Part shown: positions 1-64,000 of the stretch, piece after piece | How positions within the stretch are numbered: the stretch's first letter is position 1 | How the letters are laid out: each line of letters starts with the position of its first letter | Assembly: GCF_038025025.1 (NCBI RefSeq) | Contig: NW_027117343.1 | Span: forward strand, 124,001-188,000 | Direction of reading: 5' to 3' | DNA from: Phyllosticta citribraziliensis | Taxonomy: Eukaryota | DNA length: 64,000 nucleotides | Made by a program: the position numbers and the translations under genes | The notes under the pieces: generated by a model | What the model saw: the letters and a program-made list of their open reading frames with translations, nothing else | The model's database searches: none | Told to the model about the DNA's origin: nothing

Positions 1-2
1 CG

Positions 3-467
3 CACAACACGGACGGCGCCCAAGACGCCAGCTACGCCGACGCGGCCAAGCGGCCCCCCAGCCCGTTTGGCTCGCCCCTGGCCATCCGCGTCCCCAACGC
101 CAACAAGCAGCCGCGCAACAGCGCGGAGCGGCCGCCGTCGGAGGGCTCGCAGCGCGACTCGCGCGTGTCGCACAAGAGCACCACGTCGCGGCCCGAGGGG
201 TGGTGGAGCAGCGACGAGGTGGGCGGCACCGACAGCAGCCCGCCGCCGCCGCCGGCGGGCAAGAGCCCCGGCCGCGCCAGCATGAGCAGCGTGCTCAGCA
301 GCCGCGAGGGCGGCAGCAAGAGCGAGGCCAAGTTCGGCGAGAAGGGCATCACGCTCGGCATGGGGCGCGCGGTCGGCGGGCTCGTGGGCGGCGAGGCGTT
401 TGGCAGTACGGGGAGTCCTGGCCGAAATGACGGCACCATCAAGAAGAAAAGCGGCAAGAAGAAGTGA
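3..467 (+). CDS. 3' end of a gene truncated by the window edge; low-complexity Ser/Pro/Gly-rich C-terminus, product unknown
   Basis: Frame is open from position 3 (HNTDGAQDASYADAAKRPPSPFGSPLAIRVP...) to TGA at 465-467, with strong GC3 codon bias like the other genes here. Confidence 0.6.
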   Translation, partial: HNTDGAQDASYADAAKRPPSPFGSPLAIRVPNANKQPRNSAERPPSEGSQRDSRVSHKSTTSRPEGWWSSDEVGGTDSSPPPPPAGKSPGRASMSSVLSSREGGSKSEAKFGEKGITLGMGRAVGGLVGGEAFGSTGSPGRNDGTIKKKSGKKK

Positions 468-1906
468 GAACGGGAAGCGAGAGGACAGCTTTTTTGTCAG
501 GTTTATGAAGAGCAAGTTTGGCGGTAGTGGTGGTGTTGGTGGTGGTGGTGGCGGTAGTGTCCCTGGCAAGGATAGGGGTAGAAGCAAGGATGCGCGGCGT
601 GGTGTTGCAGATGCACATGCGGACGCAGATGCCAGTCGTGCTTCTTCGACGCAAACTGCTGCGTCTGGCAGCGCGTCTAGCTCCTAGTTTACCTACCTAC
701 CTTACCTACCTTCCTTCATATCTCCTTACCTTACCTCATCACTCCCCTTTTCCTCAGCTTCAGCGGCATCACATCAGTTCAGTTCAATGCAGTCCAATCC
801 AATCCAGGAGCGCCACCCACGTGTTAAACCCCTATCCTATAGCCGCCCACCGTAATGCAGCATAGCAGAGCACAGTGCTCAGGTACCTCACAGGGCACAC
901 GCGCATGCACGCGCACGCGCTCGAGGCATTCATGCGCGTGCGCGTGCGCATTGACTCTCACGAGTAGGCAGCAGCGGCGGCGGCGGCTTCACTGCCTCCG
1001 CACGCGCCGCTCTTCTGTACACATATAAAGGCTCAGAGTCCGCCGTCTAGAAGAGGGCAAGCGGGCTCAGTGAGTGAATGAGAATTGAGGAGAGGGGAGA
1101 GGCGCGACCGCAATTCAAGTGGTCGGCCGAGTGTTGACTTGTTTTGTTTGTTTGGTTGGTTGGTTGGTTGGTTGCGCTCGCTGGGTTGATGAGGGAGTGA
1201 GTGAGTGCTGGATTGTACCTAGGTTATGAGGAAGGTGGGTAGCAGTGTTGTTGTTTAATGGTGGGGTTCATGTTAATGTTGTGTGGTGGGCGTTGACGTT
1301 GTAGTATTATAGCGCGTGAAGAGTTTTTGTGTTTTTGATGTGGAGAAGGGAGGGAACGAGGGAGGCAGACGAATTGAATGTAGCTCGAGGGAGAAGAGGA
1401 AAGGGAACGTGTAGATGTTTTGATAGGCGTCTTCTAGAGGCGACTATTACAGCTTCTACAAGACTTTTTGCCGCCGGTGATGTGCGTACGGTAGCTACAT
1501 ACGCCACACTTCTACTTCCAGCTGCGTCGCTTACGCGCCGCTACCGTGGTGCAGTCTGTAGGACCAAAAGGAGGGGAGTTGTGCCAATGCTTTGCTTACT
1601 GCCCGCCCCGCCCGCTGCAAACCCCTCAAAGCTTCAAAGTTTTTGTACGTGCGCGGTTCGTCTGGTTCATACGAGGCGCGCGCCTACATCTCGTCCCCAT
1701 GTCCATCGCCTCTGCGCTTTTTGCCGAATAGAATGCCTCAACGCCGTTCCAATGCCGTTCTTATGTGTAAAATGTGATCAGCCGCGGAGTTCTGAATCTC
1801 CGCGGAGTCGTCGCTTTGTACAATTCTCTGCTTTCGGCAGACGCGGTGGCAGGCGGACTACCATCTGTGCCGTGCCGGCTTGCTCTGCTCCGCTCGGCTG
1901 GCCAGC

Positions 1907-2477
1907 TCACCATGGCCACCATGAACTCTTCTTTTCGCTCGGCTGTGGCGCTGGCGGCGCCTGTGGTTGCGCTTCCGGGCTTTGCTGCGTGTCCTGAGGG
2001 AACGACGGCGAGGGATTCGCAGGCGCAGGCACAGCAGTAACGGTAGGCTCGACATCCTGATAGCGCTCACTGCCAGCCTGAGTATCGTCACGACCGCCGG
2101 CCGACGCCCTCACGACATCCGACAGCGGGCGTCCGGCGTACAGCTGGCCGCGGTTCTCGTTTGTGTCGACCGAGTCCTCGACGCCGGCGTCCTTGGCCAG
2201 GGCGACGGGCATGTTGCCGCGGAAGCGCTTGCGCATGTCGACCATGCCGCGCTTGCACTCGCCGTAGCCCTTCTTCAGCTGCTGGCAGCGCGTCGGCAGC
2301 GTGTCGATGAGCGGTGGGCGCAGGCAGTCGGCGGCGCTGTTGCGCTGCACCATTACGCAGTCGGAGTTTTGGAGGCAGTCGGCCAGCGCGGCGCCTGTTG
2401 TCCTGTTAGATTTCCGGGCGGCGGCGGGTCATTGGTGGACAGAAGGGCGTACGCAGGTCTTTACATGAGGACGGCAT
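1907..2477 (-). CDS. PET191: Cytochrome c oxidase assembly factor Pet191/COA5 (twin CX9C protein), 2 exons
   Basis: Spliced translation MPSSCKDL/RAALADCLQNSDCVMVQRNSAADCLRPPLIDTLPTRCQQLKKGYGECKRGMVDMRKRFRGN matches the Pet191 N-terminal signature. Intron 2395-2452 (GTACGC...CTAAC...CAG). Confidence 0.93.
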
Positions 2478-2973
2478 GGTGGAGTGATGTTGGATGGCGG
2501 CGGGAGTGGTGAGAGTTTGGAACGGACTGGAAGACGTCCGGTAGGGTTGAGTCGACGAACCCTTGCGGGCGATCTTTTGCAACGGCACTTCAACGGCCGA
2601 TGGCGTCACGTCCAGTCAGTCCACCACGCAGGTTCCCGCGCAGGCAACTGAATCCTCCGCTGACCATCTCCATCACTCCGCATCGTCAACGCCTTGGAAA
2701 TCCGGGGTGCTGATTCGTCGCCTGCCACGCTCTTGCTCCTCGTCCAAAATGGCCTCCGTTGTTTCATGATGCCGTCGACGCCAGACCACGCCTCGAATCT
2801 GGTCCTGCTGCGCCATTTCAGCTCGTCCCGTCGTTGATGGGGCCAAGACCAACTCCTCACCGCGTCTCTACTTCCCTCGAACCCTCGAACTCGAGTCCGG
2901 CGCCCACGAGCCAGCGAATACAGGCGCTTCCTCTTCCGAATCCAACCCTATTCTTAGTACCCAACCCATCGCC

Positions 2974-4260
2974 ATGTCGCGAGCCACGTCCCCGCGCCCA
3001 GCCTCGCCGCCAGATTCCGAGTCGACGACCGCTGGTCCCTCGCCGCCGGACCAGCCCCAAGAAGTCGACGCGACGACACTGCTAGATATCAACCGCGGAA
3101 ATAGGCCTAGCAGAGCATCCCTGGTGTCTGCCTTTGTGGTGCCCGTTCTGGTCATTGGTCAGGCGGCATGGGCAACCTACGTTGTGTGCTACCAGCTGGC
3201 GCATCAGCGGCTGATGAAGCGCGACAAGCAAATGGGAGCCGGATACGCCGTCATCGTCTTGCAGGCCTTGTTCATTTTCATGGCCGGCGTGACATACATG
3301 CGGCTGATTCAAGTCATCTACACGGATCCAGGACTCCTGCCGCTAGGCATGTCCAGAGCAAAACCGGAGGACGGGGGCAACGACGACATGAAGGCAGTCA
3401 TGAAGAGGTGGAGCGAGAAGAGATCCATCATTCAGCACACTACACCCGAAGATGCGCGCACCCGGGAGGAGCTGTTCAAGGAGCTTGCGGCGCACAACCA
3501 GCGGCAAGCCGAGTTGCGGATGGAAGCGCTCAAGTCCTTTCGCCCCAAAGACATGTTCATCGTTGCCCCCGACGGTCTGCCGCGCTGGTGCAAGACGTGT
3601 GAGACTTTCAAGCCGGATCGAACGCACCACTGCTCGGACCTGGGCCGCTGCGTGCGGCGGATGGACCACTTTTGCCCGTGGGTCGGCGGCATTGTGTCCG
3701 AGACGACAACCAAGTTCTTCGTACAGTTCCTATTTTACGCCATGCTACTCTGTATCTTCATGCTCGCCACGACCATTACGCTGTTCAAGCGCGACAACGA
3801 CCGCTACGGCCAGCGCAACCCACAACTGATCGCCCTACTGGTCCTGAGCGGCGTCTATACGCTCTTCACCGTCGGCATGTTCCAAAACTCCATGTGGATG
3901 CTTGCCAAGAACTTCACCACCATCGAGCAGCGCCAGTTCGGCATGCCGCTCCACTTGGCTGTGCGCATCTCGCCCGACTGGTACGCGGGCAACGTCGACC
4001 ACCTGTCCTGCTATATGGTCGTCAGCTTCGCCTCTGCCCCCGGCGAGAAGTGGGCCATCTTCCAGACCGATCCGCGCGCCAAGCTGTGGGATCTTGGTGG
4101 CGCCTATGCCAATGTGTGTCAGGTGCTGGGGAAGCGCGTCTGGGAGTGGGTTTTGCCCGTCACGTACAGCCCGTGCGCGAAGCCCGCGGACGACGTCTCG
4201 GAGTACCCATTTGGTCCTGCGGCGTTGGCTGTGACGCAAAATGTGCAGGCACCAAAGTAG
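2974..4260 (+). CDS. PFA5: DHHC palmitoyltransferase (Pfa5-like)
   Basis: Cys-rich domain WCKTCETFKPDRTHHCSDLGRCVRRMDHFCPWVGG (DHFC variant), four hydrophobic TM segments, TTIE motif, C-terminal WDLG...N...VLG. Divergent from PET191. Confidence 0.85.
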   Translation: MSRATSPRPASPPDSESTTAGPSPPDQPQEVDATTLLDINRGNRPSRASLVSAFVVPVLVIGQAAWATYVVCYQLAHQRLMKRDKQMGAGYAVIVLQALFIFMAGVTYMRLIQVIYTDPGLLPLGMSRAKPEDGGNDDMKAVMKRWSEKRSIIQHTTPEDARTREELFKELAAHNQRQAELRMEALKSFRPKDMFIVAPDGLPRWCKTCETFKPDRTHHCSDLGRCVRRMDHFCPWVGGIVSETTTKFFVQFLFYAMLLCIFMLATTITLFKRDNDRYGQRNPQLIALLVLSGVYTLFTVGMFQNSMWMLAKNFTTIEQRQFGMPLHLAVRISPDWYAGNVDHLSCYMVVSFASAPGEKWAIFQTDPRAKLWDLGGAYANVCQVLGKRVWEWVLPVTYSPCAKPADDVSEYPFGPAALAVTQNVQAPK

Positions 4261-5065
4261 GCATCGAAAGAAACGAAGGCTCCTAGCCTTGCGGCTACAG
4301 GATGGGAGCATGCGTTCACTACCTCAGATGAAGCTAGCGAGCATTCGTCCACTGCCACCGCTGCGCCTAGGGAGCTGCCGTTCCCTGCAGCAGCTAGACC
4401 CAGGAGTATCGTCTCTTGCAGCACCCCTGGTGTTAAATGTCTAGCAAATGACATCCTCATATCTGCACCTGCTGGCTCTCTGGAATTTCCTCATCCCTTT
4501 TCACCTGCATTTCTGGCTTCCCGCTAGCGACGCAGCCTCTGTTATTTAGCCCGGCGTTTGGCTTCCTCGTTTTGGGACACGTACTCCGATCTCTTTTCCG
4601 CGCTCTGTGATACCCCAGCACTTTTGACTGTGGCAGCAGCCTTTGGGCAAGCAAGGATAGCAATGACAGCAACTTGATCATCTCTCCGTGTTCGCGTTTC
4701 TCTTGAAAGACATGGGATGGGGTGGGATGAGATGGGAATCCGTTCTCTGCATTTCCTCATCCGACGGGCCTTCTGTCACGAGAAGATCAACCCTACCTAG
4801 TTGCATCCGCGTCGGAGCAGCTCAAGATCTAGCTACCCGCCGTGCTGCTCACAGGATCGTCCCTGGAGCGAATGAGGAAAGTGCCCATATCTTGCTTCGG
4901 CGTTGAATGCGTGTGCAGCCGTCGATTGATCCGCAGGCATGAGATGAAGAGCTACCTTTTCTTCCTCACAACTCAAACTGACGACGCAAGTCTATGTAAT
5001 TACTCCACCCCAACCCTTATTTCTCGCTGACTGCCTGATGCGGCGCAACTTTCCTCCAACTACAT

Positions 5066-5266
5066 CTTCATCTTTACCGCTCCACTCACACTGACCTTGG
5101 ACGTCGGGCGCCCTCTTCAATCTCACTTGCGGCTGAACGCGCGGTCGACTTGGACAGAGCTATTACTTCTTTACCACACCACCCACACTGACCTTTGACG
5201 TCGGGCTTGCTCCTCAGTCTCACTTGCGGCTGCACCCGCGGTCGACCTGGACAGATCTACCACTTC
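5066..5266. repeat. Imperfect tandem duplication, period ~97 bp, two copies
   Basis: cacactgaccttggacgtcgggcgccctcttcaatctcacttgcggctgaacgcgcggtcgacttggacagagcta (from 5087) vs cacactgacctttgacgtcgggcttgctcctcagtctcacttgcggctgcacccgcggtcgacctggacagatcta (from 5184). Confidence 0.9.
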
Positions 5267-5378
5267 CATCTCACCCATTCAATCTCTCCATCACTGAACC
5301 TTCTTCGATATCTCTTCTGCTTCATTCTCACCTTAGGACTACGACTCGGAGTTGCTGCTTGGTTGGATATGAGGATCG

Positions 5379-6818
5379 ATGTCGTCGTCATGGGGTCGGC
5401 TCTGGTCTCACCGCTATGACAAGAGACCTACAGACTTCACTTCGACGTATGCTACAAGAGAAGAGACTGATGGAGCCCGACTGAGCGAACACTGTGATAT
5501 CCAAGGGTCTGGACAGTCACTGGCCTCACCTGGGCCTACACAGTACCATGCGCCATCTGCTCATCAGAGTCAAGGTCAATCGGCCTGCCAGGATCCGGCT
5601 GGATCTTCTGATCCCAACCACGCCCCGCTGCTCCATCGACACTCGGTCCCATCAACCAATGACCACTGGTTGGAGCAGCTTCTGGGCCAGTGGGAAGATG
5701 AATCGGAGGAAGATGACTGTCGTTTTCCCACCTCGGGAACGGGCCCAACAAAGCATGGAAATGCGTTCGAAAAGCTCATGCAATCCTCCAGGACAGCGGA
5801 GAAAAGCCTCGACGCAGAATCTTGTCCTGGCCTAGATACCCACGAGAAACCGGCCGATGAATCAAGCGATCCGTTCGCGACTCAACAACCAAAGAAGAGT
5901 GAATCGGTGCCCGTCGAAGTGAGAAAATCGAGTTTGCTCAACATGTCCGCGGATACTAGGGAGCATCTCAACAAGAATTTCGAGAAGAGACGTCTTCCGT
6001 TATTAGAAGGCAAGTGCGATTCGACTCGTTGCTGGCTGCATCCTGCCCCGAATCCCAAAGGCAGAGTGCATGTCTCGCTGTGCTGGAGGGATATTGAGGC
6101 ATTCGGAACAGCGGAGCCCCAGTCCATGTCTTTCGAGTACGGCGCGGTCTTCAAACTTCTCGCTGGCACCATGACGCCTTCAGAGCGTGAAGGCTGGGTC
6201 AACGACGCCTACCACCTCTCGCACCTGTGCGGCAATGCGACTTGCTGCAATCCGGCCCACCACGTCATCGAGTCAGCGACAGCGAATGGCACCCGCAAAG
6301 CCTGCCACAATCGCAGACGCGGTGGTCCAAATGCCTACTACCTTGTCTGCAAGCATGACCCGCCGTGTCTCTTTCGCACCACGGATGGAGCTGTCTATGT
6401 TCCCAAGACGGTCAAGGGTGAGGTGCAGGATACAAAGCCACTTCGCCAGGCTACTCTTTCCTTTGGCGTTACGAAGAGCGAGAAGGTTGCGAACCCAAGC
6501 AAGGCGCTGATGTCGCTTGATTCTCCGCTTGAGGATGTCGCCAAAGACGTGCAAGACACTGCATCGTCGGAATACAGATTGGATGAGCTAAAGAGGCGCC
6601 CAAAGACCAAGACGGAGCCAAGCCTCCAGTCTCGCGACCTCTTCCAGCTGAAGAGGGAAATCGAATCGATGAATACAGTCGAGTTACTCAGACTCCAACG
6701 CCAGCTCAGACAGGAAAGTAGGGAGATGACCAGCTTTTACAGAAATTGCATTACCGGATGGATCAAAGAACGAGACCAAAAACTGACCATTTTGAGACGA
6801 GCTTTTGGAGATGGCTGA
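5379..6818 (+). CDS. Protein with His-Cys-box / His-Me finger endonuclease zinc-binding domain (I-PpoI-like), intronless, 479 aa
   Basis: Motif YHLSHLCGNATCCNPAHHVIESATANGTRKACH...CKHDPPC resembles the SHLC-x-N-x2-C-x-NP-x-H...E...N...R...C signature of His-Cys box homing endonucleases. Upstream C-x4-CW motif; disordered N-terminus; coiled-coil-like C-terminus. Confidence 0.8.
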   Translation: MSSSWGRLWSHRYDKRPTDFTSTYATREETDGARLSEHCDIQGSGQSLASPGPTQYHAPSAHQSQGQSACQDPAGSSDPNHAPLLHRHSVPSTNDHWLEQLLGQWEDESEEDDCRFPTSGTGPTKHGNAFEKLMQSSRTAEKSLDAESCPGLDTHEKPADESSDPFATQQPKKSESVPVEVRKSSLLNMSADTREHLNKNFEKRRLPLLEGKCDSTRCWLHPAPNPKGRVHVSLCWRDIEAFGTAEPQSMSFEYGAVFKLLAGTMTPSEREGWVNDAYHLSHLCGNATCCNPAHHVIESATANGTRKACHNRRRGGPNAYYLVCKHDPPCLFRTTDGAVYVPKTVKGEVQDTKPLRQATLSFGVTKSEKVANPSKALMSLDSPLEDVAKDVQDTASSEYRLDELKRRPKTKTEPSLQSRDLFQLKREIESMNTVELLRLQRQLRQESREMTSFYRNCITGWIKERDQKLTILRRAFGDG

Positions 6819-8664
6819 GGAGAGGAATCTGAGACTGCTCTGGTTCCAGTCTCTGTATATTTTCACGACTTTTTTGCGCTTGGGTGCTCATTGGCGATTG
6901 ATTTTCAGCACCAGATTCTACGGGGTACCTGGGGTTTATTTGTTTGTACCCCCACCAGTCCGCAAAGACTACTCACTGACAAATCCTACAGCCAAATCCA
7001 GCCTTTTCAATCTTCGAGTCAGCTCCCCGACACTAAGAACACTCAGCAATTACCACAGGCTTGCTTTCAGAATATCCAGAACCTGCATAGATAGAAGTCG
7101 GGGGCAACCTGCAAATTGCCATCTTTCCCATCTCCCCGTGACGTCATGCAACTGTAATTAACGGGAGGAACGGAGGCATCCCAAAGTGGCAAGATTCCAG
7201 ACCCTTGCCGCTTTCAGCCTGACGCCATGTCACCGTCAACAACGCGTCTTCCTCGTCGAGCCAACCCGCAAACGCGTCGAAGCATCGACCAGCTCCACCA
7301 AACGCCAAAGACCTGTTGAATTGTGACATTTCTGCCGCAGTCGGGATTGGTCGTCCTTAGGATGCGGTGCTGCTCTGCAGGGCACATTTCGCGGTGATTG
7401 CGGGCCTTCCAAACGACCTCTCAAGCGTCAGAATTTGCGGAGAAATCTCAGGGTATGGTAATCAGACGTTTTTAGCTTTGGTTTGGGGGGTTTACGAGGC
7501 CAGTAGGCTATAATGAAGTCAGATTGACCACCCTGTCTACAAACTGGCCGCAAGATGAGAATACGTAGGAGCCAGACGCAAATCTGCAACCATCAAGAAA
7601 ATTGCTGACATGTTCAGATGAGACTGTTTCTTCAGGAGAGCGGCGGCTCCATCCGTTTGTCCAAGGGCTCAAAGACCTCGAGTCCCAGAGACTTTGCGCA
7701 GGCAGATTGTGGCGCTGGATGGCAAACAAGCTTGATTGTTCGACAGACCAAACACTCAAGGCCTGGATGGTAGACTTGCTGCAGCCAGGGCAAAGCGCAA
7801 AATCGTTTGATGAAGGACGCAATCGACAGTCACGGTAGCCGGTAGATGGTGGTTGCGCATATGCAGCATGCCGCTGCTGTGCACGCGCGGGTACCCGTTT
7901 TGAATTTTGACGTATGTTCTCTCGCCGTCGTCTCCTCCACAAGACGTGAAGTCGAGCTTCAAGGCAGAGGCAAAGACGCTAGTGCCAGCGCCCGTCGGTC
8001 ACCTACCTTACGCACTCGCCTTTGGCTGCGTCGTCGCCGTTGTTGGAGGCAGGCGCGCCCCTCCAGGCCACTGCCCTCAGCCTGTCTCGCTCCGGCCCAC
8101 AACCACAACCACAACCACAACCACAACGTCCACCACCTGCACGCAGCCTTTTTGCCGCGCCTCTCCACGTCCTCGTCCTTCGTTTGTACCGCTGCCCTCT
8201 CTTTCTCAATCAACGCGTTTGTTTTGTCCCGCGCCTCGGTCAAACTGGCGTCGTCGCAAGGAGAGGCCCCCCAAGGTCGTCGCCGACGTGAGTGGACTTT
8301 TGCGAGCGACCTGCACCTCACGACCTTTGCCCGTCATCCTCCACTGGAGTCGTTGCATTCTACTGACGCGATTGACCTCGCAGCGCGTGGCGGCCGCAAT
8401 CGTCGCCGCCAACATCAGACGCCATACTCCCACATTCAGGTCGTTCGCAACCACGACGGACCCTCCTCGCGCGTCGACCCAGAAAGCCTATTCAGGTACA
8501 TCCCCTCTGACAACGAAGTCACCAGTCTTCGCAACACTCGCCCTTTTGATAGCTCTACAAGCTCCACCGTCGCGTCCGGCCAGACCTTTGCGGACATTGC
8601 TCGCTCCGGAGCTGCGCGTGCCCCAAAGAGCGACCACACTAGCCAGCGGTCGTCGAGCGGATTG

Positions 8665-10874
8665 ATGAAGATGCGACCAAAGCAGAAGAGTTGGAAGCCG
8701 CTCGATTTGAGCGCGGTCGACAGTGAGTACACCCCGCGCCATGGCTCCTCGACGAGCACTGACCGCGGTGAGTAGTCTATGCAGAGCGTTCGCCTCTTGC
8801 CGGAATGAGCGATGCCTCGACCCCCTTTGAAACCGATGCTCTTGGAAACAGCTTTGTGCCGGACTCTACAATCTCAAGAGCTTCTTCTGGTAGCTTTGGC
8901 GGGCGTGACACATCTCTGCCGCCCATGACGCACCCAGAGCCTCATGTCCAAACAATGGCCTATGCGGAAAACCTGAATACCATCTCGCAACATAACCAAG
9001 ACTTGGACGAGATTCTTCAGACTTTTGGACAACGTCTGCCCGACCCTGTATGGCTCAGAGCCAATGAGGGCAAGTCCTCCGGTCAGGTCAAATTTATTCA
9101 ACACCCCAGTCGCGATGTCACTGCGCACCGTTGGTCTGCTCAAAACTTTGAGTGGCAGGAGATTGGAAGATACTCCTGTAATCGCAAGTTTATGGACGGC
9201 AACGTCACTTCGCCCTTGTTCTTGCAGCACGTCGAGGCGGATCCCTCGCGCACCCAATCTCTGAAATACTTTGCAAAGCTTGCCAACGATTATTCTGGCT
9301 ACATCCAGTCACGCCCGCCCAGTCTTGACTCTACACCCTTGAATTACGCGTCTCGTCCGAGCCTCAACTTGAATCCTTCGCTTCACGACCCAGCTCGGTA
9401 CGACTCCCTGTCTTCCATTGCAAGCTCGCACGCCATGGAGTTGCCTTCTTTGGCCAACCTCTCGCTGGCTGATCGTCCCGCCGTTCTCCAGTCATCGCGA
9501 CCCACCCAAAGAAATTCCATGAGCATGCACTTGCAGGGCCTTGGAGCGGCCGAGGACGACCCATTCACTGAATCCATCTCACCAAGGAACACCCGTGCCT
9601 TTGTTCCAAGTTCCGATGCTCTGCGTAGGTCAACTATCATGCAAGATGCCAACATGATGGATTTCGCCTTTCGCTTTCCCCCTCCTGGAATGTTGAATCA
9701 ACAGCGGGACGATTCGATTTACGACGCTTCCGATCGGGACGACTCAAGTGTTATCAGCAGTGACCGCCGCGCCTTTTTTGCCGAACAGGAGCGCAAGCGC
9801 ACCCAACAGATGAGACAGAGTGTCTTGAACCCTGGTACGCACAGCCACCTCAACGAGGAGCTCTTCCACAGCATGCAGGCTCAGCAAAGAGATCATGACC
9901 ACACAATTACAACAATGTACCACCGAGAAATTCCAGCCCAGGAGCCTGTCACGGCCATTTTCGCGCCCGAAGAGTACCAGCCAACAATGATTTTGCAGAG
10001 GGGCGGTACTACATATAGCTCCCAAACAGACGAGAGCCGAGCACGCATGCGAGAGTACCTTAACAGGACCGCCAACGAACTTCCATCTCACAACACCACT
10101 CACTTGGCTCCAATGGTTTCTGTGCGATCAGATTCTACCGAGGCCGCATCTCGTCCTCTCGAGGACTCATCGGGCCAGTGGCTGATGCCACCGACCAGGC
10201 CCACTTCATCCATTTCGCAGGCATCTCGTGGTGTCCTGCAATCCAGCGATCCCGAATCCGACCAAGCGCAGTCTACAGCTCTCGTCTTCAATGCAATCAA
10301 CAGCGAAACGACTCCTCAGAACTTCGATGGCCCCTTTTTCGAGAATGAGGAACCCTCTTCAGACAACCCAAACGTGAATCGCACCACGCTCAAGGCTCCC
10401 GAAGAAGAATTTGAAGAATGGTGGACGTCTGGTTCGACATACCAGCGCCAGAAAGACTACCTTGAGTCTCTGAATGCAGCTGGCGCCGGTCAAGGTTCGT
10501 CGGCCGTCACCAATCAGCTCATGGTCTCGCTTTACGAAAGGCTTCGTCCCTACATTCGGGATGCCGGAGCAAAGCCCAAGCCTGAAGACTGCTTTGCGCC
10601 CTTTGGCAAGCCTCCGGACTGGTGCATCGACCGCGGCCGCAGCGGCAAGGAGAGCTTCTTCGGTGAAGACTACGGCGAGGTTCCGAAGCGCATCGGCCGC
10701 GACCCGCGATTCAAGCCCACCTTTGGCCAGTTCCCGACGTCGTACAGCGCCGACCTTGGTCCGATGAACTGGGCTGGAGCTGATGAGGAGAGCTTTAGCT
10801 TTAATGCTAATCCTGGGGGTGCTGCGGTCCTGGGGGCTCGCGTTGGGCAGGCTGGACATCGGACCCGCTATTAG
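8665..10874 (+). CDS. Conserved fungal hypothetical protein, Ser/Pro-rich, at least 2 exons; true start may lie further upstream
   Basis: Intron 8723-8784 (GTGAGT...CTGAC...CAG, phase 1) joins the 7846-frame exon (MKMRPKQKSWKPLDL) in frame to ORF 8805-10874. C-terminal motif PPDWCIDRGRSGKESFFGEDYGEVPKRIGRDPRF looks like a conserved domain. Confidence 0.7.
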
Positions 10875-12044
10875 GTCTCTTGGGTCGGAGAGTCAGATTC
10901 CTGTGGATGGGTTTATTTGGCTTCTCTCTAGCTTACGGGAAGATTACTGCTCATCGCATCTCAGCAGAGTCTACGGGCGAGCATCGGACTTGCTCAGGGT
11001 ACCGCATGGCGTTGACGGCACACCATCACAGACCGTCCTCATCCACCTTACCGCCCGCTTTCCTACCACACGTCCAACCCTCGCTTTCTTATCGGCCGCA
11101 CTCACTTGCTTCAAAAAAGACTCAACACGGACAAAAAACAGCCACTCCCTCACCCGATTCGATCGATGCTGTCTCGTCTCCTCCCCCCGCGACTGCTTAC
11201 TTTCCGTCCTGTGTATAGTATCGCTCGCGCACGCATGCTTTGCTTCATTGCTTGCTCTCTGCAGAGTATCTCTTCTTTTTTCTTTTGGACTGGATGGAGT
11301 GGGTTGAGGGATGGTCTACCACGACCTTTCCCTTCTTTTCGTTTCTTCTTTTTTTCGTTTCATTTGAGTGCCGTTGCTTCGCTTTGCTGAGTTGCGATGG
11401 GCTGGGCTGGGCTGCGCTGCGCTGCGCTACGCGCGTTGTGGTGTGTTGAGTTGCTTGAGGTGAGATGGGATGAGACTGAGGAGCGAAAGTGAGGTCACGT
11501 ACTCTACTTCTCCTTCTCTAGCCGAACAGTCTCCTTTCTCGGACAGACAGACGGACGGATGGACAGTAATCAGACGAAGCGATTGAATTCCACATTGCCC
11601 TTTTTTGCTTTGATCTACGCTGATGCAAGTCTCTCTGGCTGTGGTAGATGGGGTCATGCTGTTGGAGAAGATTACTGCGGTGGAAAGGCAATAGCAGCAT
11701 TGACCGTACACAACATTCACATTTCACCAATGTCGATTGCGAATCGTAGTCAGATCGAGTGAATTGGAACTGCAGCAGCAGCAGCAAAACTAAGCTGAGA
11801 CTAAACCAGGACTAGACTAAATAAGCCTATTCTATATCAGGTCGATAACGAATGTAAGAAGACGAGAAAACAGCTGCTTTAAACAGTAAAGACGGCGCTT
11901 TTAACGAGCGAACAGGGGTCGGTGCAATCAGTGCAGTGCAGTACGCGCGGAAAAAGAAGGGAAAGACAAACAGAAAGTAGACGAGATGGGTGAGGAGGGT
12001 AAGGAATGTATGTCAAGAGTGCGGATCAACCGACTCAAAGACTT

Positions 12045-12069
12045 GGGGGGGGGGGGGGGGGGGGGGGGG
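12045..12069 (+). repeat. Poly-G tract (25 nt), intergenic
   Basis: Uninterrupted G run between the convergent 3' ends of two genes. Confidence 0.9.
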
Positions 12070-12660
12070 CCGAAGTACGCTGCGAAAAAGAAGACGAAGA
12101 GATAAACAACCCAACAAACAATCCCCCCCTTTTTAGCCAAGGCTGATCCTGCTTGCTCATTCACTTGCCCGAAGAATCCAGTCCAGAATCCAGAATCCGG
12201 AATGCTTTTGCCCGCTTTTGCGTCGTCGGCCCTGATGCTGATGCTGATGGTGATGCTGGTGCGTGCCCTGCTCGCTTTTGTGCGTGGATGATGGGAGAGG
12301 GAGATGGGAGGAGGATGCGATGCGATCCGCGGAAGCCAGTCCGCGGATAGAGGAAGAGAAGATGACGGGGGACACTCCATTTGGCCAGCCTGGGCGAATG
12401 GGTGGAGAGGGGGAAGAAGAAGAGACACGGCGCCTGCGTGCTCAGTTGCTGGTTTGCTGGGCGGCCTGCCGGGGCTGCCCTCTGGAGGGGTGGGTTTGTC
12501 TCTCTTGCCAGGAAGGCAGACAGACAGACGACGCGGCGTCGTGCATACGCGGGCGAAGCCAGTTCGCCCTGCTGCCGCTGCTGCCGCCAACTGCTGTGCC
12601 GAAAGACTGCGTCTGACGCTTTCGAACTCGAACTCTCACGCTGAAGGCATGCTCCAACGC

Positions 12661-14052
12661 TTAAGTGTAGGTGACGTTGTTCTGGCGCGCAAATCCGAGG
12701 CGGTAGGTCGGCTGCGTCTGGTCATAGACGATAAACTGGCTCTTGATGAAGATGTCGCCGAGAATGGCAACCGACATGCCGCCGTTGCTCTGCAGGCCGC
12801 CGTAGCAGTTACCCGCGTAGTCGACCTGGCCGTAGTTGAGGTAGCTGCCGGGCACCGTCATGTTGGCGCCGGGGGCGAACAGGGTGAAGGTGGGCAGCTT
12901 GGTCGAGCAGGGGTAGATGTACGCGCCCCACGTGTTGCTGTACGTGGCTCTGGGGACCGTGTTCCAGTAGGCCGTGACGATGTCGTTGGGGAGAGCGAGG
13001 AGCGTGGTGCCCGTGTCGACGACGGCGCCGAAGCTCTTGCTGACGACGCTGCCCGTCGTGCCGATGCGGTAGCTGCTCGTCTGGAACTGCCACCAGCCGC
13101 TCGCGTTGTTGACGGGCACGTACGAGATGGAGCCGTTGTACGACTTGGGGTCGATGTAGCCAAACGTGTAGGATCCAATGGCGCCCTTCTTCAGCAGCGA
13201 CGTGAACAGCGGCGCCGCCAGCGTGTTCTTGACGTTGTCGAAAAACGTCCTTTGGCGGGTCGGCCGCACCGAGTTGATGGTGGAGAAGCCGAGACCCATG
13301 AGGCCGTCGTAGGCCGCGTTGACGAACGAGCTGGACGCGTTGAGCGCCGCGCCGATGACCTGGTTGGGGAACTTGACCGCCGACATTTGGAACGTGTCGT
13401 TGTAGACGATGCCCTTGGCGTAGCTGCCGTCCAGGTACGTCAGGCCCCAGGTGAGGTTCTTCTGCAGCACGCCCGACGACACGTCGTACAGGTTGTGGTT
13501 CTTGGATTGGTTGGCGGGCATCAGCGTCGAAAAGGCCCACATGTCGGCACTGCCCGTGTCGATGTTGATCCACAGGTTGCTGGGGCCGATGTAGAGCGGA
13601 ATCATGTAGGCCGTGTCGTACGAGTTGACGGGGTAGCTGTTGGCTTGTCCGACCACTTGGGCCTTTCTCCTGACCATGCGGCCCGTCAGTCCGCCGAGAC
13701 CTTCGCTGAGCCCAGACACAGCAGTCGGGACCGCTGCAAGAACACTGCCAACAGCTTCGGCCACCGGGGTAGGAATCAATCCAGTCGTGGCGAGAATGGT
13801 CGGCGCGGCCGAGGCGATGGCAGCTCCGGCGGCAGCCAGCGCGGGAGGCTCAAAGCCATATCTGTAAAAGAGGTTTTGGTACTCGATGGGGCCGCTTCGC
13901 AGTTGGAGACCGTGGGTCTCTTGGGTGAGAGTAAAGTTGCCCGGGCCGTTGAGGGTAGATGAGATCAAGCCCGGCAATTGGCGCTCCTCCAGAGGAGCGG
14001 CCGCTGCCAGCAGCGGGAAAAGGAAAGAGAAGACAGAGGCGGAAGAAGGCAT
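12661..14052 (-). CDS. Secreted pepsin-family (A1) aspartic protease, aspergillopepsin/penicillopepsin-like
   Basis: Signal peptide, propeptide, two catalytic motifs IDTGSADMW and VDTGTTL, flap WGLTYLDGS, DGLMGLGF, ILGDIFIKSQFIVYD. Intronless. Confidence 0.95.
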   Translation of the reverse strand: MPSSASVFSFLFPLLAAAAPLEERQLPGLISSTLNGPGNFTLTQETHGLQLRSGPIEYQNLFYRYGFEPPALAAAGAAIASAAPTILATTGLIPTPVAEAVGSVLAAVPTAVSGLSEGLGGLTGRMVRRKAQVVGQANSYPVNSYDTAYMIPLYIGPSNLWINIDTGSADMWAFSTLMPANQSKNHNLYDVSSGVLQKNLTWGLTYLDGSYAKGIVYNDTFQMSAVKFPNQVIGAALNASSSFVNAAYDGLMGLGFSTINSVRPTRQRTFFDNVKNTLAAPLFTSLLKKGAIGSYTFGYIDPKSYNGSISYVPVNNASGWWQFQTSSYRIGTTGSVVSKSFGAVVDTGTTLLALPNDIVTAYWNTVPRATYSNTWGAYIYPCSTKLPTFTLFAPGANMTVPGSYLNYGQVDYAGNCYGGLQSNGGMSVAILGDIFIKSQFIVYDQTQPTYRLGFARQNNVTYT

Positions 14053-15775
14053 GATTGATTATGAGTGCTGGATGCAGATGCAAAAACGAGAAGGGGAATG
14101 CTGGGTTGGATGCTGTTTGACTGGCGGACAGCCCGTCATCTTTATATCACTACTCCAGCATCTCGGCATGGCATGCACTGCCAGTGTGCGCCGCCTTCGA
14201 TGCAGTCTGGCTGCCATCACGCAAACTCCACAAAACTCCAGCGTAACCAGTGGAGCCAGAGCCTAGAACGACGCTTGGCAGAAAGCCAAAAGCTGGGTAG
14301 ACTAGCTGAGCTCGGGGTATTCCACGTGTGTTCTGAAGCGCATTCGTGGATGTTCCAAACCAAGGGATGTTGGGAGACCGCTATAGAGGTAGGATTTGGG
14401 CTTTCCTGGTTGGCCAAAGGGTCTTGATATCTCGCCGGATTTGGCTAGAGCTCATGGCAGTCTATCCAACGCCACGGTGAGCTTCTGCTTGGCTGGATTT
14501 CCTGTGGCAAGCGCTCTCAACGGGCGCGTTCTCGATCCAGATAGTTTTGTTTCACTAGACGAATGATGTGCGAGGTTGAGGTTTCTTTCATTGACGGTCA
14601 GCCTTTACGACGGAGAATCGGCCATCTCATTGGCGTATGCACGTATTTTCTGGGCAGAACGCCACTTCTTTTTCTGTTTTGGCCTCCAGAATGGTTCGCA
14701 CACGTCGGTAGAAAGAAATCGCGACGAGATAATTTAGCGGTAGACTTTCCCTAGGTCTGAGCAAAGAACCGTTGTCCAGACGCATGCTTCAAAGATCTGC
14801 CAGTGAAAAAATTCCACGAGGTCGACCAGCCGGAACGAGACTTTCGTGAAGGACGTCTCGAGGAGTTTTCTGCCAAGACAATGAAACTCTGATTAAGTCT
14901 GGTATCATCAAGAGACGCTTCAGTCGAATGCATCAAGTCCAACGCAAAGGATGGAATGCGGGGAGTGCTGAGCCTCAGCCACCCGGTACATTCCACGACG
15001 CCTATCACGAATAGCGCAGTTACGCGGAGGCTCTGTGGCTTTCCGAAGCCGCGAAACAATGCGGTTGTTGTGGAGGCTAGGAGGAGAGGCTCCCGTTCCC
15101 CAGAATGGTGGCGGAGCTGGTCGTCCCCTTCCCACGGCTTCTTCTCCCGGCGGGCAAGCCGTCTGCATCTGGCGTCTCTCCAGCTGAACATCTGAAACTC
15201 GAGCTGAAGAGTTTCGCGATGGATTGAGGCTGGTTGTTTCTTTCCAGGACGCTCGTTCTGGCCCAACGCTCGCCAAGAATGTGCCGTCGAACTGGTTGCG
15301 TTTGGGAGCCATCGCATTCCGTCGAGCGGTCATGGAGGTCCAGGAGCAGGAGATGGGGTTTTTGCGGAATGCGTGTCGTGGCGTTTGCAGAAGCGCAGTG
15401 TTCCCAAAGAGGAAAGAGCGTGGGTGGTGACAAATGAAGTGAACCGAGAGCAAAAGTCAAAAGACATGGAGACCTTGACTAACGCAGCCCGTGTTGACCG
15501 CGCCAACGGGCCCAGGGCAACCACTCGACGTCGTCCACGCTCCCGCTAGCAACACCTCACCGCCGCCGCCGTCCTCTCTCTCTCTCATCCCTCTCTTCGA
15601 CGTCCCAGACGACGGCCGGTCGAGGCTCGCTCTCAACCAGCCGTTTTGCTGCTCCCCAGTCTTCGGCACTTGATCCACTGGAGACTTCGTTCGCTGTCGT
15701 CATTCGAGTACTATCGAATTCGCAGCATCGCACACCGCATTGGGAGGTTTCGACCTTCCTGGCATCTGCCGCGCA

Positions 15776-17384
15776 ATGACGTCTCTCGTGGACACGCTCA
15801 GTGCGCTATCGACGCCGTCTCGGGCCATGCTTGTCATTGCAATCGTTGTCGTCATCTTGACGGCCATCTCAAGGGCGCTGTCAATTGTGCCGGAGCCTGG
15901 AGAGCCGCCGTTCGTGCCGTCCAAGGTGCCGTGGATAGGCCACGCCATTGGCATGTTCCAACACGGCAAGCGATATTTCAAAACGATAGAGTACTGTGAC
16001 AACTGACCACCACGACGAGTCGCGTGCTCATGCGTCGAACAGCAAGAAATACGGCTACGACATGTACACGCTGCCGATGTTGGGCTCGCGGACGTACATT
16101 ATAACGTCGCCCAACCTGGTCGTCGCAGTCAACCGCGCATCCAAGACGATATCGTTCAGGCCGTTCATTGCGCAAATCTTCACGCGGCTGGCCCCGCTGG
16201 ACAGCAACGCGCACAAGATCAACATGGACTCGCTCGGCGACCCCAACGGTCTGCTGGCGCGCAGTCACGAGATTGTCAACAACGCAGTCCTGTCCGGCCC
16301 CGTGTCGGAAGGCCTTTCCCGCGAGCTGCTGCGCGGCATCGCCTCCAACGTCAACGGCTGGGGCCGCCAACGCGAGCGCGTCAAGCTCGCCGACATCCCC
16401 AAGCAGCTGTTTGGCGACGCCACCATCACCGCCGTCTTCGGGCCCGGTCTCCTGGAGCAGGACTCAGGGCTCTCCCAGGCGTATTGGGACTGGGACAGCG
16501 GGCTTGTCGAGCTCACCTTTATGCCGCTGCCGTGGCTGACGTACCGCAGAGCCTACCTCGGGCGTCGCAGACTGCACAGGGCGCTGGAGCGCTTCATGCA
16601 GACGGGCCGGTACAAGGAAGGAAGCCAGATGTTGCAAGATCGCATCGCGCTGCATACGGGATGTGGTTACTCGTGGAAGATGGCCGGGTACATTGAGCTG
16701 GGAATGATAATTGCCGCATTGCCCAACTCGACGTATTCGGCCTTTTGGCTCCTCAGCCACGTCTTTGCCGACAAGTCGTTCCTCCAGGAAGTAAGAGAAG
16801 ACGTGGCTGTGGCCGTCGAGCGCGTAGGAGAAAAGGCCATTGTCGACATCGACACGGCGCGAACCCGCTGCCCGCTTCTCCAATCAGCCTTCCGCGAAGT
16901 CCTGCGACTCCACCAGCCCACCTCGTCCTGGCGGACCGTCCTCGAAGACACGCGACTCGACCAATACCTCGTCAAAAAGGATTCGCTTCTCCTGGTCGAA
17001 GGCGGCCTCATCCACACCAAACCCGCCATCTGGGGCGCCGACGCGCTCGAGTTCAACCCGCGCCGCTTCATCGACTCGCCGAGCGGCACGCGCCTCGACG
17101 GCACCGCGGTCCACCCGGCCAGCTTCCGCGGCTTTGGCAGTGGAAACGTCTACTGTCCCGGCCGCAACGTCGCGCAGGTCGAGGTGTTTGCGCTGATTAT
17201 TGCCCTCGTGATGGGCTTCGACGCTGAAGGCGTGGATGGCCCGGTCGCCGTGCCGCCCGTCGTCGACGACAGCATTCCCCTCGGTGTCGGGCGGCCGCGC
17301 TGGGAGCCCGTGGTCAACATGTCGAGGCGAAGCGGCTGGGAGGACGTCACTTGGGATTTCCGGCTCTCGATATCGAGGCAATGA
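15776..17384 (+). CDS. Cytochrome P450 (CYP7/sterol-hydroxylase-like fungal group), 2 exons
   Basis: N-terminal TM anchor + EPPFVPSKVPWIGHAIG, ExxR (EVLR), FNPRRF, heme motif FGSGNVYCPGR. Intron 15991-16042 joins ORFs 15740 and 15996. Confidence 0.92.
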
Positions 17385-17966
17385 CGCTGAGACGCTGTAG
17401 GTGGTGCTTTTGTTCAATGTCTGCTTTTATCAGTACAGGTACGGCCGAGGATGTTCCGTGCATCTTCACCCGCAATTCAATGGCAGGTTGGTTGAAGAAA
17501 AGGTTGCAAGCGTGACTGCTCAACGGCCAAGAGGTGTCGTGGGTGTTGAGCTGGAGTTCTGGGCGGGGTTCGGTTGGCTGGGGCGTTCATGTTGTTGGAA
17601 GTTCGGTTCCGGTGACCGAGCAACCACCACACTCGACCACCGCACACGACACCCACCTCACCACCGTGACCTCAACCGCCCAGAGAACCATCTACACTAC
17701 TCGCACCAATCTGTCGGTCAGCATGCAAATCTCGCTTGGCCACATCACAAGTGTGCCACGGGCGCTGCAATGGGCTCTCCCCGCAGCTCTTGGTACCTTA
17801 GTTGGTGACCCAGTGCCTTGGTTGCATGGTGACGATGTCACATAGCCCACGTCAGGCCAGGCCTTCAACAATTCTCGCTCTTGTATTTATCATCCCTCAC
17901 TCGCCATCTCTCGTCGCTCCAGTCTCCACTCCTCCTACAAAGGTTTTTTACAAAGCAGCCCTCTGC

Positions 17967-19861
17967 ATGTCAGCCATGCTCGTGCTCATCCTCATCCTGT
18001 TGGCCGCACTTGCGCCCTGCCCCGCAGTAGGGCGCGGCTGGAAACGGCGCGAAGTTCTCTTTGTAACCTCGTACACCGGTGGATTCCAAGATCGCGGCTA
18101 CGTCGCGACCTTGTTGCTCCAACAAAAGAAGACGAAGAAAAAGGAGCAAGACAAGTGGCAGATGGATCCCATAACCTGGGATACAAGGTGTGGCGCCAGT
18201 CCTTCGTCTGTATTCGTGGACGATAGCCGCGGAATGATGTATTGCATTGACGAAGGCCTCGGCGCTCCCAATGGCTCAATCACGAGTTACAAACTCTTCT
18301 TCGCACCCGGACCCTTTCGTACCGGTTCGTTCACAGGCCAATTCCGACCGCCCCGCGGCCATGTCATCACGCTGCCTGGCGGGGTCAGTGCGACGACCTA
18401 TGGATATAGCAAGAAGGACTGGTACGCTCCCACGGAATTTGATCGGGATGACTGGCTCTTTGGCAAGGTTTATCCCCAAATCAGTAATGTATGTACCTGA
18501 CAACTTTATTGAGAAGCGGCCTCTTGACAAGCTAATCCATTTTCAGACAAGAGGCCGCCGGTCGCCACATTACCTGGCGGTCGCTCACTACAACGGTAGC
18601 GCTCTCAGCGGCTGGAAGACAGACAAAAGTCTGGCGCGTGTGTACGATTGGGATCTGAAAACCGGCGCCGGGCACTACATCTACCAGCTCGATAAGCCCG
18701 GCCCAAACCCCCAACGACAAGAAGCATCGCACCCGCACCAGGCCCTCCTCGACCCGACCAAGGAATTCCTCCTCGTTCCTGACCTTGGCGCTGACATGGT
18801 CCGCATCTATCAAAACAGCAGAGGGCCTGAAGCGTCCCAGGGAGAGGGAGTGGGCTATTTGGACCCTCAGCCCCCGCTGCTTATCCCTGCTGGCTGCGGC
18901 CCGCGCCACGGAGCTTTCGTCAGGTACAAGTCCGAGATGCCAAAGAAGGAGCGGAAGAAGGATAAGGTCTATCAGAATTGGAACACCTACTTCCATCTTG
19001 TTTGCGAATTGAACAACTCGATTATATCCTACAAGGTCAATTACGTCAAGCGTCCCGACGGAAAAGCCTGGTTTCCCACCTGGTCGGACGAAAAAGGCAA
19101 CAAGAACCTGGCACAAGCCCTCGAATTCAAACAAATAGGCCTCCAGAACACCTTTGGCGGTGCTCGCGTTCCCGAAGGCGCGGCTGCTGCTGAGATAGTG
19201 GTATCGGTAAGACAGTCCTCGGCGCAGTACCACCAACCACTTGTCGCTAACCACATCACAGCCCGACAAAAAGTTCGTCATTGTGTCGAATCGCAACGAC
19301 TCGTCCTTCCCCGACTTTCGCACCAAAGGCCCATCGTACCCGGATCCAAGAGAACCTCTGCGCAAGGTGGAATCCGACTCTCTGGCCACCTATTCCATCG
19401 CCAGCGACGGTTCCTTGAATTTTGAAGAGCTGTCGCCGGCAGGCGGCAGCTTTCCGCGCTCCTTCGCGTTGAACAAGAAGGGGGACGTCGTGGCCGTTGC
19501 GCTGCAATACAGCAAGACGCTGTCGTTCTTCCACCGCAACGTGACAAGTGGGCGGATGGGGCGGGAATTCCTCAGACAAGAAGACATGGGCAACCTGACG
19601 TCGGTCAGCTTTTGGAAACGCTCAGTGAAATACCAAGGGCCGTTTCCTGGCGGGTACGACGCGGCGAACATGTGCTTGGTAAAGATTGATAAAACGGATC
19701 CGGGCATATGCCACAAAAAGGTTTTCCATTGGCCCGAGTCGTTTGTGTGGCCTGAAGATTGGCGAAAGCTCCAGGATTATCCGGCGCCTGGTACGAGTTT
19801 GATTGACAAGTTCCCTTGGGCTACATACGATTACGTCTCCGATGTCAAGTGGATATTTTAG
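17967..19861 (+). CDS. Secreted lactonase-family 7-bladed beta-propeller (6-phosphogluconolactonase / carboxymuconate cyclase-like), 3 exons
   Basis: Signal peptide; motifs GPNPQRQEASHPHQALLDPT..FLLVPDLGAD, GCGPRHG, CELNN, AAEIVVS/PDKKFVIVSNR, GGSFPRSF. Introns 18489-18546 and 19207-19261. Confidence 0.88.
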
Positions 19862-20153
19862 TACTTCGTGTACATAATATAGATTGACGGTATTTCACGA
19901 TTTCAAAACAGACAAGATGGACTAAATAGAACTTACTTACCTACCTACCTACCTATATGAATGATAATGGTTCGTTTCCTGTACAGGCTGGAATAGAGTA
20001 GAGTCGTGCGCAGAATGACCTGACGTCTATGAAGCGGTGGGGCAACGGCGGCCGTTGGTCATCAGATGGCACCGCTATCCCCGCCATCGCGTACCGTAGT
20101 GGACCCCATCCGGATCCCATCCAACCCGCGCACCTCACTCCGCTCGCGCAACC

Positions 20154-21496
20154 ATGGCCACAATCTTCGCCACGACACCATGCCTCGCTCGCTCGGCCCC
20201 GCGTCTCTCTGCCGCGAGCCTGCGCTGCTGTTTGGCGCCCATTGACCGCCACCAACGCCGCCGACTGCACTTTGGCCGGGACGCGCCGCGACAGGTGCCG
20301 GACTTTGCCTTTGCCTTTGAGTAAGTGTACGGCACCGTCTTCCTCGCCAACAAGATTGACGCCTAACAGCACCACCACTCCAGCATCGACGGCGTGCTGC
20401 TGCGCTCGTCCGACCCCATCCCGCGCGCCCACGCCGCCCTCTCATTCCTCCAGCGCGAATCGATACCCTTCATCCTGCTCACCAATGGCGGCGGCAAGCA
20501 CGAGGCGGACCGCGTGGCCGAGCTGAGCGACAAGCTCAAGCTGCCACTGGACACGGGCCTGTTTGTGCAGAGCCACACGCCGTTTGCCGACATGGAGCAC
20601 TACAAGGACAAGACGGTGCTGGTGGTCGGCGGCGACGGCGGCAAGTGTCGCGATGTCGCCGAGCAGTGAGTGCCGCCCGCACAGCCCAAACCCCCCCGCT
20701 CGAGATCCCGCGCTGATATCGTCTGTGATGTGATAGATACGGCTACCGCAACGTCATCACCCCCGCCGACATCTACCTCTCGAACCCGGACATCTGGCCC
20801 TTCAGCGGCGCGCTGCTCCCGCACTACGCGCAATTCGCGCGGCCACTGTCCTCCGCAGCGCCCAAAATCGACGCCATCTTCGTCTATGCCGACCCGCGCG
20901 ACTGGGGACTCGACCTGGCCCTCATCGTCGACCTACTGCTGTCGGCGCGTGGGCAGCTGGGCACGCTGTCGGCGCTCAACGGCCGCGCCGACCTGCCCAA
21001 CGCCGGCTTCCAACAGGACGCGCAGCCGGCGCTGCACTTCAGCAACCCGGACCTGTGGTGGGCGGCGCGGTACCACCTGGCGCGGCTGGGCCAGGGCGGC
21101 TTCCGCGAGGCGCTCGAGGGCGTGTGGGCCAAGGTGACGGACGGCAAGGCCGCGCTGCACAAGCACGTCTACGGCAAGCCGTACCAGGCGACGTACGAGT
21201 TTGCCGAGAAGCGCCTGCTGCGCCATCGCGAGACGCTGTTTGGCGCCGACGCTGCGCGCGGCACGGCGCTCCGCACCGTTTACATGGTCGGCGATAACCC
21301 GGAGAGCGATATCCGCGGCGCGAATGGGTTCAGGAGCCCCGTGGGCACCGAGTGGCGTAGTCTGCTCGTGCGGACCGGCGTGTATCAGGAGGGCAGCGAG
21401 TTGAGCGTCACGCCGACGCGCATTGTCCCTGATGTCTTTGAGGCGGTGAAGGCGGCGCTGGGAGAGAGGAAGTGGGCGTCGAGGTTGGAAGAATAG
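20154..21496 (+). CDS. HAD-superfamily subfamily IIA hydrolase (CECR5/HDHD5-like), probable mitochondrial presequence, 3 exons
   Basis: FAFAFD/IDGVL motif I split by intron 20321-20383; LTNGGG; SNPDLWW; GKP; YMVGDNPESDIRGAN; SLLVRTGVY. Second intron 20666-20736. Confidence 0.92.
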
Positions 21497-22151
21497 GGGA
21501 TTGTGGATTGGTAGGCTGGTGGCCACCTGATGGCGCTGTTGGTTAACTGCATTGGTAGCGTTGAAGCGTAGGTAGGTGGTGCAGTGTACATGTAGGCACC
21601 CACGTGGCAGACCTGAGTAGCAGCATTGACAGAGCATGGCATCACATCATCATCACCACCCCTGGACCCTGGAATCCATGATTGACACCAAACATAAAGT
21701 CTCAGCCTTTCTCGAAAGTGTCCTTCCGTTCGTTGCGTTGCGGCCCTGGAAATCGCGACAACTGTCGAATCAAAAGACTTCCATATGACGACGCAAAGAT
21801 GGGCAAACCGAACGTGCAACCAGGATAAGAATTTGTGGGTAATGAGATGCATCCACACCAATGGAAAGGAGTTGTTGTCAAAGTACGTCACTCGCCACAG
21901 CCTTGGGGCGGCGAAAAAGCACATGTGTGCCTTACTGCCTTCAACAGATGAAATTGGGGGTTGCAGAATTGCGGCATCGTCAATTACAACAAAGGCAATA
22001 ATTTGAGTCCATTCTTCACCCCCTACCATATTCCATATCCACCTTGTGGTTCTGAATCCACCCTCTCATTGTCTGAAACCACCTCCTATTATCTCATTCC
22101 ACCCTCTCTCATATCGTCGGACCTGTCTGCAGACTTGCTGACGTGTTAAAC

Positions 22152-23183
22152 CTAACGGATGACAAAACGTCCCAACGGAGTCCCATAATATGGACGTGAG
22201 AAATCCGGCAGCGGCTTTACTAGTTGAACTGCTCGGGTGATGTAGCTGTTGACCGTGTCGTATTCATAAGGAGGGCCTAAGTCGTCTTGCACATCTGGTT
22301 CCATGCGCAAGTACGCCAGGACCAGCTGAGGGTAGGTCGACGTCATTCCAATGCGGCGTGCCGCCTCGACGGCCGCAACCACAAAGTCCGTGATGGAAGC
22401 ACCAACGCTCGAGACGTGTAGACGGGAGAAACGAGGCTTTTCCAGATCCGTAAACCGTTCTCGGCGATCAAAGATGCCGGTTGGCTTCCCCCACCTCTTG
22501 CGCAGCAAGTCGGCCCAAATGGAAATGCCCTCTCCAGTAACAGCCTGGTTGCGTAGTTCTCTGGTCAAGACTGAGGCATACCACGTGCGAGCGGATCCAA
22601 GGAGGCAGAGGTGAAGGTTCACGCGAACCTCTGAGACGGAAATTCTTCGCGGAACGGCGTATACGGCGTCAATGAACAGGTCCACATCGCGGTAATACAT
22701 GACGCCCCTATTACAAACAGCTTTGCCGGCGCCGTATTCTTGAACCCCAAGATCTGGATCAAAGAAGCCAACCTTCTTTGGTCGGAATTCCTGACGACGG
22801 GCTTCTACCAGGACATTTAGCATATTCGGGGAGCGGGTTTGAAATTGGTCTCTCTCGGCCTCCAGGGCTGCCAGGCGCTCGCTCAGAGCATCGAACTTTT
22901 CTCTCAATCGTTTGGTCTCGCTTTTGCACTCAGCAACCCCCGTGGCCTGTCTAGTAGCTGTATTTTTCGTGAAGAGGTCCACGTTGTTGACAAGCTGATT
23001 TGTTGACCGGCTCAGTAGTCGATTTGAGAACAAGAGCATGTCGACCAAGACCCGTGGGACAAGCTCTGGAGGTGATGCAGTCTCCGTAGGCGCAGCCTCG
23101 CTGCTGCCACCCGACGGCGTAGGAATGACCGGCTCGTCCGAGTCGGAGTCGCTCTCGGGGTGGGATGCTTGGGAAGTTGGCAT
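22152..23183 (-). CDS. Stand-alone retrotransposon Gag/capsid-like protein, paralog 1 (343 aa, intronless)
   Basis: ATG in ACAGCCATG context; Ser-rich N-terminus, coiled coil, then GFFDP...YYRDVDLFID...NLHLCLLGSARTWY...W..LL..RW...FV..AV..ARRIG....YPQL.LAY.RM...PP. Clearly homologous to the three ORFs at 47-51 kb. Confidence 0.75.
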   Translation of the reverse strand: MPTSQASHPESDSDSDEPVIPTPSGGSSEAAPTETASPPELVPRVLVDMLLFSNRLLSRSTNQLVNNVDLFTKNTATRQATGVAECKSETKRLREKFDALSERLAALEAERDQFQTRSPNMLNVLVEARRQEFRPKKVGFFDPDLGVQEYGAGKAVCNRGVMYYRDVDLFIDAVYAVPRRISVSEVRVNLHLCLLGSARTWYASVLTRELRNQAVTGEGISIWADLLRKRWGKPTGIFDRRERFTDLEKPRFSRLHVSSVGASITDFVVAAVEAARRIGMTSTYPQLVLAYLRMEPDVQDDLGPPYEYDTVNSYITRAVQLVKPLPDFSRPYYGTPLGRFVIR

Positions 23184-23801
23184 GGCTGTTCTGGACAACA
23201 AACCTCCTGCGACTGGTGCCAAAGCCGGTGGAACCGCAGTGATCGCACAACGATTTATCGTGACTGAAAGGAGACGGAACGTCGATGGCGAGGCCGGATG
23301 AGAGGAGGGAAGCCGTTGAACTTGTATCCTCGCTTCTGTTTTGCTGAAGGGATGGTACGGAGCTGAAACGGTACTGTCGCGCTGGCCCCAAAGAGGTGAA
23401 GCAAGACAGGGAGCGGATAGGCGAATTCAGCCAAAAATTTGGCCAAGGGAGAAACGAGAATAGAGTAGGGTGCGGCGTGACTAGTCCGGTGACGTTTTCT
23501 TCCGCGCATTAACTCCACACTAAGAGTAGGAGTAGGAAAACACCAGTACGTCTCTCTTGCAAGTTCCAGTCTCCACATTCCATTTCTGCATCTGCACACA
23601 CGCCAAAAAGAGCTGCTGCGAATGGGACGTCCATGAATGAAGGTCGGAAGTGAGTCAGTAAGCGAGCGTGCGAGCAAGTGCGCCATCCGTACACTTGCAG
23701 GAGTGTTCAGCAGATCACCATATTAGCCCAAGTCCCGTTGCGCTCAGCCATACCAAAATACACCGCATACTTCAAGATTCCCCCTCAACTCTCATCCGCA
23801 T

Positions 23802-24600
23802 CTATTGCTGCTGCTGCTCCGTGAACTGCTCCACTTCCTCCTGCAACCGCCGCCTCGCCGCCAGATCCCACTCCCTCGCCTCAAACAGATAAATATACAC
23901 GTCCCTCGCAAACGGCGACTCGCACATGAGCTCCATAAAGACCCGCGAGTGCCTGAGCACGGGGCCATTCTCGGCCGCGTAGATGAGGACCTCTTCCTTG
24001 ACGCCGTTCCGATTCTCGGCCACGTGGTCGTAGATGAAGCGCACGGCGTCGACGTACTCCTGCTGGTGCTCTTCGTTGGCCATGTCCATGCGGTATTTCA
24101 GTGTCGCGGCGAAGTTGCGCTGTGCTGTCTTCTACAGCCCGCTGATCTGGTAGTAGCGCGCGGCGATGTACACCTTGGCGTGCCTGATGAGCGCGTTGGC
24201 GTCGTGCAGCACCGGATAGGCCGTCGCTTAGATGTATTTGACCATGGCTTGCAGAATGGCGGGGTCCTCGTCGAGGATGATGACGGGCTCTGTTGACTCC
24301 TGCGTCGAAAGCCATTATTAGTGCTTGTCAAGTTTTAGAATTCACAGGTTAGCATCCTACGATGCTGTGACCGTGTACCTTAAACCCGTTCTTGGTGCTC
24401 AGCATGGCGCGGAAAAAGGCACTTCCGACGCTCAGGACGACCCTGTGCGCTTTGATCTGCACATCGCCGCAGACAATAGTGATGTCAGAGAATTTGCCTG
24501 TTTGGAGGTGTCTTGTTAAGGTGTCAGTCTGGAAGTGTCTTGGCTGTCTCCTAAATCCGTCTTTAAAAGTAACTTACTCGCTGAGCTTTCTGGTGTACAT
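23802..24600 (-). pseudogene. BTB/POZ-domain gene with two in-frame stops
   Basis: Exons give MYTRKLSE/HLQTGKFSDITIVCGDVQIKAHRVVLSVGSAFFRAMLSTKNGFK/ESTEPVIILDEDPAILQAMVKYI*...YIAARYYQISGL*K. Introns 24512-24577 and 24300-24378; TAA at 24228-24230, TAG at 24132-24134. Confidence 0.85.
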
Positions 24601-25363
24601 CTGTGGTCGCGTAGGAGGGAAGGCTGGCGGCGGAGTTTGTGAGACGGCGCGACAATTTGAGGCGGAATGGGCGGGCTGTGACGCAGCTTTAAGGGCAAGG
24701 ATAAATTTGATGAGAGGCACGAACGATAGATATTCTTTAGGAAGGGTGGTCCGGTGGTTGAGAGTGTAAGGTTTTTGCGGTGGCGATGTTAAGCGATGCT
24801 GTAGAGAGGCGGAGGATGCTTTGATGAGAAGCCTCCGTTGCCGTGTCCGGGCGAGTGTTTATTTCTCCTCCCAATGTTTGCTCAGGTGGTTCAGGCAAGA
24901 AATAGATGTGTGCTCAATCACGAGTGGCACCGGATGCCAAACCAACCTCAAACAGTGCGTCACCGACAGTTTACAAGGCGATAAAGGACACTTTTCATCA
25001 CACATTTGAAGTTGTGGCACATATTCGAATATCCTAGAAATGGCGAGATGTTATGCAAGCTCAGCGGCCAACGAACAGTCGAGATTCTCATGTTTGGCGT
25101 GTTCCCCGCAGCTCGGTCACGGTCACAGAAACAGCAAATCAAGCAAAAGGGATGGAAGCAGAGGGACTTTGCGCCTCATTGACATCCGTTTCAAGTCTGC
25201 AAATTGTTATGTCGTCTCACGAAGCTCGGGCATTGAGAAAAAGGTGTTGTTTTGGACAAAATCAAAGTCCGAACTTCATTGTTGTATTGATTTGGGAGGT
25301 ATCAGTCCAAGAGACGTCCAACGGCAGCTGACTTCCGAGTCCTCCACCGTACTCTCCTCCCTC

Positions 25364-26200
25364 CTACTCCGTACTCTTATTGCGGACCAAGCGGATTCCG
25401 GCGAAGAGCTCCTTCACCTTACGCCAGCTGAAGTCAGGAGCAGGCGTGTAGTAGGTCCGAACAGACCAAGACTCGTCCCAGCTAGGACCCTCGTACGGAA
25501 CATCCCTGGACAGCTCAGCCGCCGCAACTTTGTCCCAGAAGCCGGAACCGCGAATCTCCTCCATGAAGCTCTTGGAGAAGGCGAGAGTCTTCAACCGATT
25601 GGCCGTGTAATCGATGGTGGTCTCCCTAAGCGCGCGAGTCGTCTCCGGGACTATGTCGCAGTAGACAAACTTGATCGCGGCCGCCAGCTCCCTGAGCCCG
25701 TCGTCCGTGTACTCATTCACTTTGTAGATCGCGAATGAGAACGCGTACCGGGTACGATTTTCGAAGAGCGGAGCCTGGTAGTAGGGGGCGGCCGCGTGCA
25801 TCCTCGCATGCATGAGAATATCGTCCTGGTGCTCCGGATCGGGATAGTCGCTGGTGTAGAAGAACCTGATCATGGCCTTCATGATTTTTGGGTCCTCCTT
25901 GAGACGGACCTCATCGACATTTGATTCCTATCGGAGAATAAGGTCAACAGGAGGTCCCAAACGGTCTCCATCCGGAAGAGCCACGTACCTTAAAGTGGTG
26001 GGTAGAAAGCATCTTCTGGAAGAAAGCACACCCAGAGCGGAGGATTATTCTGTGTGCGCGAATGGACTCTTCTCCGCAGACAATCGTGATGTCGCTATCC
26101 TCTCCCTGTTCAAAGAGCCTTGCGAACTGATTCAGCTTCGCTCGAGCTTTGGGATTGAATTTCCTTGAAAAACTCACTGGCTCAAGAACGAGGCTTGCAT
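25364..26200 (-). CDS. BTB/POZ-domain protein, 3 exons, apparently intact
   Basis: MQASFLSQ/LFEQGEDSDITIVCGEESIRAHRIILRSGCAFFQKMLSTHHFK/ESNVDEVRLKEDPKIMKAMIRFFYTSDY. Introns 26119-26177 and 25928-25988. Confidence 0.88.
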
Positions 26201-26573
26201 CGTGAAGGGTAGGGCTGTAAGCGAGCTGCTCTCCGAAATTTCGTAGACCGTGTGTTTTGCAGCACAATGACGCCGTAGATGTGAGTGTCAGAGAAGGAGG
26301 CAGTCAAGCCCCGAGTGGTAAAGCAGAGGTGACGAGGAGCTGTGTGTTGAACGTGGAGATAGGGTGAGAAGCGAAAGGCGTCGATGATACTCTCTAACGT
26401 TGTAGTTCCGGTGGAATCTGGAGCAGCGAGGAGTATGTGTTGGAAAATCTTTGGGGTTGACGGGCTGTCGTCGAATATTTAACATCGTGTGTGGGCGGTA
26501 GCACCAAAGCAGAGGAAGGCGCATCGCGTCACTGGCCCAACACCGTCTTAACACAAGCAGTGTTGATTTTACC

Positions 26574-27062
26574 TCAGGCGGCAGTTCTTAAAGACCAGTG
26601 TAGTAAACTCCGAGTCTGGTTATTCAGCGAGCTTGTCCAGTGGCTCGAAGGATCCTGAGACGGATCATCTTTCCCGCCCTCAAAGACGGCGACGTCGTCC
26701 CAGAGGCCGCAGCCGTAAACTGCATCCATGAAAGCCTTAGACTTGCTCAGGACCTTGATGCGGGGAGCACAAAGCTCGACAGCAATGTCCCTGAGCGTGC
26801 GCACGGGATCAGGAGTCGTGGAGTTTATAATGTTGATTGCCTCAGCCAGGTCCTCGAGTCCCTTCTTGGTCTCGACGTCGACCGTGTAGATGTCCCACGA
26901 GAATCCATCCAATTCGGCAGTGTCTTCGAGGAGGCGGGCGTGGTAGAGGTGGTAATGTCGCTGTTTTTGCCGCTCTCGAACTGTCTGACGAGAGAAATTA
27001 GCTCCATTCAGAGCTTTGAGATTTTCTTGGATGACTTACTGAGTGAGAATGGAGAGGTCCAT
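26574..27062 (-). pseudogene. BTB gene relic with internal deletion of the BTB core and a frameshift
   Basis: MDLSILTQ/QFESGKNSDIT (intron 26985-27039) jumps out of frame at ~26950 into LYHARLLED...GLEDLAEAINII...LRDIAVELCAPRIKVLSKSKAFMD...GLWDDVA, which aligns with the C-terminal half of the 25364-26200 paralog. Confidence 0.75.
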
Positions 27063-27225
27063 CCTGGCTCAAGAGCTCTGAACGAGAGGCTCACTAGAAA
27101 GGCTAGTTTGATATACTATCTCGATAATGATATACGGATAAAAATGTAGAAAAATCATTCACTGGATTGAATCGAGCTATTTCAAGTCCCCCTTATCCTT
27201 CTCTTTGGCCCAAAGAAGCAGATTC

Positions 27226-27702
27226 TCACTCACAGCAGTCGGCGAGCGACCACAAAGCCTCAACAATGCTGGAGGTGCTCCACCAAGTTGTGCTAGGCGA
27301 GACGGTCACTGCAGAAACCCCGTTCTGCGCGTCAGACTCAAACGAGTCCATCCAGCCACCCGGGTCCGGGTCACCTGGCGTCTCGCGACTGGCCTTGGCC
27401 TGCCGGGCAAGCGCCACTTCTCTGCCAAAGTCCGTCCCCGACTGCTGTAAAAAGGCCGCATTGCCAAAGCCGGGTCTGCGAACAATGTCGCGCGTGCAGC
27501 TTCCGCTTGCTTGCGCGTCATCAACACGTCCTTGAGGCCGTGAGGGTCCTCGCGCAAAGTATGGCGAACGCGAGCGATGAGCGATGACCTTTCCGCCGGT
27601 CAACTAACGGGCGGCCTGCACCGACGGAAGTTAGGAATTGCCGCAAGAATAAGCGCGCGAACATACCTTCAGCCAGCCAGTAGGCCAGGAGCGAGCGCTC
27701 AT
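27226..27702 (-). pseudogene. Highly degraded BTB-like relic (tentative)
   Basis: ATG exon + canonical intron 27616-27666 (GTATGT...CTAAC...CAG), then an in-frame TAG, GKVIAHRSRSPYFAR (collapsed AHR..L...SPYF motif) and NAAFLQQSGTDFGREVA, similar to NPAFNAMMDAVGAFGRELA of the neighbouring gene. Confidence 0.45.
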
Positions 27703-27876
27703 TGGCTCGCGGCGTGTTGGGAGTGTGCTGGAGTATATGTATGAGGTACGCGAAGAGAGTCTGTCTGGATATACGCTTCTCTTCCTCAACTCCTCAACAG
27801 AGAAACATTCCACATCCCCCCTCCCCCTCCCTCCCACTTCCTCCCCATTCCCCCTCCCCACATCCAACCACCTCAC

Positions 27877-28985
27877 CTACCTCAACGCCACAACCTCGCC
27901 GCCCCTCCTACAAAACCCACAAACCAAGCCCTCGCATCCATCCGACTGGACGCAATACCGCTCGACGCAATACGTGCAGAGGAAGCGGCGGCCGCCAAAT
28001 TCCTGCTTCAGCGCCTGATTGCGTTTAGCCAGCAGCGCGGCGAGTTCGCGGCCGAAGGCGCCGACGGCGTCCATCATGGCGTTGAAGGCGGGGTTGGAGG
28101 TGAGGGAGGAGAGGTTGGGGGCGCAGAGCGTTGTGAGGAGGGTGCGGAGGCGGTGGGGGGATGAGGGGGAGGGCGCTGAGGGGGTGGGAGAGGGGATTGG
28201 GAAGGGGGTGGTGGAGGGAGGCGGGGATGGAGATGCAGATGCGGATGCGGGTGGAGACGGTGAGGACGAGGGCAAGGGGGAGGTAGGAGAAGACGGCGAA
28301 TTGTCGTAGACGAATGCAATGACGGCAGGCAAGGCGGCCGCAGTGCGCGGCCAGTCCGCCGTCGCGAGCGCTTCGAAGCGTGTGAAGGCGATGTCGGCGA
28401 GCGCGGGCATGAGGAAGTAGCCTGCCGCGGCGTGCATGGCGGCGTGGAAAATCAGCTCTGCGGCCAGCTCGTCGTCGACATCGTCGTCGTTGTGGTCGTC
28501 GGTATGCGTTGTGCTCTCGTTGGTAGGGCAGGGCGAGGAGACGGAGGAGGACGCACACGCGTAGTCGCGCGTGTAGATGAACTGCAGGACGGCTTTGACG
28601 ACGGCCGGGTCCTCGTCGTGCAGGTGGACTTCGTTGCTTTGTGATTCCTGCGGCGGCGCTGTCAGGTGTTTGTTCTCTTTAATATCTGCGCTCGAAGCGC
28701 GCTGGATGGACGAGTGAGGGTTGGCGACGCACCTTGAAGTTGTGCGCCGGGTTGAGCGCCTTCTCAAAATACGGACTGCCCAAGCTGAGGACGAGCTTGT
28801 GCGCCTTGATCGCGCGGCCATCTCTACAGACGATGGAAACGTCGGCGTGGCGCTCATTCTCAAAGTACCTAATTGAAGTCAAATTAGCTGCTGTTCAGGT
28901 GTTGGTGGACGGGCAAGGAGGGGGATTCGTACGAAGCCCAGGCGGGCGAGCAGACACACTGGCTGTGGGCTGGGGAATCCTCCAT
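27877..28985 (-). CDS. BTB/POZ-domain protein with Pro/Ser insert and C-terminal CxxC...CxxC motif, 3 exons
   Basis: YFENERHADVSIVCRDGRAIKAHKLVLSLGSPYFEKALNPAHNFK/ESQSNEVHLHDEDPAVVKAVLQFIYTRDY; introns 28869-28932 and 28648-28732; ends FLCTYC...LVCGFC. Confidence 0.88.
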
Positions 28986-31900
28986 CGTGGAATTGACCTC
29001 GTGTCATGGCAGAGGCTGGAGAAGTTTGTGGAGAACGAAACAAAAGACGAAAGCGTCTACACGCGTTGGTGGTGCGGTGTCGCGCTAACCCGCTCCGGCG
29101 GGGGAGAGATGGGGTAGTCGCGGCGCATCAACGCACCCACACCGCTCACACAACACCAATGCAACGCGTTTTTAGGTTGGCATGAGATGTGCTGCTGCTT
29201 TTTCGATAGTCGAGTAAAGAATCGTCCCCGCTCTTTCTTGTCTTGACTTTTCCAGCCTTTTCTTCAAAGAACGATGACTTGGATGCGTAGAGAAATGCTA
29301 GGCAAAAGGCCAGTGCAACAAAGCAAGTGTGATTCGGAATCTCCACAGCTCTTTCCAAAAATGTGTTGCGAAGAGTACCCACCGTGTTTTTATGGTCGAG
29401 CAAACAGACGTTTCAATGATGCGGATCCTGTCGATGCTGCTCCGTCAACACCGCTGGCCAAGTGGCAATGATTCGGAAAGCTTCATCACCAAAGACAAAT
29501 CCACTTTGCCTCTGAGCCCCTTGATTCACTAGAGGGGCACCCAGACTGGTGAAGTCGAAGCATGCACGCCATGTCAGTGCAGATGTCCAAGTGTCCTCCT
29601 GGAAATCGACCCCAACGTAGGGAAAGAAAGCAGCACGCCGATATATAAGTGGCCAAAAGAGGCAAACAGCTTGTGCCCTGCTGTTTTACGACTGGCGATT
29701 GTTGGCCGCTGAGAAACACGCAAGTGTCGAGCCGAAGGCGCAAGGAGACTGAGGTGTAGAGCAAATGAACGGAACTTTTTATTTGGAGGAAGAAACTTTG
29801 CACGATGCAGGGTCCGGTGAAGACTTCAGGACGCGCAGTGCCTGTTATTCTGTGGTGTGCAAGTGAGAGTGTGGAGAGACATTGCTGCCAGCTGAACTGC
29901 CTTGATGGAGAGATTTTCCGAAACGGTCGGTTTGGTTAAGGCAAGAAACGAGAGAAAGACGACAGGGTGTGCTCATTGTGGTGAGCTTGCTTAGCTTTGC
30001 CTGGCAACATGGTGGTGGCTAGCGAGCAGACAAGCGGTCTCGACCCTGGGGGCACATGGAAAGGTGCGACAGGGATGGCCCGGCTAGATGAGAGCGATAG
30101 CCGACTACTGGACACGGCGAATCTTCAGCAAGCACGAGGTAAAGCGCGCCATGACGAATTAGGAAATGCTTGACCGGGGAAGTCGATCGGCACGCTGACA
30201 GTGCATTCAGCTGAGCGCCATTGATACCTGAAGTGCTGGGTGATGAACACGATTGCTGACGAACATGGCACCGACCGCTCTGTAGGAGCTTGGCGAGGCA
30301 ATGGTGGAGTAGGGGTTCATGAGGTCTGAAGTGGGCGTCGCATGGTCAGGGTCGAGGTGCCTTGTGCCTGCAGACGCCAATCGCGGAGGATTCGGCAGTG
30401 GTTGACGAAACTTGGGGCCCAAAATATCGACGAGCAAACGAGGCGATAAGGGTCCGGTTGCAAGCAAGAGCTGCGTCAATACTCTGTTAGCGCGTACCGT
30501 AGCTTACGTTGGGGCATTTTTCGAGGCCAAGGCTGAAGTGCAAACAACCTCATGAAGGTGGTGGGGCCAACAGAGCTTATGTACGTGTTTAGCAGCAGGA
30601 GGGCCGGGGATGAAGGTTGCAGGGCAGGGCAGGGCAGGCCAGGGTGCTGAGGTGACGAACAGGCTCGAGGCTACAGGCGGGTATGCCGAATGCCGCTCGG
30701 GACCGGAGAAGACGGCTTATCGGTGGCGCAGAGGGCCCATGCGCGTTGCCGACTCGACTCTTGGTCCGTCTGGGAGCGGCGCCGGACAAGGCAAACTGGG
30801 GCGGCGCGCCGCTTCGATGCGGAGAGGGATCGAAGCGGTTTCGAGAGTCGATATGGAGAGCGGCTCACGAGGCAGCCGGTTTCGACGAGCAACCAGCACA
30901 AGAATGGGCAAAGCGGCGGACGGTGGACCGGCTTGTGATGCAATCGGAGTCCGAGGCGGAGAACCGAGCGGGCCGGGTCTCAGATGGCGGTGGTGGTGGT
31001 TGGCGAAGCGGTGCAGCTAGTGGTAACGGGGAACCAAGGGGCCGTCTTACGGGCTGGGGTCAGGGTATTGGGGGTCTGGGGCATGAGGCATGTGTGCGGG
31101 TGTGCTGTCCAGCAGCAAGATGAGAAGGGACGAAGCACCAAACAGCGAGGGGCCACATGGGCAGCCGGATGCATGGCGACAGGGTAAGGCAGGGCAGGGC
31201 AGTTGTTGGCGAAAGCGGAAATGGGTGGGAAGTGGTGACGAAGAGGGATGGGAAGTGTGAAGCAAGAGAGGAGAGGGGCGGAAGCTCGAGAGCGGACGGG
31301 CGGCGTCGGCGGCGGCGGCGTCGGCGGCGGCAGGACTACGGGGAAAGGGCCGACAAGACGACGAGACAGGCAGGAAAAAGACGGAGGAGCAGCAGGATTT
31401 TTCTACGAGGACGAAGGGAAATGTCCAGGTTCGGGAATGGGTCGGGGCGCAAGAGCGCTGAGTGGGATTTTGTAGGGCCCAGCGATCAGCTGCAGTCCCA
31501 ACGTTGACGCCTCTCCGCAACTTGCGAGGGCACTCAACAAAACGACCGCCGTAGCGCGTTCCTTGCATGGCCACGGCCGTGGCTATTCCGAGGGGGCTCT
31601 CTGCCGGCGGACCTCGCATCAAGCGCAGAGGAATCACGTCGCATCTGACGTCTCGCAGTCCGACGGCCATGGGATGGGCTGTTGTTCTCGCTGCTGTCTC
31701 TCGTCAGGTCGTGTTGGCGCAGTGGTTGGCTCGGGGCCAGGTCGTCGGGAGTGCGGCGGCGCGGCTAAACCACTCTCGGATAGCTAGCCGAGCTGGTGAC
31801 GGCGGGCTGAAGCTCAACAGCTCCAGTCCGTCCAGGTCCCGCCATGGCCACCCACCCATGTCCGTGTCCGACAGCTACCCTACCCTACCGCAACGGAACC

Positions 31901-32353
31901 GTATGGCTGCCGTAATTCTCACCCTCCCTCTAAGCCCGTGACGTTGATATATTCGCGCCCGCCCGATCGGCTCCAGACGCTTCATTTCCCCCCTCCGTTC
32001 CAATTGATCCAGCTTCAGGTCTCTCCCTTCCCAGACCTGTCCTGAACCCTTCCCTCGTCCTTCCCCAGAGCCCATCAGAGAGGGCCCACCTCCAGTCCAG
32101 CACCGCAGCTTCCTCTGCCTCTCCGCTGCCTGCCCGCGTCTGCCACTCTGCTGTCACGCACCACACGATACTTCCTCTCCTCTCACTCCGCAGACATCTT
32201 CCCTCTATACCCCGTTCTGCTTTTCATCTACTGCGGCGTTTCCGAGCATCGACTTGTACACATTAGACGCTACATCCCGGCTTGAATCTCGCCGAGTCCC
32301 TCCCTCCTCCGCTCAACTCCTGCCCAACAACTCCTCTCCCGAAACATCTCTCA

Positions 32354-35300
32354 ATGGGCCTCTCCGCAGACATGGCCGACTCAAACGGCACCAACGGCCA
32401 CAGCAATGGCGCCCCCAGCTCCTACGCCGCGAGGCACGACATTCACTCGCACTTCATCGGAGGCAGCCACCTGAACGCCGCCCCTCCGAGCAAGGTCAAG
32501 GACTTTGTCGCCGCTCACGACGGTCACACCGTCATCACCAACGTGGGTTTGCCCGCCAGCTCTTATTCCCGCTGAAATCTCGCTAACCCCGCCACTCCCC
32601 AGGTTCTCATCGCGAACAACGGTATCGCAGCCGTCAAGGAAATCAGATCGGTGCGAAAATGGGCATACGAGACGTTTGGCGACGAGCGCGCCATCCAGTT
32701 CACCGTCATGGCCACGCCTGAGGATTTGCAGGCAAACGCAGACTACATTAGGATGGCCGACCAGTATGTTGAGGTACGTCGAACCCCAGAAAAATCTGGC
32801 TGGCCCCGCTCTCTAACCCCACCCAGGTCCCGGGAGGAACCAACAACAACAACTACGCCAACGTCGAGCTCATTGTCGATGTTGCCGAGCGTATGGACGT
32901 CCACGCCGTGTGGGCTGGCTGGGGTCACGCCTCCGAAAACCCAAAGCTCCCCGAATCGCTCGCCGCATCACCCAAGAAGATTGTCTTCATCGGTCCCCCA
33001 GGCTCCGCCATGCGCTCGCTGGGTGACAAGATTTCCTCGACCATCGTCGCACAACACGCCCAAGTCCCCTGCATACCGTGGTCGGGTACTGGAGTCGACG
33101 ATGTCATAATTGACGACAAGGGAATCGTCACGGTTGAGGATGAGATCTACAACAAGGGTTGCGTGCAGTCGCCCGAAGAGGGTCTTGAGGCGGCCAAGAA
33201 GATTGGCTTCCCCGTCATGATCAAGGCCTCTGAGGGTGGCGGTGGAAAGGGTATCCGCAAGGTCGAGTCGGAAGAAAACTTTGTCCAATTGTACCGCGCT
33301 GCTGCGAGCGAAATTCCCGGCTCGCCCATCTTCATCATGAAGCTGGCCGGCAACGCGCGTCACTTGGAGGTCCAGCTTCTTGCTGACCAGTACGGCAACA
33401 ACATCTCCCTCTTTGGCAGAGATTGTTCCGTCCAGCGTCGGCACCAGAAGATTATCGAGGAGGCTCCCGTTACGATTGCCAACCCGGAAACGTTCCAAAA
33501 GATGGAGAAGTCAGCAGTGGCGCTGGGTAAATTGGTCGGCTACGTCTCTGCGGGTACGGTGGAATACCTGTACTCGCACGAAGACGATGCTTTCTATTTC
33601 TTGGAACTCAACCCCCGTCTCCAGGTCGAACATCCGACCACCGAGATGGTGTCTGGCGTCAACTTGCCCGCGGCACAGCTGCAGGTTGCCATGGGTCTGC
33701 CTCTGCACCGCATCCGCGACATTCGTCTCCTCTACGGCGTCGACCCCCACTCGGCCACCGAGATCGACTTTGACTTTTCGACCGAGGACGCTCTCGTCAA
33801 CCAGAGGAAGCCCAAGCCCAAGGGTCACACCACGGCTTGCCGCATCACCTCCGAAGACCCCGGCGAAGGCTTCAAGCCGTCGAGCGGTACCATGCACGAG
33901 CTGAACTTTAGGAGCAGCTCCAATGTCTGGGGTTACTTCTCCGTCGGTACTGCTGGTGGTATCCACAGCTACTCTGACAGTCAGTTTGGTCACATTTTCG
34001 CCTACGGCGAGAACCGCTCCGCCTCGAGGAAGCACATGGTCGTCGCTCTCAAGGAGCTGAGCATTCGTGGTGACTTTAGGACAACCGTCGAGTACTTGAT
34101 CAAGCTTCTGGAGACGCCTGCTTTCGAGGACAACACCATTACCACTGGCTGGCTGGACGAGCTGATTTCCAAGAAGCTCACCGCAGAGAGACCCGACCCC
34201 ATGGTCGCCGTCATTTGCGGTGCTGTCCAAAAGGCCTGGGGTGCCAGCGAGGCGTGCATTGCCGAGTACAAGCAGAGCTTGGAGAAGGGTCAGATTCCTT
34301 CCAAGGATGTCCTCAAGACCGTCTTCCCCATCGACTTCATCTACGAGGGCTTCCGCTACAAGTTCACGGCGACCCGTTCGAGCGCCGATGCTTTTACCCT
34401 CTTCATCAACGGTTCGAGGTGCCAAGTCGGCGTCCGTGCCCTGGCTGACGGTGGTCTGCTCGTGCTGTTGAGCGGCAAGTCTCACAACGTCTACTGGAAG
34501 GAGGAAGTCGGCGCCACTCGTCTCTCTGTCGACAGCAAGACTTGCTTGCTCGAGCAGGAGAACGACCCCACTCAGCTCAGGGCGCCCACCCCCGGCAAGC
34601 TCGTCAAGTTCACCGTCGCCAACGGCGAGCACATCAAGCAGGGCCAGACCTATGCCGAGATCGAGGTCATGAAGATGTACATGCCTCTTTACGCGCAAGA
34701 GGACGGTGTGGTCAACCTCATCAAGCAGCCGGGTGCGACTCTCGAGGCCGGTGACATAGTAGGAATCCTCGCGCTTGACGACCCGTCCAAGGTCAAGTCC
34801 GCCCAGCTCTTCCTTGGCCAGCTCCCCATCTACGGCCCTCCTCAAGTCATGGGTTCCAAGGCGCCGCAGCGCTTCAGCTACCTTTACAACATCCTTTCGG
34901 ACATTCTCAAGGGCTTTGACAACCAGGTCATTATGCTCGACACTCTGAGGGAGCTTATCAATGTTCTGCGCGATCAAGAGCTTCCTTTTGGCCAGTGGAA
35001 CGCTCAAGCTTCTGCCCTCCACGCCCGCATGCCGCAAAAGCTCGACTCTGCCCTGGCGCAGATTGTCGAACGGGCGCACAGCCGTGGTGTCGAGTTCCCG
35101 GCCAAGCAGCTCATCAAGGCTTTCAACCGCTTCTTGGAAGACAACGTGGAGCCCGGTGACGCTGACCTCTTGCGCAGCTCCCTTGCCCCACTGATCGACG
35201 TTGCCAACATATACCTCGACGGCCTCAAGGTTCACGAGTACTCGGTCATGATCAGGCTCATCGAGCAGTACTCCAGCGTCGAGTCGCTCTTCTCCACGCG

Positions 35301-38300
35301 CCAGAACAGGGACGATGAGGTTATCCTCAAGCTCAGGGACGAGAACAAGGAGAACCTGGTCAGCGTCGTCTACACTGTCCTCTCGCACACTCGCGTGCAG
35401 TCGAAGAGCAACCTCGTTCTGGCCATTCTCGACTCGTACAAGCCCAACAAGCCCGGCGTTGGCAACGTCGCCAAGTACTTTAAGAACGTCCTGCGCAAGC
35501 TGACGGAGCTCGAGTCGAGAGCCACTGCCAAGGTCGCCGTCAAGGCCCGCGAGGTCCTCATCCAGTGCGCCATGCCTTCGCTGGAGGAGCGCACTTCGCA
35601 AATGGAGCACATTCTGCGCTCCGCCGTTGTCGAGTCCAAGTACGGCGAGTCTGGCTTTGAGCACCGCGAGCCCGACTTTGAAATCATCAAGGAGGTCGTC
35701 GACTCCAAGTACACCGTTTTCGATGTGCTTCCTCAGTTCTTTGCTCACGGTGACCCCTACGTCGCCCTGGCTGCTCTCGAGGTCTACACTCGCCGTGCTT
35801 ACCGTGCGTACTCGCTCAAGCAGATTGACTACCACATTGAGACGGAGCCTCCTTACGTCCTCTCCTGGGACTTTGCCCTGCGCAAGGTTGGCGAGTCCGA
35901 ATTTGGTCTGCCCATCGAGTCGTCTCACCCTTCTACTCCCGGCACCCCGGCCACCGAGATCTCAGCCTTTGGCTCGAAGCGCGTCCACTCTATTAGCGAT
36001 ATGAGCTACTTGTCCCGCCGTACCGAGGGCGAGCCTACCCGCAAGGGCGCGGTCGTGCCAATCCCTTTCATCGAGGACGCCGAGGAGTACCTCATCCGTG
36101 CTCTGGACGCCTTCCCCATCTATGGCAATGGCAAGAAGAGGCAGTCGAGTGGTAACAACGCCGGTCTCCTCGCCGATCTGTCTAACAAACGCCGGCCCAC
36201 CACCCCTGGTGCTAAGGACACTGATGAGGAACTCACTGCCGTCTGCAACATTGCCGTTCGCGACGCTGAGAGCTTCGACGACAAGGAGATTCTCGCCCGC
36301 ATCCAGCCCATTGTCAACGACTTCAAGGACGAGTTCCTTGCAAGGCGCGTGCGCCGTGTGACGTTCATCTGCGGCCACAAGGACGGTACCTACCCCGGCT
36401 ACTACACGTTCCGTGGACCCACCTACGAGGAGGACAGCAGCATTCGTCACATTGAGCCTGCGTTGGCCTTCCAGCTCGAGCTTGGCCGACTTAACAAGTT
36501 CCACATCAAGCCCGTCTTCACCGAGAACCGCAACATTCACATCTACGAGGCTGTTGGCAAGGGTGCTGAGAACGACAAGCGCTACTTCACGAGGGCTGTC
36601 GTCCGTCCTGGCCGCCTGCGGGAGGGTATCCCCACGGTCGAGTTCTTGGTTTCCGAGGCCGACAGGCTCATGAACGACATTCTCGACGCTCTCGAGATTA
36701 TTGGTAACAACAACTCGGACATGAACCACATCTTCATCAACTTCTCGACCGTCTTCCCCATGCAGCCCGCTGATGTCCAGGAGGCCCTCGGCGGCTTCTT
36801 GGACCGCTTCGGTCGCCGCGCCTGGAGGCTCCGCGTCACTGGTGCCGAGATTCGCATAGTCTGCACCGACGAGAATGGCATGCCCTACCCGCTCCGCGTC
36901 GTCATCACTAACACCGCTGGCTACGTTGTTGACGTCGAGCTGTATGCCGAGAAGAAGTCGGAGAAGGGCGGCCAGTGGCTCTTCCACAGCATTGGCGGCA
37001 CGACCAAGATTGGCTCGATGCACCTGCGTCCCGTCTCGACTCCCTACCCGACCAAGGGCGCCCTCCAGCCCAAGCGTTACAAGGCCCACATCATGGGCAC
37101 GCAGTACGTCTACGACTTCCCTGAGCTCTTCCGCCAGGCGGTCGAGAACAGCTGGACCGAGATGACTTCCAAGGCTCCTCATCTTAAGGAGAAGCAGCCC
37201 GTCAAGGGCGAGTGCATCGAGTACAGCGAGCTCGTCCTCGACGAGTACGACAACCTCGCCGAAGTCAACCGCGAGCCTGGTGCCAACAACATTGGCATGG
37301 TTGGTTGGATCGTCACGGCCAAGACTCCCGAGTACCCCAGGGGCCGTCGCTTCATCATCATTGCCAACGACATTACCTTCAAGATTGGTTCCTTTGGCCC
37401 GCTGGAGGACAAGTTCTTCCACAAGTGCTCGGAGCTGGCCCGCAAGATGGGTATTCCTCGCATCTACCTCTCCGCCAACTCTGGTGCGCGCATCGGCATG
37501 GCCGAGGAACTCATCCCCCACTTTTCCGTCGCGTGGAACGACCCGGAGAACCAGCAAATGGGCTTCAAGTACCTGTACCTCACTGAGGAGAAGAAGAAGC
37601 TGTTTGAGGACGGTGGCCGTAAGGATGTCATCACCGAGCCGATCAAGGAGGACGGCGAGACGAGGCACAAGATTACCACCATCGTGGGTGCCGAGGATGG
37701 CCTTGGTGTCGAGTGTCTGCGCGGCTCCGGTCTCATTGCCGGTGAGACCAGCAGGGCCTACGAAGACATCTTCACCATCACCCTGGTCACTTGCCGTTCC
37801 GTCGGTATCGGTGCCTACCTCGTCCGCCTTGGACAGCGTGCCATTCAGATTGAGGGCCAGCCCATCATCCTGACTGGCGCCCCTGCCATCAACAAGCTGC
37901 TCGGTCGCGAAGTCTACACCTCCAACCTGCAACTCGGCGGCACTCAAATCATGTACAGGAACGGTGTCTCGCACATGACTGCCTCTGATGACTTTGAGGG
38001 TGTGTCCAAGATTGTCCGCTGGATGGCGTACGTTCCCGAGAAGAAGGGCCAGCCAGTGCCCATCTCGCTCGCATCTGAGAGCTGGGACCGCGACATTACC
38101 TACTTCCCGCCCCAGAAGCAGCCTTACGATGTCAGATGGTTGATTGCCGGTAAGGAGGACGACGAAGGCTTCCTGTCTGGTCTGTTTGACCGCGGCTCCT
38201 TTGAGGAGGCGCTCGGCGGCTGGGCGAGGACCGTCGTCACCGGTCGTGCTCGCCTTGGTGGCATCCCCGTTGGTGTCATTGGCGTCGAGACTCGCTCCGT

Positions 38301-39345
38301 CGAGAACGTCACCCCTGCCGACCCTGCCAACCCCGACTCGATCGAGCAAGTCACCTCCGAGGCTGGTGGTGTCTGGTACCCCAACTCGGCGTACAAGACT
38401 GCCCAGGCGATCCGCGACTTCAACAACGGCGAGCAGCTTCCTCTCTTCATCCTTGCCAACTGGCGTGGTTTCTCTGGTGGCCAGCGCGACATGTTCAACG
38501 AGGTCCTCAAGTACGGTTCGTACATTGTCGACGCTCTCGTCAAGTACGAGCAGCCCGTCTTCGTCTACATCCCGCCCTTTGGCGAGCTCCGTGGTGGCTC
38601 GTGGGTCGTCGTCGACCCGACCATCAACCCGACGTTCATGGAGATGTACGCCGACGAGGATTCGCGCGGTGGTGTTCTCGAGCCCGAGGGTATCGTCGGC
38701 ATCAAGTTCCGCAAGGAGCGCCAGCTCGAGACCATGGCCCGCCTCGACACCGTCTACGGCGACCTTAAGAAGAAGTTTGCGGCCACTACGGACAAGGCCG
38801 AACAGGAGAAGATCAAGGCCGAGATGACCAAGCGCGAGCAGCTGCTGCTGCCCGTCTACGCCCAAATCTCGCTCCAGTTTGCCGACCTGCACGACCGCGC
38901 CGGCCGCATGGAGGCCAAGGGCGCCATTCGCAAGCCTCTGCAGTGGATCAACGCGCGCCGCTTCTTCTACTGGCGTCTGCGCCGCCGTCTCAACGAGGAG
39001 TACATCCTCAAGCGCGTCGTCTCGCCCTCGCCCATCTCAACGCCTGCCAACACGACGGCGCCCACCTCTGCCGTCACCCGCGAGGCGCTCCTCGAGCACC
39101 TGCGCGCGTGGTCCAACGTCGCCGACTTCGACTTCGACGACCGGTCGGTGGCGCAGTGGTACGAGCAGGCCAAGGCGGAGATCTCGGCCAAGACGGACGT
39201 GCTGCGCAAGGAGCGCGTCATCGAGGACGTCAAGACGCTGTTCAGCCGCGACCGCGAGGCCAGTCTCAAGGGCGTGCGCGAGATGCTCGAGACGCTGCCG
39301 ACGGGCGAGAAGGAGCTTGTCCTGAAGAGTCTGCTCAGCGCTTAG
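32354..39345 (+). CDS. ACC1: Acetyl-CoA carboxylase (BC-BCCP-CT multidomain), 3 exons; start at ATG 32354 or 32372
   Basis: [42 protein letters not shown], biotinylation motif EVMKM, CT motifs ANSGARIG and ANWRGFSGG. Introns 32543-32602 and 32774-32826. Confidence 0.99.
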
Positions 39346-39732
39346 AAGGCTCTCACAGGTGGTGGGGGAGGAGGCGGAGGCGCGTCGACGTCGTCGGCGG
39401 CGAGTCATAGCTCGGCCCACTCGTTCAAAACTGCGCTGGAGGGCGACGATGCGCAATCTTTCGCTACTGCGCTCGAGACTTTGGGGGTCAGGGAGGAGGC
39501 GGTGGAGGATGATGAACACACGACTGAGGAGAATGCAAATGGGAATGGGAATGGCAATGCAAGCGAAAATGCCTCGGACGGGAGCCTCGAGGCTGTGGAT
39601 ACAGAAGAAGCTCAGGCTGAGGAACAGGAACAGCAAGGGGAGGCCATTGCAACTGCCGCGGCAAATTCTGTCGTTGATGCGAATGCGAATGGGAATGGGA
39701 ACGAAACTGAAGCTGATATGCCCGGCGGTTAG
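39346..39732 (+). other. 128-codon open frame directly in frame behind the ACC1 UAG stop (candidate readthrough extension)
   Basis: GCT TAG AAG GCT CTC ... continues without a stop to TAG 39730-39732: KALTGGGGGGGGASTSSAASHSSAHSFKTALEGDDAQSFATALETLGVREEAVEDDEH...DMPGG. Confidence 0.6.
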
Positions 39733-41220
39733 AATCCGCCCGAGGCCGGCACTGATTGGGTTGTTTGGGATTAAGCAAGGAAGGGAGGTAGAGGGTCATT
39801 ACCGTTACTGTTGCTACCGCTACTGTTGTTTGTTAGAACTGGCTACTGCTACTGGTGGTTGCTTGTCTTCTTCTTTTGTGGGCAGTAGTCTTCTGGACAG
39901 TGTTACTGTTGAACAGTTGCTATACGAGGTTTCTTCATCGTTGCTTATGCTTCTTCTGCTCTGGGATTGCGCTTGTTGTGCTGTTATGTATGTATATGGC
40001 AGAGGACCACGCAATGCAATGCAATAGACAATGCGACATTGACCTTTGCGGAATGGTGGTGGTGGTGTTGCTGTTGTCGTAGCTGTTCAACTATCCAACT
40101 ATCTATATCCATATCTCCATTGCGCTGCTCGCTCTTCACATGCCCATGCCGTTGGCGGAGCGCTCGACCACGGACGCTACGGTACGGTACTGCCCTGCCC
40201 GACCGCAAAACTACCCGTACTCTGTGGTCGCCATCCCTACGCCACAGCATATCCGCCCGCCCGCCGCTCACGCTGAGAGGAGAGAAAGGCGCGGTAGATA
40301 TCGTCAAACAGCCCAGCCCAGCCATCCGTCGCGTGAGACTGGCCCGGTACGGCCCGGCCCGGCCCGGCCCGGCCCGTAGACGACGGCGGCGAAAACGACA
40401 AGAGAGAGAGACAGGTGTAGTGGTGGGTGGTGCAGCCTCTCGGAGCGCGAAGAAGAGAACAAGAAAACCGCGGAGCCAAGATGTCTTCACCTCGAAGCTC
40501 AAGGCCGTCCGAGAGAAGCTGGATAGCTTCACTGCCGGCCCTGCTGGAGTTGCTGGACACAAAATTGAAACGAGAGCAAGAGAGATGAATCCAACACAGG
40601 GGGGCCGCTTGTCAGCGCGCGCGATCGGGTGCGTCTGACGGCTCCAAGTCTCTCCGAAGTTGTCCACGCTCAGGTTCAGCGGCGCCGAAAGAGGTTTGCT
40701 GCTGGCCATGTCGACGTCGATTGGTTCGTCATGGACACGGTGCACCTTCGCCGTCGGTTTGGCCTCAACAGAGCGCATTCGCAGCTGAGCATGGCATGTC
40801 CGCGCTTGGATCCGAGGCTGCAGGCACTTGTTGCGCGCCCGGGGAGAGTTGATGCGGTGAATGGCTTCGAAAGAGGATCTGGGCTGTCGGTCAGTATTGG
40901 GCGATTTCGTGACAAACCGCGCAGGATCAGACAGGACCGTGTCGTCGAATTCCATTCACTGCTGCGTGGGGGCTTTCGTTGGCCACTGCAGCTAGATCGA
41001 GTGAGTATCTCTCTTTCGACGCTCACTGTGCAAGTTCATGGCGAGGCCAACGGCGATTGGTCACCGAGTTCTTCAACACGCAAGCTGTGGTGCTGGACTG
41101 TTCCAATGCTAGCTGAATCGCTCGTTGAGGGAGAAATGGAGGGTGTGTGGTGTTTGCTTCATATCGCAACTCGTTAATAGAAGAAAGAGAAATGGAGACG
41201 TGTTGGATGGAGAGAGACGA

Positions 41221-42153
41221 TCATTGCCGCTGATCCCACGAGCGCAACACCCAGTGGGAGAGCTTCGGTTGATAGCGAAGCTCGCAAGTCCCAACTTTCA
41301 AGATACAGAGATCGTGCAGCTGCCAGGCATCGGGCAACCATGTCAAGTGTCTATCGGATGGCCCGCACTCATCTAGATCGAAGCCGGTATCTGACAGAAA
41401 CGCAAAGCAACGCTCGAGGTGTTGTTTGTAGTCGCGGAACTCTCTCAAATCTTGGTGTTTGTCTTCGAACGTCAGGCTCTCGTGATGACAAAAAAGGACG
41501 TGTAATACGATGCTCCTTAGAATGACGTGGTCGTATAGCCATGTGTCGGCCTTGTGTGTTGCAGTAGGAATGAGCTTGAGAGCATCCAGGAACTCGGGCT
41601 TAGGCCAGGTGTCGAGGAAGATAGGACCGGACTTTGGGAAGAGGTCTTCTCTGAGTGCTGGTACCTGGTAAAAGTCCGCGACGGCCCACATACGGAAGAG
41701 AAACTTCATATCGGACGAGTCCTTTGGGACCTCACAGGATGAATAGTACATCCAGCGCAGCATGGCCTCGACAGCGACGGGATCTGCATGGCTCATCTGG
41801 ATTTCGGCGGTCGATTCCTGTCGTGACGTCAAAAAAGCCCTCATCAAGTGTGGACGAGATTTACCGCAGCAACCAGATCAGTTTCCAACGACTTCGTAAA
41901 AGCCTCACTAAATCCGCAAACGATGATCCTGTGCATTCGAAGCGTCTTTCCGCTGGGAGATTTGATGTTAAGGTCGCAGAAGAGGCCATGTTCGAACAAG
42001 CTGGATCGTTGCTGGTTAGTCCTGCCGTAGTCCTCAACTGCTGGTCGCAGCCGTAAACCGGGCTACTTGCTGCCGGAATTTCTGTCTGACGGGAATCAGA
42101 GGGGCCACGGTGGTCGGGCGATCTCCTGAGCTGGGACCACTTTCGGCAGACAT
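41221..42153 (-). CDS. BTB/POZ-domain protein, 3 exons
   Basis: MSAES...FRQQVAR/LFEHGLFCDLNIKSPSGKTLRMHRIIVCGFSEAFTKSLE.../ESTAEIQMSHADPVAVEAMLRWMY...MWAVADFYQVPAL. Introns 42001-42058 (weak GTTTAC donor) and 41818-41864. Confidence 0.78.
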
Positions 42154-42499
42154 CTGACACGCTTGTTTGATGCTGTTCCAGAGAAAGGCTCGGTCGTTGT
42201 TTTGTTTCGATATCGTACGCGTGCGGGGGCGCGTCCCAATATACTTTTGTATACACGGAATACGCGACAGGCTGCGAGTGGTACCCTTGACATTTCCCAT
42301 AGTTGCGGCCCGGCCCGCCCTCGTTGCGAATTTTGCGCCCCCATCCAGGTTGATTTTGAGACTCATCGTCTTGTCCGCAGGACCCGTGCACTTGGGCCAT
42401 GGTTCATGCCCGTATCGATATCGATGCTTTCAGGATTCCGTTGGCTATGTCGTTTCACCTTCATCGCAGCTTCTTGTAGAGGTTATGATTTGAAGACCA

Positions 42500-43352
42500 T
42501 TAGTAGTACTGAAACTTGTTTTCGCCGACCGTGCCGCAGATTGGACAGGCACAGGGGGGTTCGTCGGTTAAGATAGGCAGAAAGAATTCCGAATTGCATT
42601 CGAGGCACCGGTACTTCTTAAGCTCTCTAGCAGTGGCAATTTCTTCGCAAAGATCTCTCCAGAAGTCCGTCGCTTCAATTTCCACGAAATTTTGATTGTT
42701 CTGGTACGTCTTAAAGGACCACGCACAAGACCAAAAGGCAGCCTTCCGAAGCTCCCGTTCAGCAGCGGGCGTGGAAGAGTAAATCAGCTCGACAGCTGCG
42801 GGGAGATCATCGTCATCCAGTGGGCGCCGCCATCTTGTGCTTTCGAGGAGGTTGCTGAATGATGCCAATACGTCTTCTTTGAGCGAAGACACCTGGTAAA
42901 AGACCGATGCGATGTACACACGAACGTAGAAAACGAGCGGCTCGACAATGTCTTCTGCGAGAGAGATTTTTCCAGTGTACATCCAGTCAATTAAGAACTC
43001 GATTGCCTCGGTGTCTTCGTGCAAGATCTCGATCACGCCTGTATTGGCCTCCTGCAAAGATTGTCAGACCCTGCTGTGATCGAATGGCGATGCGGTGACG
43101 GACACGAAAGTTGGAAGAGCAAGCCTTCTCGAAAACATCGCTGAAGGCGCAAACCAAGGCCCTGTGGACTTGCTTTGTTTTGCCATTGGGGAGCTTGATT
43201 GTCAGGTCGGAAAGAGGCCGGACTCGTAGAACCTAATGTTTCCGTGCGTCAGGCCTTTGGTATCATAATGCCCTTTGGATGACCTATGCTTACGACTTCA
43301 TCTTATCCCGAAAGCCCTCCGGCAGGGGTGCTGGGACCTGGTCTTCTTCCAT
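42500..43352 (-). pseudogene. BTB/POZ gene with C-terminal zinc ribbon; 1-nt deletion frameshift at ~43211-43213 (pseudogene or sequencing error)
   Basis: MEEDQ...FRDKMKS/FYESGLF[fs]SDLTIKLPNGKTKQVHRALVCAFSDVFEKACSSNFR/EANTGVIEILHEDTEAIEFLIDWMYTG...YRCLEC...CPICG. Introns 43233-43293 and 43052-43103. Confidence 0.78.
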
Positions 43353-44169
43353 TCCGGCTTTCCCAGGCCTAAGCCTTTTGTTTCTCGCAATTCGGAGCCT
43401 CGGGTCGGGTTGAGGGCGCTCAGAGGATTTTCAGATTCGCAGTCGACCAGCGGAAAGAGAGTCTTTGGTGTTGGGGGCGTGGAGGGATATTGATGGATGT
43501 GGTGTTGAGTGTATCGAGAGACGCGCTGCGAACGCGATCCCTGTTGACGCGCTGGTGTGGGGAACCGGGAGTGGGTCGGCTCTTTCCCCGGAGCAGCCAC
43601 AGGCGGCCATCGGCTAATTTCAAACAACCTCACCTCCTCCACGACAACGCCTCGACGTATCCTTCGAAAGTCTTCGCGATGGTCTGCTACAAAAAGAACA
43701 AGTCACCAAAAAATTCCGCCGCGACAAGCAGTCGGAAATGGCGATGGGCATGACAGCATCGAGTCTACGAGCCAGCCAGCGACATGCATGCATTTGTGCA
43801 TCGAACGACGCTCCTTGGCTCCGACGTGTGCTCCAATTTTTAATCGGTGCTTCAGTCGACGAAAGCTGCAGCGCTTACCAGGACGATTCCAGCACGCCGG
43901 GGCTTCAATGCTCCCGGTACTATCCCTTGAACTGACACGCCGCCACGGACCATGGCACGTCATGCACGCTTCTTTCTGGACTTGAAACCTTTCAAACAAT
44001 ATCATTCCAGTGAAATATCGCTAAAACCAAATTCATCGCATGCGTCACGACATCTTCTCGCCGCTTAGTTGGCAACAATCAGTCCAATGGCGGCCAGCTT
44101 CCTCTTCTGGCTCTCGTCGAAGAGCCTCGCCCTCTCCGGGTCGTCGGAAATCGGCGACCTGACCTTCTC

Positions 44170-45416
44170 CTAGCATGGAATCAGCAAATTCCCTCTTGTT
44201 GTTCGCTTGGACTTGATACTTACCCATTCTTCGGACAGCTTTTGATTTCTCCTGAGGAGTATGGCCTTTTCAGCCTCGGCCTTGGTTGTGAACTTGACTC
44301 TCTCCTGCAAGACAGACGTTAGCTCTGTCAATTCCATCCACTTGCCATCAGCAACATACCACAATGTACTCGGCCGTGGAAACGGGAGGGTATCTGGCAG
44401 GGTTCTTCTCGGAACACATGTGGGGAAACACCTGTTCGAGGTCAGTTTCATTCAGAAGCAAAAAAGCACAGGGACGTACGCCAATCTCGTCGTCGTAGTT
44501 GAAGGTGAAGAAGATGGGGATGCTGGTGCGGCACTCGGTGCCGGAGCGGTTGCACACGCGGTGGACGGGGCTCTTGTACAGGTCGTTGGTGCAGCGCGAG
44601 AGGAAGTCTCCGCCGTTGACAATCAGAGCGCCCTCCTTGTTCGGCACCGAGACCCAGCGGCCCTCGTTGGTCAGGACTTCGAGGCCACCCGTCGACGTGT
44701 TGTTGACAGTGACTGCGTTGTAAGCTTCCGCAAACATGTTGGGGAATCGAGAAAAACTCACTGACTTGGTAGTCTGAGTGAGCACCCATGCCGACTTCGT
44801 TGGCCCTCTCATTCGGATCCAGGGGCTTGGGGTTCTTGGCCGGCGGGTAGTACATCAGCCTGCCACTGAGCTGGCGCCTCGTGGTCAAGTGCTCGAACGC
44901 ATCCTCGGGGAGGTCGAGACTCAGGGCGTACAGCTTGACGAGGTGCATCGTGAGGTCAAAAACACCGCTGTAGTACGACCGCATGGCCTCGAAGAAGCCG
45001 GGCAGGTCCTTCTCCTCGGGCCAGGCGTTCTTGACAAACTGGGCCACGGTACCATCCTCCTTCTTGACAACGGGGCGGTTGTCGGCGCTGGCATCGATGG
45101 CCTCCTCGTAGCCAAAGTTGAAGGCCTCCTTGGTCTCACGGTCCCCCTCGGCACTGGTGTAGCCGACCGACTCGTAGCCAAAGCCAAACTTGCCCCTGAG
45201 CGTGTTCTTGACCTCTTGCGGTTGGTCCTCGAAGAAGTGCTTGATCTGGCTGAGGATGCCGTTGACTGCAGTGTCGGGCACTTGGTGTCCGGTAACGTAA
45301 AAGTAGCCCTCCTCCGATGCGACCTTACGGATCTGAGCGGCGACAGCCTTGCGAGCGGCCGGGTCTGTCCAGGTGCCGGACAGGTCAATGGTGGGTGGGA
45401 TGTGAATGTTGGCCAT
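44170..45416 (-). CDS. 2-oxoglutarate/Fe(II)-dependent dioxygenase (isopenicillin N synthase-like fold), at least 4 exons
   Basis: PTIDLS, GYFYVTGHQV, KEAF, RLMYYP, HSD...GGLEV...NGGD...SPVHRV...RTS (HxD...H and RxS). Introns 44713-44761, 44432-44479 and 44305-44359; the extreme 3' end is less certain. Confidence 0.9.
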
Positions 45417-45830
45417 GGTGTTGCGTGCTCAGAGTTGTGGGGACTTTGTTGAATGACTGACTTGTGCAGGCTTGACAATTGCTGGGCAGGAATCCTCCTG
45501 CAATCCTTATATCCTATACCATGATGCGGATTTCAATCGTCGGGTCGTTTGTGGGGTATGGGGTAGGGGCTCGGTCACCGAGCCCTGAAACTCTCCATCG
45601 ACCACCGATCAGGACACCTGATGACGCGTGTGGTCTGAAAAGGGCAACAAATAGAGTTGTGCTTCGGCTTCATCATTCGTAAGTCCGCTACAGCTTTTTC
45701 CCCGCGCGTGTCGTTGCTATCGCCGTCACTGGATTCGGAAAGATTACGCCGAGCCACCCAAAGAAGAACAACACAAAAGGGGCATCCTACTGCGAAGGAT
45801 ACCACCGTCTACGGCATACTACCCTCCATC

Positions 45831-46847
45831 ATGTCCCGCCCCACAATCAACCACTTGACGCAAACGCTTCACCGCACGGTCTATTCAGCCATCGACCCGG
45901 CCAGCCCCTCGAACTCGGCGGCCGGCAAACGCGTCGTCATCAGCAGCGGCGCCACGGGAATCGGCTATGCCATTGCGCAGTCTTTTGTCACCGCCCATGC
46001 TGCTGTCGTGATATTGCTCGCGCGGCGTGCCGACGCCCTCGAGGAGGCCGCGGACAAGTTGCGCGCCTACGCCGCGGAGCAAAACACCGCGACGACCATT
46101 TGGACGTATACTCTCGACATTCGCGACGATGCCGCAACGGGGGCTGTATTTAAAGATGTGCGAAGACGGTTGAATGAGGAGGACACTACGCCCGATGGCA
46201 AGGAAGAGCAGAACCAAGACGTCGACATTCTCGTCACGAGCGCAGCTTACTTTGCACCGCACAACCTCTTCCTCTCCTTCTCGACCGAAACGCTGCGCGA
46301 GAGCTTCGACACCAACGTGCTGGGCAATGCAAACCTCGTCCGCGCGTTCCTGCGCCCCGAAATCCCCTTCATCCCCTTCACGCCCGTCGTGACGCAAGCC
46401 GCGCAACCGGCCACCAAGGCCGATCCCCCTGCCGGCGCCAAACCGCCAACGAGAGCAAAAGTAGTCCTCGACGTCTCATCCATCACAACCTGCGCTGTGG
46501 TCCCCGGCGTGTCGGCGTACGGTGCCAGCAAGTTGGCGTTTACGCGGCTGATGGCGCACCTGCAGGCCGAAGTGTCGACCGCTTTGCCGCACATTCGCAT
46601 ACACAGTTTCCACCCCGGCGCCATCTATTCGCCGGCGATGCAGAAGACGGGCTTTGCGCCTGATTTTATCCGGTGGGATGATGAGAGCTTGCCTGCGGGC
46701 TTTGCCGTTTGGTTGGCGTGTAATGAAGAGGCGGCGTTTCTGAAGGGTCGCTTTGTATTTGCTGCGTGGGATGTGGGTGAGATGGTGGCGATGAGGGAGC
46801 GGTTTGAGAAAGAGCCGGGGCTGTGTCGGATTTCGCTGGATGTTTGA
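45831..46847 (+). CDS. Short-chain dehydrogenase/reductase
   Basis: SSGATGIG Rossmann motif, DILV, NVLG, catalytic S...YGASK, HPG, AAFLKGRF...WDV. Divergent from the dioxygenase. Confidence 0.92.
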   Translation: MSRPTINHLTQTLHRTVYSAIDPASPSNSAAGKRVVISSGATGIGYAIAQSFVTAHAAVVILLARRADALEEAADKLRAYAAEQNTATTIWTYTLDIRDDAATGAVFKDVRRRLNEEDTTPDGKEEQNQDVDILVTSAAYFAPHNLFLSFSTETLRESFDTNVLGNANLVRAFLRPEIPFIPFTPVVTQAAQPATKADPPAGAKPPTRAKVVLDVSSITTCAVVPGVSAYGASKLAFTRLMAHLQAEVSTALPHIRIHSFHPGAIYSPAMQKTGFAPDFIRWDDESLPAGFAVWLACNEEAAFLKGRFVFAAWDVGEMVAMRERFEKEPGLCRISLDV

Positions 46848-46971
46848 TGGAATGTTGGGCGAATATCTCACAGGTTTGCTATGCAACTTGTTTGTTCTTG
46901 TCTTGAACGAATCGACGACGTTCCATTGCGATATTATCGGGTGGTGGTGTTGGCTGATACAAAGCACTCAG

Positions 46972-47871
46972 TCAACTCGCCGCATTACTTCCTAGCTTCA
47001 ATGCATCAATCCTGTTGATGAAGTCTTCCACCGCCTCGTCCTCGACCGGAGGCCTCAGCCCCGCCTGCACCTGCACCTCCATGCGCGACCACGCCAGCGT
47101 CAGCTGCGCATATGTCGTCCCCATGCCAATCTTGCGACCAATGCGGACTGCCTTGAGCACGAATTGCGTAGCGCCAACGCTCGTCTTCAAATCCTCGCCG
47201 CCAAACCTGAGGCCCGCGAGATCGCGAAAGGCCTCGGCGGTCGTGTAGCCCCATCTGGAGCGCAACAGGGCCGCCCAATTAGCGATGCCGCCATCGTCAT
47301 CATCCTCCAGCGTCTTCTTGCGCTGGCTGTCGGTCAGGACGGAGTAGTACCAGATGCGCGCCTCGCCGGCGAGGCAGGTATGCAGCGTCTTGCGGATGAC
47401 GTCGGCGGGAAGCATCTGCATGGCGATGTGCACCGCTTCGATGAAGAGATCCACGGTCCGGTGGAATGGCGAGTTCTTTTGCCCACCGAACACGACGTTG
47501 GCCGAGCCGTACTGCGCTTCGGGCAGGTTGTGGTCGAAGAAGCCGAATTCCTGGGGAATCAGGCGCAGAGGGCTTGGGTCAGCGAGGGCGCTTTGCAGAC
47601 TGGAGAGCCGCTCTTCGAGTTTTCGGTTGTGGGCTTGAACGCTTTGCATATCGGCTTTCAGGTGCTCCAGGTCTGTTGTCAGACGCGCCGTTGTCTCTTC
47701 GATGGATTTTGGAGGTTCTGCGAATTGGTTTGTAAATTCTGCAAATAGTTTTGTCGGCTTTGAAGTTTCGCTCGCCTCGCTCGGCGGCGTGGGCATCTCT
47801 GGCCAGTCGATGGACACGTCGCTGGCAGAGCTCGATTTGGCCCAATCGTTGTTTTTTTGGGACATTGACAT
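46972..47871 (-). CDS. Stand-alone Gag/capsid-like protein, paralog 2 (299 aa, intronless)
   Basis: MPTPPSEAS, coiled coil, FGFFDHNL...HRTVDLFIE...LHTCLAGEARIWY...WAALLRSRW...FVLKAVRIGRKIG...YAQLTLAWSRM...LRPP...VEDFI. Confidence 0.75.
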   Translation of the reverse strand: MSMSQKNNDWAKSSSASDVSIDWPEMPTPPSEASETSKPTKLFAEFTNQFAEPPKSIEETTARLTTDLEHLKADMQSVQAHNRKLEERLSSLQSALADPSPLRLIPQEFGFFDHNLPEAQYGSANVVFGGQKNSPFHRTVDLFIEAVHIAMQMLPADVIRKTLHTCLAGEARIWYYSVLTDSQRKKTLEDDDDGGIANWAALLRSRWGYTTAEAFRDLAGLRFGGEDLKTSVGATQFVLKAVRIGRKIGMGTTYAQLTLAWSRMEVQVQAGLRPPVEDEAVEDFINRIDALKLGSNAAS

Positions 47872-48220
47872 GATTGCCTTCGTAAGAAACAAGCTCGAGT
47901 TTTTAATGAAGAGGTGGAAGCACAATTGACTTCGGGCGAAGGGGATGGAAAGGTGATTGCATCTGTATTTATGTTCCCTTTTGTTGAAGGAGCGGACTGA
48001 AGCTAAAACAGGAACGCAGGACTTCGGTCCCAACGACCGTGCAAAGACGAGCCTCCCTTCGCTTCTGGGTCTGCTTCCCCCTTTGTGCCAGAGATGGATC
48101 CGTGAAGAGGAATTGTCTGCTAATTACTACTGCGGAGCAGTCTCAAACCCCCAAAAGAAAGAATGATCACGACCTGCAAGCACGGCAAATGCCGGGGCAA
48201 ATGCGCCAGCAGGTGCCCTT

Positions 48221-49325
48221 TCAACCGCTCAGCTTGAGCGCCCGAAGCTTTTCGATGAACTCTTCAACCGACTCGTCTTCTGTTGGTGGCTTGACCTTGG
48301 CCTGCATCCCGCGCCCCAATCGCGTGTACGTCAATGTTAGCTGCGAAAAGACGGTCTCCATCCCAATACGGCGCCCGATTTGCACCGCGTAAAGAACAAT
48401 ATTTCGCGGGGAAGTTGTGGTCCATTTTGATATCATCGTACGTGATCTCGAGACTTGCAAGCTTTTGGAACACGCCTTCGGTCGTCAATCCCCACTTCCC
48501 GCGCAGGAGACCAATCCAGTTTGAAAGGCCGTCGCCCTTTGTGAGTTCTTCGCGCTGGTCGGCCGTCAAGATTGACGAATACCACGTGTAGGCGTCTCCG
48601 TGGAGGCAGTGCTGCAGATTATCACGGAGGACTTGCTCCGGGATCTTCTGAGCGGCATTAGCGATGGCCTCGATGAAGAATTCTACGTTGCGGTAGAGGC
48701 GCCGGCCATCCATGCCCGTCGTATAGCTGATAGGGTTGCCTGAAGAATAATCGAAGTCTTTCTGGTAAAACCCAATATCCCGCGGATCAAAACGTGTACG
48801 GGGTTTAGTAGCAGCCTCAGCCAGCGCCTCAACCTTCTCCTTCAGCTCCACAACGTCCTTGCGCAACTTCACATTATCTTCACGCAGCAAAACCAAGTCC
48901 AAATCGCGCCGTCTCTTCTCCTCTTCACGGCGCGTTCTCCACCTCCCTCGTGCCTCAAGCCTCTGCTCGCCATTCCGCTTTTTTTCGATCTCCGCGGCAG
49001 GCCGGCGCTCGGCGCCTTCACTTTCATCTCTGCCATCTCTGCGTCGTTGAGCCCTTTCAACGCGCCTGAACGCTCGCAGTCTTTGCAGTTCAGACGGCTC
49101 GCTGCTCCCAGCTGCAGGCGCGGCCGCGTTTGCGGCGCGCGAATAGTAGGCTTGAAGTCTTTCCTGCTCCTTACAAACATGTGGGTGTCCGCGTGATCCA
49201 GACGGCTCGCTACTCCCAGCTGAAGGCGTGAGGATATCCGAACCGTGCGAGTAGAAGTCGCTTTCGGAGCTGCTGTCGAGTGGTGGGGAGGGTTTGGTGG
49301 CCGATGTGTATGACGTGTCTGACAT
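48221..49325 (-). pseudogene. Stand-alone Gag/capsid-like gene, paralog 3, with a +1 frameshift at ~48398
   Basis: ATG in GCCACCATG context; IGFY...YRNVEFFIE...LQHCLHGDAYTWY...WIGLLRGKW. Homology continues in another frame (VLYAVQIGRRIG...SQLTLTYTRL...KPP...VEEFI). Span is 1105 nt = 3n+1. Confidence 0.72.
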
Positions 49326-50206
49326 GGTGGCTGTATTGGACAAAGAACGGCAGAGGAATGGGGATGAGTTGAGCGCAGCGAAAGGGCGGGAGTGTTATGA
49401 GTGATGGATGATGAGTGGGTGCTGTTTATGAAGGAGAGGATAGCCGTTGAGGTTTTTCGCGTGCTGTGCTTTGTTGGGACTGACGCCGTCTGGAGCTAAC
49501 AGATTGAGGTAGCGATTCGGTTCCAGCGACGTAAACGGAGGCACGAGTCGAGCGAGCGAGGCTTGTTTGCAAAAAGCGTGGCACACGCAGTAATGGCAGG
49601 GGACAATCGAGGAGTTTGCATATGCTTACCAGATAGATACATGATAGGAAGCATTCAACCCGCCCTAGATCAGCTGCGGGAGTCAAAGTGAGCGGTAATA
49701 GTGAGCATCCGATGGCTCACGCGCAGAACTCTAGGAAAGTATATGTGAACGACCTTTGCTACCAAGCCCCAGCGGTTCCCTTTACTTGCCGCCCTCCCCT
49801 CATCCACCAGTCAAAAAACGGGCTCACTGTTGCTACCGCTGGCACAGTCGCATCAATCCTTCCAGCAAATCCACCGGCCGACTCTCCTTCCCCCAGCCGC
49901 GGAACTCAGGGCTGCAACTCCTTCCCAAGCAAGCCCGCATCGCCCCACGTGTGAGAGAGTAGGGAGAAAACGGCGTGTTGTTCTCTTCGTCAAATTGACA
50001 CCTGGATGCGCAGAGTGCCGGAACCACGTCGCCCAACTGTTCTCCTTTTGACGCGGACCACGGTACAGCAGCCGGCGTGCTCCAGACAAGTCCGTTTAAA
50101 TCACATGCCGTACAAAACTTCATCTCCCCCCTGACATGGTCGTTGTGCATTTTCCGAGACGGAGAAACATGACGCCGCATGAGCGCTCCCTCACAAGCCC
50201 ACCCAG

Positions 50207-51220
50207 TCAACCCTTCAATTGATTTCGCGAGCGCTGACTCGTTCTGTACGACGCGACCCCCAGATTGACATTGCGGACGAACTCGCTGAGCGAGGCATCA
50301 GCATCCGGGGGGCAAATCCAAACGCGCAGCGCCGGATCAATGCGCATGTACGCCAGCATCAGCTGCGGATAGATCGCGGCAATCCCGAGACGGCGCGCCT
50401 CCCGCACCGCAGCGGCAACAAACTGCGTTGGCGAAAGGGCACCGCGCCGGATGCTCTCGGGGGTGAGGCCCATTGCCTCGAGCGCCTTGAGCGCGTCGAC
50501 CTGGACGGGGAGCGCGTGGGCGGCGGCCCGGTCCCATTGGCGCCGCAGCAGGTCGGCCGCGCCGTGGAGCGTGTCGCCGGTTGCGAGCGCGTTGCGCTCT
50601 GCGTCGCTCAGCACCGACGCGTGCCAGGTGCGCGCGGAGCCGGCGAAGCAGAGGTGGAGGTGTTTGCGGACGGTGGCGATGGGGATTGTGCGCGCGGCGA
50701 CGGTGACGGCGTCAAGGAAAGGCTCCACGTGGCGGTAGAAGGCGACGCTGCCTTTAGAGACGACGTCGCCGGGCCCGTACTCCTCGACGCTGAGATCGGG
50801 GTCGAAGAAGCCGATTTGGGCGGGTTCGAATTTCGGACGGTGCGCCTTCGCGAGGGCTTTCTCGGTAGAAGAAAGCTTGGCTTGAATTAATTTCATCTCC
50901 ACCCTCAGGAGCTTCACGTGTTCCCCTCGCGAGCTCAACTGTTGCTTGAGCCGTTCCGTCTCCTTTTTGCACTTGGCCAGTTCGGCAGCGTCGGGTGCAG
51001 CTGCTTCTTCCTTGAACCGGCTCAAGTTGCCGACCAACTGGCTCGTCGACTCGTTCAGTTGGTTCGCGAAGGTGAGGAGGTGGGCCATGGCTTGGTGGAC
51101 TTCCCCAGATGATGTCGTCTCTTGGGCAGCCTCGCTGCTGTCGCTCGAAGGCGTGGGCATTCCTAGATCCTCTGGCTCAGAAAACTCGCTTTCAGAGTCC
51201 AATTCGTCTACCGTCAACAT
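50207..51220 (-). CDS. Stand-alone Gag/capsid-like protein, paralog 4 (337 aa, intronless)
   Basis: MPTPSSDSSEAA, coiled coil, IGFFDPDL...FYRHVEPFLD...LHLCFAGSARTWH...LLRRQW...FVAAAVREARRLG...YPQLMLAYMRI...CPP...LSEFV. Most similar to paralog 1. Confidence 0.75.
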   Translation of the reverse strand: MLTVDELDSESEFSEPEDLGMPTPSSDSSEAAQETTSSGEVHQAMAHLLTFANQLNESTSQLVGNLSRFKEEAAAPDAAELAKCKKETERLKQQLSSRGEHVKLLRVEMKLIQAKLSSTEKALAKAHRPKFEPAQIGFFDPDLSVEEYGPGDVVSKGSVAFYRHVEPFLDAVTVAARTIPIATVRKHLHLCFAGSARTWHASVLSDAERNALATGDTLHGAADLLRRQWDRAAAHALPVQVDALKALEAMGLTPESIRRGALSPTQFVAAAVREARRLGIAAIYPQLMLAYMRIDPALRVWICPPDADASLSEFVRNVNLGVASYRTSQRSRNQLKG

Positions 51221-52293
51221 GGCTGATCTGGATGAAAGATTTGGTGTCGTGGCGACTGAAAGACAGCGTGGCAGACCCAAAAAGTGATGAAAGGTCTGGG
51301 AGAGAGGAGGAAACACAGAGGGCGATGTTGAGGTTTTATTCCCACTCCCGGTTCGTCGAAGAAGCGGACCGAAGCTAGATGCTAAAGTCGCCCCTGTCTC
51401 GACGACGCAAACAAGGGAGGAATTGTTGACAGACTCGCGGCGATTTTATCAAGGAACAGACCGACAGGCTAAGCGACCGTTCTAGCGAGAATTTCTGACG
51501 GTTCGAAGAGAAAAGCGGCACTGTTTGGCTGGAGAGGGTGTCAGACTAGGCCGGACGATGCGTCGAGCAGAAGAGACATGAGAGAGGGAACACATCGCAC
51601 TCGCTCGCTCAGTCGGGCAACAATCCCACACACACCCCTTCCATGTCCCTGGCTTCAACCAATTGAACCACTGAGCGGCCTTCACCGCTTTCTCACCAGC
51701 TGAGAAACTTTGGACGACACTTCAGCGCTGATTTCGATGAGGTTTGCTGGCTAGCATGCAGACAGGAGTAAGGCGCACGTATGGATGCACACACATCATC
51801 TGCTGCATGACTGCTCTATCGAGCGCATGTACCACGACGACGACGGCGACGACTGTGACAGCAACGACAAAGGAGACCGACAGCCAGAGTAATTAATAGA
51901 TGTGTCGGGATGGAATGAGAAGGGAGACAAAGAAAGAACCGGGGTAGCCGATTAGCCAGGCAGCGCATCACAACATCCCGCCAAGCAACGAGGAAACAGC
52001 ATACATACAAAAATACGTATGTAGCAGAGGCACATAGTGACGAAGAGGAAGAGACGGAAAAAGAATGACCGACCAACCTCTTTCTCTCTCTCCCTCCTGC
52101 TCTCGCTGCACCGTCGCCATCACCACCAGCCATGTCCTGTCTGTCAGTCACTCACCGCAGCCTCTCTAGCAGCTCTACTGTCAAAAGACAGCATGCGCAC
52201 TCAACCGGCGCCCGCAGCCATTCACTCAGCCAGCTAGCGACTCAAACAAGGCTGAAGCCAGCAAGAGAAAAGGAAAAAATGGCCCAGTCGAGT

Positions 52294-52324
<31 letters not shown>

Positions 52325-55300
52325 CCGCTGCGTCAAGACAGACAGACGCGTCAGACCCGCGCGGTCTACCTTTCATTCAGTCCAGACCGGTCAAGTCTAG
52401 ACAGGCAGGCAGGCAGGCAGACACACAGGCCAGGGGAGCAGCGGGCGGGAAGGCGGGCGGGCGGGCGGACGGACGGACGGGTGAGACATTCGGATTCGAA
52501 CAAGCACACACATCCAGATAGCTGCCGCGCCTCTGTCCGCGCCCATCTGCCGTCTGGCCACCCGCGACAAAAGAGTATCAGTACACGCAGACACAAGTTG
52601 AGGCCGATGACGCCGTGTGGCGAAGGTACGTCGTGCTGAAGCCATGGCGGCGGCCGGCTTCTTCGCTGACCTGAACGGTTGGAGCGAGCGCTCGAGGCTG
52701 TCTGTCGAGAGCATACGCTACGGCGGCGGAGACGGAGCCGCGCAGATTGAGAGGCTCAAGATACTGGACGTGAAAGAGACCTGCTCGAAGTTTACCGTCT
52801 GGTGGACAGAGCAGATGCGCACTGCTGCCTGACTGCGTCGTGAATGTTTCCCGCGGGGCCATTTTTCTGAATGGCTGGTTCGCTGCCTATCCATTTTGTC
52901 TTTGGACAAAGTCAATGTACATATCAGCAGCAGGCAGGACGAATCAAGGGCACCTCGATGCCGTCCGTCAGTCAGTCAGCGTCAGCCTCAACGCGCCAAG
53001 ACAGGTTAAAGGCGAGTGGGTGCCAAAGGCAGAGCACGGAGGAAAGGAGAGGCCCAGTCGGCAGCACTGCCATGGCCTGCCACGCCATCCCAGCCCGGTC
53101 GGTCGCTCTACTGCTGCTGCCACGGCGGAAGAACCCAAACCCAATCACGCGTTAGGTGCCGGGTACGACGCTTGATTGGGCCCGGCCAAGGTATGTCCAC
53201 GCTCGACTGCCGACTGATCCCAAGCGGTTCGCAGTCGAGAGCCGGCGATTTGGGTGGCGTGTGGCTCGTGTGCGGCTTCTCATGAGTAGCTATACTCGCG
53301 TATAAGGTGGGTCTAGTCGTTCCGTTATTTTTGCATCCGCGCGAAACTCTGCAAGCAAAGAGGCTCGACGATTTGGAAAGAGGCGGTGGCGTGCGCTGCG
53401 AGAAGCGCTTCCTATCGCGGTCGTCGATGCGAAGGGCGTCGAAATTTCCCGGCAGAAATCGATGATGACTTGCCGGACCAAAGGCGACCGAGCTGTCCAC
53501 AGCACTCTTCGTAAGCACAGGCGCGCGCAGGCAGCGAGGGGAAATAGAGTTTGGACATGCACGTCCAAGGAGGCAGCCTCGCTAGGTAAGCTGGCAGCTG
53601 CTGTCCGTCTGGCTTGTGAAGAAGACCAGGGGCAAACCTGCTACTGCAGCCTGTCAAGGACAGAATGGCCATGTTCAGGGGTGCGTGCGCTGTAAGCAGA
53701 CGTCTGTCGTGGATGCGAGGCAGCAAGACGTGTGCATGGACATTGCTGTGGCTTTTGTGAAATGACTCGAGGAACGTGGCTCGTCTCCGATGAACCCATT
53801 CTGTTCGATTGCCCAAGCCAGAGCTACCATATTCGGAACCGTGCGGGCAGGGTCGGCGGCCATGGTGAGGTGCGGTCGAGGGCTCCTCCCTGCCTGGCTC
53901 AGGAGAGAGGCTCAAGGCGATCGGGTGCAGCGCGACGTCCATGGAGGTACCTGGCGGGACCGTCGACAAGAGAATGGTCCTGCGACATGTAGGGCCGTGC
54001 TTGGGTGGCGAGTATACAAGAGCTTGGACAGTGGTGTGGAAGAGACGTGGACAATGACAGGTTGTCCTCAAACCGTAATTGCATCACAGGGACACAGCAC
54101 ATCCGCTGCCACGCCTCGGCCCGCTACAATCTCTCCGGACCTGACCCCCGCCTGGAGCCGGTCGACGTGATTGGTCTGTGGCGGAGGTGCAGCTCCGGCA
54201 GTCTGTTACGCCCTGCTGGCGTTGCTTTGCAGTCGGCAAAGTCCAGACGGGTGCAGCGCCAATGAAGGCTCTTTTTGTCCAAAGATGATTCTGCAGGGCA
54301 AAGTTAGTGGGATTCGCTGCCGCGTCGCGCTGTGAGCCATCCTATGAGAGCCGGCGGACGTGTAGGGAGCAGGGATGTTGGGTAGAGTAGGCTCGTCCAA
54401 GGCCAGGCGCGTGCTCACGGCCGCGAATCGAACGGGTGCGAGCGGCAGCATATTACAAGGTTTAGGCGTTGGTGTGCCTGGACTGGCTCCCTCAGTGATT
54501 ACCGACGAGAGCCTGAGCCGAGCGGCATGGCATGATGTTGAAGGAACAAAACAACGGCAGAGATGCGGGGCAGAGCTAAAGGCCCACACGAGCGAAGCAA
54601 ACAGAGTTGCTGCGTGTGGAGCATTTGGATGCGGCTGGCCAGGAAGCGGACCGACTGAGGCTCTGTTGGGGGTTGGAAAATGGAGAAGTGTCTGCCTGAG
54701 TGGTGAAGATCTGGAGACGAGCGCAGGGGACCAGATGCCGATCATGGGTCCGTCTGGCCCCACAAGTGGCCGTTGATGCGGAGGCACGAGGCTGAGTCAG
54801 TGGCTAGGTGGAAAAGTAAGAGGGCGAGGCTGTCAGGGAAGACCCAGCGAGTGGAGGATGAGCCGGCGGCCGCGCGAACCTTTGAAGGCGGGCGACGTAT
54901 CCCGGAAAGACCCCTAATATCAGAGGGCATCTGCAGAGGACTGGGATGGCCAGCACGTCATGACGGGTGCAACGATGTAGATGGTTGCTCGATTGGGATG
55001 GTTGGGCGGACTTGGTTGGGTTGGCGGAGCCTCAAGATGGGCAGCGGAGGGCAAAAACCAAAAGCGAAAAGCAAGCAAGCAAGCAGGCAGATTGGGCATG
55101 TTTTCCGGGTCGCGATGATTGGATTGCGGGATCGCGCGAGGCCATTCAGTCGAGTGAGTCGTCAGCCTTGGCCAAAAGCAATGGGCTGGGTGTGTAGGGA
55201 AATGTCGGAGGATGAGGCTCGCTCCCGCAGTCTTCAGCCGGGATGTGGCGGAGGACATTGTGAAACCAGTGATGGAGGGCGCTCGGAGGTTTGGAGTTTC

Positions 55301-55482
55301 ATGGGGGCAGCCTGGACGCGATTCAGCACATGCGCAGAGGGTAGGGTAGTAAAATGCCGCGTTTGCTTGGGCGGGTCAGGTACGTACCGTACTGAGTGAG
55401 AGGGGAGGTGGTACGGGCTGGGCTGGAGTGAGACGCGGGCGGGGCGACGATGGGTTGGGCACAGGTCGAGGAGAGGTTGACG

Positions 55483-55520
55483 AGGAGAGGAGAGGAGAGG
55501 AGAGGAGAGGAGAGGAGAGG
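55483..55520. repeat. (GGAGA)n pentanucleotide microsatellite upstream of the Whi3-like gene
   Basis: About 7 consecutive GGAGA/AGAGG units. Confidence 0.8.
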
Positions 55521-56320
55521 ATCAAGAGTCGAGAGTCGAGCGCTGAGATGGATGGAGTCGAGGAGGGAGTCGAGTCGAGGAAGAACCAAAGACATGGTGG
55601 TGGTGGTGTTGTGTCAGGTCAGTGCTGTTCCCTTCCCGCTCTCCGTCCGCACCGATCGCTGGAGCCAAGCCTTATCATTGGCCCGCCGCTATCTGAAGCT
55701 CTAGCTGCTGGGCCGTCCCCAAACAGTCAAAGGCCGCCCCCAGCACCACCTCAGTCGCTGTCCCCACACGCCCGCCGCTCTCCCTCACTTTACCTTCTTG
55801 ACCTCTACTCACCTACTACTTTACACTCCACTCCGCTCCACTCCATTCCTCTCCCTCCGACACCACCACCACCACCGCATCGCATCCCCATCGCTGCCCG
55901 TCGCCTAGCTGCGTCTGCATTGCCCGCCAGCCTGCCCGCCTGCCTGCCTGCCTACCGCTTGAAAGCTCAAGCCGCCGCACGCCGCACTACCCTACCCTAC
56001 CCTACCTGACGCCAGCACCAGCACCAGCACCCGTCCGCCCGCCCGCTACGCTGCATCTCGCTCCACCTCACCTCGCCTCGCCTCGCTTCGCATCGCGACC
56101 ACGCCTCGACAACCTCGTCGTCCTCGGTCAGTTAATCCACCGCCGATCCTGATTCCGCCATCCATTCCCGCTGCATCATCGTCGACTTTTGGCCCAGGAG
56201 CATTCCAAAACGCCTTCGCATCGCCACCGCTCGCTCCCTTTGTCTCGACGCCAGACTACGTGCCGTCTTCCTCTTTGACCGCGCGCAACCACCACCGCAG
56301 CGGAAACCACAAAGACCGAC

Positions 56321-58084
56321 ATGGCCGCAGGGCCTCCATCTGCTAGCACCAGTCCATCGCATCTTTCGCCAAATCACTTCCTCAAGGCTCAGTTCAACGG
56401 CTCGTCGCCGCCAAAGTTTCCCTTCTCGACCACCACCATGACCGCCGACGTCTTTTCGGCCACGGCCGCCCCTTTGTCCCACGGCTATACTCTCTCACCC
56501 ATTGGCGAGCGCGAGTCTCTCGAGAATGGCACCTCCCCGCTTTTTGCGCTCCCCGAGCTCGAGTCGTCCATCAGCAATCCCGAGACCAAGTACACCCCCA
56601 CAATTCTCGTACGCAAGCTGCCGCGCAACACCAGCGACGAAGCTGTCCGCAGCATGCTCCTGTTTGCCAAGGACCTCCTCAGTACTGAAGTCGTGAGAAC
56701 CGACTTCCCCGAGGACAAGGGATACTCTACCGCCCTCGCCCGGTTTAGGTCCATCGCTGGAGCCGAGGACGCAAGAGAAAAGCTAAACGGCAAACCAAAC
56801 GCGGCCAACGATGGCAAAATGGTTGTGGAGATTCTACCCTCTGGAGGCCTTCCCGCCGTGTTTGGCGCTCGGCGGAACACGGTTGACGGCACCGCCAGCC
56901 GTCAGACGTCGGGATCGAATTCGTCGGCTGCCTCGTCCACCGGTCGCCAATCTTCGCGCTTCAACGGTACCTTTCAATCCCTTGAGAAGCTGTCTCCACC
57001 GAATGGCGCCCTCGGGAACGGTGACTTCTCCCTCACCGACACTGGTCTGTTCAGTCCCAAGTCACCCGTCGCCAACCCCTTTGGAGAGCGTTCCCAGAAC
57101 CTCAGCAAGCAACTCATCAACGATGACGCCGGCGACGACGAGACCAACGAGTTGATCAAAGACCCGGTGGCCTATGCGAGAAGTGGTCAAAACGGTCCGA
57201 CTCACCTGGGTCGGCGCACCACAACCCCGCAGCTCCCCGTTTCGCGTTTCGCCAGCTTGTCTCTCAACACGACTAGCGGCACCAACAGCTTGAAGTCGCC
57301 TCCGCTGTCTAGCTTTGCATCTCCCCGGTCGGTGGCGACGGTGCACTCCCCCGGTCCACCAATGTCGGCCATCTCGCCAAACAACGTGCACCCCACCATG
57401 GGCTCCTTGGGACCAAACTCCAACTACCAGCTGACTCCTCAGCACTACCAACGGCACAATTATCCTCCGGTCAATCCGGCCGACCAAAACCCGCCTTGCA
57501 ATACGCTGTACGTGGGTAACCTACCCATGGACACGTCCGAGGACGAGCTCAAGGCCATGTTCTCCAAGCAAAGGGGATACAAGCGGCTATGTTTCCGCAC
57601 CAAGGCCAACGGGCCCATGTGCTTTGTCGAGTTCGAAGATGTCTCCTTCGCAACCAAGGCCTTGAACGAGCTTTACGGCCACCCTCTGCACAACAGCGTC
57701 AAGGGCGGCATCAGATTGAGCTTTTCCAAGAATCCGTTGGGAGTTCGCACCGGACAAAACAACAACAACAGTACGTCGACTTCGTCGATGACTTCGCAAA
57801 ACACCGCGCCCGGCATGGGCAGCGGCTTGGGCATGACTCCTGGCGGCTTTTCTACGGCCACGGGCCCACCTCCCGGACTGGCACCTCCCGGCATGACCTC
57901 GCCCGTCGGCGGCGTCGGCAGCGTCAACGGGAGCTCCAGCTTTGGCATGTTCTCCAACGGCAGCTTCGGCCTCTCTGGCAACTCGATGAGGTCGCAGCCT
58001 CTTTCCGGTGGCATGGCGGCCACCACCACCAGCGCATTTGGCGGAATGAGTAATGGCTATTCCGACTACATGATGGGGCGTTGA
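56321..58084 (+). CDS. WHI3: Whi3/Whi4/Scw1-family RRM RNA-binding protein
   Basis: Diagnostic PPVNPADQNPPCNTLYVGNLP...FSKQRGYKRLCFRTK.NGPMCFVEFEDV..AT.AL.ELYG..L.NS.KGGIRLSFSKNPLGVR; a second degenerate N-terminal RRM (ILVRKLP). Confidence 0.93.
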   Translation: MAAGPPSASTSPSHLSPNHFLKAQFNGSSPPKFPFSTTTMTADVFSATAAPLSHGYTLSPIGERESLENGTSPLFALPELESSISNPETKYTPTILVRKLPRNTSDEAVRSMLLFAKDLLSTEVVRTDFPEDKGYSTALARFRSIAGAEDAREKLNGKPNAANDGKMVVEILPSGGLPAVFGARRNTVDGTASRQTSGSNSSAASSTGRQSSRFNGTFQSLEKLSPPNGALGNGDFSLTDTGLFSPKSPVANPFGERSQNLSKQLINDDAGDDETNELIKDPVAYARSGQNGPTHLGRRTTTPQLPVSRFASLSLNTTSGTNSLKSPPLSSFASPRSVATVHSPGPPMSAISPNNVHPTMGSLGPNSNYQLTPQHYQRHNYPPVNPADQNPPCNTLYVGNLPMDTSEDELKAMFSKQRGYKRLCFRTKANGPMCFVEFEDVSFATKALNELYGHPLHNSVKGGIRLSFSKNPLGVRTGQNNNNSTSTSSMTSQNTAPGMGSGLGMTPGGFSTATGPPPGLAPPGMTSPVGGVGSVNGSSSFGMFSNGSFGLSGNSMRSQPLSGGMAATTTSAFGGMSNGYSDYMMGR

Positions 58085-59324
58085 GAAAAAGACTGATTTT
58101 ACACTTGTTTTTTCATGCCACGCGGACGCGGCGTTCGTGGGGAACGGCGTTGGGCTGCCGCTCCTTTTCTTGCACACCTGTCTTACCTGTCTTTTCCGAG
58201 TCATTTCACGGTGTTTAACCACGTGTATCCTTTTATGCTGGAATGGGTCCTGGTCACGGCGCGACGTACTTTCAACCACCCTCTCCATCAGGTCATCTTG
58301 GAGGTGGTCTCCTTTTAGCATACAGCGATGATTCCCCCCGTGCGTTTTTGGCATTCTTCATGGTCTGCTGTCGGAAGCGTTGATGCATTGTCGGGTGTTC
58401 ACTAGGGCTCCCATTGTTTCCTTTTCTCTCCTGCCGCGTCGGCTTGGACGCTTCGAGGCAGAGACTTTCTTCATGGGCCTGATTGCTGGGTAGGAAAAGC
58501 ACGGTCGCGAGAGCTGTGGCATCCTCATTTATCGGAATGGGAACAAAGGGACTCGTAGCGACTGGTTTTTTTCTTTTTCTCGTTATTGCTTCCGACAGCT
58601 GCCATGCCCCCTCCAGAGAATCATATTGGCAACATTTTTTCTTTTCTTCCTTTTTCTGCCCCTCTCACTAAAAGACCGGTCATCTAATATCCAAAACTGC
58701 CAGGCGCTGGATCGCACATGTCGAGGCGCTTCGAGCTGCTGCATGACGACGGGTGTTGCTGTTTCCCCAACACACAAGCGGCACATTTTCGCGAAACCAG
58801 GTTGTGGGGCGCGTCTGTTTGCATGGGACTCGTTTTCTCCGTTCTTCAAATAATGCTCCCTCCTTTTGTCTTGTTCTGTGGGTCGTTCCTTCGTCGGTCG
58901 TTGGTGTGTTGCGAGTTTGTTAGCTTTATAGAATATGGACTGCCCTTTTCTTTGCACTCTGCGACTGCCGTGGTGCTGAATGTGGCAAACATGTGCGCGG
59001 ATCTACTCGCTGACGTGCGTCTCGTATGTGTTGACGTGTCTGGGACGACCGCGGGTGCCTGACGATCCAGGAACTGGCTTCCGAGCCCTGCAGTGAAGTC
59101 ATTGCCGTCCTGAAGGCAGAGGCTCATCACGTGCGCCCCTCGGCTGTCGCCGGCGTTTCGCCGACGCGAGCTACGGGCGGGAGAAATCTTTGCCAACCAC
59201 GTCCAACAACTCCGTCAACACCACCTCCACATCAACCCCATCAACGCGTTATACCCTCTTCCCTTTTTGTCATTGTCATCAATTCCTCTTTCTTCATCCA
59301 CCGCTGCCCACAAAAGTCTCCACC

Positions 59325-60543
59325 ATGGCCTCGCGGCCTTCATTCTCCCTCTCCGCCTCCCTCTCACAATGCGTCCGGACACAACGCACCTCAATAGGCA
59401 CACAAGCACAGACGCGGCCCTTTTCACAATCATGTCGACGAGAGAAGCAAACGCTCCTACGACGAAGAATGTGGGACTGGCTTCGGGGACCCTTGGGCAC
59501 GGCGCTGCGCGACCCCATAGCGGGCGGCACAAACTACCTCAACGCATACGACCTGCGCTCCGGCGTGCTTCGGCGGACGGGCAAACCACGGCCGCCTCCT
59601 GGCGAGACTATCGAGCCGTCGGCAACCGCTCTAGACCTCAGGCCTTTTCCGCAAAATCCTTCTTTTCCTAGCTCCCGGGTGCTGAGCGAGGAGCTGCGGG
59701 AGAAGATTTACCAGAGCATCGAGGTGGAGAAGCAGTCGATACAGGACGTGTGCTCGACGTATGGCGTGACGCTGCAGCGGGCGGCGGCCGTGGTGCGGTT
59801 GAAGGCCTTGGAGAAGAAGTGGGAGCAGCAAGTAAGTCGCCTCTGGTTCCATCACCCCTTACCCAATGATGAGACAAAATACGATTAGTCTTTCCGACTA
59901 CTCCATGGAGACACTTGCCTATTTATTCTGAGCACACAAATTCCCCCTCAATCAATTCAACGTGGCGTGGACGAACAGCACCGCTAACCAGGCCCAGGAA
60001 AAATTCCTCGCCAAACCCTACTCGCGCGCCGTCCTCGACATGCTTCCCAAGACCGAGCTCGCCCGCGACCAGCGCGACCAGCAGGACCACGAATCGACGG
60101 CCGACCTGCCCGTGCACGCCGCGACCAAGACGCAAATCTTCTGGCCAGCGCCCGAATCGAGCCACTTCACGCGCGCCGACGCGGCCAAGATCTTCGACAA
60201 GGAGCTGCTGCCGGCCGACGAGCGCATCCCGATGCCCGAGCAGATCGACGCGGCGCGCGACCAGCTGATGGGGCTGTCGGCGCGCGAGCAGGGCGAGCGG
60301 CACGTGCAGCGCCTCCAGGCGCTCGAGGCGCAGCGCGCGCAGGAGAAGAGCGCCGCCGAGGCGAAGGCCCGCGCCGTCAAGCGCGTGCAGGGCCGCCGCT
60401 TTGATTTCAAGTTTGAGGATGTCAGCGTCGATGATGCGGGCGTGGATGGCAAGAGCCCGGATGGTGTCGGTTGGCGCTATGGCATGCCGCACGAGGACCG
60501 CAAGAGGGGCCAGTACAAGCACCCCAAGCGCGTCGAGGCATAG
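59325..60543 (+). CDS. MRPS35: Mitochondrial small-subunit ribosomal protein mS45 (MRPS35/Bot1), 2 exons
   Basis: Mitochondrial presequence; RPFPQNPSFPS..VLSEELREKIY...RAAAVVRLKALEKKW; F....ES.HFTRADAA; C-terminal VGWRYGMPHEDRKRG. Intron 59832-59997. Confidence 0.9.
59862..59935 (+). ncRNA. Intron-encoded box C/D snoRNA (candidate)
   Basis: C box ATGATGA 59866-59872; D'-like CCGA 59894-59897; C'-like ATGGAGA ~59905; D box CTGA 59928-59931. Antisense element CGATTAGTCTTT(C) is complementary to the conserved LSU rRNA sequence GAAAGACUAAUCG. Host intron is unusually long (166 nt). Confidence 0.8.
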
Positions 60544-61975
60544 TTGGCTGTGGTGGAGGGATGCTGGCGGGCTGGCTGGCTTGTTTCCCTCACTTCTCTT
60601 CAATTGTTCTATAGACCCACCTACCACGCGCGCTCTTTTTCTGGGCGCGTACGGCATGGCATGATGACATGAGACAAGGCGACGTTGCCATCACTCGTCG
60701 CTCCCGTCTCCTCGATGAGCCGGCCGTCTTTTTAAATCACACTCCATTACGTCGACGAAGTTGATGACCTCACCTTGTCTCTGAATCTCTATGCCTTTGG
60801 CCTCTTTCTTTCCCTCTCGCCTTCCTCTGCCTCCCTCTGCCCTCTCTCTCTCTCCACGCGCCTCAGCCGTTCGCTCCCCGCGGCCCTGTTTGCCTCGTAC
60901 ACCCTACCCTGCCCACGTCTGAATGACTGCGGCTGCCGCTGCTGTGGCAGTAGCAGCAGTACCGGAAAGCAGCGAAAAGTGGAAGATTCTCGACGAAGTG
61001 AAGTGAACTGACGCCCCCCTTTTTTCTTTCTTTTCTTTCCTTGGAAATTCCTGCCACCCCCCCCGCCTCCTCTCTCTGAGCAGCAGGTCTCGCGCCCGCA
61101 TCGCCCTTGTCGCCAGCTGCGCGCCCGACTGTCGCGCCGGCTAGCTTCGCTGCCGGACGTGCTGTGGAAGACTGTCGCTGCCGCCGCTGCTGCTGCTGCT
61201 GCTGCTGCTTAGGCAATGTCAAATGTCGAGGCCTGGGCTTCTGCGGCGAGCAAGGCAGGTGCGCGGGTGAGCTCGCCGCCGCAACGCGTGGGGTGTCTCG
61301 TCAGAAGAAGCCGCGCGGCGGGGGCCCTTCTTTCTTAAATGTAGCAACAGTAGACTTTCTCTTCGTCAGTGAACTTTCCGAAAGACCATTTATCAACAAA
61401 CCCACTGCTCGACTCCAGTAGCTTGGTGTTTGTTCTCTTCTATTCTGTTCAGGTCTTTCACATGCGTGCGTCGAACGAGCTACGTTCCGGTCAGTCGGCC
61501 CTCTGGCACCTCACTTAAGTTCCACGGTCACATCGCATCGCCCTGCCTTCTCCTTTCTCTCTCCAGCCCGTGCGAGCGCCTCGCCAATCCAAACGACGCG
61601 AACGCGCTTGTGATCGGGCCATATCATCTGTCCGGTGGCGGCCGGCGTGGCCCAGGCCCTCCTTCCTCTCTTACAGCCCATCGCAGAACAATGAGATGGT
61701 AAACCGTCATTTCTGTAAGGATCGCGCCGACCTGACTCCTTGTACTCATCCATCCCACCGGCGCCAGCAGGCGCGGCAAACCCAGTCAGCACCCAAAGGC
61801 TCAATGTGCTTGCTTGCATCCCATGGCGAAATCTGCTGGTTTCTGGCATGCTGGATTGGATTGGATTGGCGCAGTTCGTTCCAGCAAGAAGCGAAGCCGG
61901 TGCGTGCCGCTGTTGACGTCGCGCTGGAGGTGCTAGAAGAGGAAGTCGTGCGGCGGCCGCTTGTTCATGAGGTAT

Positions 61976-61979
61976 GGGG

Positions 61980-62018
<39 letters not shown>
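61976..62018 (+). repeat. Poly-G tract (~36 uninterrupted G plus flanking G run)
   Basis: G homopolymer 61983-62018 in a region without a convincing gene. Confidence 0.9.
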
Positions 62019-62021
<3 letters not shown>

Positions 62022-64000
62022 GTTGAAGGCGGCGGGACCCGCGGTTGCGTTGCCTCGGAGAAAGCCCCTAACGGACTACCATGCCAATCACAACTGACGT
62101 CACGTCACCTACATCGGACGGGAGTGAAGCGAGGGCCAGCATCTGAAAAAGGGGTGTCAGTATACGGGCAGCCTTTCTGGACGGTTGATGGTCAGGAACG
62201 GGCAAGGTACCTGGTAGTTTGCGGTCGGATTTCGCCACATTCAGTGGTGGTTTCTCCGCACGCTGAGTTGGTGCTCAGGTCAGGGACGGTGCAGGTCAGG
62301 CTTTTCGCGGTTTGCGGTCACGTCTCGCACGCTCGACGATGCCCAGGAACGGCGTCAAGTCTCAGATGTCGGTGACGGGGCTCGGTGCAGTGCTGAGTCC
62401 CTCTCAGGGCCAGTCACGCTCAGGAGCGAAGGAGCGCGACTCGTCGAACGTGGTAGAAGTGACGGCGGCGGCGAGATGCGGCGAGCGGCGACGGTGCTGG
62501 CGAGAGAGGATTGCTGCACTGACTGAGAGGCGCCAGGTTGCTCAAGTGGAGCGGAAGACATTCGCGGGAGGGCTTATAGTCAGGTGGGAGGTGTGCGGTG
62601 TGCTATGGCAAGGTGGATGAGTCGAGAGTTCGTGTTATGACACCAAGCGGCGGCGAAGATGTTGATGGGAGGTGTGCTGCGCGCCGGCGACGACGACAAG
62701 ACGTGCCGGTGACTTGCGGGGTTTGGCGAGCGCGCGGTCAGCACATCGCCCTGGGCACCAGGCTCACTACTTCAGATGTCTGGTCTGGCAGTGCGCAGTT
62801 GGGCGAGTAGGTAGGCGCGGTGGTGTGTCAGTTCTTCCAAAACGGGGGTCATTCTTTGCGAGGAGGGTAAGGGGTCAGGGGGCAGGCATTCAGCGGCGCA
62901 GTCTCAGTGAAAGCAAGCAACACTACCATTGCACACACCTTGCTTTTGCGAATCTGTATTGTTTCTTACAGGTAGGCTTGATTGTCGCGCAACGCGTAGG
63001 ACACGCCTCTCCTCTCGCAAACGCTAGAATCTGTCCTGCAATGTAGAGCGCCGGGCACTCCCGCCGTTCTGCAATATGTTTTGCGATGTGAGCCTGAAGG
63101 CTTGTAGACCCATGCGCAGACCCATGCGCAGTATGCTGTCGACCAGTTCGACAATCGTGGTAAAGGGCTGCGATGGCATGGCTCCGGACAGTTCAAGAAT
63201 ACCGCTGCGCTATACTCTTCGACATGGAAAAAGGGGGGTTTCCGTTGGATGCGGGAGTCGCCCTCGTAGACCATGTGGATGATGGCCCGCACCGCAGCAG
63301 GCTGTGCTGCGTGTAGGTCAATGCCGTTCGTGTCGACTACTTCGCCTTCTATCAGCAGCCATCAGGACAATGTTCGACGAAAAGGAAGGACTGGTTGCAA
63401 ACCGTGGCTCTATTCGCGGAGTCTAAAGCCTTGCAGAGAACGTCGTTCCGAGAAGTTCTGAAAATAAACGATTGCTCCAGGAGGCCAGGTACGCTCTTCA
63501 TGAAAGGGAAAAGGCATATTGGTGGAGCTGACCGACCGACCTGAGAAAAGGCGCCTAGCCGGTTCCTCTGTTGACCAGGATGCACGCATGGCGCAGATCA
63601 ATGATCCTGGAAAGAGTTATTGCCCCCTGAACGACCAACGGCTCCGGTCAACGACCTTGCATCAACGACAGCTTAATTCACAGAATTTGCAGAGGCATGG
63701 GCCGTATGGCAAGCTTTCTGCCGCTGTTGAAAGCATGATAGGGGAGAATACGGTTTGGCCCTACAGTACTGGATGCAGAGTGAGTGGCTTGAAAGGGGTG
63801 CATGCGAGCGAGCATCTTTCGCTTCCTCCCGCGAGGCTTGCAGGGGGCTACCTAGCACCGGACTTCCGCGGAAAAGCCAAACCTCAACGTCAACGGGCAT
63901 GGCACAGTGGAGGCCGGACTCACGGACGCTAGGCACGGTCGAAGCAGCAAAAACAGCCACAGTGGGAGACAGAGGACGCGAGCGCAGTGATGAGGGCGTT

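Follow-up and report, generated by a model that had tools for sequence, protein, structure and literature searches.

The acetyl-CoA carboxylase gene (ACC1) of Phyllosticta citribraziliensis is followed, directly behind its stop codon, by a long stretch in which the reading frame stays open. This raises the question whether the stretch is translated as a C-terminal extension of ACC, the enzyme that makes malonyl-CoA in the committed step of fatty-acid synthesis, or whether it is a 3' untranslated region (UTR) that mimics coding DNA. The original prediction had interpreted it as a candidate case of programmed readthrough. All positions given below refer to the whole stretch of DNA that was analysed, 64,000 nucleotides in length and henceforth called the window.

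The ACC1 gene, recognized by its Pfam ACC domains, occupies positions 32372..39345 of the forward strand and contains two introns that can be read from the sequence (32543-32602 and 32774-32826), each with a CTAAC branch site. Translation from the ATG at 32372 yields a product of 2286 aa and from the in-frame ATG at 32354 one of 2292 aa; these two ATGs, 18 nt apart and both in frame, correspond to the 2286- and 2292-aa forms present in the databases, and the frame remains open for 29 additional codons 5' of both (32267-32374). The predicted protein is identical at 2160 of 2160 compared residues to sequences named as ACC of P. citribraziliensis (P0125/P0131), and it shows 99.2% identity to its counterpart in P. 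citrichinensis, 95.5-95.7% to those of the citricarpa group and 93.2% to that of P. capitalensis. On the reverse strand the gene is accompanied by open frames of 816 codons (33511-35961) and 1024 codons (35962-39036) in register with ACC, which are shadows of C-ending ACC codons and not genes.

The normal stop codon is the TAG at 39343..39345 on the forward strand, in the context GCT-TAG-AAG (...CTC AGC GCT TAG), as assigned from the C-termini of homologs. Among the 120 homologs listed, of 1481 matches, 119 have their C-terminus no more than about two residues away from this stop by our inspection, the single exception being P0027, which is six residues longer, and all 13 members of the Phyllosticta cluster terminate in LLSA or LLNA. 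The C-terminal end of ACC is thus near residue-fixed across filamentous ascomycetes. In a sequencing run of the same species (RNA, according to the tool's guess) a single contig, X1, spans positions 39000-40334 with zero differences and zero joints, and retains the TAG. The homolog ends, the Phyllosticta ends and X1 together rule out a premature nonsense codon or a sequencing error at 39343-45, and since the stop sits at the conserved end of ACC, the gene is not a truncated version of a longer ACC. In Macrophomina phaseolina we observed, in addition to the normal ACC (P0134), two extra divergent ACCs (P0027 and P0152) with equally long contigs and a C-terminus extended by six residues.

Behind the stop, the predicted open frame of 128 codons was confirmed in coordinates and frame: the candidate extension is stop-free from 39346 up to a second TAG at 39730-32, and thus spans 39346..39732 on the forward strand. 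It begins with a Gly/Ser linker that opens with eight consecutive Gly codons (GGN at 39358..39381, with the third base alone variable), followed at 39415..39477 by a tandem duplicate (AHSFKTALE and AQSFATALE, 36-nt spacing), which contains the HSFKTALE/QSFATALE pair noticed earlier and for which helices are predicted with low confidence. Further downstream, positions 39529..39711 contain the Asn-Gly repeat NANGNGN twice, at a distance of 144 nt, and between the two copies lies a predicted helix rich in Glu, Ala and Gln (about 39601-39681, pLDDT 72-79); the acidic Asn-Gly tail is therefore as first described, except that the sequence ENANGNGNGN, said to occur twice, is present in a single copy, the second repeat reading DANANGNGNE. 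The sole ATG is codon 125 of 128 and the C-terminus is MPGG, so that the earlier statements about the lack of an early AUG and of a PTS1 both hold. The product would carry a net charge of -23 and a GRAVY value of -0.78; its predicted peptides would include TALEGDDAQSFATALETLGVR, and a peptide spanning the stop would read SLLSA-x-K. Part of the extension (ALETL..GVREE) resembles the last helices of ACC itself, but an origin by duplication is not supported, as 320 of 2000 shuffled sequences score equally well.

The coding-like pattern described below continues beyond the second TAG to about codon 137-150, a feature overlooked in the original prediction. Past this TAG the frame runs on for 13 codons (NPPEAGTDWVVWD) until it meets a third stop, the TAA at 39772-74 (39733..39774 on the forward strand; codon 143). 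Read to this point, the 142-residue version of the tail would end in a short Trp motif, DWVVWD, and its terminal VVWD provides no PTS1 tripeptide either. The hexamer TTAGAA surrounds both TAGs and is found in 0.87% of TAG contexts, a comparison made post hoc. Probable 3'-end signals follow at 39985..40028 of the same strand (TATGTA at 39985, TGTATA at 39991 and AATAGA at 40023), according to the general consensus of yeast and fungal 3' ends, so the poly(A) site probably lies downstream of the extension. X1 ends at a run of GGCCC pentamers (40343-40376), and a convergent neighbor on the reverse strand (41221-41877), BTB/POZ-domain-like by eye, has no match in the flanks of 59 ACC loci of other fungi.

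An AlphaFold model calculated with the stops read through contains the ACC helices followed by a tail mostly below pLDDT 50, in which the SFxTALE repeats and the Glu/Ala stretch are helical. The model supports an extension predicted to be mostly disordered and nothing further; because of the low pLDDT and the lack of aligned relatives in the model, we draw no conclusion about docking.

The length of the open frame is only mildly unusual and constitutes weak evidence alone. When the bases were shuffled 20,000 times, the frame stayed free of stops in 0.39% of cases, and when dinucleotides were shuffled 20,000 times, in 1.8%. For comparison with real gene ends we used 864 kb of the genome, including the window, in which 126 ends of coding-like frames, less 37 probable introns, left 89 gene ends. 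At least 128 in-frame codons past the stop occur at eight of these; four are evidently interrupted by introns and one is ACC itself, which leaves 3 of 84 others, and a stricter set of 34 gene ends gives the same picture. Since these three ends match the extension, and since the antisense frame in register and the +1 frame (226 codons) are open as well, open length carries little weight.

A stronger signal comes from the composition of the codons. G occupies the first position in 58% of the codons of the extension, and its three-base periodicity (chi2 73-74) is close to that of the last 128 codons of ACC (76), with values of 2.6-9 in the UTR beyond. With a chi2 of 72.9 the extension ranks at the top of the 89 gene ends, the next being 67, from an intron-interrupted gene, and then 46; it also ranks at the top of 38 scorable fungal ACC1 ends, where the next value is 14.2. 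Of 8743 windows, 2677 contain no coding-like frame, and chi2 in these reaches at most 36.4, a comparison that is partly circular, as the filter masks the extension itself. Because open frames of this genome that are rich in G at the first position often look like antisense shadows of genes, strand and frame were compared: amino-acid usage is protein-like in the ACC frame only (+0.136 versus -0.11 and -0.17, and -0.10 in antisense). Mismatches between the internal duplicates of the extension fall at third positions in 9 of 14 cases (p=0.017). The choice of synonymous codons is not gene-like (term -0.15; GC3s 0.55 versus 0.79-0.93 in ACC), and the best change points of the periodicity lie at codons 137 and 150, i.e. 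8-21 codons past the second stop. Taken together, the stretch after the ACC1 stop is real and coding-like in the ACC frame, and so far restricted to Phyllosticta.

Comparison within the genus relied on four of 24 listed runs, namely X1, a close relative (X23, about 92-93% identity), a more distant congener (X14) and X3, which yielded no contig here, a result that does not imply absence of the extension. X23, a single contig with a depth of 9.6, aligns from the coding sequence to 39784 in two pieces. The net indels within its extension are +9 (10 inserted and 1 deleted, from mostly unlisted positions), +42 (50 letters for 8) and -15 (2 of the 15 bases may fall past the second stop), all of them multiples of three, while the first indel past the third stop is about +10 in a loose end realigned by eye. 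By net length, frame-disrupting indels, named in advance as evidence against the proposal if present in close relatives, seem to be absent from the X23 extension, a comparison that covers 3 of the 53 listed substitutions of X23 and all but seven of its indel rows. The frame of the extension therefore seems to be kept in one sister species, as judged by net indel lengths, with the caveat that repeats of 3n units also yield 3n indels under neutrality. The piece of X23 around 39733-39774 contains 7 substitutions in 124 aligned bases and is seemingly well kept.

The ACC end of X14 carries amino-acid changes identical to those of P0122, a protein named as P. capitalensis. Its identity falls below 80% right at the ACC1 stop, where the next bases are GAT versus AAG. 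The 30 visible bases behind this stop are stop-free in frame and read DANVERVLET, which is not significantly similar to DAQSFATALET of the extension (p=0.04-0.12, with similar values in control regions).

Outside the genus we analysed 59 metagenomic ACC loci of other fungi, 56 of which reach the C-terminus and represent 45 distinct 3' ends; Sordariomycetes are thinly represented and Neurospora is not included. The stops at these 45 ends are TAG in 25, TAA in 12 and TGA in 8, and the frame behind them remains open for a median of 10 codons and a maximum of 109, the latter non-periodic. At the 37 ends with enough flanking sequence chi2 does not exceed 14.2. SFxTALE, xLET and NGNGN motifs are absent within 700 nt of all 45 stops, and a comparable tail is found at none of them; the extension is therefore not conserved across filamentous ascomycetes, and the conservation across Pezizomycotina, for which SFxTALE had been proposed as a marker, breaks down outside the genus. 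The identity and context of the stop are not conserved among the 45 ends, nor is the context in X14 (GAT versus AAG). Two of the loci (L028 and L035, 72% identical in their ACC coding DNA) have a common block in the 3' UTR, GGAATTTGGCGATAAAGGC, which positions 39762-39780 of the window loosely resemble (noticed post hoc), and L035 possesses an 88-codon open frame past its TGA, partly acidic and non-periodic.

Searches for homologs of the extension were likewise negative. There was no significant match in the 59 fungal ACC loci (tblastn and blastn), or among longer proteins, proteins of similar length, 1.84 billion protein representatives, the ESM Atlas and Pfam. An exact look-up of three candidate products in a collection of 15 billion proteins gave no match, nor did a scan of a prokaryote collection, as expected. 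A search of the genome itself at DNA and protein level revealed no donor, the best other match having E=3.

How could such a stretch be translated? The stop context is UAG-AAG and not the classic UGA-CU(A) described in PMC4207609, as had been pointed out at the outset. No stable RNA structure better than in shuffled sequences was predicted around or after the ACC1 stop (four of four folds, z +1.5 to -1.2), and the stop region has no match in Rfam. Given the lack of a known context, fold or Rfam match, any readthrough would be low-level or would depend on an unknown signal. Of the original proposal, the coding-like in-frame stretch stands, and programmed readthrough is the leading candidate mechanism; a targeting signal, a recognised leaky context and conservation beyond the genus are not supported.

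The best reading, to which we assign a probability of roughly 0.4, is a low-level UAG readthrough restricted to Phyllosticta, which would append an acidic, mostly disordered tail that would be under weak selection. The majority of ribosomes would terminate at the UAG and produce normal ACC, and a minority would decode it with a near-cognate tRNA (giving Gln, Tyr or Lys, as known from work on yeast) and then add 128, possibly 142, residues. In the added tail, a Gly/Ser linker would provide flexibility and lead into a pair of short, amphipathic SFxTALE helices, followed by the acidic Asn-Gly/Glu-Ala part, with a net charge of -23. Since ACC is an abundant dimer, readthrough of about 1% would already give rise to a tailed sub-population, which could differ in localisation, assembly or stability. 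We infer translation of the extension, the readthrough route and any function alike. That ACC acquires a selected tail by some route, whichever it may be, has slightly better than even odds. A more specific version is improbable, namely that signal-less readthrough over one, perhaps two, UAGs in UUAGAA produces a 128- or 142-residue tail, recently arisen de novo and confined to the genus, which confers on ACC a localisation or assembly of its own.

Several explanations compete with this readthrough. The stretch may be a former exon of another disordered protein, which now resides in the ACC1 3' UTR, lies in frame by chance (one in three) and is no longer usefully translated. Such an origin would account for the periodicity and the third-position bias with no need for a readthrough signal, and it agrees with codons that are not optimised, with the rapid divergence in X14, and with the periodicity past the second TAG, as if this TAG were a later nonsense change. 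It is at odds with the frame apparently maintained through three indel events in X23 and with the failure to find a donor in the same genome or among the 1.84 billion representatives, although disordered donors are hard to recognize; we consider a relict exon unlikely, but the least unlikely of the alternatives. Somewhat less credible is a purine-rich neutral 3' UTR composed of decayed tri- and hexanucleotide repeats, in which the frame would be open owing to the low T content and the phase would be coincidental. T indeed amounts to just 16%, the +1 and antisense frames are open too, equally long open frames exist at the 3 of 84 other gene ends, and degenerate triplet runs are frequent here, whose slippage would lead to 3n indels. 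What speaks against neutrality is that, across about 400 nt, several distinct repeat blocks all hold G at the first codon position of the ACC frame, that the repeat-rich UTR downstream is non-periodic (chi2 2.6-9), that none of the 2677 non-coding windows exceeds the chi2 of 36.4, and that the duplicates exhibit the third-position bias.

The remaining explanations change the transcript or the gene model. A minor isoform might splice out a weak candidate cryptic intron of 72 nt (GTGCGC...TTAG, 39274..39345 on the forward strand), which ends on the AG of the stop, so that ACC would lose its stop together with its 23 terminal codons, in frame, and the extension would replace its last helix. The in-frame donor/acceptor pair and a length typical of fungal introns render this conceivable with no readthrough signal, and fungi produce cryptic C-termini through splicing as well as readthrough (PMC9549241). 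The candidate, however, has neither a CTRAY branch site nor a pyrimidine tract, unlike both real ACC introns, it would remove the conserved terminal helix, and X1 contains no corresponding joint (contigs drop rare forms), which makes it quite improbable. Even smaller is the chance that the stretch belongs to a separate small gene, be it a frame-0 ORF started at a near-cognate codon, an ATG-started +1 ORF (39449-40024) or an antisense gene of which the first-position G is the shadow. Most G1-rich stop-free frames of this genome do resemble such shadows, and the in-register antisense frame is open at 39037-39795 with a synonymous term of +0.12; its product, however, would be rich in Ile, Arg and Cys, un-protein-like in composition (-0.10) and devoid of an upstream ATG, the +1 product would be Arg-rich (-0.11), and none of the three candidate products occurs in the 15-billion protein collection. 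We regard it as the least probable of all that the stop is lost in the sexual stage through A-to-I editing (UAG to UGG), a route found in Sordariomycetes. The ACC1 stop, U-U-A-G-A-A-G, fits the Fusarium motif with 5 of 6 preferred bases, including U at -1 and purines at +1, +3 and +4 of the edited A (PMC9600606), TTAGAA is common to both TAGs, and edited stops have longer, disordered tails (PMC13123824). Stop-loss editing is reported from Sordariomycetes and Pyronema and needs the Ame1 residues MV500-501; the supplements of the same source contain 60 Dothideomycete rows and none from Phyllosticta (PMC11087585). All three DUF726 (Ame1-family) genes of this genome (G000:C5:1792117, C1:250451 and C3:1028061) lack MV and have AR, AK and SL at the equivalent position, as mapped by offset alone from the catalytic Ser with matching D+58 and H+98 spacing. 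X1 shows no A-to-G change (its tissue and stage are unspecified, and contigs drop minor variants), and a literature search found no report of A-to-I editing in Dothideomycetes.

If the extension is a relict or neutral, the lesson would be one of caution, since 3' UTRs in GC-rich fungi would then contain long, G-rich open frames that mimic readthrough. If it is a selected tail reached by readthrough, it would provide a clean example of coding sequence newly emerging downstream of a stop codon in a single genus.

Among known systems, readthrough of ACC is said to occur in Neurospora crassa, as mentioned in the original prediction; our literature searches, which covered few subscription journals, found no report of it. 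If real, it would involve the same enzyme and a C-terminal extension past the normal stop, and since the Phyllosticta extension has no counterpart at the 45 fungal ACC1 ends, the two would be independent. Among the closest relatives of the proposed mechanism are the cryptic peroxisomal isoforms produced by UGA-CU(A) readthrough, e.g. Tpi1 and Pgk1 of Ustilago maydis and human LDHB and MDH1 (Stiebler et al. 2014, PMC4207609, and the review PMC9549241). ACC1 shares with them the central metabolic enzyme and the in-frame extension past the normal stop, and differs by its UAG-AAG context, by 128 codons instead of a few, by the terminal MPGG without PTS1 and by its confinement to one genus. With the stop-loss editing of Sordariomycetes, exemplified by Fusarium DBF2, it has in common the TAG, an editing-friendly context and a long, disordered and poorly conserved tail, whereas the host is a Dothideomycete without an MV-type Ame1, the stop has no hairpin (z +1.5) and X1 shows no editing. 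The ACC1 extension thus falls outside the UGA-CU(A)/PTS1 class and outside fungal stop-loss editing. It matches functional readthrough in general by the position of the stop at a conserved protein end and by the long in-frame open frame behind it, and, if true, would represent a fungal readthrough case apart from peroxisomal targeting, via a UAG with no known leaky context.
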